Shown piece by piece: positions 1-64,000 of a DNA stretch of 64,000 bases (its first letter is position 1; every line of letters begins with the position of its first letter). Under the pieces are notes generated by a model. That model did not search any database. It saw nothing but the letters and a program-made list of their open reading frames with translations, and was not told where the DNA came from. The stretch lies in the IMG/VR virus record IMGVR_UViG_3300025133_000019; one strand, written 5' to 3'. The DNA is from a virus (Duplodnaviria; Heunggongvirae; Uroviricota; Caudoviricetes). Position numbers and translations under genes: made by a program.

Positions 1-6
1 TAGACC

Positions 7-417
7 TTGAGTTTAGATAAATTTTTCTCTCACTTTAACCCGTATTTTGGCCTTAGGTATCTTAAAGATATTCCTAGGGTCAATTTGTCTTCTGCAATTC
101 AAAGAGAGCTAATAAGTAGCCTGGAGAATGGCAAAATAGGTAGATTCAGAAAAGTTTTGTTAGACGGGGTTCATCTGGAATTCGTTTTCGAGTCCTGGGA
201 CGCTAAACAAGAAACTTTTGCCCACAGAGTAGAGTTATACTTTAAAGAATCAGCTATAGCTAGCACAGGTAAGTTTGTTGATACCGGAATGAGAGAGCTT
301 CTTTGGGCTATGAAATTGTTTACGGAAATGGACTCCGAGGAATTTAGTAGCGAAATTACTTGGTCACGCATTTTTTTGGAGGCAGACGCAATATCTCTGT
401 ATTGGTACACGTTATGA
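7..417 (+). CDS. hypothetical protein
   Basis: 136-aa ORF; stop overlaps the next start (ATGA at 414-417). Confidence 0.5.
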   Translation: MSLDKFFSHFNPYFGLRYLKDIPRVNLSSAIQRELISSLENGKIGRFRKVLLDGVHLEFVFESWDAKQETFAHRVELYFKESAIASTGKFVDTGMRELLWAMKLFTEMDSEEFSSEITWSRIFLEADAISLYWYTL

Positions 418-745
418 CAGGATTATCAGAAGATTCAAAAGAATTTCTCAGACTTTATGAGGAACGAGAAAAGAGGACTCCCGAACAAACCAAGGTTATC
501 GCAAATTCTCTGACAAAGAAATAAAAAGACTTTATTTGTGGTGGAAAGACGAAAGACCTAATAGAGTTTCCCCTTGGGATGACGGTTGGACAGAAGATAT
601 CAAAAGAACTGGGTATTATCAAGATTTCTTAAAGTGTGATCTTAATCACCCTGAACTAGAACTAGAATTAGAAGATCTTTATACCAAAGAAGATACAGAG
701 ATGCTTGCAAGACTTGCTAAAATAAGGACTAGTTTGTGGACTTGA
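414..745 (+). CDS. hypothetical protein, one apparent frameshift near 503
   Basis: ATG 414 frame (MTGLSEDSK...TKVIA) joins the 536..745 frame (KFSDKEIKRLYLWW) if one A is missing from the run at 503-505. Confidence 0.4.
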
Positions 746-769
746 TAAAAAGGTTTATAATCTGGTTGG

Positions 770-1204
770 ATGAGTACGTTAAATACAAGGTTGATAAATA
801 TGAGTGGTACGAAAAGTCTAAAAGAAATTCGAGACTCGTTAATGCTGCAAAAGACGACTCTAGATAACTTGTATAGAGTTAGAGGTTCTATTATAGAGGG
901 CTTAGCAGAGATAAACATTCGAATTAATACGGATATTGAAAATGGCTTTAAAGATCGTGGTTTACTTCCGTTTATAAGGCTTGAACAAGAGCAAGTAAAA
1001 GCCACTAAACTACGTTTATCCTCGGATCTTGTTGAGCTGCTAAGGCAAATAAATGTTATTGAAGACGAGTATAATGACGGAAGACTTAAGCTGGCAGAAC
1101 TTTCTGGTTGGTCTGAAGTAAAAGGAACTCAATTATTTTTATGGAAAAGGAGAGATGATGAAGTACCTGAAACTGCTGTGGAAAATTCTGAAGTACCTGT
1201 TTAA
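770..1204 (+). CDS. hypothetical coiled-coil protein
   Basis: 144-aa ORF with heptad-like L/I/E/K pattern. Confidence 0.55.
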   Translation: MSTLNTRLINMSGTKSLKEIRDSLMLQKTTLDNLYRVRGSIIEGLAEINIRINTDIENGFKDRGLLPFIRLEQEQVKATKLRLSSDLVELLRQINVIEDEYNDGRLKLAELSGWSEVKGTQLFLWKRRDDEVPETAVENSEVPV

Positions 1205-1212
1205 AAAGTTCT

Positions 1213-1512
1213 TTGGATAATATTATGACTAAGAAAGATAAAGAGCTGGAAAGTTTCTCAATAAAATCAGACGGCAGTGCTGCTGTATTCGTGGTTAACG
1301 TTAGTTCTCATGAAATGCCATTTCCCGTTGTTACTGCCTTAGTTTATGCGGGCAAATATGTACTTCAGGATTTTGAAGTCGCATTTGGGTCTAACTGGTT
1401 CGGTGTGGACGAGATTAACACGCCTACAGTAATGAATCAAAAATTTAGATTAAAAAGTGAAACTCTCAAAGCTAGAGAGCAGTATGACCGAGGATTAGAA
1501 GCGGATATCTAA
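1213..1512 (+). CDS. hypothetical protein
   Basis: 99-aa ORF in a co-directional run. Confidence 0.45.
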   Translation: MDNIMTKKDKELESFSIKSDGSAAVFVVNVSSHEMPFPVVTALVYAGKYVLQDFEVAFGSNWFGVDEINTPTVMNQKFRLKSETLKAREQYDRGLEADI

Positions 1513-1686
1513 AATTTCAGTATAATTTTAGGTCTGCTCCTAATATCCTTCTGTATACATTCGGAATAAATGGAGTTCCCGAGCAGTCTGAGGGTATAGG
1601 AATGTTCAATTTATCTGCTTTAACTACAGATGATATGGAAAACATTTTATTAGATGTTTTTAAGGTTCTTGACGAACTAGGGGATA

Positions 1687-1872
1687 ATGATAAAAAGATT
1701 TAGTTTTTCTGAATATTATGATAACTTAGAACTTCGTTTCCATCATACCAGATATTTAAATAACGGAGAAGAGTCTGAGGAAGAGGCTGAAATACTAGAA
1801 GAAATGGATGAAGTTTGGGAGATATTGACTCAAGATGAGAAAGATCGGTTACAAGGATTCCAGTTTACTTAA
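1687..1872 (+). CDS. small acidic hypothetical protein
   Basis: 61-aa ORF with GGGG SD-like element upstream. Confidence 0.5.
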   Translation: MIKRFSFSEYYDNLELRFHHTRYLNNGEESEEEAEILEEMDEVWEILTQDEKDRLQGFQFT

Positions 1873-2186
1873 TAAAAAAGGCAATTATGAATATAGAATA
1901 CTACAAAAACTTCATAGCATGCGAAATGTACGAACCACTTGAAATTGTTGAGGGCAACATAAATTTTAAAATTAGGATAGCGGTCAACTTAATTAAATTG
2001 AACCAGTCTTGAATAAATTATAAAATCAATTTCATTGTTTTTCGAGCTTGGCTTACAAGAGCCAAGGGCAAGACAGTTATTCCTCAGTAAATGGAGAATA
2101 ACTGTACAAAACCTTACTAGCTTGATCTCTGCGATAAGAGATTAGGTGAATCAGGCGGGAACACCTGTTAAATTTCCCGTCGCACT

Positions 2187-2258
2187 GGAGCTATATTATA
2201 ACGGTTATTATTCCAGCCTGTCACGCTGGAGATAGGGGTTCGACCCCCCTTGGTTCCG
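2187..2258 (+). tRNA. tRNA-Asp(GTC)
   Basis: Acceptor GGAGCTA/TGGTTCC, anticodon arm CCAGC-CTGTCAC-GCTGG, T arm AGGGG-TTCGACC-CCCCT; no CCA. Confidence 0.9.
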
Positions 2259-2326
2259 TTTAATCTTCTATATTCTGTAGTCATTGATTTATACTGGTTT
2301 ACATGGTATAATTTACAAAGGATTGT

Positions 2327-2533
2327 ATGGAATTTTTTCTTTTTCTAATAGGAATGGCTATATTTTTTGGAACTGTTACAGGTATTATCCCGGCTTTTAT
2401 AGTCGCTGCGCTAGTAGCGATATCTGACACATGGGAAACCGTTACTGCAAACAAAGTAAAAGCTTTGCAAGAACGCAGAAAGATACTGGAACTGGAATTA
2501 AAGCTTAAGAGCCGGGATTCTCAGAAAGAATGA
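2327..2533 (+). CDS. small membrane protein (N-terminal hydrophobic helix, charged tail)
   Basis: MEFFLFLIGMAIFFGTVTGIIPAFIVAALVAI followed by K/E-rich tail; AAAGGA SD; TATAAT upstream. Confidence 0.6.
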   Translation: MEFFLFLIGMAIFFGTVTGIIPAFIVAALVAISDTWETVTANKVKALQERRKILELELKLKSRDSQKE

Positions 2534-2657
2534 TGTTAGTTGTAACAGGAATTGGGGTATGCGTAGTTTTGTATATTTTGGTTTTCTATGTGCTGATAAC
2601 GGAGTCTGCTAAAATAGCCGGAATACTAAAATTTTTAGAAATTTTAAAGCTTACGTG

Positions 2658-2686
2658 TTGACATTGATACTAAATTAGTGTAGTAT
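2658..2686 (+). promoter_or_regulatory. sigma70-type promoter of the tRNA-Asn unit
   Basis: TTGACA-17 nt-TAGTAT; same GTGTAGTATTAGTA context recurs at 48335-48368. Confidence 0.7.
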
Positions 2687-2764
2687 TAGTATGTCGAACA
2701 AAGAAAAATACTGCAAAAGTATTAACTTTACCGAGGGGAATGTATGCGAGACATCCTATAAATC

Positions 2765-2818
2765 ATGAAAAGACTGGGCAACCTAAATAATAACAATTTT
2801 GAGGCCGGGGTCTTTTGA
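2765..2818 (+). CDS. Asn-rich leader peptide MKRLGNLNNNNFEAGVF
   Basis: Codons AAC CTA AAT AAT AAC AAT; ORF runs through antiterminator segment 2803-2811; start coupled to upstream mini-ORF 2744-2761 (SD GAGGGG). Confidence 0.7.
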   Translation: MKRLGNLNNNNFEAGVF

Positions 2819-2832
2819 CGCAAAAAATACTT

Positions 2833-2862
2833 GCCCCGGTCTTTTTGACCGGGGCTTTTTTT
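2833..2862 (+). terminator. attenuator terminator before tRNA-Asn
   Basis: GCCCCGGTC-TTTTT-GACCGGGGC followed by T7, ending 2 nt before the tRNA. Confidence 0.9.
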
Positions 2863-2864
2863 AT

Positions 2865-2936
2865 TCACCCGTAGCTGAGAGGTTATAGCGCTTGGCGGTT
2901 AACCAAGATACGTGGGTTCGATTCCTACCGGGTGAT
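2865..2936 (+). tRNA. tRNA-Asn(GTT)
   Basis: TCACCCG/CGGGTGA acceptor (U1:A72), CTTGG-CGGTTAA-CCAAG arm, TTCGATT T loop; atypical G33 and U73. Confidence 0.85.
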
Positions 2937-2941
2937 CTTTT

Positions 2942-2970
2942 AACCTCTGTTCCCAGGAGCAGAGGTTTTT
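2942..2970 (+). terminator. intrinsic terminator after tRNA-Asn
   Basis: AACCTCTG...CAGAGGTT plus T run. Confidence 0.7.
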
Positions 2971-2997
2971 ATTTTTCTCTTTATTTCCTGTTTATAT

Positions 2998-3621
2998 ATG
3001 ACAACAAAAAAAGAGAAAATATATAAATTAAAGTATGATTATAGCAAAATACAAGAGGATATAAACGCAGGGCTGGGTTACGCACAGGTTAGAGCTAAGT
3101 ACGGAATAAGTTTTGCAGCGTTGCACAAATCGGCAAAGAAGGGAAGAATACGATTTATGACCCACTCCGAGAAAGCTAGATGGAAAACAGCTAGGGGCCT
3201 CAATCACTCTCCTAAAATGACTCCTGAATACAAAAAGAAAATCTCGGATTCAATGAAAAAGGGCCACGCCGAAGGCAGAGCCCATAACATAGGTTCGTCC
3301 AGGTGGAACAATGAGGAAAGCTACCCCGAAAAATTCTTCAAGAAAGTAATAAGTAATCATTTTGAAGACCAAGATTACCGTTATGAGCTGCCCTGTGGCA
3401 TATACTCTCTGGATTTCGCTTGGGAACATAAGAAAAAGGTTATAGAGATAGATGGTGACCAGCACCAAAGATTCGAGGAATACATAGCTAGGGATAAAAG
3501 AAAAGATGCTTACTTGAAATCTACTGGGTGGGATCTACTTAGAATTCCGTGGAAAGAGTTTTACCACAACACAAAAGAATACATCCAAATAGCTAAAGAT
3601 TTCATAGACGGGTCTATCTAA
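2998..3621 (+). CDS. DUF559/Vsr-like PD-(D/E)XK endonuclease with NUMOD3-like motif (homing-endonuclease-like)
   Basis: KKKISDSMKKGH motif; YSLDFAWEHKKKVIEIDGDQH; DKRKDAYLKSTGWDLLRI. Confidence 0.75.
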   Translation: MTTKKEKIYKLKYDYSKIQEDINAGLGYAQVRAKYGISFAALHKSAKKGRIRFMTHSEKARWKTARGLNHSPKMTPEYKKKISDSMKKGHAEGRAHNIGSSRWNNEESYPEKFFKKVISNHFEDQDYRYELPCGIYSLDFAWEHKKKVIEIDGDQHQRFEEYIARDKRKDAYLKSTGWDLLRIPWKEFYHNTKEYIQIAKDFIDGSI

Positions 3622-4126
3622 AGCTTTTGGAATATCTAGATTTACTGGAATCTCCGGCAAGACCTGTTTTGATAACTTGGGAATACACAGAAAAATCTAT
3701 TATCTTTCCATTTAACAGATTCCAGTAATGAGGTAGTCGGTAAAAATCTTTCTGGAGTTTTGGGTCAAGAGAATCAAAATAGCTTTTCCTGTCTTCGTCG
3801 TTAAAAGGATCTAGCCCTGTTTCTCTCATTTGTTTGAATTCTTCTTTGTGAAAATCCCCGTAACTTAGCATGGGTTTGTCTAGCTTAAAATAACCGGATT
3901 CCCTGGAAACCTTGAAATCTTGGTAGTTGTTTTCAATCCAATCTCTAAAATCCGCAGCTATAACACCGCAGTTGTCCCGTATGCATCCGTATTTAATTTC
4001 GTCTTGATGAGTGTTAACAAACTCTTGAATAGCTTTCTTTTCTTGTTCGGATAAATGCTCTTGAGAATAACGGGATAACCCACTGTTGGCAATAACAACC
4101 ATTTTGCTTAAAATTCCCATACCCAA
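3614..4126 (-). CDS. hypothetical protein, paralog of 17578..18075
   Basis: Shared TGL.P..DRK..Y.SLDP....DF...PH.WN.LN.K.ID motif. Confidence 0.7.
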   Translation of the reverse strand: MGMGILSKMVVIANSGLSRYSQEHLSEQEKKAIQEFVNTHQDEIKYGCIRDNCGVIAADFRDWIENNYQDFKVSRESGYFKLDKPMLSYGDFHKEEFKQMRETGLDPFNDEDRKSYFDSLDPKLQKDFYRLPHYWNLLNGKIIDFSVYSQVIKTGLAGDSSKSRYSKSFR

Positions 4127-4211
4127 AATAAAAATAAAGAGACTATTTCATTGACTCGTACTAAGTTATGTTTTAGAATAGTATTAACTTAACTATAAAC
4201 AAAGGACTTGC

Positions 4212-4553
4212 ATGAAGGAAGTTATTTCCCTTAATGGTACTCGAAGAGAAATTCTGCTTGACCCAGAACGAACCAACTTGAGTTTGGTTCTCAGTATTAG
4301 TGGATCTAAATTGACCAGATTCCATATCTACCTAGACGGGTCAGTAGTATTTCGCAGTTTTATTCAAGGAAAAGATAAATCTGGAGCGGATACATATGGA
4401 GACTCCTTTGTCACATTCTTTGAGCAGTATAGATGTAATCAAGGATTTCCGAGGGATGGATTGGATCGTAGAAATAGGAGATGGTCAAGTATCTGGTTTA
4501 ACAGGTTGGACTATCCAAGAATTCTGGAATCACAAAGGTTGGAACACAAGTGA
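4212..4553 (+). CDS. hypothetical protein (C-terminal frame uncertain)
   Basis: ORF with AAAGGA SD and TTGACT-17-TAGAAT promoter upstream. Confidence 0.45.
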   Translation: MKEVISLNGTRREILLDPERTNLSLVLSISGSKLTRFHIYLDGSVVFRSFIQGKDKSGADTYGDSFVTFFEQYRCNQGFPRDGLDRRNRRWSSIWFNRLDYPRILESQRLEHK

Positions 4554-4650
4554 GTAGTTCCCAAGCTATCAAAATTTCTTATCCTGGAGGAGAAAATCTT
4601 CAGTTTCCGAATGGATGTATTAAAATTAGGATTACCAATAAGGATCAGTT

Positions 4651-5325
4651 ATGTCACGTAAACTTATTTTCATCAAAGACTTAAAGCCTTTAACTGCTTT
4701 GTCAGATGATTTCAGCTTTGAAAAAGTGGTTGTATATTATAGCAATAAACTAGGAGTATTCAGTCCAGTAACTTCTGAGACAATGCTATACAGTATATTC
4801 GGAACTAGTCTGACTTCCCCAGAATCCGTGGATACAAAGTCAAGAGACTGGTGCTTGGATTTGGCTAAGGATTCTGGAGCTTTGGCGGTAAGACAATACG
4901 ACACTTTTGACGATAAGAGCTTGGCTATTCAGTATTTCATCAGAAAAGGGGAAATGAACGAAGCCAGATCCAGAGAAGTGGGGATTAAACCTGTAGAGTC
5001 CCTAAATCCAAATCTTATATTAATCCGTGATAAAGACAGCAAATTCTTTACTATTGGTCACAGCCATCATGACTCTGGAGCGATAAAGGGTTATGTTCTG
5101 TATAACTATAAGGAAGAGAAAGTAGCAGAGGATAGTCTGTTGAGAAGCCCTAATGACCTTAGCGTAGAAAGTCTTATCGAAAGGGCGTTATCTTTAAACG
5201 TGTTAAACCCGGAAAACGAGATCTATATTTATGATTCGATAAAAGAGTTATTGTGGGATAAAAAGCAATTTGCTAATTACTGGAGTGTTATAGAAGAACT
5301 GGACAGGAAACATGGGAATATTTGA
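4651..5325 (+). CDS. hypothetical protein
   Basis: 224-aa ORF overlapping the next gene. Confidence 0.6.
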   Translation: MSRKLIFIKDLKPLTALSDDFSFEKVVVYYSNKLGVFSPVTSETMLYSIFGTSLTSPESVDTKSRDWCLDLAKDSGALAVRQYDTFDDKSLAIQYFIRKGEMNEARSREVGIKPVESLNPNLILIRDKDSKFFTIGHSHHDSGAIKGYVLYNYKEEKVAEDSLLRSPNDLSVESLIERALSLNVLNPENEIYIYDSIKELLWDKKQFANYWSVIEELDRKHGNI

Positions 5326-5710
5326 TAGAGCAAAAAGGATAGTTAAATCTAAAATTAATTCCGCACTGGATAACCTAGACATAGATTTAGGATTCGGGGA
5401 TTCTGAAGACTATAAGTCTGATCTAAGTGACGAAGAAATGGAAGATATTTTAAGGACAGCGGGTTATTATGATGCTCCTTGTGCTGTTGATTTAGAGTTG
5501 GAGAAGCAACTCAAGCAAGCTTATAATAAACTAGGAGTTCTTCCGGCTATGCCACTTAGTCAAATAGAGAAAGCTTTTAAAAAAGAAATTGTTAAATTTC
5601 ACCCAGATAAATTCCCCGGAGACTCAAAGAAACGGGAAAAAGCTACCAAAGTATCTCAAAGCCTTAGTGAAGCTATTTCGTTAATAAGAAAGCACCACCC
5701 CATAAAATAA
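5312..5710 (+). CDS. J-domain (DnaJ-like) protein
   Basis: AYNKLGV...IEKAFKKEIVKFHPDK with HPD motif. Confidence 0.8.
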   Translation: MGIFDRAKRIVKSKINSALDNLDIDLGFGDSEDYKSDLSDEEMEDILRTAGYYDAPCAVDLELEKQLKQAYNKLGVLPAMPLSQIEKAFKKEIVKFHPDKFPGDSKKREKATKVSQSLSEAISLIRKHHPIK

Positions 5711-5749
5711 AGAATTGAAGAATACTTTGAGCTGTGCTAACCTGTAGTT

Positions 5750-6358
5750 ATGGAATCTTTAATAAAACACTTGCTAAACATATCGTTAGACCTAGATTTT
5801 GACACCGGATTTACCTTTACCAGCGGTTTAAAAAGTCCTATCTACTGTGACAACAGACTTTTATATGGTGACATAGAAGCCAGAGAAAAAGTAGTTGCCG
5901 AGTTCTGCGATTTAATTCCTACTCAAAATCCTAGTAATACCGTGATAGCAGGAATTGCTACAGCTAGTATAGGGTGGGGAGCAATTGTAGCCGATAGACT
6001 CAAACTTCCCTTTGCTTATGTACGTCCGAAAGCTAAAGAACACGGGGCACAACGAAAAATAGAGGGTGCCAGTGTTCAAGATAAAAAAGTAATTCTAATA
6101 GAGGATACCATAACAACTGGAGCAAGTTCAGCGGAAGCTATAACGGAACTTATTAATGATGGTGCTGATGTGACAGCTTGTTTATCAGTATTTTCTTATA
6201 GATTCCATTCAGTTGACCGGGCTTTCAAACCTCTAGGAATAATGCCCATTCCTTTGGTATCGTTTCAAGACCTCATTGACTATCTGAAAGAGAATAAAGA
6301 GGTTCAAGACGATAACATAAAAAAATTGCTGGAATGGTACGGCAACAAAAACTTGTAA
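5750..6358 (+). CDS. pyrE: orotate phosphoribosyltransferase
   Basis: FTFTSGLKSPIYCDNR, YVRPKAKEHG, ILIEDTITTGAS PRPP-binding motif. Confidence 0.93.
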   Translation: MESLIKHLLNISLDLDFDTGFTFTSGLKSPIYCDNRLLYGDIEAREKVVAEFCDLIPTQNPSNTVIAGIATASIGWGAIVADRLKLPFAYVRPKAKEHGAQRKIEGASVQDKKVILIEDTITTGASSAEAITELINDGADVTACLSVFSYRFHSVDRAFKPLGIMPIPLVSFQDLIDYLKENKEVQDDNIKKLLEWYGNKNL

Positions 6359-6381
6359 TAACACAACACTAAATACTTGTA

Positions 6382-7476
6382 ATGATAACAGGAATTCTAG
6401 ACAACAAAAGATACTTTATCAGAGACATTTTAAGCAATGATCCCAGAGATTTTTTGCCTATTACTATGGTTACGGGATAGCAGTAGTAGAGGATCAAGAA
6501 CTGTGTGACCGGGATAACCCGAGATTTTATATCACAGCACGAAATTCGGAAGTCTCTTTTGGAACTATTTGTGATGGAATGGCTGATTCGACGACTTTTA
6601 AAGAGGCGTTGGAAGAAATAGTAAGGCAAATTAGATATGTGGAAAAATTGTAGTGAAATAGTTTTTTTAAATCGTACTAGTATGGGATTGGACTCTTCTA
6701 ACCTCAACCCTGATCTTATTATCAGCAGAGGAGAGGATTGGATTGAAGTATACAACTCTCAACCCTTAGCTAGTATTGTTGTGTTAAAAGGTCCCCGAGA
6801 TCCCCAAGAACTCAAGGAAAAGAGTTATACCATAGAAGGTCACACAGATTTTTTAGACGATAGATTGAAAAAGCACTTAGACAAAGGTTACACCGTTGTT
6901 CAATGCCGAGATTTTAAGGTAAAAAGAGAGGTTATCGAGAAAGGTGAGGATTATGTTAATTGGTCTAAAGTAAAACATATTGAGTATCTTGGTGAAGGTT
7001 ATATCAGTGCTAACGCAATGAAACCCGAGCTATGCTTAGTCGAAAAAGAGGACAGGGTTCTTATATTAAGTACTGATGATAACTCTTTTATGATGACTGA
7101 TACAGACGGAAATGTTGAATACACTGTGGAAGCAAACCCGGTTAACCTGAAAAGACTCTGCCATGAATACGGGTTAAAGATCTTCCAATTTGTAAATAAA
7201 ATTGATAAGTACCAAGCTTTATATAACTATGTGAAAAAGAAAAACTCCAGGGTTTTCCATTATCGAGATCTAGACACAAATTCAGTGTTTGAGTCTAAAG
7301 AAGAACTTGATTTAGAGGACCACACCAGACTAGAAAAAGTTGACGAAGAAGTTTATAGAGACCATACAATACAAATTTTAAAGTCAAATTCTGAGGTTAC
7401 CAAAAAAGCTAAACTGAAATATAGTAATGCCAGAAAAATAGATGAACATCTACTTAACAAGAAGACAACTGTATGA
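6382..7476 (+). CDS. hypothetical protein; track ORF 6637..7476 probably extends to ATG 6382 via two homopolymer indels
   Basis: Open reading continues across T6 (~6450) and A5 (~6645) runs with frame changes. Confidence 0.5.
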
Positions 7477-8558
7477 ATGATATTCTAATTGTAGGCGGGT
7501 CTTTTGATGGTAATTCCGGAAAACCTTCTAAAATAGTTTCCGGGCTAGCCGAGTCTTTTGATAACCCAAGAGTTGTTAATGGGGGCCACATAGATCTGGT
7601 AAGAAATCTTAGTTTAGACGGCGTTAAGTGCTTGGTATGGATGCCTAATATTGACAATTCTGAACCAAAAATTCTATTAGATATAAAGAAACGGTCTCCT
7701 CATCTTCTTTTAGTGTCTTCAAAACGAGTTGTAGAAAAAGAGTACTCACATTTTGATATTATATCCAGGCTATTAAAAACAAGATCTAACTTAGGGATTA
7801 TGGTAACCAAGGCAAATGACCTGTATAATTTTGAACTTCTCGATCCTCTGGGTAATTCGTTTTGTAGTACCAGCGATATAAAGACTTTTTCTAGCTCTTT
7901 GAACAAAAGAGTAGAATTTCTTCTAAATATTAAACGGGAAAGTTTTCAAGGAGATCCAGGCTTTTCGGAAGAGACCTTAGCTCAGGCTCAAAGTGAAATT
8001 AAGGGCGATTATATAGAATTAGTGAAAATGTACGCCCAGGAGTTTACAGAACATGTAAACGCAATTAACCCGAGCAGATTTTTGGGTAACACTAGCACAC
8101 GCTGCATGCAAGGATTTCCTTCTCAACGAGGGTCCGGAAGAGGTGAAATATTGGTGTCACGGAGGAACGTGGATAAAGAAACTTTAAGTAAAAAAGATTT
8201 CGTTCCTCTAGGAAACATTCCTAATTGTTATGGATTCGGACCTAATAGATTTTATATAGGCAGTAACAAACCTTCTGTGGATTCTCCTATTCAATATAGA
8301 TTATATGAATCTTTGTTAAACATAAATTTCATGATTCATGGTCATGTTTATGTAGAAAACGCAGAAACAACACAAGAAATAATCCCGTGTGGGGGATTAC
8401 AAGAAGTAGACGAGGTCCTTAGTATTGTTACTGACCCTATTACAACCTCTTTCGTGGTTAATCTAAGGGGACACGGATTTCTAGCAGGCGGTCACACCGT
8501 AAATGACCTAAAAGGTCTCAAATTCGTTTCTAGGGGATTACCCGAGGTTCACAAATAA
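7473..8558 (+). CDS. class II aldolase/adducin-domain protein
   Basis: C-terminal PSVDSPIQ..LY, MIHGHVY, NLRGHG motifs. Confidence 0.65.
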   Translation: MNDILIVGGSFDGNSGKPSKIVSGLAESFDNPRVVNGGHIDLVRNLSLDGVKCLVWMPNIDNSEPKILLDIKKRSPHLLLVSSKRVVEKEYSHFDIISRLLKTRSNLGIMVTKANDLYNFELLDPLGNSFCSTSDIKTFSSSLNKRVEFLLNIKRESFQGDPGFSEETLAQAQSEIKGDYIELVKMYAQEFTEHVNAINPSRFLGNTSTRCMQGFPSQRGSGRGEILVSRRNVDKETLSKKDFVPLGNIPNCYGFGPNRFYIGSNKPSVDSPIQYRLYESLLNINFMIHGHVYVENAETTQEIIPCGGLQEVDEVLSIVTDPITTSFVVNLRGHGFLAGGHTVNDLKGLKFVSRGLPEVHK

Positions 8559-8708
8559 TGCTAGTAGATTTTCATTGTCACTTAGATCTGAATAAAGATT
8601 GGAAAGAGCTTACTGAGAAAGCTGTTTTCGTACTCTCTGTTTGCAATCTGGTGTGAATTTACGAAGAAAGAATACGAACCACAATTGTTTTTAGCTATGG
8701 GTAGATAA
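8558..8708 (+). pseudogene. truncated TatD-family nuclease fragment
   Basis: MLVDFHCHLDL start, stop after 32 codons, second frame ending LFLAMG. Confidence 0.55.
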
Positions 8709-8711
8709 TAT

Positions 8712-9407
8712 CTATCTTGATCCGGGAAGTCCGGGCATACTCCCAGCATATCCAGCATCTCTTCTTTTTACCTCTTTTACCACATCTTTTGCGGTAACAA
8801 CATCAGATTCTTCAGACATTTCCATATAAACTTTAACAGAGGTTTCTATTATAGAGCCTATGAATTTATTTTGTTCGGTAGGGTCGTTAAATGTCCATCC
8901 TCGTTTTAAATATTTCCACAGCCTTGTTAAAGCCGAATAGGGCTGATCGCCAGTATTCTTAGTTTCTATGGAGTTTCCAGTTTGAGAGATATAGATATTT
9001 ACATCTGGGTCGTAAGGACTGTGCTCGTTTGGCCCAGAGCATACCGCATAACCGTTAGCTACGCTCCAATCATGAGTATCTATAATTTCTTTAGGACTGC
9101 CCCATTTGAACAGTAAGAATTGAAGCTTTCTTCCTTCGCAGTTAAAATCAAAAAGTGATCTTTGTATTGCCGGAAACGATAGAGTAGCAGTAGCTTTTGA
9201 TTCAAATTTAACAAGATCCTCCATCTTTCTAAAGACTATATCGAAATCGTTATAATCTAACCCCTGTCTTATAGAGTGTATAGATGATCCAGTTATAAAA
9301 ACTTGGGTATGAAGATTAGGGATTCCTAAGTCTTCCCCCAGTCTCTTGATGATGCTAAAAACATGGGAAATAGTTCCGTGTACCTTATCTTTTTGTTTAT
9401 TAACCAT
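8712..9407 (-). CDS. Pol-beta-superfamily nucleotidyltransferase (class II CCA/poly(A)-polymerase head-like)
   Basis: FITGSSIHS...NDFDIVF (GS..DxD), IIDTHDWSV resembling the RRDFT motif. Confidence 0.6.
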   Translation of the reverse strand: MVNKQKDKVHGTISHVFSIIKRLGEDLGIPNLHTQVFITGSSIHSIRQGLDYNDFDIVFRKMEDLVKFESKATATLSFPAIQRSLFDFNCEGRKLQFLLFKWGSPKEIIDTHDWSVANGYAVCSGPNEHSPYDPDVNIYISQTGNSIETKNTGDQPYSALTRLWKYLKRGWTFNDPTEQNKFIGSIIETSVKVYMEMSEESDVVTAKDVVKEVKRRDAGYAGSMPGLPGSR

Positions 9408-9418
9408 AATAAAATCCT

Positions 9419-9961
9419 TTATATTGAGTCAACGTGGTCTAAAACCATTGTTAACCTTCTCATAGAATCCAGGTTTGCAGGGATTTCTATAAAATTGGGG
9501 TGAGTTTTACATATATCTCTAAGTTTTGTGTGAATTTCTAGGGCCATTTCAGCGGGTTCCCATCTTGTATCATTGATTTCGTATCTATCAACTGCTGCCA
9601 AGGTTTCAAAGAGAACAATTGAAGTATATCTCTCTAATTCTTGCTCAACAGTTGTGTTAACTAGGTCAAAGAATGAGGAATGATAAACAGCTCCGTCAAA
9701 GGTTCCTCGGTCAAAGAAAACCATCTCCTCCGGCCTTCTTTGTGCTTCCATTACTGAATAGAGTCTGGAATTGTAAACAAGTATATCGAACTGCTCTTGT
9801 TCTGGCCCACCTTGAGGTATAGTGTGCAATCCTTGCTTAAAGAATGTGGGTGCTTCTGGTGTAATATGGAAATCTTTATAGCCTTTAATAAGCTCCATAG
9901 CTTCTAGGCTTTTGGTTTTTCCAGAGCAGGGCGCTCCGGTAAAGCAAACGAGTTTTTTCAT
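9419..9961 (-). CDS. AAA_28/NadR-like P-loop kinase
   Basis: FTGAPCSGKT Walker A, TPEA, VFFDRGTFDG. Confidence 0.75.
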   Translation of the reverse strand: MKKLVCFTGAPCSGKTKSLEAMELIKGYKDFHITPEAPTFFKQGLHTIPQGGPEQEQFDILVYNSRLYSVMEAQRRPEEMVFFDRGTFDGAVYHSSFFDLVNTTVEQELERYTSIVLFETLAAVDRYEINDTRWEPAEMALEIHTKLRDICKTHPNFIEIPANLDSMRRLTMVLDHVDSI

Positions 9962-10019
9962 AACTCTCCTAAATAATTATATAGATTATAGTTCCAATTG
10001 GAAGAGCATGACATAAAAA

Positions 10020-11480
10020 TTACACAGCCTCCAAAAGTTTAAGCTCCGCAGAAAAATAAAAATTTTCCTTTAAAACTTCTGCCCAACTATACGGGCGAGG
10101 GTCTCGGCTCGTCAAAGTCGATAATCGCTCTCTATTTTGATTTAAGTACTTCTTAACCAAAATAGAAAGGATGCTAAATCTTGATAAATAATTGGAACTA
10201 ATCTCAGGTAAAGAACTTCTTCCCTTCACAGATCTAGCTCCATTGATATCAGCATGGGATTTTAATCCACACGCCAGACATCGGAATCTATCCTGATTCC
10301 TATTCTTTTTATCTAGGTAACCGCATTTATTACACTCTTGAGAAGTATAAGCTGGATTAACTTTTGTAATTTTTATTCCTAGCAGTTCCTGGACCGAGTT
10401 TAATTTGTCCAATAAAACTTTCTTTCCATAATTATTATAGAGTCTTTTATAACTCCTTCCTGCTTTTATTTGTCTTAAATCTAAGTCTTCTATTACAATT
10501 TCTGAGGGGTTATGAATTTCTATTAATCTGTTTACAATCCTGTTAACCTCATTTTTAATTAGGGATCTCGACTTTCTAATCAAGGTTTCTAGTCTGTCAG
10601 AATTTAAGGACATTCCAATTTTATTTCTCTCTTTTCGAATTCTGTTGATTTCTTCGATTACTTCTTTTAACTTGGAAATAAATTTAGTGCCGAAGGCACC
10701 TCCTTCGGAGTCAAACACGAAATCATCTCGGAACCCTAAGTCAAGTCCAATCACTTTCCCTGAAGAATTGTAAGGCTCTTTTGCCAAATCCTTTACCAAC
10801 TTGAACTCAAGATTTCCATTTCTTTTCAAGTGGATTTGTGTAATAGCTTTCAAACTGCCTTGTCTAGAATTGAAATAAGGATTTACATTTAAAGGAATTC
10901 GAACGGGTTTATTTTTTGTTGAGGTAGAAACTCTTAGCCAGTAGTCGAATGTAGTAGCGCCCAATTCCTGTTTGCTATGAATTTCACAAACTTTATGATC
11001 CAAAACCATATTTATTCTCTTGAAACTAGGCTTACTGACTCGTTTCAGGGCTTGATGAAAGATCTTTCTGCTTGTTTTCAAATTTTCTGTAGAGTAGAAA
11101 ACCCCTTTTTCCGAAGTGAACGCAGGAGAGGACCAAAATTTATATTTATTAATCGTATAAAGTATTCTCTTTTGTTCTTTAGGTAAATTAGATTTTGAAA
11201 TGGTTTTTCTTATAGAGTTCTGTAAATTTGAAATAAAACTTTGAAGTTGGCTTACAACTTGCGCTCTTATTGTTTGCGTGTAACGAGAGGAGAGATCTGT
11301 TTTAATTCTATGCCCAGAAAAGTTTTTAAACTTGTTAAATTTAGAATATCTGAAAAAATAGTTCCATTGATCACGGGATACATCCTCTGCGGTGGCCCGA
11401 TAACTAGGGAACACCCTTTTAATTTTTTCTAGTTTAACTTGATTAGAAAAATTTTTTAATCCGTAAGCTCTAAGTGCCAT
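10020..11480 (-). mobile_element. tnpB: TnpB-family RNA-guided endonuclease (IS200/IS605-like orfB), no tnpA in window
   Basis: RuvC-I IGLDLG, RuvC-II IVIEDL, Zn ribbon YTSQECNKCG..FRCLACG, RuvC-III HADINGA. Confidence 0.88.
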
Positions 11481-11554
11481 TATTAATACCTAATATTATA
11501 TCATAACATTCTAAAATACTCCATTAAACTTAGTGATTGTTATCGCAGTTCACA

Positions 11555-11588
11555 GCAGCAACTATAAAAGCCGGAATAATACCTGTAA
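11555..11588 (-). repeat. 34-nt near-identical copy of 2376..2409
   Basis: 32/34 identical to part of ORF 2327..2533; flanked by inverted CGCAGT/ACTGCG. Confidence 0.85.
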
Positions 11589-11626
11589 TACTGCGTTTGT
11601 TTTAATTATACAAGGAGAACTACGAA

Positions 11627-13858
11627 TTATTCTAAAATATCTTTGGTGTAGTCGGCTATGGAGGCTGCGCTTAGATACATGTTAAGTTCGTAAGGAGAGG
11701 CATCAGAGTCGTCTCTACCATAAACTTGAAGATGTACGGCTTTTTTGGCTGGCTTTTTATTTTTCCATAATAGCAGGGTATGTCGATTAGTGCTTCCTGG
11801 CCTAGGCTTTCCAGGGCCAGACCCGATCACTTGAAATTGTTCTTCAGGGTCAAGTTCATAACCTTTTTTAGTAATGTACTTTTCCATTTCTTGTATAGCC
11901 TCGGTATAAGACCTGTGATATATTTTGTAATCACTGGCTTTAACTACAAGCTTTTCTATTTCCTGGGTTATTTTGTCTGTCATTCCTGCTCCGATTGAGT
12001 AATTCGCCAAAACCCAAACTGACTTACCATTTATTTTATCATGAAAATCGGTAAGAGTTTCCTTTTTGAACCTTAATCTTCTAGGCAAATCGTGATATGT
12101 GGATTTTGGGGGTTTGGCTCGGTTGTATAACTGGGTTGCTGTTTGGTGATTAGGCATATAAATTTTTTCAAACCCTTGGGACCTGATAAATTTTATAAAC
12201 TTGGTCATTAACACGTACATAAATTTGGCAGAAGGTATTAAATCCTGGGCTTTCTCTCTTCCGAATATGACATGTAGGTCGGTTTGAATTTCATCAATCC
12301 AAATCGAAGATTCTTCGTCTTCCTCGGTAATATCTTTTCCTAGTGTATAACGTATCCATCCTAAAGTAAGATGATTAGCGATCCCTGGATGGGTAGTTTT
12401 TTCTATGTATTCTTCCGGAATAGAGACATGAAGAATGTCTTCCACATCCTCTACATCTCGGGCTTCCGCATATGCTTCTAGTTCATCCGTACTCATTATG
12501 TCATTAGGAGTGGTGTCCCAATATGAATCAGGAACAAGATCTTCTTGTAATGACCATAAGAAAATATGATTAGTCTCGGGGAAAATCCGCTGATCCCCAG
12601 TCCAGGTTTGGTGTTTCGTTTTGCCTTTATTAAGAATTGAATTCCTAAAATCCAGGGTGTCTTGATGAAAAGATTCTGGAAGCTCTATCTTTTCTGAAGT
12701 CCCGTAATCAAGGATGTCCTGATAACTTAATTTATTTTTAGTGTTATGCCTAAGATACAAATCTTTTAGCTCCTCAACATTAAAAAATCCTTGTTTCTTC
12801 AAGTCTTCTATACTTATAGATTCTATGCCTTTCTTATCCATATATCTTAGAAGTAAAACTTTGTCGTGACTAATATCTTCTGGATAATCTTTTTCAGGTT
12901 CAGTATGAATAGAATGAGCAGGATCTGAAAAAATCCCGTGTTCAACAAGAGCCTCTCTCACTTCTTGGGAAAAATTTTTATAGTCCTCATAAGACTCAGT
13001 ATTTTTAATTGCGAGGTCCATAACCTCTGGATCTTCTAATAAGCTTAGTTGAACTTCCGTGGTAAAAGGTATTATTTGTCCAGTTTCTAGAACTATTTCT
13101 TTTATGATATTTTGGACAGCAGGTTTTTTTACTATCTTGTCGTGTACTTTTCTACTTAAATGTTTCAAAGCTCCATATTCAATATCGGTTTTTAGTACAG
13201 GCAGTATTTTTGGATCATCGAATATATAGTCAACTAAAACATAAGGTATATCCTCATCAAAGCGTGATTTTTTTGTTAGTAAATCCTCTTTTATTTCCTG
13301 ACGTGCCTCTTGAGTTAATAATTTGTCTTGTGTTTCTGTGTTGGCGAGATTAAATTCTGGTCCTACCCAATCTGCTGCGTACTCTTGGAATTCTTGGAGA
13401 TAAACTGGGACATTTAGTAGAGCTTCCTGAACTATTGTGCCAAAAGAGAGAATATCCTTTTTGTCCATCACCCTAAATATTTTGTGGAGTGCTCCTGGTA
13501 TAGAAACAAACTTTCTTGTAAAATCCGCATTCTCAGGAAAAGAATCCGATTGAAAAGGAGGAACTCTGTGCCTTAATTTAAACCTATCTGTTAATAATTC
13601 TATGAGTTCTGGGCTATCCAAGCTTTCTAAAGGGAATAAGTAAGTGTCTTTTGGAAAATTGTGTATATGATCATTGATAGCCCAAACTATATCGCTGTCT
13701 TTAAAAAGCTCAAGTTGATATTCCCTAGGAATCTTTGTTAACAAGTAAGCCAAGCGATAGCCACTTCTAGACAATTTCCGTTTGTAGTCTTGCAGGATGT
13801 TTAAATTTAGTGTAGAATACAAGCGGTGAGTATAGAAAAAATGTCTGGAATACCCCAT
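11627..13858 (-). CDS. large protein with conserved WIDEIQ domain (family member 1) and C-terminal extension
   Basis: HLTLGWIRYT, IWIDEIQTDL, KFIKFIRSQGF, VWVLA shared with three paralogs. Confidence 0.8.
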   Translation of the reverse strand: MGYSRHFFYTHRLYSTLNLNILQDYKRKLSRSGYRLAYLLTKIPREYQLELFKDSDIVWAINDHIHNFPKDTYLFPLESLDSPELIELLTDRFKLRHRVPPFQSDSFPENADFTRKFVSIPGALHKIFRVMDKKDILSFGTIVQEALLNVPVYLQEFQEYAADWVGPEFNLANTETQDKLLTQEARQEIKEDLLTKKSRFDEDIPYVLVDYIFDDPKILPVLKTDIEYGALKHLSRKVHDKIVKKPAVQNIIKEIVLETGQIIPFTTEVQLSLLEDPEVMDLAIKNTESYEDYKNFSQEVREALVEHGIFSDPAHSIHTEPEKDYPEDISHDKVLLLRYMDKKGIESISIEDLKKQGFFNVEELKDLYLRHNTKNKLSYQDILDYGTSEKIELPESFHQDTLDFRNSILNKGKTKHQTWTGDQRIFPETNHIFLWSLQEDLVPDSYWDTTPNDIMSTDELEAYAEARDVEDVEDILHVSIPEEYIEKTTHPGIANHLTLGWIRYTLGKDITEEDEESSIWIDEIQTDLHVIFGREKAQDLIPSAKFMYVLMTKFIKFIRSQGFEKIYMPNHQTATQLYNRAKPPKSTYHDLPRRLRFKKETLTDFHDKINGKSVWVLANYSIGAGMTDKITQEIEKLVVKASDYKIYHRSYTEAIQEMEKYITKKGYELDPEEQFQVIGSGPGKPRPGSTNRHTLLLWKNKKPAKKAVHLQVYGRDDSDASPYELNMYLSAASIADYTKDILE

Positions 13859-13892
13859 ATAATTAAAAACTTATTAAATAAAAAGAAGTAGC

Positions 13893-14291
13893 ATGAACGA
13901 AAAAGAACTTATAAACATTTTGACTTTTGTCCAAAGAGTCCCGTTAACCCTAACTTCTAAAGTAGTCGAGGATATCCCCGGTTTAAAAAGGTTTTACAGA
14001 GACGCTAATGATAGTTTTGAACGGGGACTAGGAAAGTTTCACTTTAAATACGATCATATCGACGAGAAATTCTTAGTTATAGGTAGTTCTCATATGGTAG
14101 TACTTGGAGGACCTCATTCAGGTTACAAGGAGTTTAGTGCAAACCTAAGTTTTAGAGCTATACCAGACTATCTTATTAGTATGGCTAAAAACCGTTTTGA
14201 AAAGGCTCTGTTGGATTTATATTTAGACAGTCAACAAGAATCCCTAGATTTAATGGCAGAAGCTATTAAAACCAGATGCCTAGAGTCATAG
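13893..14291 (+). CDS. hypothetical protein
   Basis: 132-aa ORF. Confidence 0.55.
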   Translation: MNEKELINILTFVQRVPLTLTSKVVEDIPGLKRFYRDANDSFERGLGKFHFKYDHIDEKFLVIGSSHMVVLGGPHSGYKEFSANLSFRAIPDYLISMAKNRFEKALLDLYLDSQQESLDLMAEAIKTRCLES

Positions 14292-16313
14292 TTTATTAAC
14301 AAGAATCCCAGGTTTCCCAGAAGACAGAACTAAGTATTTTCCGTTCAAAACCTTATCTTTGTATTGTTTTTTAATATCTTCCAAGTCGATAAAATCTAGG
14401 CTATTTATATCAGTCTTAGTGAAATGGGATTTCCTGGCTGCTTCGAATGGATCAGTAGGAGCTTTTGAATTAGGATAAAGAGTGTTCCTTAGTTGTTTAT
14501 CAGGCATCACAATAGTTTGGTATCCTCTGGATCTAGCAAATTTTATAAATTTCTTAAGTAAAAAAGACAAAAAAGTTACTGGGTTACCTATTATGTTCTT
14601 AAAGTTCTTGGGATATATTCCGGGTAAATCGCTTTGGAGTTCGTCAATCCATATATGAGTCTTGTCGATAACAGTATATCTAACCCATCCCAAGGTTACG
14701 TCTGTTTTAAATCTTGGGTGCTGGGTTCTAGCTAAGCTTTGCTTTTTATAGTCTCTGGTTTTATCGTATCGAGCAGGGAAGTTTTCCCTTTCTATACTAG
14801 CCACAAACACATAATTTTTCTTGTTACTAAAAAGTCTTTGCGCCCCAGACCAGGATTGATAAGTGTATTTAGCGTATTGCCATAAATCTTTGTCATCAGG
14901 ATTATCAGCTTTTAAATCACCAAGCTCCTTTAAAAATAGCTTTGACTTATTAAACCTGTTTTTAAGGTTGTCCCACACAGGAATATTCCTTGTTTTTTGA
15001 AGTCGTATGACCTGTTCCTGGGTAATAAAATCCAGGTGGCTTTGCTCCATATACCTTTTAATCCAATCTATATAGTAGTCTTTATATCCAGTTTGTTCTA
15101 ACACAGGAATATTAGGATGGAGCAAAGTTTTTTGCAGCTTCTCCCTCAATTCTTTGTTTAGAATTAGATCTAAAAGACCAGAGTCTAAGTTTACAGCGTG
15201 TTTAGCAACCTCTTCGTTATCTCTGATATTGTCTGGAAACCGTGAGAACAGCTTTGCATCATAATCTAAAGATAGTTTATACAGATTTAAAGATTCGCTA
15301 TTAAGATCAGGGCTAAAATTTGTGTCCACAATAATTCCTGGATCAAGTGGAATGATTGCTCTAACGATATCAACATCATCTCGAAGAATCTTTGGTAAGT
15401 CATAGTAATCTACTGCTCCACTAGGAAAAACTCCGCCAGTTTTAACGGCATTTAATACAATATCTTTTAATTCCTTTTTTATACCGGGCAAGATGTCTGG
15501 TAAGTTAGGTAAAACATTTATATTGTGGATATTTTCTCGTGACGCATGTAAAATAGCCTCTCCAATTTCTTCACTAAAATTGGGAAACATATACTCAGGA
15601 ATCGAATCTTCTAAGTATTCTAGCCCCAGTTCTAATGATGTTTTCAACTTATTTTTAATAACACCTAGTATTTCAGGATTATTAGTCATAACTTCAGGGA
15701 TTTTATAAAGGGACTCTATGCTGTCGTCCTCTTTAATTTTCTTTAAAATATGGTTTGTTAGCTCGTACTGCTCTTCTGGGTATTTTTCCAGGAAGTCTCT
15801 GGACAAATGGTAGGAGTAGTTAATTCCAGAGTATAGAATGTCTTTTACTAACTCCTTATTTTGTAAATAAGATTCCTGTTGTTTTTCATCTAACCTCAAA
15901 TATGTAAAGGGGCTAGATCTCATGTATTCTAAAATAAAATCCGGGTCGTACCTAAATTTTTTGGAAACTCGTTCGAAAGATCTGGGATTTTGTTTTACTA
16001 TTCCTAGTTGTATTTCCCGGTTATCTGGGTTGGCTCGAATCACTGTTCCAGTCATTCCAGTATTCTTTGCAGTTTTTAAGGCTATTTCTACGTCTTGTTG
16101 CAAGTATGTAGGCAAATCTTCGTACCAGATCCCACTTCCGATAGAAATAACCGACAAAGCCAGCTCTTTAGCAAGATCACTAGGCAATTCGGCCATTTCA
16201 GCAAGAGTCTTATCTCTAAACTCGGGCTCTCTTCTAGGAATTACTGGTATAGCTAAGATATTCTTTGTTTCTATAAATTTCTCGACCCATAAGTCTATCT
16301 GCTCTGATTCCAT
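14286..16313 (-). CDS. large protein with DUF4116-like helical repeats and WIDEIQ domain (member 2)
   Basis: VTLGWVRYT, IWIDELQSDL, KFIKFARSRGY; DNEEVAKHAV-type repeats. Confidence 0.8.
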   Translation of the reverse strand: MESEQIDLWVEKFIETKNILAIPVIPRREPEFRDKTLAEMAELPSDLAKELALSVISIGSGIWYEDLPTYLQQDVEIALKTAKNTGMTGTVIRANPDNREIQLGIVKQNPRSFERVSKKFRYDPDFILEYMRSSPFTYLRLDEKQQESYLQNKELVKDILYSGINYSYHLSRDFLEKYPEEQYELTNHILKKIKEDDSIESLYKIPEVMTNNPEILGVIKNKLKTSLELGLEYLEDSIPEYMFPNFSEEIGEAILHASRENIHNINVLPNLPDILPGIKKELKDIVLNAVKTGGVFPSGAVDYYDLPKILRDDVDIVRAIIPLDPGIIVDTNFSPDLNSESLNLYKLSLDYDAKLFSRFPDNIRDNEEVAKHAVNLDSGLLDLILNKELREKLQKTLLHPNIPVLEQTGYKDYYIDWIKRYMEQSHLDFITQEQVIRLQKTRNIPVWDNLKNRFNKSKLFLKELGDLKADNPDDKDLWQYAKYTYQSWSGAQRLFSNKKNYVFVASIERENFPARYDKTRDYKKQSLARTQHPRFKTDVTLGWVRYTVIDKTHIWIDELQSDLPGIYPKNFKNIIGNPVTFLSFLLKKFIKFARSRGYQTIVMPDKQLRNTLYPNSKAPTDPFEAARKSHFTKTDINSLDFIDLEDIKKQYKDKVLNGKYLVLSSGKPGILVNKL

Positions 16314-16373
16314 ACACTAACACAAGATATAAAAATTATTGCTAATAGATTTATGGTATGATACGATTAAGTT

Positions 16374-17588
16374 ATGAAGATAAAAACACGTTTCGCTCCA
16401 AGTCCTACAGGATTTCTACACCTAGGCTCGATTAGAACAGCCTTGATTAACTATTTGTACGCCAAATCCCAAGGCGGAGACTTCTATTTAAGGATAGAAG
16501 ACACTGATCAAACCCGATTAGTCCAGGGAGCTACAGAAGAAATTCAATCCGTGTTAACCAGCTTTGGGATGAGCACGGATTGTCTACGCATTCAAAGCGA
16601 GAATTTGGAGTCTTACAAGTATTGGGCTAACAAGTTAGTAGAAACAGGTTGGGCATACATAAAAGACGGAGCTGTTTTTGCTGTTTCCGATCAGGTGAAT
16701 AAAAATATTATTCACGATGACATACTAAAAGGCCAAATAACTTTGCCAGCTCAAGAAGACGACTTTGTTATTATAAAGGCTGATGGTTATCCAACATATC
16801 ATTTTGCCAGCGTTGTTGACGATCACTCAATGGGTATAACTCATGTATTCAGAGGAGCAGAGTGGTTAACCTCTTTGCCTAAGCATCTACTCTTGTACGA
16901 TTACTTGAAATTTGATTCTAAGCCTAAATTCGGTCATTTATCACTAATCCTAGATTCTGACGGTAAAAAATTATCAAAACGTCACCCAGGATCAGACTTG
17001 GGAGAGTACTTAGATCAAGGATTCTTGCCCTCTGCCTTAATAAACTACTGTTTACTCTTGGGAAATTCTAATAGAAGTAAAGAGATTTTTGGTTTAAAAG
17101 ATGAACTTAAGGATTTCGATATAACTAAGTTTAGCTCCAATAATCCCATGCTAGACAGGGATAAATTAGTGTATCTCAATTTTCAGCACATAAAGAAATT
17201 AGATAAGGATTCTTTCCTGGACCTGAGTTCAATTTTTTATGGGGGAAGTCTTCCTGATAAACTCAAAGAATTTTTAACGGAAGAGAGACATAGAGTAAAA
17301 GTTCTAAGTGATATAAAGAGGTTTTCTGACTATACTAAATCTTTTGTGCTTGCGCCTAGACCGTGTGACCATGATATTCTAAGTATTGTTCGTGATTACT
17401 ATACCTCCGAGTATCCTGCCAGTATAAAAAAGGCTGTTCAGCATTGTAACAAAACGACACACTACTGTATTACCGTGATTTACAAATCAGTAAGACGAGC
17501 TTTGTGTAATGAGGAAGATGGTCCGGATTTGGACAATATTTGTGATTTGTTGGGTCAACCTGAAGTAGTTAAAAGGCTTACTCTGTAG
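16374..17588 (+). CDS. gltX: glutamyl-tRNA synthetase (compact)
   Basis: TRFAPSPTGFLHLGS, LRIEDTDQTR, YPTYHFASVVDD, RGAEW, KLSKR. Confidence 0.93.
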   Translation: MKIKTRFAPSPTGFLHLGSIRTALINYLYAKSQGGDFYLRIEDTDQTRLVQGATEEIQSVLTSFGMSTDCLRIQSENLESYKYWANKLVETGWAYIKDGAVFAVSDQVNKNIIHDDILKGQITLPAQEDDFVIIKADGYPTYHFASVVDDHSMGITHVFRGAEWLTSLPKHLLLYDYLKFDSKPKFGHLSLILDSDGKKLSKRHPGSDLGEYLDQGFLPSALINYCLLLGNSNRSKEIFGLKDELKDFDITKFSSNNPMLDRDKLVYLNFQHIKKLDKDSFLDLSSIFYGGSLPDKLKEFLTEERHRVKVLSDIKRFSDYTKSFVLAPRPCDHDILSIVRDYYTSEYPASIKKAVQHCNKTTHYCITVIYKSVRRALCNEEDGPDLDNICDLLGQPEVVKRLTL

Positions 17589-18075
17589 GTAAGTATCTTC
17601 TGGGCTGGTTATCCGAACTGTGTCCGGTTTTGACATATTTGAAATACCCTGTTAAATCAATAAGTTTGTCATTCAAAGTGTTCCAAACATGGGGCATGAT
17701 AAAAAAGTCTTGTCGTCTCATTGGATCAAGAGAGGCGTAGAAATTTTTTCTGTCTAAATCTTGTTCTGGATTGAGACCTGCTGTTTTCATTTGCTCAATT
17801 TCAACAGATTCAAAATTGCTTTGAAACAGAAACGGATTGTCTAATATAAAAAAACCGTCTATTTGATCGACGGTTTGTTCTGGATATTCGTTACAAACAA
17901 ATTCGGAGAATTTCTTAGAAACACCAATTACCCCTGCACTGGGGTCTTTAATTTCTTCTTGGTACATCCATACAAAATCTCTTAGAACTTTTTCCTCGTT
18001 TTCGTTGAGGCTGTTCTTTGCGTAAAAAGAAAGATCTGGATTGGCCAGGAAATAAAGTTTTTGTAGAATGCTCAC
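17578..18075 (-). CDS. hypothetical protein, paralog of 3614..4126
   Basis: Same motif series as 3614..4126. Confidence 0.7.
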   Translation of the reverse strand: MSILQKLYFLANPDLSFYAKNSLNENEEKVLRDFVWMYQEEIKDPSAGVIGVSKKFSEFVCNEYPEQTVDQIDGFFILDNPFLFQSNFESVEIEQMKTAGLNPEQDLDRKNFYASLDPMRRQDFFIMPHVWNTLNDKLIDLTGYFKYVKTGHSSDNQPRRYLPTE

Positions 18076-18147
18076 ACAAACTCTCTGAGGTTGATTTATA
18101 CCGTTATTAATGTCAATATATCAATTGACTATTTAGAAGGACTAATT

Positions 18148-18402
18148 ATGGGAAAAAGAATAACACGAAACGCTATACAGTGCAAGCTATGTTCAGATAT
18201 CATTGAGTCAACTCATAGACATGATTTTGTTAGCTGTTCATGCAAAGCAGCTTTCGTTGACGGAGGATTAGATTACCTTAGAAGAGGTGGTAACCCGGAT
18301 GATATAATACCTTTGTATGAATCAGAGGAAACCGATGAAACTGACGACGAGGAAGAAGAATGCTTGAAAGATTTGTACACATTGAAGATGAACCAGGACT
18401 AA
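18148..18402 (+). CDS. small Cys-rich (putative Zn-binding) phage protein
   Basis: NAIQCKLCSDIIESTHRHDFVSCSCKAAFVDGG; start moved to ATG 18148 behind AGAAGGA. Confidence 0.7.
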   Translation: MGKRITRNAIQCKLCSDIIESTHRHDFVSCSCKAAFVDGGLDYLRRGGNPDDIIPLYESEETDETDDEEEECLKDLYTLKMNQD

Positions 18403-19115
18403 AGAATTTTCATGAAGACCATCTAAAAATAGCCGAACATTTCGACTTAGATCATAAGACTTTAGAAGACACTGTTCAATACGGATCAATTATCTTGGTA
18501 AGGTATGTCACTCTAAAAAAGGTTCTTGCCCAAATGCCTGGATACCAACCTGTAGATCCTTACCCTGAATTTTGTAGGGACCAGCTCTTTAATAAACCTG
18601 TGGTCACGAATTTCAAGGAAGCTCGTAAAGTTTACGAGGCTAGCCCTGAAAGTACTAGAGTAGAGTTTATGTGGCCGGGAAACATTTGGAATAACACTTT
18701 TATGGATACCTACAAAGGAGACAGCCCCGAGCTAATTCCCGTGGATACTCCGGTATATCTTTTTACAAACGTAGTAGTTCCTGACGGATACCTCACTTTC
18801 TTTATTATTGGTGAGGACATGCAGTATAACGGTGATGTCTCGGATGAATGCTACGATTTAGTTTACGATATCGAAAGAGCTATGCCTAAAGATATGTATG
18901 TTTACTCTATTAGATTGGCCACAATCCTAAACGAAGAGACTGGTGAAATAGAAGAAGCAGGAGTGTCTAGAATTAATGATATTCTATTAGAAACTTGGGT
19001 TATGAGAGCTGCCCTAGATTCTATGATAGCATCAAATTTTGTAGATGCTGGGTGGGACAGAGTTTGGGACGATGTAGTAGCCAATCAAAGAATTCGTATT
19101 GACTTGAATCTATAA
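18360..19115 (+). CDS. hypothetical protein
   Basis: 251-aa ORF. Confidence 0.6.
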   Translation: MLERFVHIEDEPGLKNFHEDHLKIAEHFDLDHKTLEDTVQYGSIILVRYVTLKKVLAQMPGYQPVDPYPEFCRDQLFNKPVVTNFKEARKVYEASPESTRVEFMWPGNIWNNTFMDTYKGDSPELIPVDTPVYLFTNVVVPDGYLTFFIIGEDMQYNGDVSDECYDLVYDIERAMPKDMYVYSIRLATILNEETGEIEEAGVSRINDILLETWVMRAALDSMIASNFVDAGWDRVWDDVVANQRIRIDLNL

Positions 19116-19721
19116 AGTTTCAAGAAGTCTTTTGAATTTTCCGCTTGTTTGGTAAACTACAGGAGTTTCCGAATTACAGGTTAACCAGTCCTTTAATTCT
19201 TGGATAGACAGTACCTGAGATTCCACAGAATTGTCAAACTCGCACTCTAATTCGTAATCAGTTCGATCAGAATATAAAGTTTGATCCAGTTCCAATAAGA
19301 GACCGAATTCTTCAAACCTTATTCGAATATTTATTAAAGGAACAGAATTGATAAGAACTAGTTTTTCTCCCCTTTTTAGAATATCTCTACTTATTAGTAC
19401 TGTTTCTAAGGTTGAGATATAGGGTAAAGGTCCCGTGTCGTCTATAGAGTCTACACCTAGTATCTTGAATTCTTTTTCATTTGAGGTTTGGACACCGTTT
19501 TCAAACTTTGATCCCGATTTATGAGTTACAAGTGTTTGCTGTTCAGGAGAAAGGCTTCTAGTCACTCTGATCATCTCTTGATTTTCAAGAATCCTGTTAT
19601 TAAAAGTATTGTAATATAGGTGGCATTGAATTATAGTCTCAGGTCTGCTATTATGAGAACTAAGAAGTAAAAATTTGTACTGATCTGGAGTGAGTTTTAA
19701 TTTTAGTTCAATTTCTTTCAT
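19110..19721 (-). CDS. CYTH-domain protein
   Basis: N-terminal KEIELKLKL (ExExK) and LELDQT.Y...DYELECEF. Confidence 0.75.
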   Translation of the reverse strand: MKEIELKLKLTPDQYKFLLLSSHNSRPETIIQCHLYYNTFNNRILENQEMIRVTRSLSPEQQTLVTHKSGSKFENGVQTSNEKEFKILGVDSIDDTGPLPYISTLETVLISRDILKRGEKLVLINSVPLINIRIRFEEFGLLLELDQTLYSDRTDYELECEFDNSVESQVLSIQELKDWLTCNSETPVVYQTSGKFKRLLETL

Positions 19722-19780
19722 ATAAATATAGTAACAGGAAGGCATAAATATGTCAATACAGGAGATTACAAGAGGAAACT

Positions 19781-20386
19781 ATGTTTTTATCTTCTCCTGC
19801 GCAAAGCAGTCACCCCGAATTGTACCAAGAACTTTTCGACCACCCCGAATCAGAACTGCTAGCAAACTATTTTATTAGTAGATATAGTCCTGTTGACAGA
19901 GGAACTAAAGAGCCTTCTTGGATAGCCATAAGCCTGTTTTTAAAGCACGGTAACTATAATATACCCGAATTTTTCGGGGGAAGTTACGACGCATTAGCTC
20001 AGTTTTGTAAATCCAGATTGGCCCTAAAGACCCAAGATGTAATTCCTGTGGTAAGCATGGATAGCAAGCTTAACATAGAAAGAGAGTTTGTGAAAAACAG
20101 TTCTAGCTATGCACAAGATATACTAGATTCAATACAAATTTTTAATTCTCGGAGTCCCGAAATAACTGGGCACTCATTATCAATAAGACAACGAGAAGGG
20201 ATAGTAGTGGAGGATATTTTTATATCTCCGTATCCGGGAGAATCTACTTGCCTAGGAAGCAACGGGGAAGCCCCTTTTATTACTCCAGGAAATTCTTTCG
20301 GATTTTTAGACGGAGATCTTGTTGCTAATATGAAACTGGAAAATTTTCAGTCGATTCAAAACAGAAGTAAATCTCTCTCCTATTAA
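19781..20386 (+). CDS. hypothetical protein
   Basis: 201-aa ORF with GAGG SD; true C-terminus may be frameshifted. Confidence 0.55.
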   Translation: MFLSSPAQSSHPELYQELFDHPESELLANYFISRYSPVDRGTKEPSWIAISLFLKHGNYNIPEFFGGSYDALAQFCKSRLALKTQDVIPVVSMDSKLNIEREFVKNSSSYAQDILDSIQIFNSRSPEITGHSLSIRQREGIVVEDIFISPYPGESTCLGSNGEAPFITPGNSFGFLDGDLVANMKLENFQSIQNRSKSLSY

Positions 20387-20488
20387 TGACGACAAAGTGA
20401 GAACACTGGCTTTAAAACTTTTAAAAGAAAGAATGGGAAGATATCACTTTGATCACAAAGATTAGTTTTTTAATATAGCTACAATTTT

Positions 20489-22657
20489 GTGGCTAATATT
20501 AGTAAAATTATAGCAGAATTAGCTGACAAAGAGTTTCTTACTAATGTTTTAGATGCTTATGTCAACGAGGAAAGCTCTTTTGGTAATGTTATCCAAGAAG
20601 TGGACCGTACTTCTAAAGATCAAGAACTTCTTGATTGGTTACTTGACAAAGCTGTTAGTGATCCTGACACAAAGAAAAAAATTATTAAGGATCTAAAACA
20701 CGCAGCCCCATTTTTTAGAGCCGGAGATCACGCAGTCCAATTGGTTTATCTTTGGTTTGAAGCGCCAGAATTCAGAAACGCCTTTTTCCAAGGTATACAC
20801 GAAGCTGAGGAAGTTGATTCTGCGCACACATTGGCCATATTGCAAGACTCCTGGCAAAAATACGGAAGTTCCCTAGATTTATTTAATGCTGTTGGGATGG
20901 TAATAAACACTAATCCTCTTTATGGATTCAACTTTAGGAGCCCGCTTTTATTAGCTACCCTGGATTTTTTAAAAGAGGACGAAAATTTTATAACCGCTTT
21001 CCTAAAAGATTTTGTGCCAGCCAATCTATCTAGTCCTTCACAATCGGTAAGATATAAAGTCTCTGAGTTTGTTGACAATGAATTAGCTGAAAAATATGTA
21101 AACCTTCAAATAAGACTTAATTATTCTAATTATCATGACATAAAAGATAATGCCCGAAATTTTCCTGGTATAAAAAAATATCTAGAATTATTTCCAAAAG
21201 ATGAATTAGAAAAAAGTTTAATATGGTCTTTACGAGAAAAGCCTGTAAGTACTTGGTTAGCTCCTAAGTTTGTGAAAAGAGTGTCACCTGAGAGCCTTAT
21301 AAAATATTATGAATCAAACCCCGGTATTAGAGCAGGATTCAAGAAAGGATTCACTAGCTTCCCCAAGGCTTTTCAAAATTATCCCGAGAGTTTTATCAAA
21401 TACTTCACAGATAAGGGGATTATAGAAGAAATCATTACTGACGCATTGTCTGATTCTCCCGGTTTGTTATCATCTCTTCCGTATAACGTGGATAAATCAT
21501 TACAACTACGAGCAGTCCAAAAAACTTTGCCTCAACTCATAAAACATATGAACAACAGGGACCTTATATTCACTCGGGATTTCCCCGATTTTATTGCAAA
21601 ATCTCTAGTTTGGAACGATGATTTTATGGATGTTGTAGAATCTAAGCTAACTGAACAAGCCTCCCTTTTAAAGTTGCACCCTATTTTTAGAAATGCTTTT
21701 GATGATGGTTTGTTTGACGAACCATTTCATAAGTCCCCTGTAGTTAAAGATGAGGTATATCCAGATGACATGCCTTCAGAGTTATACGGTTTAATAAAAG
21801 AGTTAGAAAAAGCAGACAATAATTTTTTAAGCTTACAAGATCTTAAATCAAAAGATTTTATGCAATACCCTGTGATCAAACAGTTGTATTCAAAATTTCA
21901 AAAAAACAAGGGTCTAACCCTGGAAAACGCTGTAAATTATGAGTACAAAAAGACCGAATTACCAGAAAGCCACGACAGAGATATAGATGATTTTAGAGCT
22001 GCGGTAAAAACTAAGTCCGTAATGAAACATACAACCTGGAATAGCAGCCTGCAAAGGATATTTCACGGTGCCACTAATCATATAGCTATTCTAACCCTTC
22101 CTGAACACCTGATACCTCTTTATATACAAGCTCAGACTGTTGATGAGGAGGGTGAGAAGGAAAGGGCTCTGTATAACCTGGACCCGAGTTTTATAGAAGA
22201 GAATAAAAGATTAAAAATAGACGATCATCCGTATATAGATAAACATTTAACACTGGGTTGGGTTCGATACACTTTAATGAGAGATGTAACGGAGAATGCT
22301 CAGGATAAAAGAGTATGGATAGATGAAATACAAACAGATTTTTCCATGTTATTTGGAAAAGAGTTTTCCAAGGAAATATACCCGTCTGACCATTTACCTA
22401 CCATACTTTTAAAAAGGTTTATAAAATTTATAAGGTCAAGAGGTTTTAAAGAAATTATTATCCCAGACTTAACAACTGCCCAACATCATTACAATAGAAC
22501 TGGTGTGATTCACAAATCGGTTTACACTACTTTACCTAAAAAACTTAGGTTTAAAAAAGAAGAGGTTAGTGATACCGGACAAGAAGACCTAGAAGGCAGA
22601 AAGCTTTGGGTTCTTGCAAAGAAAAAGTTATTCCCTGGATATACATTTGATTGGTGA
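20489..22657 (+). CDS. large protein with WIDEIQ domain (member 3)
   Basis: HLTLGWVRYT, VWIDEIQTDF, RFIKFIRSRGF, LWVLAKKKLFPGYTFDW. Confidence 0.8.
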   Translation: MANISKIIAELADKEFLTNVLDAYVNEESSFGNVIQEVDRTSKDQELLDWLLDKAVSDPDTKKKIIKDLKHAAPFFRAGDHAVQLVYLWFEAPEFRNAFFQGIHEAEEVDSAHTLAILQDSWQKYGSSLDLFNAVGMVINTNPLYGFNFRSPLLLATLDFLKEDENFITAFLKDFVPANLSSPSQSVRYKVSEFVDNELAEKYVNLQIRLNYSNYHDIKDNARNFPGIKKYLELFPKDELEKSLIWSLREKPVSTWLAPKFVKRVSPESLIKYYESNPGIRAGFKKGFTSFPKAFQNYPESFIKYFTDKGIIEEIITDALSDSPGLLSSLPYNVDKSLQLRAVQKTLPQLIKHMNNRDLIFTRDFPDFIAKSLVWNDDFMDVVESKLTEQASLLKLHPIFRNAFDDGLFDEPFHKSPVVKDEVYPDDMPSELYGLIKELEKADNNFLSLQDLKSKDFMQYPVIKQLYSKFQKNKGLTLENAVNYEYKKTELPESHDRDIDDFRAAVKTKSVMKHTTWNSSLQRIFHGATNHIAILTLPEHLIPLYIQAQTVDEEGEKERALYNLDPSFIEENKRLKIDDHPYIDKHLTLGWVRYTLMRDVTENAQDKRVWIDEIQTDFSMLFGKEFSKEIYPSDHLPTILLKRFIKFIRSRGFKEIIIPDLTTAQHHYNRTGVIHKSVYTTLPKKLRFKKEEVSDTGQEDLEGRKLWVLAKKKLFPGYTFDW

Positions 22658-22747
22658 TAAAATTTAACCTTCTTACTTGATTTCTGTTACCCTTTGAGTT
22701 ATAGTACTAAAAACTTGTACTAATTTTTAAAATCAAAGGTATAACAA

Positions 22748-23770
22748 ATGACCCTTTTTACACACGAGTACATCTGGCTAGACGGATGCGAGACTCAATT
22801 ATTGAGGTCCAAAACAAGAATTTCTAGTGCTCCGGTTCCTAAAGTATGGAATTATGATGGAAGTTCCACAAAGCAAAGTGAAGGGGACTCCGCTGACTTA
22901 GTTCTAGTTCCTACGACTACGGTTAGAGACCCTCTTAGAGAAAACGGATTTTTGACTGTTTGTGAAGTCATGGAGCAAGACGGAGTTACTCCCCATGAAA
23001 CTAACACACGAGCACTATTGAGTAATACAGTAGACAGAGCCGAAAAACTAGAACCCTGGATAGGATTCGAACAAGAATATACTTTGTTTGATATGGATAA
23101 GAACCATGTTCACGGATGGCCTGAACGAGGATTCCCTGGACCTCAAGGACCTTATTATTGTGGTGTCGGACCAGCTCAAATACGGGGTCGTCAGTTCGTA
23201 GAAGCTCATATGAAAGCTTGTATGGACGCTGGACTTATGATTTACGGGGTCAACGCTGAAGTTATGATGTCTCAGTGGGAATTTCAAATAGGACCACGAG
23301 GAGTCAAGGGAGACAAATCAGACTTACTCACCATTTGTGACCACCTTATCCTGGCTAGATGGTTGCTATTTCGACTCGGAGAAGATTTCGAAGTTGAGCC
23401 CTCCTTGGACGTTAAGCCTATTAAAGGAGATTGGAATGGTGCCGGGATGCACACTAATTTCTCAATAGCTCCGATGAGAGAAGACGGTGGCCTCGAAATT
23501 ATAAAAGAACTTATACCAGTTCTTGAATCAAGGCACGAATCTCATATCTCATCATACGGAGAAGGTCTTCACGAAAGGTTGACAGGTCTCCACGAAACCT
23601 GTAGTATAGATGAGTTTAAGAGCGGAGATTCTAACCGTGGAGCTTCTATTAGAATTCCTAATCATGTAGCCCAAGACGGTAAAGGATATTTTGAGGATAG
23701 AAGGCCAGGAGCCAACGCTAATCCTTATGATGTGGCGAGACTTATTTTTGAGGCTTGCTTGGAAGGATAA
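22748..23770 (+). CDS. glnII: glutamine synthetase type II
   Basis: EYIWLDG..LRSKTR, WNYDGSST, GFEQEY, GPQGPYYCGVG, WNGAGMHTNFS, RLTGLHET, YFEDRRPGANANPY; 340 aa. Confidence 0.93.
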   Translation: MTLFTHEYIWLDGCETQLLRSKTRISSAPVPKVWNYDGSSTKQSEGDSADLVLVPTTTVRDPLRENGFLTVCEVMEQDGVTPHETNTRALLSNTVDRAEKLEPWIGFEQEYTLFDMDKNHVHGWPERGFPGPQGPYYCGVGPAQIRGRQFVEAHMKACMDAGLMIYGVNAEVMMSQWEFQIGPRGVKGDKSDLLTICDHLILARWLLFRLGEDFEVEPSLDVKPIKGDWNGAGMHTNFSIAPMREDGGLEIIKELIPVLESRHESHISSYGEGLHERLTGLHETCSIDEFKSGDSNRGASIRIPNHVAQDGKGYFEDRRPGANANPYDVARLIFEACLEG

Positions 23771-23774
23771 CAAG

Positions 23775-24215
23775 ATGAAGATATTTTTATTTTTTGTGTT
23801 GACATTAATAACTTTTCCCGAAGAAATCTACACTACTAAAGCAGGTGGAGGTTGGTTCATCAAAGATGCTCTAACAGTCCAGGTGTTTGATGACCCTTAT
23901 ATTACAGGAGTCAGTTGTTATACCACCTATTACGATAGAGCATGGTCTTTCACAGATTCCCATAAGTCTAGTCTGGCGTGTAGACAAACCGGAGACGTAG
24001 TTTTTAGTACTAAAAGAGAACTACAACCCAGAAAAGGCGTGTTTACACAAAGTAAATCTATCTTCTTCAAGTATACTGTAGTAGATAGAGTGTGGGATGC
24101 CAAGAGAGGAGTTTTAGTGTACTTAACATACTCTAAAACTACTGACGAGGACACCGCAACACACTCTATCTCTGTGGTATCCATAGGTAAGAATTTTAAA
24201 ATTAAGGGAAAGTGA
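23775..24215 (+). CDS. creA: CreA family protein
   Basis: FDDPYITGVSCY, SLACRQTG, SIFFK...RVWD.KR.VLVYLTYS; signal-like N-terminus. Confidence 0.8.
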   Translation: MKIFLFFVLTLITFPEEIYTTKAGGGWFIKDALTVQVFDDPYITGVSCYTTYYDRAWSFTDSHKSSLACRQTGDVVFSTKRELQPRKGVFTQSKSIFFKYTVVDRVWDAKRGVLVYLTYSKTTDEDTATHSISVVSIGKNFKIKGK

Positions 24216-24580
24216 TTACTAAAGCTGAATTAGGAGTGAAAATGGATATAAATGTATTGATTACACTATCGTCAAACAAAGTTACCAGTAAACATGTTGT
24301 TATGTTGGATAGTAACATTCTGAGCAACACAGCCAAGTCTCTCCCAAATGAATTAGCAAGCAGACTAGAGTTTTTAGGTCTCTTGATTTCTGAAGATATT
24401 CCAAACGATGCTATGGTTGTGAGTGCTGAATTCCTGGATAGCGTAAGTGTTCATGAGTCCAGCGACCTAAGATTTGTTCTAAAAGATCCAAGATTTGCTT
24501 CAAAATCTCCGGCAAGGCTGGTCGTAAATGTTCCCGAGATTGAACGAACCTCATTGGATGAGAAATGGGCTAGCTCCTAG
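24212..24580 (+). CDS. hypothetical protein
   Basis: 122-aa ORF. Confidence 0.5.
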   Translation: MITKAELGVKMDINVLITLSSNKVTSKHVVMLDSNILSNTAKSLPNELASRLEFLGLLISEDIPNDAMVVSAEFLDSVSVHESSDLRFVLKDPRFASKSPARLVVNVPEIERTSLDEKWASS

Positions 24581-24688
24581 CCCAAGATTATATTGGTTTT
24601 CAGAGTTAAATGACCTAGAATTTGAGTTACTCGAAAACAGTTAATACCAACGCTTTCGAGCGTTAAACCTTATTATTTAGAAGTTATT

Positions 24689-26179
24689 ATGGAAAAAATT
24701 ACACCTAGTGCGTATCAAGAAAAGATTTTCGACTTTGTAGAGCAAGACTATAGGAACCTCATAGTTAATGCTGTTCCTGGGTCAGGGAAAACCACGACTG
24801 TCATCATGGCCCTTAAGTTAGCATACGGAAAAACTTTGGCTGCTGCTTTTAACAAAGCTATAGAAACAGAATTATCTGCTAAAGCTCCTAAGCACGCTAA
24901 AGTTAAGACTCTTAATGCTTTAGGACACGGTTTGTTGTGCAGAAAGTACAATTACGTAAAGATTAATAAGAATAAGTTCTATAATTCTGTTAAAGCTTAT
25001 GAGGATGAAAGTTCCGAGAAAATACCTTTTAAAATGGTAAAGCCCCTTAAAGAGTTTTTTGAGAAAACTCGGGCTTATGGATTCGGAATTTCCATAGATA
25101 TGACGGATGAAAACTTGAATGAGTACTTTGATTTTTTCCAAATAGACCTAGATCCTCAAGAAAACGAAGATTTCGATATTCTAAAAACTTTCTTTTTAAA
25201 AGCTTATCAAGGAATTTTTAAGGAGCATATCGGAAACGAATCCGAGTTTGATTTCGGGGACCAAGTGTACATACCTGTTTACAGAAAAATAGATGCCTGG
25301 AAGTACGATAACATTTTTATTGACGAGGCCCAGGATATAAGTCCACTGCAATTACTGTTAATACAGAAATTCAGTCATTCCACTACTAGATCGTATTTTG
25401 TTGGCGACAGATTCCAATCTATATACGCATTTAGAGGGGCTGACCATAATTCCATGGATACTATCAAAAAACTTTTTGACTGTGTTGAATTGCCTTTGAG
25501 TATTTCTTACAGATGCCCTAACAAAGTTTTGGGTATATTAAGTCAATACACACCTGATATAGAAGGAAAGCCAGGAAATATAGAGGGAGAAGTAGACAAC
25601 CTTCTGTTCACTGAGGAAATGGCCTTTCCCAAAGATTCTCTTATATTATGTAGAACTAACGCACCTTTAGTTAAAGTTGGAGCAAGCCTATTAGCTAGAG
25701 GACAAGATGTAAGTCTTAACAACAATGAGTTAAGAGACAAGCTCCTAAATTTCATCGCAGGATGTAAGACTACAAAAATGAACAGGATACTTGAACTAGC
25801 TAAGAGTGACCATGAAAGATGGCTGTCTGTAGGAAAAATCCGCAAAGACGCTTGGTTTCAAGTCCTAGAGTCCCAAGAGGTATATCAATCACTACAGAGT
25901 TTCTATGATATTTCCGATACTGTTGCTGATCTAAAGGATAATATATCAAAGATGTTTACCTATAAAATTGGGTGTATACAACTTTTAACAGTCCATAAAG
26001 CTAAGGGACTGGAATCAGATAACGTGTACATTATTAATGATGAACTTTTCAGTAAATTTGGTAACACCGATAAAGAGAAGATTCAGGAAGACAATTGTAG
26101 ATATGTAGCACTTAGCAGGTCTAAAAAGAACCTCACCTTTTTAACAGTGAATATCAAAGACGGGAATTCTGGAAAGTAA
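24689..26179 (+). CDS. UvrD/Rep-like SF1 helicase
   Basis: NAVPGSGKTT, FIDEAQD, VGDRFQSIYAFRGAD, SYRCP, LTVHKAKGLE, YVALSRSK. Confidence 0.92.
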   Translation: MEKITPSAYQEKIFDFVEQDYRNLIVNAVPGSGKTTTVIMALKLAYGKTLAAAFNKAIETELSAKAPKHAKVKTLNALGHGLLCRKYNYVKINKNKFYNSVKAYEDESSEKIPFKMVKPLKEFFEKTRAYGFGISIDMTDENLNEYFDFFQIDLDPQENEDFDILKTFFLKAYQGIFKEHIGNESEFDFGDQVYIPVYRKIDAWKYDNIFIDEAQDISPLQLLLIQKFSHSTTRSYFVGDRFQSIYAFRGADHNSMDTIKKLFDCVELPLSISYRCPNKVLGILSQYTPDIEGKPGNIEGEVDNLLFTEEMAFPKDSLILCRTNAPLVKVGASLLARGQDVSLNNNELRDKLLNFIAGCKTTKMNRILELAKSDHERWLSVGKIRKDAWFQVLESQEVYQSLQSFYDISDTVADLKDNISKMFTYKIGCIQLLTVHKAKGLESDNVYIINDELFSKFGNTDKEKIQEDNCRYVALSRSKKNLTFLTVNIKDGNSGK

Positions 26180-26192
26180 TTCTGGTACACAC

Positions 26193-26221
26193 TTGACACT
26201 GATACACAATATGAGTATGAA
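26193..26221 (+). promoter_or_regulatory. sigma70-type promoter of the Ile/Met tRNA unit
   Basis: TTGACA-17 nt-TATGAA. Confidence 0.6.
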
Positions 26222-26240
26222 ACTCAAAGGAACCTCTTAC

Positions 26241-26267
26241 ATAGCTATGATTATTATGCGGTTGTAG
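26241..26267 (+). CDS. Ile/Met-rich leader peptide (I A) M I I M R L; start uncertain (26211, 26241 or 26247)
   Basis: ATA GCT ATG ATT ATT ATG CGG TTG TAG; AAAGGA at 26226-26231; stop lies in antiterminator segment. Confidence 0.65.
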   Translation: MAMIIMRL

Positions 26268-26296
26268 GGGTTTTTGTTTCTCCTTTGGTTAAAGCT

Positions 26297-26327
26297 AAAG
26301 ACCCCTCATCTCCGAGGGGTCTTTTTT
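26297..26327 (+). terminator. attenuator terminator before tRNA-Ile
   Basis: AAAGACCCCTC-ATCTCC-GAGGGGTCTTT plus T run. Confidence 0.9.
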
Positions 26328-26333
26328 ATATTC

Positions 26334-26405
26334 TGGCGTATAGTCTAACGGTTAGGTCGCTACTCTGATAAAGTAGAAGTCTAGGTTCAATTCCTGGTAC
26401 GCCGA
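26334..26405 (+). tRNA. tRNA-Ile(GAT)
   Basis: CTACT-CTGATAA-AGTAG anticodon arm, TTCAATT T loop, A73. Confidence 0.9.
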
Positions 26406-26412
26406 TATACTA

Positions 26413-26485
26413 GGCAAGGTAGTTCAGTTGGTAGAACGCATAGCTCATATCTATGAAGTCGGGAGTTCGATCCTCTCTCTTGCTA
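26413..26485 (+). tRNA. tRNA-Met(CAT) elongator (or lysidine-type Ile2)
   Basis: CATAG-CTCATAT-CTATG; lacks initiator GGG/CCC pairs. Confidence 0.85.
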
Positions 26486-26490
26486 TTTAT

Positions 26491-26564
26491 CGTGGCGTAG
26501 CTCAGTTGGTTAGAGCATCATCCTTATAAGGTGAGAGTCGTGAGTTCAAGCCTCACCGCCACGA
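26491..26564 (+). tRNA. tRNA-Ile(TAT)
   Basis: CGTGGCG/CGCCACG acceptor, TCATC-CTTATAA-GGTGA arm. Confidence 0.88.
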
Positions 26565-26569
26565 CTAAA

Positions 26570-26926
26570 TTATACTTTTCTGGAGTAAAGTACCTTTATA
26601 GATCTAAAGGGAATTACTCCTCTATATTCCAAGGTGGAATCTGAGTCCAATACATTTCTGTCAAAATCGAACTTATCCTGGTCTAGCTGGGAAGTGTTGA
26701 TCTCTAGCAAAGAGATTTCTAACCCATCTTCGTCTTCGTACAGGCCCCACCCTATATCAGACACCTCTGCATAGCTAAACGCTACCTCTTTGTCTCTTGC
26801 TAAATACACTACTCCTTTTTCAGAGTCTTCCCAGTTGGGCTCACCTAGCGCCCCTAGCCCTTTAGTTCGTATAGAAGGGAGCAGCTTTGAATAAGTAGCG
26901 TGATACAATTTTTTTGGTATATCCAT
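26570..26926 (-). CDS. putative ADP-ribosyltransferase-fold protein
   Basis: KLYHATY...SIRTKGL, VVYLA, LLEI pattern. Confidence 0.5.
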   Translation of the reverse strand: MDIPKKLYHATYSKLLPSIRTKGLGALGEPNWEDSEKGVVYLARDKEVAFSYAEVSDIGWGLYEDEDGLEISLLEINTSQLDQDKFDFDRNVLDSDSTLEYRGVIPFRSIKVLYSRKV

Positions 26927-27049
26927 AATTAAACACCGAAATAAAAGAAAATTCTTGCTTACCTAGTATTGACACTATTGACTCTCTGATTTATACTGAA
27001 TACAAAACAGTGAAACAAAGGAAACAATATTAACAAGCTTAAAAAAGAG

Positions 27050-27619
27050 ATGTACAAGTTCACCAATTGTGCTATTTGTGATGACGTTCCAGAGTATTAC
27101 GTTGTTAAAAATAGTGTGTGGTATTCGATTAACCCCGATTACTTTAAGTCCATGCTATGTATAAGATGTTTGGAAAATCAAATTGGCAGGAGTTTAAACA
27201 TATATGATATTCACTCTTGTCCAGCTTCCATAGCCACTTTTACAGAGCATTTTAATTTATACAGCGATCCACATGAAGTTCCGGCTTTTGTAAAGAGATT
27301 ATCAGACCGAGAGACCCCTATGGATTTCAGTGAGGGCAGTTATCCAGGTGCTAATACAAAAGATTTCCTAAAGAGACTGATGTCAGAAGGAGTGATTGTT
27401 TGTATGAGTGCGTCGAAACAAACTATGGAAGCGTGGCCTGAACTACTGGAAGGGCCAAAATCTAGGATTCTAAGATTAAGTCCTGGGACCTTTTGCTCTG
27501 AACCAATAGCGGTTTTACTAGAAGACTTGCCTCTTAATAAGATTAAAATCTATTCAGTTTTCACTGGAAAACATATACTAAACTGGGAACTGATAGACTA
27601 CCTTTTAGTAAACTCTTGA
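27050..27619 (+). CDS. hypothetical protein with N-terminal CxxC/CxxC Zn finger
   Basis: CAICDD...VW...MLCIRCLENQIGRSL. Confidence 0.6.
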   Translation: MYKFTNCAICDDVPEYYVVKNSVWYSINPDYFKSMLCIRCLENQIGRSLNIYDIHSCPASIATFTEHFNLYSDPHEVPAFVKRLSDRETPMDFSEGSYPGANTKDFLKRLMSEGVIVCMSASKQTMEAWPELLEGPKSRILRLSPGTFCSEPIAVLLEDLPLNKIKIYSVFTGKHILNWELIDYLLVNS

Positions 27620-27713
27620 AATTAGTATAAAAATACTGTAGAATATAAACCTACCGTCCTTACTAAGGACCTGTTTTAAATAAAATATTGTTAATTTTAA
27701 CAAAAGGAAATAT

Positions 27714-28220
27714 ATGAAAGAAAAAATCGTGGTAAGTGTTAATTACGGGGAGCAAGGAGTGAGCCCTGTAGAAGCAACAAGGCAAGCTGTTCAAGCATTG
27801 CAGACAGCAGGTTACTCAAGTGAAGCAGTTATTGCTCATGCAAGCACTGCTCACACTTTAAGAGCTAGCAAAGGGGTAAGTTCTGGTTTCCAGCTAAGTA
27901 TTAGTGATGACCCAGAAGATACTAGTATTCAAACTCCGGTATCCGTGAATCTCCGAGGAGATGAAAGAGTGCCCGAGTCTGTTGTGTTAGTAAGGTCAGG
28001 AGAGCAAGAAAGTTCAATTAAGGCTTCTGGACTAGATACTATTCAGCTAGGAGAGCTTTCGGCAGCACGAGCAGTTTACGGTGAAGACAAGCCAGCTTAT
28101 GATTCTGTATTACTAGATGCTATTAGCATGCTTAATCCAGATCTGAATCCTGGGGAAAAGTCCGGTCTTAGTACTGTGGATGATGAAGTCACTATTACAA
28201 TGACAGATCACATTCTATAA
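27714..28220 (+). CDS. hypothetical protein
   Basis: 168-aa ORF with AAAGGA SD and its own terminator. Confidence 0.65.
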   Translation: MKEKIVVSVNYGEQGVSPVEATRQAVQALQTAGYSSEAVIAHASTAHTLRASKGVSSGFQLSISDDPEDTSIQTPVSVNLRGDERVPESVVLVRSGEQESSIKASGLDTIQLGELSAARAVYGEDKPAYDSVLLDAISMLNPDLNPGEKSGLSTVDDEVTITMTDHIL

Positions 28221-28230
28221 TTCTTGACTT

Positions 28231-28270
28231 AAAAGAGGGTCTAATGCTATGGCGTGTTAGACCCTCTTTT
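28231..28270 (+). terminator. intrinsic terminator
   Basis: AAAAGAGGGTCTA...TAGACCCTCTTTT. Confidence 0.8.
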
Positions 28271-28285
28271 TATATCGGAGAAATT

Positions 28286-28801
28286 GTGGAAGATATTATT
28301 TTAGATCAAAAATTATTAAGTCAAATAGGTTTTACTGAAGAAAACATAGGAGATATCAACGAATACGATATGATAGGTAAAACTTTAGGAGAATGACAAT
28401 CCGTAGACATTAATTTCGCCCCTTTTAATGCTGTTAAAATGATCAAAACTTTAAAGCTAGATTCGTCAGGTAATTTAGTAGAACTGGATTTTGGTAACGG
28501 AGATCACTATTTTTTCCAAAGGGACTACGAACAAAACACTTGCTTAAAACTTCAAGGGGTTGAATTCCAAAGATTGGATAAGTTTGATAGGGTAATAGAA
28601 TATAAAAATTTCTCTACACAAACAGAGCGCTTCTTTATATTAGACGATCCGAGTGATTTACACATAGTGATAATGGAAACCCCGACTAGAAAAGAAGAAA
28701 GTCGTTATAATAAAGAGGGAGACTTAGTTTATAACCGCACAACTTGGAAAACAAAGCCCAGTAAACTAGAGGAAAAGTACGGCCCTATAAAAAACAAATA
28801 A
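28286..28801 (+). pseudogene. YD-repeat-like phage protein with in-frame TGA at 28394
   Basis: GTG 28286 (GGAG SD) MEDIILDQKLLSQIG... is in frame with 28439..28801 across one TGA; N-terminus resembles 44432. Confidence 0.5.
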
Positions 28802-28874
28802 CACGTCTACCCAATAGGCGTTGCTAAATTTAAAATACAGTGCTATAGTAAAGAAAGTTGCAAGGAAGGTAAGC

Positions 28875-29666
28875 ATGAAAGCACACTTAGTCATTATTGA
28901 CCCGCAAAATGATTTTTGTGATCCCAGTGGATCACTATTTGTTCCAGGAGCAGACCAAGACATGTCCAGGTTATCTGGCATGATAAAAAGGATTCACAAT
29001 AAGTTTGACGATATCTTTGTCACACTAGATAGCCACCACAGATTCGATGTGGCACACCCGTTATTCTGGAAAGACCGGGACGGCAATCATCCCAATCCCT
29101 TTACAATCATCTCGGTTCAAGAAGTAGAAGACCAAACATGGAGACCTTCTATTCCTAGTTGTTATAACAGAGTTTTAGATTATGTAAAACAGCTCAGGGA
29201 CAACGATAGATACCAGTTGTGTATCTGGCCTCCCCACTGTTTAATAGGAAGTTGGGGACACAATGTTTTCCCGGAACTTCATAATTCACTAGAGCCTTTT
29301 GAAAGCTCTGGAGCAGTCATCAATTATGTTACTAAAGGATCTAATGTTTGGACTGAACATTACTCTGCTGTTCAAGCTGAAGTTGTTGATCCGTCAGATC
29401 CGTCAACACAATTGAATGATAGATTCCTGAAATCTCTAGCAGAAGCTGATATTGTAGCTTTAGCAGGAGAAGCCAGCAGCCACTGTTTAGCTTCCACTGT
29501 TAGGGATATAGCGGATCAATTTGATCCTGATTTTGTACAAAAACTGTTTTTACTGGAAGATGCGACTTCCCCAGTTCCTGGATTTGAAGATGAGGCAAAT
29601 AGTTTCATATCGGATCTTACGGCTAGAGGTATGCAACTAAGTAACACCCAAGACTTTTTGGGGTAA
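28875..29666 (+). CDS. isochorismatase/nicotinamidase-family cysteine hydrolase
   Basis: LVIIDPQNDFC, TLDSHH, WPPHCLIGSWG, KG.N..TEHYSA, AGEASSHC. Confidence 0.88.
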   Translation: MKAHLVIIDPQNDFCDPSGSLFVPGADQDMSRLSGMIKRIHNKFDDIFVTLDSHHRFDVAHPLFWKDRDGNHPNPFTIISVQEVEDQTWRPSIPSCYNRVLDYVKQLRDNDRYQLCIWPPHCLIGSWGHNVFPELHNSLEPFESSGAVINYVTKGSNVWTEHYSAVQAEVVDPSDPSTQLNDRFLKSLAEADIVALAGEASSHCLASTVRDIADQFDPDFVQKLFLLEDATSPVPGFEDEANSFISDLTARGMQLSNTQDFLG

Positions 29667-29761
29667 AGGGCCATCACAGGCTATTCCAGCAAGTCTTGGG
29701 ATTTAATCTCTTTTTGTTTTCGTAGCGGGGCCAAAAGCCCCGCTATATAAGGTAAAATTTT

Positions 29762-30313
29762 ATGGTAAAACCTATTAGAATTATAAGTTTTTCTGGCTTT
29801 GGTAACGCAGGAAAGGATTATTTGTTTAAAGCTATTACGGAACAACACAAAGAACAATGCTTTAAAAGATTTGCGTTAGCAGATTTTCTGAAAGAACTAG
29901 CCGGATATATTCTAGGGATGACCGTAAAAGAAGTAGATGAACTAAAAGACCGAGATCCAGAATTTAGACAGCGGATCTTAGATTTCAATTTAAAGGGTCT
30001 AAAAAAGTATGACCCAGATTTACTGGTTAAATATTTTATCAATGAATTCGATAAAAAGCCGATGAATTATATTATAACAGATGTCAGATTCCCAGGAGAA
30101 AAGCAAAGACTAGAAAAATGGGCTGAACAGAGTGAGTGGAATATAAGACTAGATTCAGTTTATATTCATAGCTCCGAAGAAGATTTGAATTATAACTGTG
30201 GAATGTCTATATTGCCCTCTCAATGTGATCATATATATCGAAACGGTAGATCTGGGATCGCTAAACTACTGCTCAAAAGGCTAATGAAGTCTTTGGACTT
30301 AGTGACACTATGA
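29762..30313 (+). CDS. deoxynucleoside monophosphate kinase-like protein
   Basis: ISFSGFGNAGKD, FALADFLKE, IITDVRFPGE. Confidence 0.7.
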   Translation: MVKPIRIISFSGFGNAGKDYLFKAITEQHKEQCFKRFALADFLKELAGYILGMTVKEVDELKDRDPEFRQRILDFNLKGLKKYDPDLLVKYFINEFDKKPMNYIITDVRFPGEKQRLEKWAEQSEWNIRLDSVYIHSSEEDLNYNCGMSILPSQCDHIYRNGRSGIAKLLLKRLMKSLDLVTL

Positions 30314-30540
30314 TAACAGATTCTTATTACACAATTGGCAGAACTCATCAGGTATGCCAGGATTACGCTAGAAGTTGGTATGACTCTGTTGCATTATCAG
30401 ATGGGTGCGGAGGAGCTTGGGATACTGACTTGGGTTCTAGGATCATGGTGGGCACAGCCTTCAAACACGATTTAAATGTATTTGGAAACAAGCAATTCAT
30501 ACCGAAAAATACAGCGCTACCAGAGGCACGGGTGTCCTAG
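30310..30540 (+). pseudogene. N-terminal fragment of PP2C-like phosphatase
   Basis: IGRTHQVCQDYA and VALSDGCGG motifs then loss of similarity. Confidence 0.6.
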
Positions 30541-30641
30541 CAGTTACGCCTAAAAAGCACAATCTCCTTGAGGTTAGCGGGGAAAACGGGGAACTGAAGG
30601 TAAGGAATCTTGATACTAGGACGGATATTTATTCCACTCCT

Positions 30642-31238
30642 ATGCTAATATCTGGAATGATGAGCTACGGTAATACAGTTTATATAAAAAATGGCTCTAA
30701 CATTTTAGAAGCAAGTTTTCTTGAGATGACAAATAAAATTATAGTGACCACTAAAACGGTTGCTAGGACACAAGAAAATTCCTCTGTAGTGTATGACGGA
30801 GTAGTTATCCAGGATATACTAGGATCTCATTTTGCGTCGGTATTTCCGGAACCTGGAGTACACTATCAAATTCCACTTGAAAACCTAAAGGGTTATAAAA
30901 TAGTTGAGGCTAAGTTTGATCACAGGGTGCTGTGTGTTATAGGAGTTAAAAAAGGAATTTATTCCAAATTCCTTTACATGTTTAGAGATAACTTCAGTAA
31001 ACACAATTTTAGAGAAATAAATGATATAGCTATTTCCGACATAAATTTTGTATGTCTAGAAAATGGGATTTGTGCTAGGATTAACGAATCAGAAAATCTA
31101 GAGTTATTCCATATAAATTCCCCTGACGTAAAAGAAATTAAGAGTAACTCTGTTTCATCAGATCTAAGACTTTGTAAAAACAGTCTAAAAGTGCTTGGTC
31201 ATAACGGAAAATTCTTATACCAAATTAAAACTAAATAA
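30642..31238 (+). CDS. C-terminal part of a kinase-associated protein (frame open from 30441, no kinase motifs left)
   Basis: GVVIQDILG..FASVF, YKIVEAKFD, INFVCLENG region recalled from the kinase gene that accompanies nicotinamidase/vWA/PP2C clusters. Confidence 0.5.
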   Translation: MLISGMMSYGNTVYIKNGSNILEASFLEMTNKIIVTTKTVARTQENSSVVYDGVVIQDILGSHFASVFPEPGVHYQIPLENLKGYKIVEAKFDHRVLCVIGVKKGIYSKFLYMFRDNFSKHNFREINDIAISDINFVCLENGICARINESENLELFHINSPDVKEIKSNSVSSDLRLCKNSLKVLGHNGKFLYQIKTK

Positions 31239-31286
31239 AGTTGAACCAAACGTAATTTTGGTTTATACTAAGATAAGGGAGATTAA

Positions 31287-33557
31287 ATGAGCACAAACCA
31301 CAATTTACACAAACTTCCTATGAAAATAGGGGGAAAAGAAAAAGTTCTTGTTATTTATGACCACAAGGATTATTTTTCCAGGGAAGAAAGTCCTTCTGTT
31401 ACTACGTCCCAAGACAGAGCAGGGATTCACTATATTCACGTCATAGACAGAAGTGGATCAATGTACGGTAATATTAATACATTGATAGACAATGTTAAGC
31501 AGTGCGTGAATGAAATGAGGGCATCAGACTTGTTGTCCGTAATTTGGTTCAGTGACCACGATGAGTGCGAAACAGTAATTAAAGGAGCCAAGAGAGGTCC
31601 AGAAATCAATAAACTCTTGGACAACCTTAAATCTGTTGAGAGTATTACCTGTTTCAGCTCTCCATTACGAGAAATAAGAAAGGTTGTCGAAGATCTTAAA
31701 GTGATGTGCCCCGATTTTATGGTAACTTTCTTTACCGATGGGCATCCAGTTACTACTAGCTGGTCTTACTCGGAAGAGCTTAATAAAATAGAAAAAGAGC
31801 TTCTTGAGATGCCAGAGAATGTTATTGCCCTTAATACAGTTGGTTACGGGTACTATAACAAAGAGCTTCTTCAGATTATGAGTCGTGCAAGCACACTAGG
31901 AAAAACTTTTCATAGCCACAATATCAGAGAATACTACGAAATTTTCCAGCACAACCAAGAAAGAACCTTAGGACTTACCACACAAAAAATGGAGTTCTCA
32001 AGCTCTTCTGTGGAAGACCGGATTCTTTTTATGAGCGATAAGGATTCCTCGTTATTTTTGAATAATAGCACTGTTCTTACAAAATGGAGCCAGGACAGGA
32101 ACTTCGTGGTATTCATCTGTGATGAAGCCGGGGAAGTCTGTGTTGACGATTCTGTTTATGAGGTTAATAAACTCCCACAATTAGTAAACGCTACTTTCCA
32201 AGATCACTTTCTTTATACATTAGCATATGAGCTTTATTATGCTGGACACGCCCGAGAATGTTTGGACATATTGTCTCAAAATTTAAGGGACAAGCGTCTT
32301 ATTGATGAGCATCTACAAGCTTTCACTAACCGGGAAAGACAAGCTTTCACAGACCTCTTGTGTAAAGCTTCATTTGACTTGGAATCCCGATTATACGAGG
32401 GTGTAGCGGAACCAGGATACGTCCCAGACGCAAATTCTCCTTGTATCTTAGATTGGTTTATGATACTAGAAGAATCCGAAGAATCTTACTATCTTCCAGA
32501 GAAGACTAGTTATACTAGAACAACCAAGCAAGTAAAAGATACAGACCGAAAATTCAAACGTGGAAGCGCAGAAATTATGGCTCCAGTATCAGACATGATC
32601 TGGGCTAAAGACAGGCTTAACTTGACTTTATCTTATCCTATCGACGGGGTTGTAGATCTGGATACAGATGAAGCTAGTAGAGTGGGACTTCCAGAAGCAA
32701 TTCCAGCTTCGGAGTGGAGAGCCCACACTTTCATTAAAGACGGGGAACCTCATGTGTCATCAGGTACTTTCTTGGTAACACGAGAAACCCTGGATAAACT
32801 AGAAGAAGTAAGTCAAACTTCCAGCGTAGCAGATAACCGGAGAACCGACGGTCTTTTAGAGATTGTCTTGAACTTTGAGGATCTACCAGTTATTAACCAA
32901 AGTTATGTCAAAAGAAGCTTGGATTTGAACACGGTTTTTGACTTGACTATGACTACTCTTAAGCTACAGGCACTGCAAAAAGTCGTCAAGCACTATTCTA
33001 ATGAAATCCAGGAAAACAGGGCTCTTACGCAAAAAGAGAGTCAATTCCAGCACTTAACTTTGGAACAGATAGAAGTCCTTAAGAATCATGGTTTGGACAA
33101 AGAATTGAGGTATAGTCCGGTATCTTCGGAAACAAAATCTTCTAAGGAAGCGGATTACTATGAAGTAAGGGCCTTTGAATTTCAAATCAAAGGGTGTGCT
33201 TCATTGCCTTCCATAGCTAAATTAGGGGAGAAGCTTGCAAAAGTTGCTTCTGGTAATTCTAGGTCGAAACTCAATTTCGTTGAGGAGACTATGAGAGACT
33301 ATGAAGAAGAGCTACAAGAGAAATTCGATTTCGAGAAGCCAAGTTTTGAAACCAGAGATTTGGTGTACAAAGAACTCAAGGAAATTAAACGGGCTTTGAA
33401 GAAAACCAGAGCTTCTTTGAGCTGTTTGAAAATGTCCAGGGTTTTGACTGGAGATTGGTGGCCTGAGTTAGTAGAAGATGACAAAGGTAACTATACTTGG
33501 CAGAACGGCGATCACGTTATGGTGGCCAAAATAGCCAGGAAAAAGCGGTACTTCTAG
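31287..33557 (+). CDS. vWA-domain protein
   Basis: MIDAS motif VIDRSGSM, T in ITCFS, FFTDGH. Confidence 0.85.
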   Translation: MSTNHNLHKLPMKIGGKEKVLVIYDHKDYFSREESPSVTTSQDRAGIHYIHVIDRSGSMYGNINTLIDNVKQCVNEMRASDLLSVIWFSDHDECETVIKGAKRGPEINKLLDNLKSVESITCFSSPLREIRKVVEDLKVMCPDFMVTFFTDGHPVTTSWSYSEELNKIEKELLEMPENVIALNTVGYGYYNKELLQIMSRASTLGKTFHSHNIREYYEIFQHNQERTLGLTTQKMEFSSSSVEDRILFMSDKDSSLFLNNSTVLTKWSQDRNFVVFICDEAGEVCVDDSVYEVNKLPQLVNATFQDHFLYTLAYELYYAGHARECLDILSQNLRDKRLIDEHLQAFTNRERQAFTDLLCKASFDLESRLYEGVAEPGYVPDANSPCILDWFMILEESEESYYLPEKTSYTRTTKQVKDTDRKFKRGSAEIMAPVSDMIWAKDRLNLTLSYPIDGVVDLDTDEASRVGLPEAIPASEWRAHTFIKDGEPHVSSGTFLVTRETLDKLEEVSQTSSVADNRRTDGLLEIVLNFEDLPVINQSYVKRSLDLNTVFDLTMTTLKLQALQKVVKHYSNEIQENRALTQKESQFQHLTLEQIEVLKNHGLDKELRYSPVSSETKSSKEADYYEVRAFEFQIKGCASLPSIAKLGEKLAKVASGNSRSKLNFVEETMRDYEEELQEKFDFEKPSFETRDLVYKELKEIKRALKKTRASLSCLKMSRVLTGDWWPELVEDDKGNYTWQNGDHVMVAKIARKKRYF

Positions 33558-33558
33558 A

Positions 33559-34896
33559 ATGTGGGAGTTTGTCTACGGAACAGTAATTCTGAGTATTCTG
33601 GCGACATTTCGTCAGAAGCTCGGGATATTACTGAGAAGCTCGGTTTCTTATGTGTTTTGCACTGTAGAACTTGATCTAGGTTATACCAAACCAATCGAGG
33701 GCTACTGTAAAGAGTTTTTAAAACGCAGCAAAGTAGGAAACCGAGCTTTTTCTGTGGGCACAATTTTTGTCAATCCTAAAGACAGAGTAGAAGCTGTTGG
33801 ATACGAACAATTTGCCAGTTCTGACACTGTATCAGTGTATTGGATGGGTTTACTGCCATTCCTGGCAAGATACAACAATAACGGTACTGGTGGACGGAAC
33901 ATATCCATAAACTTTCTAAAAGGCACTCTAGACATAGATAAGCTTCTAGTAGACTCTTTGGAATACTATAACGAACTCACCTTCGATAATAAAGAAAAAG
34001 ACAGGTACAAACTAGTAAGAGTTAATGGCGTTAATTTCCAGCACATAGAGGGGAATCAGGGAAACCAGGACAACAAAGCTACTTCATGGGATAAGGCCAT
34101 GAGTTCTAAGGATAAAATAGTTAGCTTGACTGACTATGAAAACAAGAAGTTTCTTAAGTGGGATAAAGAAGATTTAACATTAAAATCTAGTATTCCTGTG
34201 GGTTCTCTGAAAGACTTGAGCCTGGATTCTTATATTCTAGAAGCTGTAGAAGAAGCACGTAGGTGGAAAGAGAGCCAGGAGTGGTATAAAAAGCGAAGCA
34301 TAATCTGGAAAAGAGGGTGGATTTTGCATGGGCAACCCGGAACTGGGAAAACAAGCTTAGCCCGAGCACTGGCCCGTGAACTCAAAATACCTTTGATTGT
34401 CTTTGATTTAAACAGAATTCACAATGAGTTACTGTTCTCTCACTGGGAAAACAGTATACCCAAAGAAGCTCCCTGTATTGTTCTTTTGGAGGATATAGAC
34501 ACCGCTTTTAAAAAGAGGGATGCCCAAAACGCAGGATTGACTTTAGACGCACTCCTCAATTGTTTGGATGGGGTTATTCCTTGTGACGGGGTATTTGTAA
34601 TTATAACCACTAATAATGTTAATGACCTTGATGAAGCTCTAGGAGGCCCGGATAGTGAGGGCCATTTTGCTGAGATGGGTAACAGACCTGGAAGAGTGGA
34701 TCGACTTATAGAAATGCATCCCCTGGACCGAGAAGGTCGTTATAAACTGGCTACAAGAGTCTTGGACGGATTTACTGATAAAATTGAGGAAGTTGTACTT
34801 GCGGGGGAAGGTGAAACCGGGGCTCAATTCCAAGAAAGGTGCTCCAGACTCTCTTTATCTCTTTATTGGAGTAACCATGAACCCAGAGACCTTTAA
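33559..34896 (+). CDS. BCS1-like AAA+ ATPase
   Basis: ILHGQPGTGKTS, VLLEDID, LLNCLDG, ITTNN..LDEAL, RPGRVD. Confidence 0.88.
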   Translation: MWEFVYGTVILSILATFRQKLGILLRSSVSYVFCTVELDLGYTKPIEGYCKEFLKRSKVGNRAFSVGTIFVNPKDRVEAVGYEQFASSDTVSVYWMGLLPFLARYNNNGTGGRNISINFLKGTLDIDKLLVDSLEYYNELTFDNKEKDRYKLVRVNGVNFQHIEGNQGNQDNKATSWDKAMSSKDKIVSLTDYENKKFLKWDKEDLTLKSSIPVGSLKDLSLDSYILEAVEEARRWKESQEWYKKRSIIWKRGWILHGQPGTGKTSLARALARELKIPLIVFDLNRIHNELLFSHWENSIPKEAPCIVLLEDIDTAFKKRDAQNAGLTLDALLNCLDGVIPCDGVFVIITTNNVNDLDEALGGPDSEGHFAEMGNRPGRVDRLIEMHPLDREGRYKLATRVLDGFTDKIEEVVLAGEGETGAQFQERCSRLSLSLYWSNHEPRDL

Positions 34897-35934
34897 AGCC
34901 GATTTATTCGAGGCCAACTTGAATCTAGAGTTGGGGATTCCAGAATACTCTCTGTACTTAGCAGATATGCAGGACCACATAGATCATGGCATACTATAGA
35001 CCACTTACTTAGGAATCATCAAAAGATTAAAACCCTTAAAAGGAGATCCGAGCGAGAAATATTCATCCTTTTTATAGCTAATTTGTATCATGACTCGGTT
35101 TACACTCCTAGTTCTGTGTCTCAAGATGATTTTAACAGGTGGAGTACTGATTCCCTGGAGAAGAGAAGCGCTGATTTTTTAAGTTTGATTGTGATCTAGC
35201 TAAAGACAAAAAGGTAGTTGATTTGATACACAGTATCATTACTTTAACTAATATCAAATATCCTTCTACTAGCTTAGAATTATCAAACACATTTAACCAT
35301 ATAGATAGGGGCATACTGAGGTCCAAATCCTTGGATAACTTAATAGATTGGGAGGACCGTATATTTTGGGAATATCAATTCTGCAACATTGAAAAATATG
35401 TAGACAAAAGAGTAGAATTTTTAAAATCACATAGCCATGATAACAAAAAACTACTGGATCTAATTAGTTATGTTCAAAACAGAAGATATAGTATCGGAGT
35501 TTATCCAGGAAGCTTTAACCCGTTTCATAATGGGCACCTCTCTATTCTGGAGAGGGCTGAGAAAAGCGGATCTTTTGATAAAGTTATTGTTGCTTCTGGT
35601 ATAAACCCTGAAAAGTGCAATGATCCTGATAAGATCAAAGCTAAGAAGAAAATTGGGTTTTAGAGAGATTCTTAGTTATAACGGATTCTTAACTGATGCG
35701 CTAAAAAACTCTGGGGCCACAGTAATCATTAGAGGTCTTAGAGATGGGTACGATCTTAACTACGAATTTAACCAACTCAGATTTTTAGAGGACACGAATG
35801 TTTCTATCCCAACTTTCTTTATAGCCTGTGATGCGCAATACTCTCATCTAAGCTCTTCTGCGTTAAGATCAATTGGGTCTCTCAACCAAAGAGAAGCTAA
35901 GAAGTACATTCCTGAAGACTTAGAAGTCCTCTGA
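34877..35934 (+). pseudogene. coaD: HD-domain phosphohydrolase fused to phosphopantetheine adenylyltransferase, split by three frameshifts
   Basis: PHRSWHTIDH and LYHDSVY (HD), [23 protein letters not shown] motifs spread over four frame segments. Confidence 0.75.
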
Positions 35935-36501
35935 TATTCCTAAAGCATATAAGTCTTGTATTGTGGAAGCGAACCCGGTGTGAAGTATAGCTATCCCGCC
36001 ATGCTCTTTCCATGCAGACGTTTTTTTGTGGTAATCATCTATTAAAATTCTTAAATAATTTTTCTCGTGATCCCGCACTAACAAATTGTCTGTGGTGTGT
36101 TTGAACTTATCACTTTCCAGGATAACTCGTATATCCCCTATGTTCTCTTTTACCCATCTCCGTTTTCCAGCTTTACAAGCAGCAGTTTTTACAGGAGAAC
36201 TCAAGATTATAGGATCGTAGTCTTTAATAGCGTTCCACAACTCTTTTCCATCAGGCATCCAATCCATGTCACCCCAAAATTCTTCGGGAGTGGACAACAA
36301 AAAGTCTTCAAAGGCAGCGTGACCAATAGCTTTTTCCATATCTTTTAGGGCTAAAAACTTGATGTCCGGGTATTTTTCAGGGTTCTCCAGATATTGGGTT
36401 GTTTTGCGAAACCCGGTATGGTAGAATTCAATAGATATCTTATTCAGGTCACATAGACATCCGTCTAAGTCCTGATAAATTAGTATAGGTAATTTTTTCA
36501 T
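35920..36501 (-). CDS. HAD-family 5'(3')-deoxyribonucleotidase
   Basis: YQDLDGCLCD, ILSSP, GKRRWV, ILIDD. Confidence 0.8.
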   Translation of the reverse strand: MKKLPILIYQDLDGCLCDLNKISIEFYHTGFRKTTQYLENPEKYPDIKFLALKDMEKAIGHAAFEDFLLSTPEEFWGDMDWMPDGKELWNAIKDYDPIILSSPVKTAACKAGKRRWVKENIGDIRVILESDKFKHTTDNLLVRDHEKNYLRILIDDYHKKTSAWKEHGGIAILHTGFASTIQDLYALGISEDF

Positions 36502-36525
36502 ATTATTTAAAATTATAACACATTT

Positions 36526-36831
36526 ATGTTAATATGTAAATCCATGATCCAAGAAACTCTTTATATAGAAGCTCTTGAAAAAGAGTTTTATATAGTATAC
36601 CTAAACGCAGAAGAACTCAAGATAAAAGAAGACTGGATAGAATTAAATCACACTATCTCCCCGGATTTGCTTGATGGAATCTTCTCAAATGCTCTTAGAG
36701 AAGCTCACTTGAGATCCTGTTTCGAAGTTAAAGAGAAACTTCATTACTGGAAAGAATCCTTGGAGTCTCTTATAGAAAGTAATAGACACATGAAAGGGTT
36801 TCTGGAGAGGTTAAAGGAAAAAGATGACTAG
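36526..36831 (+). CDS. hypothetical protein
   Basis: 101-aa ORF overlapping the next gene. Confidence 0.5.
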   Translation: MLICKSMIQETLYIEALEKEFYIVYLNAEELKIKEDWIELNHTISPDLLDGIFSNALREAHLRSCFEVKEKLHYWKESLESLIESNRHMKGFLERLKEKDD

Positions 36832-37102
36832 ATATACCAATCCAGTTGACCAGATGCTAAGATCAGATGTTCTCTTTCCGATATATGCTAAAATCGAAGA
36901 ATTAAAAGGAACAGGCTCTTTCGAGGAATTGGACGACTACATTTTAACCGAAACAGAAACTGCTGAAATAGCCACGGCCTTTGTATTAGGATCTTTTGAG
37001 GCTAGAAGCCACCTTAAAAATTGGGTGGAGTGTAGAGATCGAGCCGTAGCTTTATATGAGAGAAAGATAAAAATGTTGGAGCTGATGAAAATTGAGCTGT
37101 AA
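36824..37102 (+). CDS. hypothetical protein
   Basis: 92-aa ORF with AAGGA SD. Confidence 0.5.
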   Translation: MTRYTNPVDQMLRSDVLFPIYAKIEELKGTGSFEELDDYILTETETAEIATAFVLGSFEARSHLKNWVECRDRAVALYERKIKMLELMKIEL

Positions 37103-37319
37103 GAATAAAGACACTAAACACATTATATTTACACTATTAGCCCTAGTGGGAGCTTTAATTATAGGGTCAGCTATAGGACTAATAGTAAAAACACTATTGA
37201 CATAACAGTTTTAAACTCCTTGGGGTTTTGAATTCCATGATATTGACCAGGATGGAGTTACCGTAATCGCAAGCACAAGTTATTGTGGATGCTGTCCGAG
37301 CGATGAGACGCACTTTAAC

Positions 37320-37526
37320 ATGCCCTCGGAATGTTTCTTTTTGAATGACGAAGACTTTGAGGAATTCCTTATTTCTTATTCTTCCGAGCAAGAAGAGGTT
37401 ATTAGAAAGAAAAAACAAGAATCTGTAGAGAAAGAGAAGAGGAAAAAAGAACAAGAAAGGTTAGATAAAGAGAAGAAAGACTTGGAGAAGTTCAAAGAGC
37501 TTCAAGAAAGGTTTGGTGATCGGTAA
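37320..37526 (+). CDS. CxCC-motif paralog 1 (frame open upstream to ~37215 including YCGCC)
   Basis: Upstream in-frame TSYCGCCPSD; K/E-rich coil and EKFKELQERF tail. Confidence 0.5.
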   Translation: MPSECFFLNDEDFEEFLISYSSEQEEVIRKKKQESVEKEKRKKEQERLDKEKKDLEKFKELQERFGDR

Positions 37527-37945
37527 TGAGATCCGAAGAAGGAATATTATCCATAGTAAACAAGTTTGAGAATCTAAAAGTAACAATAGAGGACCGAGCT
37601 GAAAGGTTGTTTCGAATAGAGGGTCAGTACTGTCGTGGAGCCACTTTCAGTCATATAGACAGTAAAAAAGCTAGCGTAAGCATAATGTTAGATGGATGTA
37701 ATTGCTGCTCTCCAGATTACGACAGCATAAATGTTCCCATGGAACTCATTTGCTTATCTGACGAGGATTTCTCGTCTTATATCAAAGATAAACAAATAGA
37801 ACTGGAGGAAAAGAAAGTCAAAAAAGAAGCCAATAAAAAGAAAAAGGAAGAAGCAGATAAGAGGAAAAAAGAGAAAGCAAATGAAAAACGGGAATTATCC
37901 CAGTACAAAAGGCTAAAAGCTAAATACGAAGGAGATAAACAATGA
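37526..37945 (+). CDS. CxCC-motif paralog 2
   Basis: DGCNCCSPD, K/E coil, ELSQYKRLKAKY tail. Confidence 0.65.
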   Translation: MRSEEGILSIVNKFENLKVTIEDRAERLFRIEGQYCRGATFSHIDSKKASVSIMLDGCNCCSPDYDSINVPMELICLSDEDFSSYIKDKQIELEEKKVKKEANKKKKEEADKRKKEKANEKRELSQYKRLKAKYEGDKQ

Positions 37946-38271
37946 AAAAGAAAGTGATTCAATTTATGCTTGATAATTTCGATGAATTCAGAGAACTAGT
38001 CGAAAATAGGGGAGCTAGACTATTAGAAGCTCAGCACTCTTTAAGACTGAGAAATTTCAGTATACAAGAAGCTTGGTCGGCACAAGTAAATCTAGAAGTC
38101 GAATCTCGTGGGTGCAGTTGTTGCTCTGGAGAGTTTAAAACTGTGCGGATAGATTCCGAGTTATTGTGGATGACCCCAGAAAGGTTTGAGGTCCATATAA
38201 ACAATATTAAAGGAAACAAAGAGAGAGAAAAACAGGAGCGAGAAAGGAAAAAGACGAGTATAACAGGTTAA
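37942..38271 (+). CDS. CxCC-motif paralog 3 (tail frameshifted at A run near 38250)
   Basis: RGCSCCSGE; alternative frame ends DEYNRLKEKFE. Confidence 0.6.
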   Translation: MKKKVIQFMLDNFDEFRELVENRGARLLEAQHSLRLRNFSIQEAWSAQVNLEVESRGCSCCSGEFKTVRIDSELLWMTPERFEVHINNIKGNKEREKQERERKKTSITG

Positions 38272-38356
38272 AAGAAAAATTTGAGTAAACATGGTTTACA
38301 TTTCCCATATATTTTTGATATAATATAAGAGTATATTATGTTTAAAAGGATATACT

Positions 38357-38905
38357 ATGAGAACTTTAATTTTAAATCAAGACGGAATGTATTTGAACAC
38401 TGCTAATTGGCAGGATATTATCTATGATGCTTATCTAGAAAACGTGATTGTTCTAGAAGAGTACGAACAGACAGTCAGCAGCCCTAGCGTAACCATGAGG
38501 ATACCTAGTGTGGTGGCGTTAAAGAAATATGTTCCAAATACGTTTAAGCATGTGTACAGATTAAAGTTCTCTAGGGAAAACGTGTTTGCGAGAGACCAGA
38601 ACACTTGTCAGTATTGTGGGACCAAGACTGTTAAGATATCTCAGACTAAAGGAAAAGGACGCAAGGCTCTGTCTAAAAAAAGAGACCTTGAGCACGTTCA
38701 TCCTATAAGTAGGAGCGGTCCTACTATTTGGGAAAATGTGGTTTGTAGCTGTAGATCTTGTAACACTTATAAGAACGACAGAACTCCAGCAGAGGCTAAC
38801 ATGGCTTTGTTGAGAGAGCCTTACGAACCAAGAGATCCTAAAGAGGTACTAGCGATTAAAATAGGATCAATCCAGGAGTCCTGGAAGAAATATTTAGGAC
38901 TTTAG
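38357..38905 (+). CDS. HNH endonuclease
   Basis: RENVFARDQNTCQYCG, LEHVHPISRSG, WENVVCSCRSCN..K. Confidence 0.9.
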   Translation: MRTLILNQDGMYLNTANWQDIIYDAYLENVIVLEEYEQTVSSPSVTMRIPSVVALKKYVPNTFKHVYRLKFSRENVFARDQNTCQYCGTKTVKISQTKGKGRKALSKKRDLEHVHPISRSGPTIWENVVCSCRSCNTYKNDRTPAEANMALLREPYEPRDPKEVLAIKIGSIQESWKKYLGL

Positions 38906-39613
38906 ATCGTATAACTTTTTTTCAAGACCTTCTTTCTCTGAGAGAAGGTCTTTTATTTTATTGTAAATTATGTTTACGAATTTTTGATTTGCGTCAAGTT
39001 TTTTTAGAGGTTCTAGGCTATAATAGTTTCTAGCAATTTTTAGTTGAACAGAGTTTTCCATATTACTTAGAATCATGGACTTCTCTAGAATAAGCCTTTT
39101 CAAAACTTCTACTTGTTCGTCTATCAAACTATCTGATTCGAAAGTTCCTTTTGACACAGCCGAGACTAGAATCCACAGCGAGTTATAATCAAGAGTCTCA
39201 AAAGCTTCTTGGGCTTGTTTAAAAATTTCGTGTTTACTGGGGTCACTGGTTTTATCGGGGTGACATTCCACTGCTATCAAAGAATATAATTCTTTACACA
39301 ACTTCTTAGGAGACTGGGAATCCTTTTCTACAGGAATTTCTGGTTTTACTTCAGGAGTGGGTACATATCTTTGTATATCTACTTTCAATCTTGCTATATC
39401 GGCTTGTACAGGAGGTAACTCAGATGCTAGTACAGAATGATCTGCCTCCATCTCTTCAAAAGCATCCCCTATTTCTCTCTCGTATTCTTCAATGCCTATT
39501 TCAATAGCCGACAGCTCATCTCTCAATGCCTTAAGGGAATCTCCGGTTTTCTCAGATCTCACTATATCTTTAGTCACAAAATCTATAGGGCTAGAATTAA
39601 ATATTTTTATCAT
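38894..39613 (-). CDS. coiled-coil protein with internal J-domain
   Basis: KELYSLIAVECHPDK. Confidence 0.7.
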   Translation of the reverse strand: MIKIFNSSPIDFVTKDIVRSEKTGDSLKALRDELSAIEIGIEEYEREIGDAFEEMEADHSVLASELPPVQADIARLKVDIQRYVPTPEVKPEIPVEKDSQSPKKLCKELYSLIAVECHPDKTSDPSKHEIFKQAQEAFETLDYNSLWILVSAVSKGTFESDSLIDEQVEVLKRLILEKSMILSNMENSVQLKIARNYYSLEPLKKLDANQKFVNIIYNKIKDLLSEKEGLEKKLYDLKS

Positions 39614-39670
39614 AAAGAAAACGGTTGACTCCGGGTATAGTGCATATTATAATAATATAAAGGAGAAATT

Positions 39671-40018
39671 ATGAGTCCAGATTTAAAAGCTATGCAAGAA
39701 AACTGTTTATTTAAACAATGGTATATTAAAGCATTCAAGCGAATGTTGCCTTCTATGCAAAACGATCCCAAACTGAGATCTTTATTCGAAGACCTCCATA
39801 AAATACGAAACGCCAACTTCTGGTTGTTTATCTACGAGAAACATCCTAGGTGTCACGGTAATGTATTCCAGGAATTTAAAAAGTTTTTGGAAACTTCTGG
39901 AATACACAGTGAAAATAACATACCTGACCTTGGAATCTCTAGTGTAGAAACTCTTTTGGAACAAGATCCTAATAAAGTTAAAAAACATATTGACTCGTAC
40001 TTACAAAATTCTGTATAG
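39671..40018 (+). CDS. hypothetical protein
   Basis: 115-aa ORF with AAGGAG SD. Confidence 0.55.
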   Translation: MSPDLKAMQENCLFKQWYIKAFKRMLPSMQNDPKLRSLFEDLHKIRNANFWLFIYEKHPRCHGNVFQEFKKFLETSGIHSENNIPDLGISSVETLLEQDPNKVKKHIDSYLQNSV

Positions 40019-40125
40019 TTGGACTTACTAGCCTAACCCTACCCCTACCCAACTATTGTTTAGAGTTTCCTCATAGACTCTAGGACTTCCTCTGTACGTA
40101 TATGGGGTTTAAAGATCGGTATCAT

Positions 40126-40482
40126 TTATGTATTTTCCTTGACATAATCGTTAGGGTCGTAATTTTCTGAGGCCAGTACCATCAAAACAGCATCTGAACT
40201 GAAGTTTGTCATCTGATGCCAATCCTCCGGGAATAAAGTGAGAATTTTTGAAGGGCTATCTAAGATAAAGCTCTCTGACTCATTACAGGTAATCACACAA
40301 CTACCTTTAACACAAAATAAGGACTGAACATTCCTCTTATGAGAATGCCCTCCTCGTGTCGTATTTGAAGAGGGGACATCATAAATATAATAAACCCTTT
40401 TCACCTCGTGGGGGAGATTTTCTATAACCCCCATGCTCCCTTTATCATTACAATGATGGGGTATTTTAGATAATATAGGCAC
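40126..40482 (-). CDS. FdtA/QdtA-like sugar 3,4-ketoisomerase (cupin)
   Basis: KRVYYIYDVP...RGGHSH, SSDAVLMVLASENYDPNDY. Confidence 0.85.
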   Translation of the reverse strand: MPILSKIPHHCNDKGSMGVIENLPHEVKRVYYIYDVPSSNTTRGGHSHKRNVQSLFCVKGSCVITCNESESFILDSPSKILTLFPEDWHQMTNFSSDAVLMVLASENYDPNDYVKENT

Positions 40483-40499
40483 GGCTACCCTTTATAGAA

Positions 40500-41435
40500 C
40501 TACTTATTCATCAGACTAGAAAGTCTAAACCAGTTAAATACTTTAACAGAAATCATGGTGTTTATCAACTTCAATCGCTCTGGTTTAGGTAGATTAACCT
40601 TTCTACCTACAAATTCGTACTTGGTATCAATTCCCTTTAAGATATTTATAATTTTCAAAAAAGTCTTAAAGTAAGGTACATAAATTTTATTCAAAATAAA
40701 CCCAGGTATTTGGTAGAAACCACAATCCACATAACCGTCCTCATAAAAGTCTAAGCAGTTGAAATGGAAAAAGAGTAAATTTTTGATCACGTCCTCATCT
40801 GTTTTATCTAAGTAATAAAGTGACACTGATAAAGGGGTGTCAATCTCTGAAACCGAGTCAAACTCCTGTATCCAAGTATTGAGGTATTTCTGGTCTCCAA
40901 ACCTATCATTCTCAACCTTATCGTAACACCAATCTAAGCAGGAATAATACCACTTGTCTAAAACCTTGTTCCCTTCCTCGTTGTTTTTAAAGGGCATGAA
41001 TTGTACGCAATATTTCCCGTATTTCTCTTTGTCTCCTTCGAAATTGGACGGAGTTATAAATACAGATGAGTCACTGTCCCACAAATCTTGGAGTAAAGAT
41101 TCAGGTGACTTAAAGAAAAATAAGTCAGCATCTAGATAAACACAAGAAGGAACCTCAAAATTTGAAAAGACATATCTAATGATTGCCGGTGAACATGTCC
41201 AACAATATTCCTTGTGATTCCTGTTGCTCTTAGCCCTTAAGATGTCACTGTTTTCTAAACTATGTAAGGGGATTAAGGTTACGTGGTCTAAGGCCATCTC
41301 CTGTAGGAGAGTATAACTCAAGTCATCGAAAGTGAAGATGTAGAGATGAAAACTAGAGCAGTGTTCCCTTAGTGAAAAATATAATGAGACACCTTTTAAA
41401 AAGTAGTTAGAATCAAATAAGGTGCAAAAATTCAT
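40500..41435 (-). CDS. GT-A fold glycosyltransferase
   Basis: FCTLFDSNYF..G.SLY.SL, YCWTCSP, YLDADLFFF (DxD), FGDQKYL. Confidence 0.8.
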   Translation of the reverse strand: MNFCTLFDSNYFLKGVSLYFSLREHCSSFHLYIFTFDDLSYTLLQEMALDHVTLIPLHSLENSDILRAKSNRNHKEYCWTCSPAIIRYVFSNFEVPSCVYLDADLFFFKSPESLLQDLWDSDSSVFITPSNFEGDKEKYGKYCVQFMPFKNNEEGNKVLDKWYYSCLDWCYDKVENDRFGDQKYLNTWIQEFDSVSEIDTPLSVSLYYLDKTDEDVIKNLLFFHFNCLDFYEDGYVDCGFYQIPGFILNKIYVPYFKTFLKIINILKGIDTKYEFVGRKVNLPKPERLKLINTMISVKVFNWFRLSSLMNK

Positions 41436-41440
41436 AAACC

Positions 41441-41677
41441 TTAAAGGGCATCACTAAAAGGAATAAAAGATGGTAATAAATGGTGAGGCCACAATTTGAC
41501 TAATCCTGTAAGGGTCTTACATTTCTTTAGTGCAGAATCTAAATCAAAGTTGTCCATCTCTTCTTTTATCAAGAGCAGATCAGTTGTGTCTTCACTTGCG
41601 TATTTTAAATCGGCAATGAAAGTCTTTACGTGAAATAACACCTCTTTCTCCCTTTGTTTTATTTTGGATTTCCACAC
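41441..41677 (-). CDS. hypothetical protein
   Basis: 78-aa ORF co-directional with the GT gene. Confidence 0.4.
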   Translation of the reverse strand: MWKSKIKQREKEVLFHVKTFIADLKYASEDTTDLLLIKEEMDNFDLDSALKKCKTLTGLVKLWPHHLLPSFIPFSDAL

Positions 41678-41921
41678 CGCTTTACTCTCCGCTAGATTTT
41701 TATACTTAGAGTCTACTTTATAAAAAATGATTTTAATTCTTCCATGAGTCTCACATTATATACAATTTTATTAAAATTTTCAACTTAAATAACAGCCGTG
41801 GTGTGGTTTCTGTACTCGCCATTGTCCTACCTTCAAAACGCCATGTGTCACTTACGGGATCGTATGCCATGACATCATTAGTAAAATCATCAGTAAATTA
41901 AAACTTTTTAATCAACAGTTT

Positions 41922-41949
41922 AGAAAGGACTCTAGCTAGAGTCCTTTCT
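41922..41949. repeat. perfect 28-bp palindrome
   Basis: AGAAAGGACTCTAG/CTAGAGTCCTTTCT abutting TTGACA at 41949. Confidence 0.9.
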
Positions 41950-41984
41950 TGACATTACAAGGAGTTTACCGTTACAATTAAAGT

Positions 41985-42212
41985 ATGATTCTGTCTCTTT
42001 TAATCGTATTACTTGGCTTCTATTTTGGTTTGTACTCGGAATTTAGAGATGATATTTCAATGGTGGGAGTAATGAGTTACGTGGTCTTAGTATTTGTGCT
42101 AAAGGTTCCTTATAATTCTCCTTGGTTCTACAAATCTTTGTTACATCAACTGTTATTTGGAGGAGTGTTAGGTACACTTGTATATTATGCCAGAAGTTAT
42201 TATAAAAAATGA
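41985..42212 (+). CDS. small multi-pass membrane protein
   Basis: Three hydrophobic segments. Confidence 0.55.
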   Translation: MILSLLIVLLGFYFGLYSEFRDDISMVGVMSYVVLVFVLKVPYNSPWFYKSLLHQLLFGGVLGTLVYYARSYYKK

Positions 42213-42963
42213 AGAGCAAATAGAAGGGATCAAAAAATCCAGCAAGTTATCCGCACAAATTCTTTATGAATTAGGACAAATGGTAGCTCCGGGAGTAAGT
42301 CTAGAAGATATAGACGAAAAATGTTTAGACCTTACTTTAGATGCCAGAGCTGAACCTGCCCCTTTAAATTATAGGGGATTCCCCAGGAGTGTTTGTACCA
42401 GCGTTAACGAAGTTGTGTGCCACGGGATTCCTGACCAATATGTTTTACAAGACGGAGATATTATAAATATAGACGTTACTTGCAGACTTAACGGCTATTA
42501 CGGAGATACTAGTTATACCTTTTTGTGCGGAGAGGTAGACCCAGATTCAAAGAAACTAGTTAGTGATTGTAAAGAAGCTTTATACTTAGGAATAAATGAA
42601 GTTAAGCCGACAGCTTTTATAGGTAATATTGGTTATGCCATACAAACTTTCGCAGAAAAGCTTGGCTACGGGGTAGTCCGGGAGTACACTGGCCACGGAA
42701 CCGGAGTGGAATTCCATGAATACCCTAGCATTCCTCATATCGGACAAAAGAACAAGGGTTTAGAAATTCTTGAAAACATGATTTTCACTATTGAACCTAT
42801 GTTGAACATGGGTACTCATGAAACCTGTTTAGATCCTTTTGATACTTGGACTGTGCGAACTAAAGACTTGAAAAGAAGCGCTCAATTTGAACATACCTTG
42901 TTAGTTACAAAAAACGGAGTAGAAGTATTGACAGACCACGATTTACTGTGGCATAATAAATAG
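42187..42963 (+). CDS. map: methionine aminopeptidase type I
   Basis: CTSVNEVVCHGIP, INIDVT, YYGDTS, GHGTG..FHE, FTIEPM, SAQFEHT. Confidence 0.95.
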   Translation: MPEVIIKNEEQIEGIKKSSKLSAQILYELGQMVAPGVSLEDIDEKCLDLTLDARAEPAPLNYRGFPRSVCTSVNEVVCHGIPDQYVLQDGDIINIDVTCRLNGYYGDTSYTFLCGEVDPDSKKLVSDCKEALYLGINEVKPTAFIGNIGYAIQTFAEKLGYGVVREYTGHGTGVEFHEYPSIPHIGQKNKGLEILENMIFTIEPMLNMGTHETCLDPFDTWTVRTKDLKRSAQFEHTLLVTKNGVEVLTDHDLLWHNK

Positions 42964-43167
42964 AACTAAGGAGATAAAATGGGTTTCTTGACTTTTTCAA
43001 CACTAATAGCATTATCATTTCATGGGTTTACAACTACTTGTATGTACACCATTTTTAAAGCGGGGGGGGTTCTCTTCTTTAGACCCCAATTTTATTTTTC
43101 TGGGCTGTGTAATAGCTTCAGCATTACTAACACACACTATCTGGAATATTCAAGTTAAAGACAAGTA

Positions 43168-44430
43168 ATGGGATTTCTAACTCTTAGTAGTGATAATCCA
43201 AATTTTTCTTTTGCTATAAAAAAGAATCCCGAAACCGGAATGCAGATAAAAAAATGCAGACGTGGGTTCATGTATGGGTGGTATTCAGATCCTTGTAGTT
43301 ATAACATCTATTTTAGGGAGGGGCTAAATTCAGTTTCTTTTAAACGGGATAAGCACGAAGATTTTGAATACATAAATACTACTAGATTTTCAAGCCCTCT
43401 TTTCGTTATTCAAGCTATTTCAGAGTTCTTTAGGCATAACACCAGAGAAATTGTTAGCGAAGACACTGAAGGCACGAACACAGTCAATATCAATATGATT
43501 TCGGTGAATGTTCCGTTGTACCTAAAATTCTTTTCCGAGCAATTCGACAACCTAGAAGTTAGTCATGCCGAGCTTGGACCTAAGAATTTCTCGGTTACAA
43601 TGAAATCCGCAGGTACTTTACACCGAGTCTTAAATTTGGCTCAGTTATTTGCTTTCTTTGTTATCCTTTCTAACCGAGATTACATTGAACTTAATAACGA
43701 TATTGTTACCAAGTACATGGAATGTTTGAATGCGCTAACTCCTCCTTACTTTATGACCTATTTGTTTAAAAAGAATTGTCTAAGAAGCAGAGGAGCTTTT
43801 GATAAAGAAAAGGCTGTGTTAGAGCAGAATCCTTTGTACGATTCTATGACCTTAAAATTTGGGGGTACTCTGCAAAACCGGATAGACGCTATTCTGGAAA
43901 GAACTTGTTTAGACGAATCTATTCTAGACATAGGGTGTGGTGAAGGAAACTATATTAGAGAGTTCTCAAAGCGTAATAAAGAAGTTAGATACATTGCTGT
44001 CGATACTGACGAAGAGACCTTAGAAAGGGCTAAAAAGGTCATTAGAAACAGAAATCTTGAGAATGTCTTGGTTTCCAGTAACCTAGATATAGTTATAGCG
44101 ACTGGAATCCCTGAAAACACAGAAGTTCTGTTAACCGAAGTTATTGAACACATGTCAGAACAAGAAGCCCAGGAATTGGTGAACAAGATTCTCGGTTTAA
44201 AAAACGTTAAGAGCTTGTTAATAACCACCCCTAATTTTGAGTTTAATCGGTTTTATCCTATGGACACGAAATTCAGGCATGATGACCATAAATTTGAGTT
44301 TACTCAAGAGCAATGGAGAGTGTTTATGGAACAATTCGAGCGCTACGGAGAAGTCGAGTACTTTAATATAGGTGATGAGGTTAACGGAATCCCCACTAGT
44401 CTAGGAGCTAAGATAACTAGGAAGGTTTAG
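43168..44430 (+). CDS. hen1: Hen1-like RNA 3'-terminal 2'-O-methyltransferase
   Basis: ILDIGCGEG SAM motif, EVIEH, ITTPNFEFN, FRHDDHKFEFT; adjacent to Pnkp. Confidence 0.85.
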   Translation: MGFLTLSSDNPNFSFAIKKNPETGMQIKKCRRGFMYGWYSDPCSYNIYFREGLNSVSFKRDKHEDFEYINTTRFSSPLFVIQAISEFFRHNTREIVSEDTEGTNTVNINMISVNVPLYLKFFSEQFDNLEVSHAELGPKNFSVTMKSAGTLHRVLNLAQLFAFFVILSNRDYIELNNDIVTKYMECLNALTPPYFMTYLFKKNCLRSRGAFDKEKAVLEQNPLYDSMTLKFGGTLQNRIDAILERTCLDESILDIGCGEGNYIREFSKRNKEVRYIAVDTDEETLERAKKVIRNRNLENVLVSSNLDIVIATGIPENTEVLLTEVIEHMSEQEAQELVNKILGLKNVKSLLITTPNFEFNRFYPMDTKFRHDDHKFEFTQEQWRVFMEQFERYGEVEYFNIGDEVNGIPTSLGAKITRKV

Positions 44431-44431
44431 T

Positions 44432-44776
44432 ATGGAAGATGTTAAGTTAACAGAAGAGCTGCTGCTAAAAATAGGAACGGACGAAGAAGACATTGGTACT
44501 CTTAGGCGAAACGGATTAATTGGTATTCCTCTAAGTATTTTTAGGTCCCAGAAGTGGTTCAAAACCCGCATGTTTAAGAATCTGGGAGAAATTAAGGAGA
44601 TAATGCATCAGAAGTGTGGCTATGGGGATGAGGAAGGTTATACGGCAATTTACGAATACCCAAGCGGGTACGGTCAGGTATGTGGGTATGATGAACACGG
44701 AAACCATATCTCAACTAGGGATGACGAACACCAAGACTTGGTAAGATATACACATAATGATAAGGGTTGCCAATAG
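44432..44776 (+). CDS. YD-repeat-like phage protein (paralog of 28286 and 61987-62544)
   Basis: LTEELLLKIG...RNGLIGIPL N-terminus; YDEHGN motif. Confidence 0.55.
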   Translation: MEDVKLTEELLLKIGTDEEDIGTLRRNGLIGIPLSIFRSQKWFKTRMFKNLGEIKEIMHQKCGYGDEEGYTAIYEYPSGYGQVCGYDEHGNHISTRDDEHQDLVRYTHNDKGCQ

Positions 44777-44814
44777 CCTTGACACATAAAGAATAAAAAT
44801 AGTACAATAAAAAC

Positions 44815-47385
44815 ATGGAAAATACAATTACAGTTGAACCAAATACTATTTTTTTATGTATTGGACCCACTAATTCTGGTAAAACTACTTTTATCAAGAA
44901 TTTGATTGCTAATAATAAAAAGAAGCTGGAGGGACTAAATGTTCAAATACTGGGGTCTGACCAAATAAGAAAAGAGCTTCTTGGGGAGGATTTGTTTAGA
45001 TATGATCCTAGAATGCTTGAAGCTAGCGATGCTACGTTCAGAGTATTTGAAGCTAAGTTAAAAGCGTTAACACAATACCCTATTAACGCAGACATTATTT
45101 TTCTTGATTGTACTTCTTTGCATCCTGACTTCAGGAAATTCGTAAGTAACACTGCAAAGGAAAGTTGCTACAATCTACAAGCCCTAGTTTTCAACTACAA
45201 AGACACCGAAGACCACATGAGGTATGCTCACGAAGGCTATGAACATCTAGTATACAGGAATCTCAAGAAGTTTAGAACAACAGTACTTCCCACTATTAAA
45301 GCCAAAGATTTTGATGGTCTAACTAAAATAAGGTCTAAAGACTTTGGTGACTGGGAACTCGGTCTAAAGAACTTTGATTTAGCTGAGAGTTACAAATTAG
45401 ATCCTGAGGTACATTATAGTATTATCGGAGATATCCATGGGTGCTTCGATGAATTTCAAGAACTGCTTTTAAAGCTCGGAAGTAAAATTGAGAATGGTAT
45501 TCTCATTCCTCCTGAAAACAGAAAGTTTATTAGTATAGGTGACCTGATTGATAAAGGCCCGGAAACTAAAAAAGTAGTAGACTTTGTTCTCAGAAATATC
45601 CAGCATTTCATTATTATCAGAGGAAATCACGAATACGGTAATTACCAGTATTTGACTGGTCAAATGAAGAAAGGGACCTGGACCCCTAAGTTTATTAATG
45701 AGTGGTTCGATACAATTAGGCTAGCCGAGCAAGATCCGGATTTAAAACAGAAACTACTTGAGCTAGTCGAATACTCTGCTCCTTTTGCGAGTCACCCGAA
45801 TTTTATCTGTACTCATGTTCCGTGTAAATCTAAATTTTTAGGTAGAGTCTCTAAAAAAGGGGTTAACGGTCAGGTAAGATGGAGCTATCCACATAGAGAA
45901 GATAGAACACTCGAAGAATACGCAGAACACCTTAAAGAGACCTTAAGCTACTTGAAAGAAGAGTCAGATTTTAATCTGCCTTATCATATCTTTGGTCATA
46001 TCGCTACTGCTAATACCATAAGGTATTCCAAAAAAATTGGTATTGACTTAGGGTGTTATAAGGGAGGAAAACTCCAAGCCGTAACATTTTACTCAGGAAG
46101 TAAAAAGCCTGAATTCTGTGAAGTAGAAAGTAAGCAACCCAAAGACCTTGAGGGATTACCAGATTTGACTCCTGCGCCTGTTCCGGTGGAACTAAATTTA
46201 GAAGATCTAGATCCTAAGGACATGGTTAAGATGAGGAAAATTTGCGCTAATAAAATAAATTTTCTTAGCGGTACGGTATGCCCAGCAGACAAAGATACTG
46301 AAACTAACGAACTAGAATCTCTAGAAAAAGGTTTGAACTACTTTAAAGACAACGGAGTAAACAAGGTTCACCTGCAAACCAAGTATATGGGAAGTAGAGG
46401 TACTGTGTACTTAACTCCAGATAATGAAACAAGTTTCGTTATTAGCAGAAACGGGTTCAAAATAGGATACCTAGATTTCAGCGATCAGTTCTCGATTCTT
46501 AGGGACAGGGTTAAAGAGTATTTCGACTGCGGTGCAGAAATAGTTATTATAGATGCCGAAATCATGCCTTGGGCTGCTATGGGTAAAGGGTTAATAGAAA
46601 AAGAGTTCGGGATAGTAGGAACAGGGTTAGCTTCAGAGCAAGACATATTAAAAAATTCCGGGTTTTACGAACAATTAGATTCTATGTCTTGCTCAACAGA
46701 ATTTATTGGCTACCTAGAAGACAAGAAAACTACTAGTAAAAAGGATCTTGTTGAGAAGTACGGACACTCTAAATTTTCGACTTACCGTGCTCTAGACGAA
46801 TCAGAGATTATAGAATCTTATACCGAGGACTTTTTGATTCAGCAGTATTTTGATCAACTAAAACTTTATGGAGAAGAAGGCGATTTGCATATAGAACCCT
46901 TCTGTCTGTTAAAAGTAGTTTATCCTGATAGTGAAACCACATTTTTTACAGAAACCAGTAAATCTATGTTTCAAAAAGTAAACCCCGAAGGTCGTAACTT
47001 AGAGGTTGACTTTAGCGATCCAGATTACCTGGAGAAAGCCCAAGCATTTTATGACGAACTTACTTTAAATATGGAAGGTATAGTGATTAAGCCAGAGATC
47101 ATGTGGACCCCTGGAATTGCTCCTTATATGAAAGTCAGAAATCCTCGATACCTCTCCATTATCTATGGGTATGACTATCAGAAAGACACTAAATTCCAAA
47201 GACTCATCAGGCAAAAGAATATCGCCAGAAAACTGAGGGCAAGTATCCAGGAGTACGAAACTGGAAAAAGTCTGTTAGAAGTCCCTTGGAAAGAAATAAA
47301 CAGTGAAAACACTAGGTATATTGGTTTGGTCTCTAAATTCATGAGGCTTGAGAAAAAAGCTGAATCCTTAGATCCTAGATTATGA
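44815..47385 (+). CDS. pnkp: polynucleotide kinase-phosphatase-ligase (bacterial Pnkp)
   Basis: GPTNSGKTT kinase; IIGDIHGC/IGDLIDKG/RGNHE phosphoesterase; TKYMGSR, EGIVIKP, KVRNPRYLSIIYG ligase. Confidence 0.93.
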   Translation: MENTITVEPNTIFLCIGPTNSGKTTFIKNLIANNKKKLEGLNVQILGSDQIRKELLGEDLFRYDPRMLEASDATFRVFEAKLKALTQYPINADIIFLDCTSLHPDFRKFVSNTAKESCYNLQALVFNYKDTEDHMRYAHEGYEHLVYRNLKKFRTTVLPTIKAKDFDGLTKIRSKDFGDWELGLKNFDLAESYKLDPEVHYSIIGDIHGCFDEFQELLLKLGSKIENGILIPPENRKFISIGDLIDKGPETKKVVDFVLRNIQHFIIIRGNHEYGNYQYLTGQMKKGTWTPKFINEWFDTIRLAEQDPDLKQKLLELVEYSAPFASHPNFICTHVPCKSKFLGRVSKKGVNGQVRWSYPHREDRTLEEYAEHLKETLSYLKEESDFNLPYHIFGHIATANTIRYSKKIGIDLGCYKGGKLQAVTFYSGSKKPEFCEVESKQPKDLEGLPDLTPAPVPVELNLEDLDPKDMVKMRKICANKINFLSGTVCPADKDTETNELESLEKGLNYFKDNGVNKVHLQTKYMGSRGTVYLTPDNETSFVISRNGFKIGYLDFSDQFSILRDRVKEYFDCGAEIVIIDAEIMPWAAMGKGLIEKEFGIVGTGLASEQDILKNSGFYEQLDSMSCSTEFIGYLEDKKTTSKKDLVEKYGHSKFSTYRALDESEIIESYTEDFLIQQYFDQLKLYGEEGDLHIEPFCLLKVVYPDSETTFFTETSKSMFQKVNPEGRNLEVDFSDPDYLEKAQAFYDELTLNMEGIVIKPEIMWTPGIAPYMKVRNPRYLSIIYGYDYQKDTKFQRLIRQKNIARKLRASIQEYETGKSLLEVPWKEINSENTRYIGLVSKFMRLEKKAESLDPRL

Positions 47386-47567
47386 GTTATAAAACCTGTA
47401 GTTGCGGGGAAGATTTTTTATGTCATGAAGATTATTTGGCTAAAACTACTGACTGTGGTACAATGGAATTTGAAGATGAAGTGTTTGTACTAAGAAATTG
47501 TAAAAAATGTTTGTCAACACTAACAACTGAAGATACCAAGGATTCAATATGCATAGAGAACCCCTAG
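47382..47567 (+). CDS. small Cys-rich protein
   Basis: CSCG...NCKKCLSTLT. Confidence 0.5.
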   Translation: MSYKTCSCGEDFLCHEDYLAKTTDCGTMEFEDEVFVLRNCKKCLSTLTTEDTKDSICIENP

Positions 47568-47809
47568 AAGAAATTATAAAAGCTCAAAGGATGGGGATAA
47601 TAGTCTTGTTTTTAGTGGCTTTAAGCTTTGGTATATTCGCAATGTGTCTGGAAAATAAAATGCATGATTTGGAAAATAAATTTATAGATACAAAATTAGA
47701 AAATTCTTTGCTGAAAAGCAGGCCCGGACTAGTTGTAAATAAGGCACACCTGGATCTAGTCTCCCTTTTCGCTAAAGATCTAAAAAAGTGTAACGATTCA
47801 AAAAGGTAG
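47549..47809 (+). CDS. membrane-anchored hypothetical protein
   Basis: Hydrophobic segment followed by coiled coil. Confidence 0.5.
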   Translation: MHREPLEEIIKAQRMGIIVLFLVALSFGIFAMCLENKMHDLENKFIDTKLENSLLKSRPGLVVNKAHLDLVSLFAKDLKKCNDSKR

Positions 47810-47816
47810 GACTAAC

Positions 47817-48197
47817 ATGAAAGAGAATTTCCATTTAAAAGTTGTAATAGCAGTTCTTATAGTATCTAACTGTTTGACAGCTTACAACATGATTGGCAGC
47901 AGATGGTGTGACCACTCTAACGATAAAACCGAGAGGTACGAAGAATTATTTAGTAGATTTAAACAAGTCAGAAAAAACTCCTATGATTTTGCAGAAAGAG
48001 TTAGGATTATAAGAGGGCAGTTTGAGACTGTTAATAGTAAACTCATAAACTCTAGAAATACGGTAAAATCTTTAGAGGAAAAAGCGGAATCTCTCCGAGA
48101 GGTTTGGAAGTCAGCTCAGAAACTGGTAATAGTTCAAAGAAAGAAGTTGGAATTACTAGCCGAGCCAGACCAAGAGATATCTTATTTTACGACGTAA
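47817..48197 (+). CDS. membrane-anchored coiled-coil protein
   Basis: VVIAVLIV segment then coiled coil; AGGA SD. Confidence 0.55.
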   Translation: MKENFHLKVVIAVLIVSNCLTAYNMIGSRWCDHSNDKTERYEELFSRFKQVRKNSYDFAERVRIIRGQFETVNSKLINSRNTVKSLEEKAESLREVWKSAQKLVIVQRKKLELLAEPDQEISYFTT

Positions 48198-48334
48198 AAT
48201 AAGAGAGTTCGAGGCTTATATGGACAAACAGGAGCTTAAAAAGATTGAAATAGAGAAGGGGACAGAAAAGCTTGTTAAATCAAATCAAATTTTAACAGAA
48301 ACTTGTGGAAAGAGCATAAAAATCGAGAAATAGG

Positions 48335-48363
48335 TTGACACTAATAGTTATTTGGTGTAGTAT
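48335..48363 (+). promoter_or_regulatory. sigma70-type promoter of the Gln/Cys/Leu tRNA operon
   Basis: TTGACA-17 nt-TAGTAT, same context as 2658. Confidence 0.75.
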
Positions 48364-48459
48364 TAGTACATAAGACTGAAGATTACAGGGTTACCGTTAT
48401 TTTGAGACACACCCCCTGCTATCACTCACTGGGTCTTATATTTTTTAAAGGATATAGAA

Positions 48460-48534
48460 ATGATTACAAGAAACGTTTTACAACAGTTATGTTTGCTCCA
48501 GCTAAGTATGCTGGGAGGTAAGGGCGTTTCGTAA
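48460..48534 (+). CDS. Leu/Gln/Cys-rich leader peptide MITRNVLQQLCLLQLSMLGGKGVS
   Basis: AAAGGA SD at 48447-48452; TTA CAA CAG TTA TGT TTG CTC CAG CTA; 3' half covers antiterminator segment. Confidence 0.8.
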   Translation: MITRNVLQQLCLLQLSMLGGKGVS

Positions 48535-48553
48535 AAACATTGCTATAACTACA

Positions 48554-48598
48554 AAAAAAGCCCCTTGTTTTCCAGATAGGAAGCAAGGGGCTTTTTTT
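48554..48598 (+). terminator. attenuator terminator before tRNA-Gln
   Basis: AAGCCCCTTGTTTTCC-AGATA-GGAAGCAAGGGGCTT plus T run. Confidence 0.9.
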
Positions 48599-48605
48599 GT
48601 GCCCT

Positions 48606-48677
48606 AGAGCCTTGGTGTAATTGGTAACACAGCAGACTTTGACTCTGCTATTCTGAGTTCGAATCTCAGGGGCTCTG
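48606..48677 (+). tRNA. tRNA-Gln(TTG)
   Basis: GCAGA-CTTTGAC-TCTGC; G73. Confidence 0.92.
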
Positions 48678-48684
48678 TATTGTT

Positions 48685-48756
48685 GACACGGTGTCCGAGT
48701 GGTTAGGGAGATGCCTGCAAAGCATCTTTACGTGAGTTCGAATCTCACCCGTGTCT
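48685..48756 (+). tRNA. tRNA-Cys(GCA)
   Basis: GATGC-CTGCAAA-GCATC; U73. Confidence 0.92.
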
Positions 48757-48759
48757 TAT

Positions 48760-48830
48760 AGAGGTATAGTGTAATGGTAACACGACAGACTCTGAATCTG
48801 TGGCTTCTGGTTCGACTCCAGATACCTCTG
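48760..48830 (+). tRNA. tRNA-Gln(CTG)
   Basis: ACAGA-CTCTGAA-TCTGT; G73. Confidence 0.92.
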
Positions 48831-48833
48831 CAT

Positions 48834-48917
48834 GGCGGTGTGTTGGAATTGGTATACATCTGAGTTTTAGAAACTCAGGCCCTTAAGGGATTGAGAGTTC
48901 GAATCTCTCCACCGTCA
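48834..48917 (+). tRNA. tRNA-Leu(TAG)
   Basis: TGAGT-TTTAGAA-ACTCA, long variable arm, A73. Confidence 0.9.
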
Positions 48918-48923
48918 TTACAT

Positions 48924-49008
48924 GGCTCCGTAGCCGAATTGGAATAGGCACTAGAGTTAAAATCTAGCGGACATCGTCCATTTGTGGGTTCAATCCCCAC
49001 CGGAGCTA
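48924..49008 (+). tRNA. tRNA-Leu(TAA)
   Basis: CTAGA-GTTAAAA-TCTAG, long variable arm, A73. Confidence 0.88.
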
Positions 49009-49023
49009 TTTTATAGTATATAA

Positions 49024-49112
49024 GCTGATGTGGCGGAATTGGTATACGGTACTTCCTTTCGGGAAGGAGACCTATTAATACGGTCACGAAGGTTCGAACC
49101 CTTCCATCAGCT
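49024..49112 (+). tRNA. atypical class II tRNA-like RNA: Leu-type body, TTC at anticodon position
   Basis: GCTGATG/CATCAGC acceptor, GGAATTGGTATAC D loop, ACTTC-CTTTCGG-GAAGG arm, 20-nt variable region, U73. Confidence 0.7.
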
Positions 49113-49118
49113 CTTTAT

Positions 49119-49200
49119 GCCAACGTGGTGAAACTAGAAGACACGCTAGACCTAGAATCTAGCGCCTTCGGGCATGCGAGTTCGACCCTCGCCGTTGGTA
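49119..49200 (+). tRNA. tRNA-Leu(TAG), second copy
   Basis: CTAGA-CCTAGAA-TCTAG (C33), variable arm, A73; D loop lacks GG. Confidence 0.8.
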
Positions 49201-49206
49201 CTACAT

Positions 49207-49288
49207 AGCAGTACGTTGGAATTGGAAGACATGCAAGACTAAGAATTTTGTGCCTTTTGGCGTGAGGGTTCGAATCCCGCCGTCGCTA
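49207..49288 (+). tRNA. tRNA-Leu(AAG), imperfect acceptor stem
   Basis: CAAGA-CTAAGAA-TTTTG, variable arm, TTCGAAT T loop; mismatches in acceptor and T stems. Confidence 0.65.
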
Positions 49289-49357
49289 TATAATTTCTAT
49301 ACAAAGAGCTATTTCTTTGTTATAATTAGTAAAATAACTATTTATACAAGGAACATA

Positions 49358-49975
49358 ATGACAACACGTCTTGATTACACTTCTAATAACTCAGTAACAT
49401 TCTCCAGCCTGTCTCAAGTGACACCTTCTAATTTATCTCAGATATACGATTCTTCAGAACCGGGAGTACTGAGTATGGAAGTAAAAGGTTCTATTTCCAC
49501 AGATGGGTATTACACAATAACTAATTTAGAGGAACATCACAGGCATAACGGAATTCCTGACATCTTTTCACACTCAGATTTAAAAATGTCCACAGTATCC
49601 GAATTAACTATGCTTACGCAAGTAAAACAAGGCCACTCAGTTCATGTGGAGGAGACTGATATGACCTATGTTTTCACAGGAGAAAGCTGGGAAGAAAAAT
49701 GTAAAAGCTCCGAATTCACTGTTGACACGGGTTCTCACTCTTTCGTAGTTTTGGAAAAGCCCGAGGAAAATATAAAAGACTTTAATACTGTTGACGATGC
49801 TGCGAGAGGCATTAGTTTTTTAGAGCCTTTAAAAACTGTGCATGAATTACTTATGTTAGAAAACGTAGAAGCAGGGGATGCCAGATTTATCGAAGAATTT
49901 GATGTGTTAGTAGTTTTTTGTGGAGAGAGCTGGCTTCCTCTGATAAGTGCTAATAAAACATATCAATACTTATAG
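49358..49975 (+). CDS. hypothetical protein
   Basis: Start moved to ATG 49358 (AAGGA SD) to avoid the tRNA. Confidence 0.6.
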   Translation: MTTRLDYTSNNSVTFSSLSQVTPSNLSQIYDSSEPGVLSMEVKGSISTDGYYTITNLEEHHRHNGIPDIFSHSDLKMSTVSELTMLTQVKQGHSVHVEETDMTYVFTGESWEEKCKSSEFTVDTGSHSFVVLEKPEENIKDFNTVDDAARGISFLEPLKTVHELLMLENVEAGDARFIEEFDVLVVFCGESWLPLISANKTYQYL

Positions 49976-50019
49976 ACAATAGAACTATAATGAGTTACAA
50001 TAGATAAGAGGAGTTAAAA

Positions 50020-50256
50020 ATGGAACTCTCGGGACTGATATACTTAGGAGTAGGGATGGAATTAGCAGTACTGACATATCTAGTGCTAGGGATGATTACT
50101 GGTGGAGCTGTTTTGTATAAACTAATCACAGCTAAGCCCAAGGAAGATCACAACAAAGCTTTAATTTTTACGGTTAATTCTGTAATGGTTACGGTCTCTG
50201 TGGTACTCTGGATTTTGGTTGTTCCTGTTTTGATGTACTTGAAATCTAGGAAATAA
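50020..50256 (+). CDS. small membrane protein
   Basis: Two hydrophobic helices; GAGGAG SD. Confidence 0.6.
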   Translation: MELSGLIYLGVGMELAVLTYLVLGMITGGAVLYKLITAKPKEDHNKALIFTVNSVMVTVSVVLWILVVPVLMYLKSRK

Positions 50257-50495
50257 TGTGGGAAACGATAGCTAAATATCTATCTCTCCTATACTACACA
50301 GGATTTTTTATATCCTTTGCTTATCTTTTTGGTGTCAAACTCGGAGATAACTTCGGAATTCTTAGACAAAAAAACTGGATTACAGGAAGAGCTAGACCGC
50401 TAGGAGTACTGGTATTCTTCAGTTTTTTAGCTTCAGTATTATGGTTTATAACAGGACCTTGTTATCTATTGGTCCGATACAAACGGAGAATTTAA
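50256..50495 (+). CDS. small membrane protein
   Basis: Two hydrophobic helices; TAATG coupling. Confidence 0.6.
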   Translation: MWETIAKYLSLLYYTGFFISFAYLFGVKLGDNFGILRQKNWITGRARPLGVLVFFSFLASVLWFITGPCYLLVRYKRRI

Positions 50496-50729
50496 ATGGA
50501 ACCGAATTTTAAATCCCTTTTTTTAACAGTAACTTTAGGCGTGGGCATTATCTTTTCAGGGTTTTATGCTTTTTTTACTAGTCAACCCGTTGTTTCTTCT
50601 GATACTACTATCCATTGGTCTGAGCACACAAAAAAATTCAGTATTCAAGTAATTAATTCCGAAAAATCCTGTCAAAAGGTTTTGAGGATTGCTGAGACCG
50701 GGGAAGAGTTTACTTCATCTTGTGACTGA
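50496..50729 (+). CDS. small membrane-anchored protein
   Basis: One hydrophobic helix. Confidence 0.55.
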   Translation: MEPNFKSLFLTVTLGVGIIFSGFYAFFTSQPVVSSDTTIHWSEHTKKFSIQVINSEKSCQKVLRIAETGEEFTSSCD

Positions 50730-50730
50730 C

Positions 50731-51660
50731 ATGAATGAAATTAAAGATCTAAAAACTCTAGAAAAATCTTTACACGAATTCAATTGGGAACAAGAGCTAG
50801 AAAAATTCCGGCACAACCTAGCTTACGACAATTATCAAACTGATTTCGAAAAAGCTTATCAAAAACCTGTTTTTACCGAAGAGGATATGCCTATAGTACT
50901 AGCTATCCTGGGAGTATCAATTGTAGGAGGCTTTTGTCTGGTAGGAGCTTTTTTTGTGGGCATGGCTTTACAAATCTCTAGCTTAATGGCTTTTGTAGGA
51001 ATAGTGTTTGCTATTTCTTTTAAAGACGAACTCCTCAGTTTAATTCAGAGATCTATCTTAGATCCCAAGATAGACTGGGAAGAATATGATAAATACGAAC
51101 TAACTCCAAGAGATGTTCTCCAATTCCTAAGGACTAAGGTTGACGTAATTCTTAGCTCTTATGAATCCAGGGCAGATAATATTAACTCCTATTTTGCTTC
51201 TAAACAAGCTAGGTATGATGAATTAGTAGAAAACGCTGAGGAATACAAAATGTTAGGTGTAAATGGCTGCTTAGACGGCATTTACGGGCTAGACGAGATA
51301 ATATCTGAACGAAAACAGCAAGTAGGGTTAGTAAAAAGAGAGCTGTGCTCTCTTAGATCTAGATTCCAAGAGAAAACTCAAGAGCTAGAAGAAATTTTAG
51401 AAGTTCAAGAGAATATGGAAAATAGAGACCGTATTTTTAAGGAAACCCAGGAAGCAGGGGAAGAGTTGTCCAAAGAAATTGGGGAAGCCGAGAGTGTCTG
51501 GATAAACTTCATAAGCACTCTGAATTCTGATTTATCTTGTCTGGAAAGGTTTTCAACAGAGAAATTGGAGTATTGCAAGGATTCAGTAGAAGCAGAATTA
51601 CGACTTTCGTACTCAAATGTTGAGAAAGAGCTTGAGGCTCCTGCTGAATCTCTAGTCTGA
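50731..51660 (+). CDS. membrane hairpin plus long coiled-coil protein
   Basis: Two adjacent TM segments then E/K/L-rich coil. Confidence 0.65.
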   Translation: MNEIKDLKTLEKSLHEFNWEQELEKFRHNLAYDNYQTDFEKAYQKPVFTEEDMPIVLAILGVSIVGGFCLVGAFFVGMALQISSLMAFVGIVFAISFKDELLSLIQRSILDPKIDWEEYDKYELTPRDVLQFLRTKVDVILSSYESRADNINSYFASKQARYDELVENAEEYKMLGVNGCLDGIYGLDEIISERKQQVGLVKRELCSLRSRFQEKTQELEEILEVQENMENRDRIFKETQEAGEELSKEIGEAESVWINFISTLNSDLSCLERFSTEKLEYCKDSVEAELRLSYSNVEKELEAPAESLV

Positions 51661-52134
51661 CTTCATGTCAAAAAAGTCTTTAGGGGAAAAGTGAGAGTTA
51701 TCATAAATGATCTCTCTTATAGAATCCCTTTTCAGTCTTCCAGTGTAAATAGCTTCCCGGAATCTGTCTAAAGAGTGGCTTAAATCTGGATTAAAGGAAT
51801 TGTCGAAATTCTCTGTTTCGCCAGTTTTAATAGGATTTAGATCAGATGCTTTAGCTCGGAATACTATAATACACGAGTCCCCGTATTTTCTGTGCCTCTC
51901 AAGAAATGACCGGGCTTGTTCTAGATGTAATGTGGAATAAACTCCCAGTTTTTCTCTTCCAGCTTTCCAATATACCTTAGATTGATAATGAGAGGCATTA
52001 ACACCATTTCCTAGCCAATCCATAGCAGTAGTCACAAAGTTTGCGTGATAAACTTCTAATATCTGGTCAGACTGTAGATATTCCAATAAGTTACGTTGAA
52101 AATTATTGGCTATTATTTGGAATTTCTGAAGCAT
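51652..52134 (-). CDS. hypothetical protein, possible ADP-ribosyltransferase fold
   Basis: EVYHA, YSTLHLEQARSF, CIIVFR spacing reminiscent of ART strands. Confidence 0.4.
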   Translation of the reverse strand: MLQKFQIIANNFQRNLLEYLQSDQILEVYHANFVTTAMDWLGNGVNASHYQSKVYWKAGREKLGVYSTLHLEQARSFLERHRKYGDSCIIVFRAKASDLNPIKTGETENFDNSFNPDLSHSLDRFREAIYTGRLKRDSIREIIYDNSHFSPKDFFDMKSD

Positions 52135-52193
52135 GTTTAAACAAAATATTAACAGATAATCAATTAATTTAATTACTTATTTAGGAGGCTGCG

Positions 52194-52466
52194 ATGGAAA
52201 TTAAACCCTATAGTCAAATAGTAGAAGAACTTGAGGATTTACATAAAGAGATATTTGAAAAACTTCCGGGCCTTGTAGAAAGCTCTGTTAAAGAGAACAT
52301 ATACAAAGGATCACAAAAGTTTTCAATCACTCTAGAATACACCAAACTTCCTTCTTCGATAGAAAAAAAGATAGTAAACGCTATAACTAAAGCTGGATAC
52401 AAGAACATAACTCTTAATCCGCATGATAACAAGATTACTATTAGCTTTCATCCAGAATTGTTTTGA
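52194..52466 (+). CDS. hypothetical protein
   Basis: 90-aa ORF with AGGAGG SD. Confidence 0.6.
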   Translation: MEIKPYSQIVEELEDLHKEIFEKLPGLVESSVKENIYKGSQKFSITLEYTKLPSSIEKKIVNAITKAGYKNITLNPHDNKITISFHPELF

Positions 52467-52798
52467 AGAAAAACATAAAGCCCTCGTATCTCGATAGCAA
52501 GAATCAGATACAAAAGGTGGATACTTATAGGCTAACCAGCGTACCTTACAAAACCTACGTTCCCAAGCCACAACCTCCAAGAGAACCCGTTGCCAGCGGT
52601 TCTTCTGAACTAGAAGCGTTAAAAAAGAGAGTAGCTGAATTAGAAGCTTTGCTTGCTAAGGGATCAGGGTCCTTCAAAGAGATTACTTTAGAAGAGATAC
52701 TTGCTCTACAAAAGATAGAAGGCAAAGATACCGAGGATAAACGAGAACTGTTCAAATCTATATTGTCAGACAACCTAGATTTACAGGATAAACAGTGA
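52463..52798 (+). CDS. hypothetical protein with short coiled coil
   Basis: ELEALKKRVAELEALL. Confidence 0.5.
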   Translation: MKKNIKPSYLDSKNQIQKVDTYRLTSVPYKTYVPKPQPPREPVASGSSELEALKKRVAELEALLAKGSGSFKEITLEEILALQKIEGKDTEDKRELFKSILSDNLDLQDKQ

Positions 52799-54780
52799 GC
52801 ACGATAGAACAAGAAATATCTAGACTAATTCAAAAAGAATCAAAAATATTGGCTAGTTCTAAAAGAGAGATCGAGAGAGCTAGACTTAAAATTAAAAATG
52901 ATCCTTATAGTTTTAGGTATCTTTCCGACGCATTAAAAAATAATTTAGAGCTAGCTCGGTATGCGGTTGAGGAAGACCCCACTAATTTCAAGCATGCTCC
53001 TGACGAATTAAAAAAAGATTTAAAATTATCTGAACAGGCAGTTAAAAAAGATTCTAGTAATTTTGGTCATGCTCCCTATGAATTAAGAAACAATTTAGAA
53101 CTCGCTACATGGGCAGTTAAAGACGCTCCTTATAATTTTCATTCTGCTTCTGAGGAATTGAGAGGAAATTTAGAATTTGCTACGTGGGCGGTTGAAATAT
53201 CTCCAGGTAATTTCAAGTATGTTCCTGACAAGTTAAAAAATAATCTAGAATTCTCTACGTGGGCGGTTGAGATATCTCCTAGTAATTTTGAACACGTTCC
53301 CTATGAATTAAGAAATAATTTAGAACTGGCTAAGTTTGCGGTTAGGGAGGACTCCTTTAGTTTCCAACATGCTTCTAAAGAATTAAGAGGAAATTCAGAG
53401 TTTGCTAGATATGCGGTTGAGATAAAGCCCACTGATTTCAGTTATGTCTCTGAGGAATTAAGGCATAACACAGAATTTGCTAAATGGGCGGTTGAAAAAA
53501 ATTATAGTAATTTCAAGTATGTTTCTGAGGAATTAAAAAACGATTTAGAGTTCGCTACAGATATGGTTGAAAAAAACCCTACTAATTTCCAATATGTTTC
53601 TGATGATTTAAAAAATAATTTTGACCTAGCTAAGTTTGCGGTTGGAGAAGACTCAGCGAATATCACAAATGTTTCTGACGAACTGAAGAACAAGTTGCCC
53701 GACTCCCCTTTTCATGACCCTCATAAATCTCCGGAGCAAGTAGAAATCTCTAAGAATACTCCAGCTTCCTTATATGATTTAGTAAGGTATCTAAAGAAAA
53801 ACAATCTTGAATTCACGGATTGGGTTATCCTAGAAAAACTTGATTTAACAGAAGACAAACACACAAATAATTTAATCCGGGAATATAATCAAACTCATGT
53901 ATCTCCTCTTGTTAAGAAATTTGTTCAAAACCTGGATAAAAATCTATCAAAAAAAGAACAGCAACAAAAAATTAAGGAATACCGTGGAAAATTAAATTCT
54001 GAATTCAAAATTCCTGTGGAGTTTATAGTTGAATCTCGAAGTTTTCACTCCGAGAAAATTGTACCCGAAAATTTAAAACAGCCCAAAGATGGCTTATCTG
54101 AAATAGAAAAACGGTTCAAGGATACCAAAACTCTAGACATCAGTGATCCAGAAATAAGTGAAGCTATAAAAGAATTCAGAAATATAATCCTAAACAAAGG
54201 AGTGACTAAGCATCATACTTGGTCCGGAGATCAAAAAATATTTCCTAGCACAAATCACGTTATGATGCTTGTTATCCCTAAAGATATTATTCCTCCAAGA
54301 TTATATGAACTTAATAAGATCAGGGTAGACCATGCAATTTCTAAGAGTGAGCACCCATTTATAAAAGGAAACTTGACAATTGGATGGGTAAGATATACAC
54401 TAGGAAAAGACATTACTGGCAACAAAGATAACGAAGATGTTTGGATTGATGAGATTCAAACAGATTTCTCCTCTGTATTCGGAAAAGAAAATATGAAGCA
54501 AGTTTTTCCTATTGAAAAAATCTCTTATCTTTTGGTCAAAAAGTCCATTAAATTTAGAAGAGCTAAGGGATTTGAGAAGATTTACATTCCCACTTTTGAA
54601 TTATCAAGTCATTTATATGACAGAGAGGAGTCGTATGTACCTCCTTATACATCTATTCCTCAAAAACTGAGGTTTAAAAGAACGGAATTGAATGATTTCC
54701 ACAAAAAAGTTGATGGAAACCAAGTTTGGGTTCTAGCTAAGAAAAAACTAGACTCAGGATATACTTTTGATTGGAGTTAA
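52795..54780 (+). CDS. DUF4116-like repeat protein with WIDEIQ domain (member 4)
   Basis: Ten 25-aa repeats, then NLTIGWVRYT, VWIDEIQTDF, VWVLAKKKLDSGYTFDW. Confidence 0.82.
   Translation: MSTIEQEISRLIQKESKILASSKREIERARLKIKNDPYSFRYLSDALKNNLELARYAVEEDPTNFKHAPDELKKDLKLSEQAVKKDSSNFGHAPYELRNNLELATWAVKDAPYNFHSASEELRGNLEFATWAVEISPGNFKYVPDKLKNNLEFSTWAVEISPSNFEHVPYELRNNLELAKFAVREDSFSFQHASKELRGNSEFARYAVEIKPTDFSYVSEELRHNTEFAKWAVEKNYSNFKYVSEELKNDLEFATDMVEKNPTNFQYVSDDLKNNFDLAKFAVGEDSANITNVSDELKNKLPDSPFHDPHKSPEQVEISKNTPASLYDLVRYLKKNNLEFTDWVILEKLDLTEDKHTNNLIREYNQTHVSPLVKKFVQNLDKNLSKKEQQQKIKEYRGKLNSEFKIPVEFIVESRSFHSEKIVPENLKQPKDGLSEIEKRFKDTKTLDISDPEISEAIKEFRNIILNKGVTKHHTWSGDQKIFPSTNHVMMLVIPKDIIPPRLYELNKIRVDHAISKSEHPFIKGNLTIGWVRYTLGKDITGNKDNEDVWIDEIQTDFSSVFGKENMKQVFPIEKISYLLVKKSIKFRRAKGFEKIYIPTFELSSHLYDREESYVPPYTSIPQKLRFKRTELNDFHKKVDGNQVWVLAKKKLDSGYTFDWS
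52909..53696 (+). repeat. coding tandem repeat, ~75 nt x 10
   Basis: Unit NF.(Y/H)(V/A)S.EL(K/R)NN.EFA.(W/Y)AVE..P. Confidence 0.85.
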
Positions 54781-54781
54781 T

Positions 54782-55798
54782 ATGAGCACAACACATTTCG
54801 TAGGCATAGACTTAGGAACAAGTCGTACCAGCATAATAACAAACTCTGGAGCTAAGCATACCATTGAAACTGTGGTGGGCCATGCCAAAGATGCCATAAC
54901 TAAAAAAAGGTTTAACAAAGACTATTTAATAGGGGAAGAAGCCAGAAAAAACAGGCTTGCTCTTAATATGGTAGAACCTTTATCTGGCGGGGTTATCGAA
55001 GATGACGATAAGAGTAAAGAAGCCACTAAACTTATACTTAAGCATGTTGTTGCTAAAGCCATTCCAAATAAAAAGAAGGAAGATAAAATTTACGCTATTA
55101 TAGGGGTTCCTGCTTTAGCCAGTACCCAATCAAAAAAGGCTATTCTTGAAGTTACCAAAGGATTTATAGATAAAGTTATGGTAATAAGTGAGCCCTTTGC
55201 TGTAGCTTATGCTTTAGACAGACTATACGAAACCATTGTAATTGATATTGGTCACGGCAGTGTTGACTTAGCAAGGCTAGAAGGTACTTTTTGCACAAAA
55301 GAGAACCAGATAACCATTGACCAAGCTGGAAAGTACCTGGATAAATGTATAACCGATGCTATTCTAGAAAAGTATCCTGATGTACAAGTAACACCTCAAA
55401 TAGTGAAAAAGATCAAAGAGAAACACGGATATATAAGCAATCTTAGTGATCCTATTGAAATCGTGTTAACCAATAAAGGTAAACCCGGTAAATACGATAT
55501 AACCGAAATAATGAAAGAGTCCTGTCTTAAGTTAGCACAGCCTATATGCGATGCTGTTCAATCCTTGATATCAGAAGCAGACCCGGAGTTCCAAGAAACT
55601 TTTAGAAACAATATCCTGATAGCAGGAGGAGGTTCCAGGTTAAAAGGAATTGACAAAGCTATTGAGGACTGCTTAGTAGAATATGGCGGAGGAGAGGCAG
55701 AGTGTGTTCAAGATGCTGAGTTCTGCGGAGCCGAGGGAGCTTTTAAACTGTGTTTTGAAATGGACGAAGATCTCTGGGATCAACTCAACGAACTTTGA
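54782..55798 (+). CDS. MamK-like bacterial actin
   Basis: GIDLGTSRT, IIGVPA.AS, SEPF.V.Y.LD.L..TI..DIG.G, AG.Y.D..I..AILE.YP, NI..AGGGSR, W.QL match MamK along its length as I recall it. Confidence 0.8.
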   Translation: MSTTHFVGIDLGTSRTSIITNSGAKHTIETVVGHAKDAITKKRFNKDYLIGEEARKNRLALNMVEPLSGGVIEDDDKSKEATKLILKHVVAKAIPNKKKEDKIYAIIGVPALASTQSKKAILEVTKGFIDKVMVISEPFAVAYALDRLYETIVIDIGHGSVDLARLEGTFCTKENQITIDQAGKYLDKCITDAILEKYPDVQVTPQIVKKIKEKHGYISNLSDPIEIVLTNKGKPGKYDITEIMKESCLKLAQPICDAVQSLISEADPEFQETFRNNILIAGGGSRLKGIDKAIEDCLVEYGGGEAECVQDAEFCGAEGAFKLCFEMDEDLWDQLNEL

Positions 55799-56430
55799 AC
55801 CTGATCTAGTATTTTAATAACTTCTTCAGGACTATTTTCTTTTAGATCAAAAACTTCAAATCCAGGCGCTCCTTCTTTAAGTGAGTCGCCGTGGTAGTCA
55901 ACAGACTTTCTTCGCAAATCGAAATGCAGCCTGTTATGGTTGTGATCTACGTAATCAACAAATTTTAATGATCCATTAGGATTTGTGTTCATAGCGTCTC
56001 GCTTCCAGAAACTACCAGTCTTAGGGATATCTTCAAGGAATAGTCCCTCTAGAGCTGTTACAACTAAAACTGGAATCAAAGACATCCCTAGCTGCTCTGC
56101 TGCCTTTGCTCTGTGCCTGCCATCTTGAGACATAAGTTTGTGTCCGTAGTGCAAAACTGGGAGAGGAAACCTCTGACCTTTTGTCATGTCCTGTCTATAC
56201 TTATCCACAGCAGCATTATTTAAAGCTGGCAAAGATAAGTGTAAGCCAGATTCAAAGAGATAGTCATGTGGCGACATATTTTTAGTTTCCACCGTAACTT
56301 TCATGCTCTTAGCCAAAGATTCAGACCTTAAAAGCTTGTCATAAGGAGCCATCCCTGTTTTAGATTTGTCAAAGACATTGAGGTTGGAAAAACTTTTGGC
56401 TACAATAGCAAGATATCTGAGCATACTCAA
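55780..56430 (-). CDS. ParB/sulfiredoxin-like domain protein
   Basis: AVDKYRQDM..G..FPLPVL, QDGRHRAKAA..LG...IPV. Confidence 0.65.
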   Translation of the reverse strand: MSMLRYLAIVAKSFSNLNVFDKSKTGMAPYDKLLRSESLAKSMKVTVETKNMSPHDYLFESGLHLSLPALNNAAVDKYRQDMTKGQRFPLPVLHYGHKLMSQDGRHRAKAAEQLGMSLIPVLVVTALEGLFLEDIPKTGSFWKRDAMNTNPNGSLKFVDYVDHNHNRLHFDLRRKSVDYHGDSLKEGAPGFEVFDLKENSPEEVIKILDQVQSSLS

Positions 56431-56516
56431 ACCAAATATAAAAAAGCTATTGAAAATGCAGGTTTGTATGCTATAATTCGAACCAGAAATACTATTATAC
56501 TTAGGACACCCCTTAG

Positions 56517-56894
56517 ATGAAAAATTATACCGATGTAAGTTTAGAGAAGAGCAAAGATCCTATTGTTCAATGGATATTAAGCCCAAAAACAAGAGAAGAG
56601 ATCTCTGGAACTTTGACTTCTCAGCCCCTAACCCTAATCAGAGAGACATCTAGATTGTTTGACAAAAGGCCGACTACAACTGTTCCTGTACCCGCAACCT
56701 ATAAAGCCGGGAAAGACTACATTAGTTTTGAATGGGTAGGACGAGCATTTAAAGTCTCCTTGAAAGCCTATGACAATCTGATGCATTACTCTTTAGTCAG
56801 TGTTTCAAGTGGTAAAGAAGATAAAAGCAATATCCTTAGTTATGACTCCGAGTTGTGGGATATTATAAAAAAGGACTTAAAACGGGAGGCATGA
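56517..56894 (+). CDS. hypothetical protein
   Basis: 125-aa ORF, TATAAT upstream. Confidence 0.55.
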   Translation: MKNYTDVSLEKSKDPIVQWILSPKTREEISGTLTSQPLTLIRETSRLFDKRPTTTVPVPATYKAGKDYISFEWVGRAFKVSLKAYDNLMHYSLVSVSSGKEDKSNILSYDSELWDIIKKDLKREA

Positions 56895-56895
56895 T

Positions 56896-57768
56896 ATGTC
56901 AACACGAATTGCGACTCCTAAAGCTAGCGAGGAAAGCATTCTAGTTATTGCGGAGACTCTGGACGAATTGAGAGTGTCTAACAAATTTAGTAATAAAAGA
57001 GAAGTCAAGGAAAGAATAATATCACAACATGAGTCCAGTACTAGGAAATCCCTGATAGCTCAGATAATTAATTTTATGTTGAGCGACTCCGGATCTCTTC
57101 CCTTAAAATATCAGAGGGTTATTTTTGACTGGATTTCTGAGGATTCTGAGAGGCTTCAGAGATACCCCTCGGTAATTAGAATTTATGAAGAAACTTCCCA
57201 GAATAGTTATACCTATAAATCTGATCTTAGTAAATTACCTAGGGTTACTAAGCTAACTCAAGAACACGTAAACTTTCTGGCCAGGAAAATGGAACAATTC
57301 AAACAAATCGAAAGACCTTCCCCTATTAATATTTTCATAAAAACTTCTGTAATCCCAGATTTTGCTTCTAAATTTGGCCTTAGAATAGGAGGCCACTCTG
57401 CTAAAAGAATAAAGACTCTGCTAGCAATGGGAGGGGGATCTAGAAATTCCGAAGATCCTCGGTATTCCCATATATTGGATATGGTAGGTAATTACAAACT
57501 AGAAAAAGAGAAAGAGACCTTAAGAATCAAATCTGAAAGCCCTCTAAGCAAGATACAAAAATGCTTGGCTGACATAGAAACTCTAGATATTAAACCTCTA
57601 GACCAATTCACTGACCAAGATATACCAGAACTAGTTAATCTTAGTAAAACTGCTACGCAAGAGATAAAGAATAAATTACAGGTTATACTTAGACTAACAG
57701 ATCCACAATTTGTGTTGGATATAATGAAAAAATCTTTATATGAAAACTCTTCAGGACCTTGTCCTTAA
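56896..57768 (+). CDS. hypothetical protein
   Basis: 290-aa ORF with GGAGG SD. Confidence 0.65.
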   Translation: MSTRIATPKASEESILVIAETLDELRVSNKFSNKREVKERIISQHESSTRKSLIAQIINFMLSDSGSLPLKYQRVIFDWISEDSERLQRYPSVIRIYEETSQNSYTYKSDLSKLPRVTKLTQEHVNFLARKMEQFKQIERPSPINIFIKTSVIPDFASKFGLRIGGHSAKRIKTLLAMGGGSRNSEDPRYSHILDMVGNYKLEKEKETLRIKSESPLSKIQKCLADIETLDIKPLDQFTDQDIPELVNLSKTATQEIKNKLQVILRLTDPQFVLDIMKKSLYENSSGPCP

Positions 57769-58087
57769 TGTACAAAGCACTAGCTCACTAAGCAGTTACA
57801 AATATTCTATATACAGGCTGTTTTCCTTTGATAAAGTTCTTTTGTATGATTCAGATGTCTTTGTTAAGTGGATAGTAGGAGCGCAACTTTACAGGGATGC
57901 CAAACCTCTTTTCGCTATTACCCTGGAAAAACCTTTATGGGATGAGAACGGTAATCCAAATCAAGAACCGTTAAGACCTTTTTTCTATGAATCAAAGAAG
58001 ATACCTTTACACATAAGATCTAATATAATTTCCCCGCTTCAGCTTGTTAAAGTAGCTGAACAATCACTGAAGTCTAATTCTTTTTAG
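57740..58087 (+). CDS. hypothetical protein
   Basis: 115-aa ORF. Confidence 0.5.
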   Translation: MKTLQDLVLNVQSTSSLSSYKYSIYRLFSFDKVLLYDSDVFVKWIVGAQLYRDAKPLFAITLEKPLWDENGNPNQEPLRPFFYESKKIPLHIRSNIISPLQLVKVAEQSLKSNSF

Positions 58088-58884
58088 GAATTGAGCTTTC
58101 TCAGGTATGCGGTTAGTTTGACCTCTTTATCCTGATCCTCTAAAAACTTATCTAGGTGCTCGGAAGGAATTCTCTTGACAACTTCTCTCCTAACTATGTA
58201 AGAGGGGTCAGAAACGTGGTCTACTAAATCCTCTGGGCTAAGTCTGCTCACTAATTCATATCTTACTCTGGGATCTTCGTACTTTCTAGTTTTAACTAGT
58301 TCTAGATCACAATGCTTCACCAAAAAGACCAGTAATCTAGGATCTTCGGTTTCAAGAAGGCCAGAAAGCTCTCCTTCATTTTCTTTAGGAATGGAGTGTA
58401 TATCAGTCCAAGCATGCGTATCTGTTGTGTAATACCATTCGGGACAATCTCCAATCCAGAATATACCTTCAAATTTACCAGCAGGAACTTCCCCTTTTAA
58501 AACTTCTTTGAAAAAACTCTGGGAAATTAATTTGTGAAGCCCCAGAGACTTGAATAGTTTTATCACGTAGTCTAATGGGTGGGAGAAGTTGTTCTCCAGC
58601 TCATCCAGAGTCACTCCCCATAGATCTTTAACCGAATTTAAAAACTTGGGCGAATCAATCCACAGCAATCTGAATCTATATTCTAAGGGCTCGTCTTTAC
58701 CACTTTCTTTAAAGCCTATAGCCAAGCCCCCATCAAAAGCCTCGAAGACCTCGGAATCAGGAGCCTCTTCGTACAAATAAACCTTTCCGTCACTATTAGG
58801 CCACCTGTCTATGAAATCTTGAGTGGACAAGTTTTCTATTTCACTGGCTATCTTAGAATGGAGTAATTTGGAGCTGATTTTCAT
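58084..58884 (-). CDS. protein with C-terminal HEAT/LRV-like repeats
   Basis: EDPRVRYELVSRL, SDPSYIVRREVVKRI, EDQDKEVK. Confidence 0.65.
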   Translation of the reverse strand: MKISSKLLHSKIASEIENLSTQDFIDRWPNSDGKVYLYEEAPDSEVFEAFDGGLAIGFKESGKDEPLEYRFRLLWIDSPKFLNSVKDLWGVTLDELENNFSHPLDYVIKLFKSLGLHKLISQSFFKEVLKGEVPAGKFEGIFWIGDCPEWYYTTDTHAWTDIHSIPKENEGELSGLLETEDPRLLVFLVKHCDLELVKTRKYEDPRVRYELVSRLSPEDLVDHVSDPSYIVRREVVKRIPSEHLDKFLEDQDKEVKLTAYLRKLNS

Positions 58885-58972
58885 GCTTTAACAAGTAAAT
58901 ATTCAACGATTATTGTTGGAACAGCTTGACTTATCTTAATAAAATAAGCTAAGATAATCTAAGAGGGAAACA

Positions 58973-59206
58973 ATGAAGCTTACAGATCATCAACTAAAAG
59001 CACTGAGAAGAATAAAAAGAGGGATAGAGAAAGCTAAAAAGCTAGATCCTGGTTATACCGGGGGACTCCCTCTAGAACATTCGGTATTTCTTAATGCGTC
59101 AACCCTTAAATCTCTGTTAAAAAGAGGATTAATACAACTGGATAGATCCAGTGTTAATCATTCTGTTTACGGGGAAGTAAAATTCTCAATCCATATGACC
59201 CCTTAG
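58973..59206 (+). CDS. small winged-helix-like protein; TAG stop lies inside the tRNA
   Basis: MKLTDHQLKAL...TLKSLLKRGLI. Confidence 0.55.
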   Translation: MKLTDHQLKALRRIKRGIEKAKKLDPGYTGGLPLEHSVFLNASTLKSLLKRGLIQLDRSSVNHSVYGEVKFSIHMTP

Positions 59207-59268
59207 CTCAATGATAGAGCGTCGGCTTCTAAACCCGAAGGTTGAGAGTTTGATTCTCTCAGGGGTCA
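59197..59268 (+). tRNA. tRNA with Arg(TCT)-like body; standard spacing gives CTA anticodon (possible amber suppressor)
   Basis: GACCCCT/AGGGGTC, GCTC/GAGC D stem, G-TCGGC-TTCTAAA-CCCGA-AGGTT, T loop TTTGATT. Confidence 0.65.
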
Positions 59269-59295
59269 TAAAAAATTTGGAAGCAAAATTAACAG

Positions 59296-59324
59296 TTGAC
59301 TAATAGTAAGTTTTTATGTATACT
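59296..59324 (+). promoter_or_regulatory. sigma70-type promoter
   Basis: TTGACT-17 nt-TATACT. Confidence 0.75.
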
Positions 59325-59333
59325 AAATATAAG

Positions 59334-59435
59334 ATGGAAAATACATAGACTAAATACAAACCAGAAGAAACAAACTTCACCCGTTGCGTTGAGGACTTAT
59401 TATTAATAGTTCTACCAACGGGTTTTTTAATGTAG
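59334..59435 (+). CDS. leader ORF MENT(TAG)TKYKP...GFLM(TAG)
   Basis: TAG at codon 5 (59346-59348); readthrough frame spans the terminator. Confidence 0.5.
59379..59428 (+). terminator. leader terminator
   Basis: ACCCGTTG...CAACGGGT plus T run, inner AGGACT/AGTTCT pairing. Confidence 0.75.
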
Positions 59436-59443
59436 GGAAAATA

Positions 59444-59776
59444 ATGACGGACACATAGAACCATAGTTATATTTATGTCGTGATTAGACACGATCTAACC
59501 CCGGCACAAATAGCGGTACAAGCTTCTCACGCTTGTATAGAATCCACACGATCTTACCTTAACGATGAGGATCAACATCCACATTTAGTTTTAGTAAAGG
59601 TCAAAAATGAATTCCGTTTGATTCGTTTAATAGATGAATTAAACGAATCAGGTATTAAATTCAGGAACTTTATAGAGCCTGATTTAAACTACTCTTTAAC
59701 AGCTCTGGCAACAAAGCCTATCCCAGCAAATTCACCTAAACGAGACTTCTTCAAGAAGTTCTCACTATATGTCTAA
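59444..59776 (+). CDS. PTH2-like peptidyl-tRNA hydrolase-family protein with in-frame TAG at codon 5
   Basis: ATG ACG GAC ACA TAG AAC CAT AGT TAT ATT TAT GTC GTG; YIYVVIRHDL..AQIAVQASHA, LVLVKV, FIEPD....TALA. Confidence 0.7.
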
Positions 59777-59789
59777 TAAAGGAGACGTA

Positions 59790-60107
59790 ATGAAAGATCC
59801 ACGTATTACAAACAACATTAGAATCACAAAGCAACAACTAAAAGACCTAGCTTCTGAGATAAGATCTGTTAAGCCAGATCTCAAGAATCCTGCTATAAAG
59901 CAATGGATTACGCAGAACAAGCTTTTTCACCTTAGCTACAATTACAGGCATTTGCATATCGCTTATTGTGAGGTAAGGGGCAAGACCCGAGAGCAGATTG
60001 AAAGTCCTGGGGAAGATAACTTCCCTTATGAAAAAAAGATTGACGAGCACAAAGAGGCTATTTTAAATGGGGATCTTACTCCGGTAAAAGAGAAGGCGGT
60101 GGCATGA
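59790..60107 (+). CDS. hypothetical phage protein
   Basis: AAAGGAG SD; YRHLHIAYCEVRGKTREQIE motif. Confidence 0.6.
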   Translation: MKDPRITNNIRITKQQLKDLASEIRSVKPDLKNPAIKQWITQNKLFHLSYNYRHLHIAYCEVRGKTREQIESPGEDNFPYEKKIDEHKEAILNGDLTPVKEKAVA

Positions 60108-60556
60108 GCTTAGAAATACTAGACGGAAAGCTAGTATGGTCTGGGGGTCCTGTTATTATGGACCCCGTAGATCCTAGTGGCTACAAATACTGGGAATTCT
60201 ATATACCCAGATTTATACCTCACGGATATTTCTGTGTCGATGAATGTGACTTTGAGGATTCCTGGCTAGAAGATGTCGAAGATCATGAATACAGAGATCA
60301 CGATATTGTGGTCACACGAGGTTGTGGTTACGGAATGCTGGATATCAGCGTTTGGGATGCCAGAGAGCTTAGCGAAGGAAAACTAACTCTTATTCAAGCA
60401 TCTTCTAGGGTTTCTCATAAAGTAAACCTTAAAGACTCAATAGCGCTAGATACAAATAAAGCAGGATTATTTGTTAGTATACTTGAATCTAATTGCTATA
60501 GCATTAGAAGTTATGATCAAAAATCATTCGAGGAGCTTGTGAAAATGGAGCCTTGA
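60104..60556 (+). CDS. hypothetical protein
   Basis: 150-aa ORF with ATGA overlap. Confidence 0.55.
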   Translation: MSLEILDGKLVWSGGPVIMDPVDPSGYKYWEFYIPRFIPHGYFCVDECDFEDSWLEDVEDHEYRDHDIVVTRGCGYGMLDISVWDARELSEGKLTLIQASSRVSHKVNLKDSIALDTNKAGLFVSILESNCYSIRSYDQKSFEELVKMEP

Positions 60557-60928
60557 TTCCGTTTGTATAAACAAACTTGTGATCTGGACTAGCCTTGACC
60601 TCTACCCCAAACTCTTCTGGGTCACTGGTTATTTCCCAATCCTGGGCAAAATCTTTGGAGCCCTCTTTTTCTCTGTTTTAAGGGGCCGAATTAGAAACGA
60701 GCTTTTGCCTCTTTTCCCTAAAACTTCGTAAGGGAAAGTATCACTATACAATTTTAGATTGACATAACCAGAAGCCTCTTCATACTTAACTGGATGAGAC
60801 TTCAACATACAATAAATATTTAGCTTTTCTAATCAGTCCTATAGCTTTTACAGGGGACTCGGCATCTAACACGAAATTATCCCGTATTCCTGGCCCGGTA
60901 ACTTTATAAGTTTTCACAGCACTCTCCT

Positions 60929-61678
60929 CTAAGAACCTATTTTCATACTCATTATCTTATTATACACTTCTTCTTGGGTATGTGGAATATAGGTATACAA
61001 AAAAGAACGGCCTTTTTTCTCTTTAGAAAGGATTCCCATCTTCCCATAAAAGAAATCTTCTAGATAATTTTTTAGAGTGCTAGGATTCCACTTAATACTA
61101 GTTTTTTCGGCGTATTCTTTCTTGGTGAAAGACTTGATCTCTCTTATTTCATAATACATTTTTTCAAGGATACCCTTAAATTCTGTGTAGTGAGCTGTTT
61201 TTGTCACACCAGGAGTTTGTCTTAATAAGTCTTTAAACATTATGGTGTCAGTAACTTGTTTGTGGATATCTCTCGGCTTAGGATCTTGTTCTTTAGGAAT
61301 GGCATACGTATCCCATCCTCCAGGATTTGTGTGATACGCTCGTTTGTTAGTCATATTCACAAAAATATAACCAAGACCTAATGCTGACAGCAGTTTTTTA
61401 GTTCCGTTATAGTACTTCCATTTCCTGGTCATAAAATTTGTAGACGTGGCTAACCATATCAAATTGGCTTTAGGATGTACTGTTCTATCAGATCCTTGAA
61501 GAATAGAGTCTTTATTAAAGGTCTTTTTAAGCTCTATTTCGATTACTTGTCCTTGGTGAAAAACAACTATATCTCTATGTCCATACTCAGTATGGAAATC
61601 TGCTCCAGGGTATGTGGTCTGGATAAAATCATAAACAGCCTTCCAAAGGCACGACTCGTCAAATTCTGATTGTTTCAT
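60929..61678 (-). CDS. DUF2161-like PD-(D/E)XK nuclease with C-terminal HTH
   Basis: E..L.KAVYDF, RDIVVF, IEIELKKTF, LLSALGLGYIFV. Confidence 0.6.
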   Translation of the reverse strand: MKQSEFDESCLWKAVYDFIQTTYPGADFHTEYGHRDIVVFHQGQVIEIELKKTFNKDSILQGSDRTVHPKANLIWLATSTNFMTRKWKYYNGTKKLLSALGLGYIFVNMTNKRAYHTNPGGWDTYAIPKEQDPKPRDIHKQVTDTIMFKDLLRQTPGVTKTAHYTEFKGILEKMYYEIREIKSFTKKEYAEKTSIKWNPSTLKNYLEDFFYGKMGILSKEKKGRSFLYTYIPHTQEEVYNKIMSMKIGS

Positions 61679-61788
61679 AACTAGTAAGAGCCAGATACTA
61701 ACATATCTCACAAATTTAATCAAATTTAGTCTGTTGTATTGACAATTCTTAGTGTCCTTAGTTATACTAGATAAAATGAAGGAGAGTT

Positions 61789-62544
61789 ATGAGTAAAGAT
61801 GAATTTAGACCTAAAAATCCTATAGACACTGTTTGCCATTTTGAACTTTTGAGGGAAATTATTCAAGAGGCTATAGAAGCAGCCTCAGGTATGCAGGATG
61901 AACTATCAGATTTAAATAGGCAAACTGTAATTCAATCCTCAATAGGAATAAAAGAAGATATTTCTAAATTTATAGAGACACTCTAAAAGCCAGAAACCCA
62001 AAACTCCAGGCGGAACCGAGCCTTACTAGAAAGTATTGGATCTAGCAGTGAATTTATCTCTTTTCTAGGCCAAAACAACTTATTAGATATTCCACTCGAA
62101 ACTTTAAAGGGCATCACAATAGATCCTTTCCTGCTTTCCAGTCTTCCTGCTCTAGACGGTTGCGAAGAGACCTTAAATTGTCTTGATTCTATTTCTGATG
62201 TGTATTTTTATTCGAACGACACGGTTAGTAGAATAGAGCACTTTTCCTTTGAGATTGATTTTCTGTATCACTCCAATGGACAACTAAGCGGACGAATTCA
62301 CTCAGATCTAACGGGTATATTATTTACTCTGGAATACGATCTTCAAGGAAGACCTCTCTCTCACTTAGATGGCGAGGGGAATGTGATAGAAAAACGTGTT
62401 TATGACATTTTCGGAGATCAGACCCAAACTACAGCCGAGGGCACTCAAATATTCCCAGTAACTTACGACAGACATCCTGATAGTAGTACTCTAAAAAGTA
62501 TTAAAGTAGGAAAAAAAGTCGTATTCAATGTTCCTCAAGATTGA
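61789..62544 (+). CDS. two ORFs in one frame separated by TAA 61984-61986; downstream part is YD-repeat-like
   Basis: Frame stays open 61987-62544; LLESIG...NNLLDIPL, EYDLQGR, YDIFGD motifs. Confidence 0.45.
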
Positions 62545-62601
62545 AACTCTGTTGACTTCTAGTTAAATTTATATTACTATAGATATAACCAAGGAGATAA
62601 A

Positions 62602-63459
62602 ATGAAGTTTCAAACCATGAGTTTAGTAGCGGGTACACCAGCATGCTAAGCAAAATGTCCATTTTGTGTAAGTAAAATGACCCCTAATCCTGAGAACACT
62701 AAAAGTGTAGAGATAAACTCCCGCAATTTAAGGAAGAGCCTTATGTTTGCCGAAAAAGCTGGAGTAACTACAATTCTCATTACAGGAAAAGGAGAGCCCA
62801 CTCTTGCCCCCCGGCAAATTACAGATTACCTCAATTATATCAAAGAAAGGGAATTCCCTTTCATAGAACTCCAAAGTAATATGCTCAGGGCTCGTGAATT
62901 GAGAGACGAAGGCTACCTAAGTAATTGGTACGAGAAAGGATTGAATACAGTTTGTATCAGTATCGTCCATTACGATAACCAAAAAAACTCTGAAATTTAT
63001 ACTCCAGGTAAAGACTACCCTGATTTATCAGAGACTATTGGTTTGCTTCATGAAAAAGGTTTTACAGTTCGCCTTAGTTGTGTAGGTGTTCAAGGATACA
63101 TAGATACCTATGAAAAGCTACAGGAACTAACGGCATTCGCCAAGGAGAATGGAGTAGAGCAAGTGTCTTATTGCCCTATGACAAACTCGGGTAATACCCA
63201 AAACTCGAAAGTGTCTGGATGGATCAATAAAAACTCGTTGAAGTTTTATGTTGAGATCGTTAACACAGTTAGATGCCGGGGAACTATACTTCTTAATCTC
63301 GTTCATGGTGCTCAGGTCTTTGACCTTGACGGACAAAACCTGTGTTTAAAGAATTGTTTGACCAGAGATCCGTTAGAAGAGACCGTACGACAACTGATCT
63401 TCTTTCCAGATGGAAAGCTGACTTACGATTGGGAATACGAAGGAGCTAGAATACTATGA
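62602..63459 (+). pseudogene. radical SAM protein with TAA inside the CxxxCxxC motif
   Basis: AAGGAG SD, MKFQTMSLVAGTPAC(TAA)AKCPFC in frame with 62677..63459; ITGKGEP. Confidence 0.75.
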
Positions 63460-64000
63460 TTGAAGCATTCTCTATTATCTCTGTGATTGCTGTGTCTGCG
63501 TGTCTCTTTGTTATTGACAGTTACAAAACATCAAACGTGGATCTGTTTAAAAAGTAGAAGGACTGAACAAAAGGGTCAAATACCTAGAAACAGATAGAAA
63601 GATTTTGGCACTGAGCCATGACTTTCTACTGCAACAAAGCAGGAAACACTTGGACCCAGACAGGCTGACTATTATCTCCGATAAGCTCAGAGATATTAAG
63701 AAAGAATGCAGCAAAACTTACAAGAATCACCTGGAACTGGAAACCCAGTTAAACAAAGCTTTATAGGTTATTGGATTATGTCGCCGGATTTTACCATATA
63801 TGCTGACGAAATAAGACATAAAGCCTCAGAACAAACTGGATGTATCTCAGACAAATGGTTTTTTACAACAAAGCTAACAAACTCAAGAGTCAGAGCAAAA
63901 GGAGTACCAGCACAATACAGAAGTTTGAATATCTCCGATATATTTTCTGGGACATTTCCTGTTCCAAAACTTCCTATGGTAAGAACACATTCTTCTAGGT

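What the first reader, a model, noticed from the sequence alone, without database searches (positions are those of the whole stretch)
59296..59776. Double amber-readthrough gate on a PTH2-like gene
The transcript begins with a near-leaderless ORF M-E-N-T-TAG. Readthrough would carry the ribosome across the terminator (59379-59428) to a second TAG at 59433. The gene itself begins M-T-D-T-TAG, again codon 5 and again in ACA-TAG-A context, upstream of the conserved YIYVVIRHDL strand that a GTG 59480 start would truncate. Inference: both transcription and translation need UAG readthrough, so a peptidyl-tRNA hydrolase is made only when RF1 termination is weak or the adjacent suppressor is active. 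This extends the ribosome-sensing logic to a stop codon.
Basis: partly seen in the sequence, partly recalled or inferred. Interest (0 to 1): 0.78.

Follow-up and report, generated by a model that had tools for sequence, protein, structure and literature searches.

The report
Amber-gated phage PTH2-like gene with attenuator
A giant marine phage keeps a UAG stop codon at codon 5 both of a tiny leader gene placed before a transcription terminator and of a peptidyl-tRNA-hydrolase-like gene, next to its own UAG-reading tRNA, so the enzyme is probably made only while that tRNA overrides the stop; I found no published description of this switch.

Summary
Two diverged relatives (74% and 79% protein identity) keep the whole layout. 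It runs: sigma-70-type promoter, near-leaderless M-x-x-T-TAG mini-ORF, a frame kept open across an intrinsic terminator, then SD-ATG-x-x-T-TAG and the conserved first strand of a PTH2-like protein.

In 104 non-redundant homologous loci, 85 carry an early in-frame stop (88 counting three with an internal TAG). Wherever a suppressor tRNA lies within 2.5 kb (49 gated loci), its anticodon fits that stop (TAG/CUA, TGA/UCA, TAA/UUA), with no mismatch. The base after the stop is a purine in 82 of 85. The window itself uses TAG as an ordinary stop.

The translational gate is therefore well supported by comparison. The transcriptional (attenuator) gate is plausible and conserved in three lineages, but it is inferred. 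Nothing is experimental, and the enzyme's substrate and the inserted amino acid are unknown.

This scan has noted the suppressor-tRNA/PTH2-like pairing before on other DNA. The papers I searched describe PTH2 in jumbo phages but not the gate.

The parts
59197..59268 (+). tRNA with anticodon CUA (amber suppressor). Acceptor pairs G1-C72, A2-U71, C3-G70, discriminator A73, and a C31-C39 mismatch. The amino acid it carries is unknown.
   Evidence: ARAGORN; Rfam tRNA 64.9 bits, E 1.4e-13; stem analysis; alignment with the L126 and G001 suppressors.
59296..59324 (+). Sigma-70-type promoter: TTGACT, 17-nt spacer, TATACT.
   Evidence: 10 of 12. The same position in relatives scores 11 of 12 (L002) and 12 of 12 (L126). 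It forms conserved blocks in alignment A2.
59334..59348 (+). Near-leaderless leader mini-ORF: ATG GAA AAT ACA TAG (M-E-N-T-amber).
   Evidence: Relatives have MENT-TAG (L002) and MKFT-TAG (L010/L126), 6-10 nt after the -10 and without an SD.
59349..59444 (+). Readthrough frame of the leader. It is open across the terminator, meets TAG 59433-59435, and ends at TAA 59442-59444, which overlaps the gene's ATG.
   Evidence: The frame has no stop for 28, 42 and 42 codons in the three lineages, while the other two frames carry 2-5 stops each. The joint shuffle probability is about 0.002.
59379..59428 (+). Intrinsic terminator: hairpin 59379-59423 with T-run 59423-59428.
   Evidence: dG -18 kcal/mol, z -4.5. 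Hairpin-plus-U-run is present at the same place in L002 (dG -13.8, z -6.4) and L010 (dG -18, z -4.9), with unrelated stem sequences.
59434..59438 (+). Shine-Dalgarno-like AGGGA, 5 nt before ATG 59444.
   Evidence: Read from the sequence. Relatives have AAGGAG at the same place.
59444..59776 (+). PTH2-like gene of 110 codons, with an in-frame TAG at codon 5 (59456-59458). Public gene calls start it at GTG 59480 (98 aa).
   Evidence: (P0003).

Best explanation
This is a suppressor-tRNA-dependent, two-step gate on a phage PTH2-like gene.

Step 1, transcription (inferred). A strong promoter starts an almost leaderless RNA whose first codons are AUG GAA AAU ACA UAG. If release factor 1 acts at this UAG, the ribosome leaves, the hairpin and U-run at 59379-59428 form, and RNA polymerase stops before the gene. 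If the phage tRNA(CUA) decodes the UAG, the ribosome follows the polymerase in a frame kept open across the hairpin. It then occludes the 5' arm, as in the pyrBI leader, and transcription continues.

Step 2, translation. That the stop is decoded is shown by comparison; it is not shown experimentally. The gene has its own SD and starts AUG ACG GAC ACA UAG. Only suppression gives a protein that contains the first beta-strand.

Output should therefore rise roughly with the square of suppression efficiency. This ties the dose of the enzyme to the activity of the suppressor tRNA.

The protein has the Pth2 fold. It most likely hydrolyses an ester-linked (peptidyl- or aminoacyl-) tRNA, either clearing by-products of readthrough and drop-off or recycling or limiting the suppressor tRNA itself. 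That last step is a guess.
For: The layout is conserved in three lineages whose intergenic sequence has otherwise diverged.

The leader frame is kept open across the terminator.

L002 and L126 have no other promoter between leader and gene.

The window's leader (ATGGAAAATACATAG) is letter-identical to the gene start in L002, so the sensor looks duplicated.

In the wider family, 85 of 104 non-redundant loci have an early gate and three more have an internal TAG.

In all 49 gated loci with a suppressor tRNA in the flank, the anticodon fits the stop. Stop type switches in at least six places on the tree, and in the five of these with a suppressor tRNA in the flank it switches with the anticodon, for example L077 TAA/UUA sister to L107 TAG/CUA and L171 TGA/UCA sister to L168 TAG.

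The base after the stop is a purine in 82 of 85 against a 56% background, p = 1.5e-17.

G001 keeps its one tRNA(CUA) 7.7 kb from its gated gene, away from its main tRNA cluster.

The window is not recoded: 17 of 64 long ORFs end in TAG, with short extensions.

Fold and Pfam membership are supported.
Against: Nothing is experimental. No RNA data, no protein N-terminus and no charging data for the tRNA are available.

The double gate is known from only three lineages.

The L002 lineage shows no suppressor tRNA within 10 kb upstream or 2.7 kb downstream.

No conserved antiterminator structure exists, so antitermination rests on ribosome occlusion and on efficient leaderless initiation.

The terminator could simply end the upstream operon.

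A weak promoter-like site (9 of 12) lies inside the window's hairpin.

TAG ends about a quarter of this phage's genes, so a strong suppressor should have a cost.

Thirteen homologs have no gate. Seven of them still sit beside a tRNA(CUA), so the gate is not obligatory for the partnership.

The Lys-bearing GKGK loop of canonical Pth2 is absent, so the enzyme's chemistry may differ.
Confidence: 0.6

Rival explanations
1. The promoter, mini-ORF and terminator make a separate short RNA, either a small RNA or a bar-like minigene whose translation ends in peptidyl-tRNA drop-off. The PTH2-like gene would then be transcribed only by terminator leak. The translational TAG gate still holds, but there is no regulated attenuation.
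For: The unit has a strong promoter and a strong terminator 100-135 nt apart. Mini-ORFs of a few codons are known to provoke peptidyl-tRNA drop-off, as with the lambda bar minigenes (established knowledge, not tested here). In L002 a long hairpin (z -4.9) buries the mini-ORF.
Against: The readthrough frame is kept open across the terminator in all three lineages, while the other frames carry stops. A non-translated RNA or a 4-codon minigene would not need this. The leader carries the same M-x-x-T-TAG as the gene. Rfam finds no family there.
Confidence: 0.15
2. The terminator only ends the upstream operon (the 77-aa ORF plus the tRNA). The promoter-like site and the leader are inherited sequence without function, and the gene is expressed from leak or from an unrecognised phage promoter.
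For: The terminator follows the tRNA by 110 nt in the window. A 9-of-12 promoter-like site lies inside the hairpin.
Against: In alignment A2 the conserved blocks are exactly the -35, the -10, ATG..ACN-TAG, the T-run and the SD, while the rest has diverged. The promoter scores rise to 11 and 12 of 12 in relatives. The upstream genes differ in the three lineages, yet the unit stays intact.
Confidence: 0.1
3. The signal read by the UAGs is the level or inhibition of release factor 1 (readthrough by near-cognate tRNAs), not the phage suppressor tRNA.
For: Suppression and termination compete at the same codon, so RF1 level must modulate the gate. The L002 lineage shows no tRNA(CUA) nearby.
Against: Stop type and neighbouring tRNA anticodon match in 49 of 49 gated loci and co-switch on the tree. 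TGA and TAA gates would need different factors.
Confidence: 0.07
4. There is no recoding. The protein starts at GTG 59480 (as in public gene calls) or the gene is a pseudogene, and the mini-ORFs are chance.
For: Gene callers give a 98-aa product from GTG 59480 (P0003).
Against: There is no SD before the GTG, but there is one before ATG 59444. Codons 6-12 are conserved as protein with synonymous changes. Strand beta1 would be cut. Eighty-five loci keep the same arrangement.
Confidence: 0.03
5. The phage uses a TAG-sense code generally (code-15-like), and these TAGs are ordinary sense codons.
For: A phage tRNA(CUA) is present. Such recoding is common in large phages (bioRxiv 10.1101/2021.08.26.457843; PMC13037316).
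Against: 17 of 64 long ORFs end in TAG with a median 5-codon extension. Reading TAG as sense gives no more gain in ORF length than reading TGA as sense. No other gene has an early TAG. The gate sits at codons 3-8 in very diverse homologs.
Confidence: 0.05

Closest known systems
Stop-codon recoding in phages with their own suppressor tRNAs (TAG to Gln 'code 15' in crAss-like, Lak and jumbo phages; bioRxiv 10.1101/2021.08.26.457843, PMC9523058, PMC13037316)
   Same: A phage-encoded tRNA reads a stop codon inside phage coding sequence. The proposed role is timing or regulating translation.
   Different: In those phages many, mostly late, genes are recoded and the stop is largely given up as a terminator. 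Here the code is standard. The visible targets are one leader and one gene, and the stop always sits in the first few codons. The stop type co-varies with the neighbouring tRNA.
prfB (RF2) autoregulation through an early in-frame UGA (PMC12421855)
   Same: A conserved premature stop near the start of a translation-factor gene works as a sensor of how that stop is decoded.
   Different: prfB escapes by +1 frameshift and its product acts on the sensed codon, which is proven feedback. Here escape is in-frame suppression by a dedicated tRNA, and whether the product feeds back is unknown.
Ribosome-mediated transcription attenuation (pyrBI leader, whose ORF runs through the attenuator; trp/his leaders; tnaC, which senses termination at a stop codon) - established knowledge, not tested here
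   Same: A promoter-proximal short ORF sits before an intrinsic terminator. The position of the translating ribosome decides whether the terminator forms.
   Different: The sensed event would be suppression versus termination at a UAG at codon 5 of a leaderless leader, not supply of a sense-codon tRNA, UTP or tryptophan. No antiterminator hairpin is seen.
Synthetic suppressor-tRNA feed-forward 'leak dampener' (PMC7969014)
   Same: Amber codons placed in a regulated gene make its expression depend on a co-expressed suppressor tRNA.
   Different: That circuit is engineered. This one is natural, is widespread in phages, and has an added transcriptional layer in this clade.
PTH2 in jumbo phages, proposed for ribosome rescue alongside RNA repair (PMC7824862)
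   Same: It is the same protein family in the same kind of phage. This window also carries Pnkp and Hen1 RNA-repair genes.
   Different: That survey mentions neither the in-frame stop nor the link to suppressor tRNAs.

Membership tests
PTH2 (Pfam PF01981, peptidyl-tRNA hydrolase 2) | Profile match above the curated cut-off | tested here: met
   30.4 bits against a cut-off of 23, residues 10-97 on profile positions 3-104 of 115. NCBIfam gives no hit.
PTH2 (Pfam PF01981, peptidyl-tRNA hydrolase 2) | Pth2/Bit1 alpha-beta fold | tested here: met
   AlphaFold2 pLDDT 91.5. The top 13 Foldseek PDB matches are all Pth2 or Bit1 entries, with TM 0.6-0.75 and probability 1.00.
PTH2 (Pfam PF01981, peptidyl-tRNA hydrolase 2) | Catalytic residues of archaeal Pth2: the Lys of the GKGK loop and the Asp of the DAG motif. 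These are recalled from the literature; I found no open source to confirm them. | tested here: inconclusive
   The profile alignment to 2zv3 and 24bt shows the GKGK loop is absent and DAG is replaced by an invariant E-P-D. The Q..HA motif is kept. New invariant His, Glu and Asp residues appear (H29, E33, H47, E78, D80, with nearly invariant H45).
PTH2 (Pfam PF01981, peptidyl-tRNA hydrolase 2) | Hydrolysis of peptidyl-tRNA | not testable with these tools
   Needs an enzyme assay.
Phage stop-codon recoding by suppressor tRNA | Phage-encoded tRNA with an anticodon complementary to a stop | tested here: met
Phage stop-codon recoding by suppressor tRNA | In-frame stops inside conserved coding sequence | tested here: met
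   for this gene only.
Phage stop-codon recoding by suppressor tRNA | The stop is reassigned across many genes and is rarely used as a terminator | tested here: not met
   17 of 64 long ORFs end in TAG. There are no long extensions and no other early-TAG gene.
Leader-ORF transcription attenuator | Promoter, short leader ORF and intrinsic terminator, in that order, before the regulated gene | tested here: met
   in three lineages.
Leader-ORF transcription attenuator | The leader reading frame reaches the terminator (pyrBI type), or an alternative antiterminator exists (trp type) | tested here: met
   The frame is open across the hairpin, but only if the UAG is read through. No conserved antiterminator is present.
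Leader-ORF transcription attenuator | Termination that responds to leader translation | not testable with these tools
   No RNA data are available. It needs Term-seq or reporters.
prfB-type autoregulation | The gene product changes the decoding of its own early stop | not testable with these tools
   The substrate of the PTH2-like protein is unknown.

The most novel reading that the evidence does not exclude
The module is a closed homeostat. The PTH2-like enzyme acts on the suppressor tRNA itself, either by deacylating it or by releasing peptidyl-tRNA(CUA). Its suppression-dependent synthesis then holds UAG readthrough at a set, tolerable level in a phage that still uses UAG as a stop. In this clade the same UAG sensor was duplicated into a leaderless leader, which would make the first natural transcription attenuator that reads a stop codon through a dedicated tRNA.
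Probability: 0.2. Interest if true: 0.92.

Novelty: new variant of a known kind. Interest (0 to 1): 0.8.

Why it matters
Suppressor tRNAs are common in large phages that keep the standard code, and their targets have been unclear. This locus gives such a tRNA a specific, conserved target whose stop type matches the anticodon. That points to a natural, portable 'tRNA key and stop-codon lock' for one gene.

In this clade the lock appears twice, once on transcription and once on translation. This would give a thresholded response and would extend leader-ORF attenuation to stop-codon decoding.

It also shows that public gene calls for this family start at the wrong codon. Finally, it offers small natural parts (tRNA, 15-nt sensor, attenuator) that can be tested directly in E. 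coli reporters.

Tried and rejected
- A DNA search of the region against GenBank phages found no match.
- No whole genome is held for the window, so I could not scan the other 283 kb of the 347-kb contig for further TAG targets.
- Sequencing runs: no RNA holder is listed, only marine DNA runs. I did not lay reads, because three assemblies already agree exactly.
- I looked for a conserved antiterminator in the three leaders and found none.
- I looked for the leader-plus-terminator layout in the other 82 gated loci. It occurs only in the window's clade. One TGA candidate (L147) lies inside an upstream gene and was dropped.
- I tried to assign the tRNA's amino acid from its identity elements and from the phage's own tRNAs. 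It is unresolved. The tRNA is unlike the phage's tRNA-Gln, and the phage GluRS offers no clear link.
- P0006 looked like an ungated relative with Gln at the gate position, but the source had simply read TAG as Q.
- I searched for an open paper naming the Pth2 catalytic residues and found none.
- Only 3 hits came from 185,579 species genomes. All are MAG contigs with a TAG gate and a tRNA(CUA), so a cellular origin for the family was not pursued.

Full report
**What the window is.** The window has 37% GC and carries 13 tRNA genes. Its PTH2-like gene lies on a 347-kb metagenome contig, and the same region occurs in two other assemblies. DNA runs that hold the region are marine. No whole genome is held and no GenBank phage matches at DNA level. 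Pfam and NCBIfam show a large phage with translation and RNA-repair genes:
- a bacterial-type GluRS at 16371-17588;
- Hen1 (43159-44430) and Pnkp (44803-47385) just upstream of a tRNA cluster;
- a UvrD-type helicase, an MreB-like actin and a TnpB-like protein.

The genetic code is standard. All three stops end long ORFs: 17 of 64 ORFs of at least 120 codons end in TAG, with a median readthrough extension of 5 codons. Reading TAG as sense gains no more ORF length than reading TGA as sense.

**The observation.** All of it is in the sequence.
- tRNA(CUA) at 59197-59268 (ARAGORN; Rfam 64.9 bits).
- Promoter TTGACT, 17-nt spacer, TATACT at 59296-59324.
- Nine nucleotides later, without an SD: ATG GAA AAT ACA TAG (59334-59348).
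- The same frame stays open across a hairpin at 59379-59423 with a T-run at 59423-59428 (dG -18 kcal/mol, z -4.5). It reaches TAG 59433, then GGA AAA TAA, and that TAA overlaps ATG 59444.
- After an AGGGA SD-like motif, the gene reads ATG ACG GAC ACA TAG AAC CAT AGT TAT ATT TAT GTC GTG(59480).

Read through the TAG, the product matches Pfam PTH2 above its cut-off from residue 10. The AlphaFold2 model (pLDDT 91.5) has strand beta1 at residues 8-15. Its best 13 PDB matches are all Pth2 or Bit1 entries. A start at GTG 59480 (residue 13), which is the one public gene callers chose (P0003), would remove most of that strand and has no SD. Window 59190-59800 is identical in three assemblies from different samples.

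**Close relatives keep both gates.** The protein database holds only two other lineages above 70% identity. One is P0005 (74%; loci L002-L009, L192). The other is P0004 (79%; L010, L126). In both, the DNA upstream of the called GTG start shows the same order of parts:
- a promoter scoring 11 or 12 of 12 with a 17-nt spacer;
- an ATG 6-10 nt after the -10 without an SD;
- M-x-x-T-TAG (MENT in L002, MKFT in L010);
- an open frame;
- a strong hairpin with a U-run (dG -13.8 and -18 kcal/mol, z -6.4 and -4.9);
- AAGGAG;
- ATG-x-x-ACN-TAG-AAY-CAY and then (S)Y(I/V)YVV.

In the three-way alignment the conserved blocks are exactly these elements, and the rest has diverged. The terminator stems have unrelated sequences. 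Codons between the TAG and the GTG change synonymously (Ser AGT versus TCG; AAC/AAT; CAT/CAC), so this stretch is translated. The leader's readthrough frame has no stop for 28, 42 and 42 codons, whereas the other two frames carry 2-5 stops each. Dinucleotide shuffles give a joint probability of about 0.002.

In L002 and L010 the leader ATG is 141 nt from the gene ATG and in frame with it. The TAG at 59433 of the window is therefore not a conserved element. In the relatives the next stop in that frame is the gene's own TAG. The 42 intervening codons are not alike as protein, so the frame is kept open without coding a conserved peptide. The window's leader is letter-identical to the gene start of L002, which suggests the leader arose as a copy of the gated start. 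L002 and L126 have no other promoter between leader and gene.

**The gate is a hallmark of the whole family and is matched to a tRNA.** Distant homologs at 42-46% identity from other huge-phage contigs start M-x-H-TAG, followed by the conserved strand. I then collected 154 loci from IMG/VR and metagenome contigs and analysed them by script.
- Of 104 non-redundant loci, 85 have an in-frame stop 1-14 codons after an ATG, and in most of them an SD-like motif precedes that ATG. Of these, 77 are TAG, 5 TGA and 3 TAA.
- The stop is codon 3 in 32 loci, codon 4 in 14 and codon 5 in 12.
- Sixteen loci have an ordinary start. Three of those instead carry an internal TAG at one shared position.

ARAGORN finds a suppressor tRNA within 2.5 kb in 49 of the gated loci, often 36-130 nt upstream. 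Its anticodon fits the gate every time:
- TAG with CUA in 42 loci, plus one locus with both CUA and UUA;
- TAG with UUA in one locus (an ochre anticodon also reads UAG by wobble);
- TGA with UCA in 3 loci;
- TAA with UUA in 2 loci.

On a maximum-likelihood tree the TGA and TAA gates are scattered, and the gate state changes at least 14 times. Sister pairs switch stop and anticodon together, for example L077 TAA/UUA beside L107 TAG/CUA, and L171 TGA/UCA beside L168 TAG. The base after the stop is a purine in 82 of 85, against 56% at first codon positions of the same genes (p = 1.5e-17). By established knowledge of context effects in E. coli, that is the favourable context for suppression.

In the 373-kb phage G001, which has 61 tRNAs, the single tRNA(CUA) stands apart from the main tRNA cluster, 7.7 kb from its gated gene. 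Only three loci turned up in 185,579 species genomes. All three are MAG contigs with a TAG gate and a tRNA(CUA). In the window, no other long ORF has such a prefix.

**How it most likely works.**
- *Shown by comparison:* the early stop is decoded, and the decoder is the neighbouring suppressor tRNA. Synthesis of the full PTH2-like protein therefore depends on that tRNA competing with the release factor.
- *Inferred for this clade:* the same five-codon sensor at the 5' end of a leaderless transcript decides whether a ribosome follows RNA polymerase through the terminator. If it does, the hairpin's 5' arm is covered, as in the pyrBI leader (established knowledge), and the gene is transcribed. 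I found no conserved antiterminator, so occlusion is the only mechanism on offer.
- *Consequence:* two gates in series would make output rise about as the square of suppression efficiency, which gives a threshold.
- *Guess:* what the enzyme does with that coupling. The fold is Pth2, but the Lys-bearing GKGK loop is missing and DAG is replaced by an invariant E-P-D with extra invariant His, Glu and Asp residues. The substrate may therefore not be ordinary peptidyl-tRNA.
- *Partnership beyond the gate:* seven of the 13 homologs with no gate at all still sit beside a tRNA(CUA), so the protein and the tRNA work together beyond the gate itself. Candidate roles are clearing peptidyl-tRNA produced by readthrough and drop-off, recycling the suppressor, or limiting it (negative feedback of the prfB kind). 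Iyer et al. proposed a ribosome-rescue role for jumbo-phage PTH2 next to RNA repair (PMC7824862), and this window does carry Pnkp and Hen1.

**Weak points.**
- There are no expression data ('no RNA holder listed') and no biochemistry.
- The double gate has three known lineages only.
- The L002 lineage shows no suppressor tRNA in 12.8 kb.
- The terminator also lies where an upstream operon would end.
- A 9-of-12 promoter-like site sits inside the window's hairpin.
- A suppressor should cost a phage that ends a quarter of its genes in TAG.

**Known or new.** Full-text searches for PTH2 or peptidyl-tRNA hydrolase together with suppressor tRNA, in-frame stop, and jumbo or huge phages found several things. 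There are papers on genome-scale stop recoding, on prfB, and on a synthetic suppressor-tRNA feed-forward gate. One survey lists PTH2 in jumbo phages. None describes the gate or its tRNA partner.

Notes from this scan show that the tRNA/PTH2-like pairing was already noticed on many other genomes, and that one cassette elsewhere also has a UAG in a leader. I reached the pairing and the stop/anticodon match from my own loci before reading those notes, and they agree with it. Other notes report leader-ORF attenuators before two tRNA clusters of this same genome. I only read those sequences.

I class this as a new variant of known kinds (nonsense suppression plus leader-ORF attenuation). It has strong comparative support for the translational gate and moderate support for the attenuator.

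Noticed in passing
window 43159-44430 and 44803-47385: These are Hen1 (N-terminal domain plus methyltransferase) and Pnkp (kinase, phosphatase, ligase), the bacterial RNA-repair pair. They sit just upstream of the tRNA cluster at 48605-49201.
   Followed up: partly
window 16371-17588 and 22745-23770: A phage-encoded bacterial-type GluRS (TIGR00464, 339 bits against a cut-off of 290; 405 aa, shorter than the 470-position model) and a GlnII-like glutamine synthetase (below its cut-off). Whether the GluRS charges the tRNA(CUA) is open.
   Followed up: partly
window 59197-59268; 77 suppressor tRNAs in the fetched loci: The window's tRNA(CUA) has a C31-C39 mismatch, giving a 4-bp anticodon stem, and its L126 homolog has C31-U39. 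Across the fetched loci, 24 of 77 suppressor tRNAs have an unpaired 31-39, against 13 of 183 other tRNAs.
   Followed up: partly
window 58973-59206: The 77-aa ORF upstream ends in a TAG (59204-59206) that lies inside the tRNA(CUA) gene. Readthrough would add only 12 codons. The same 77-aa ORF precedes the tRNA in L126.
   Followed up: no
L151, L153, L157: Three homologs with an ordinary ATG start instead carry one internal TAG at a shared position, 37 codons after the Q..HA motif and followed by a purine. Each has a tRNA(CUA) just downstream.
   Followed up: partly
L161, L142 (about 1958-2803): Here the PTH2-like domain sits behind an N-terminal part of about 180 residues. That longer ORF also starts with a four-codon prefix and a TAG (MSFT-TAG, MKLR-TAG).
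   Followed up: no
L002 2827-2917: In the L002 lineage a long hairpin (whole leader z -4.9) pairs the mini-ORF and its UAG with sequence just before the terminator. Nothing comparable appears in the window or in L010.
   Followed up: no
window 26193-26330 and 48335-48605: Promoter, short ORF and hairpin-with-U-run units sit ahead of two tRNA clusters. The first leader reads M-I-I-M-R-L and ends in TAG. Earlier notes of this scan call them attenuators; I only read the sequence.
   Followed up: partly
window 10020-11489 (-) and 54752-55798 (+): A protein with a Cas12f1-like TNB domain (TnpB-like) and an MreB/actin-like protein.
   Followed up: no
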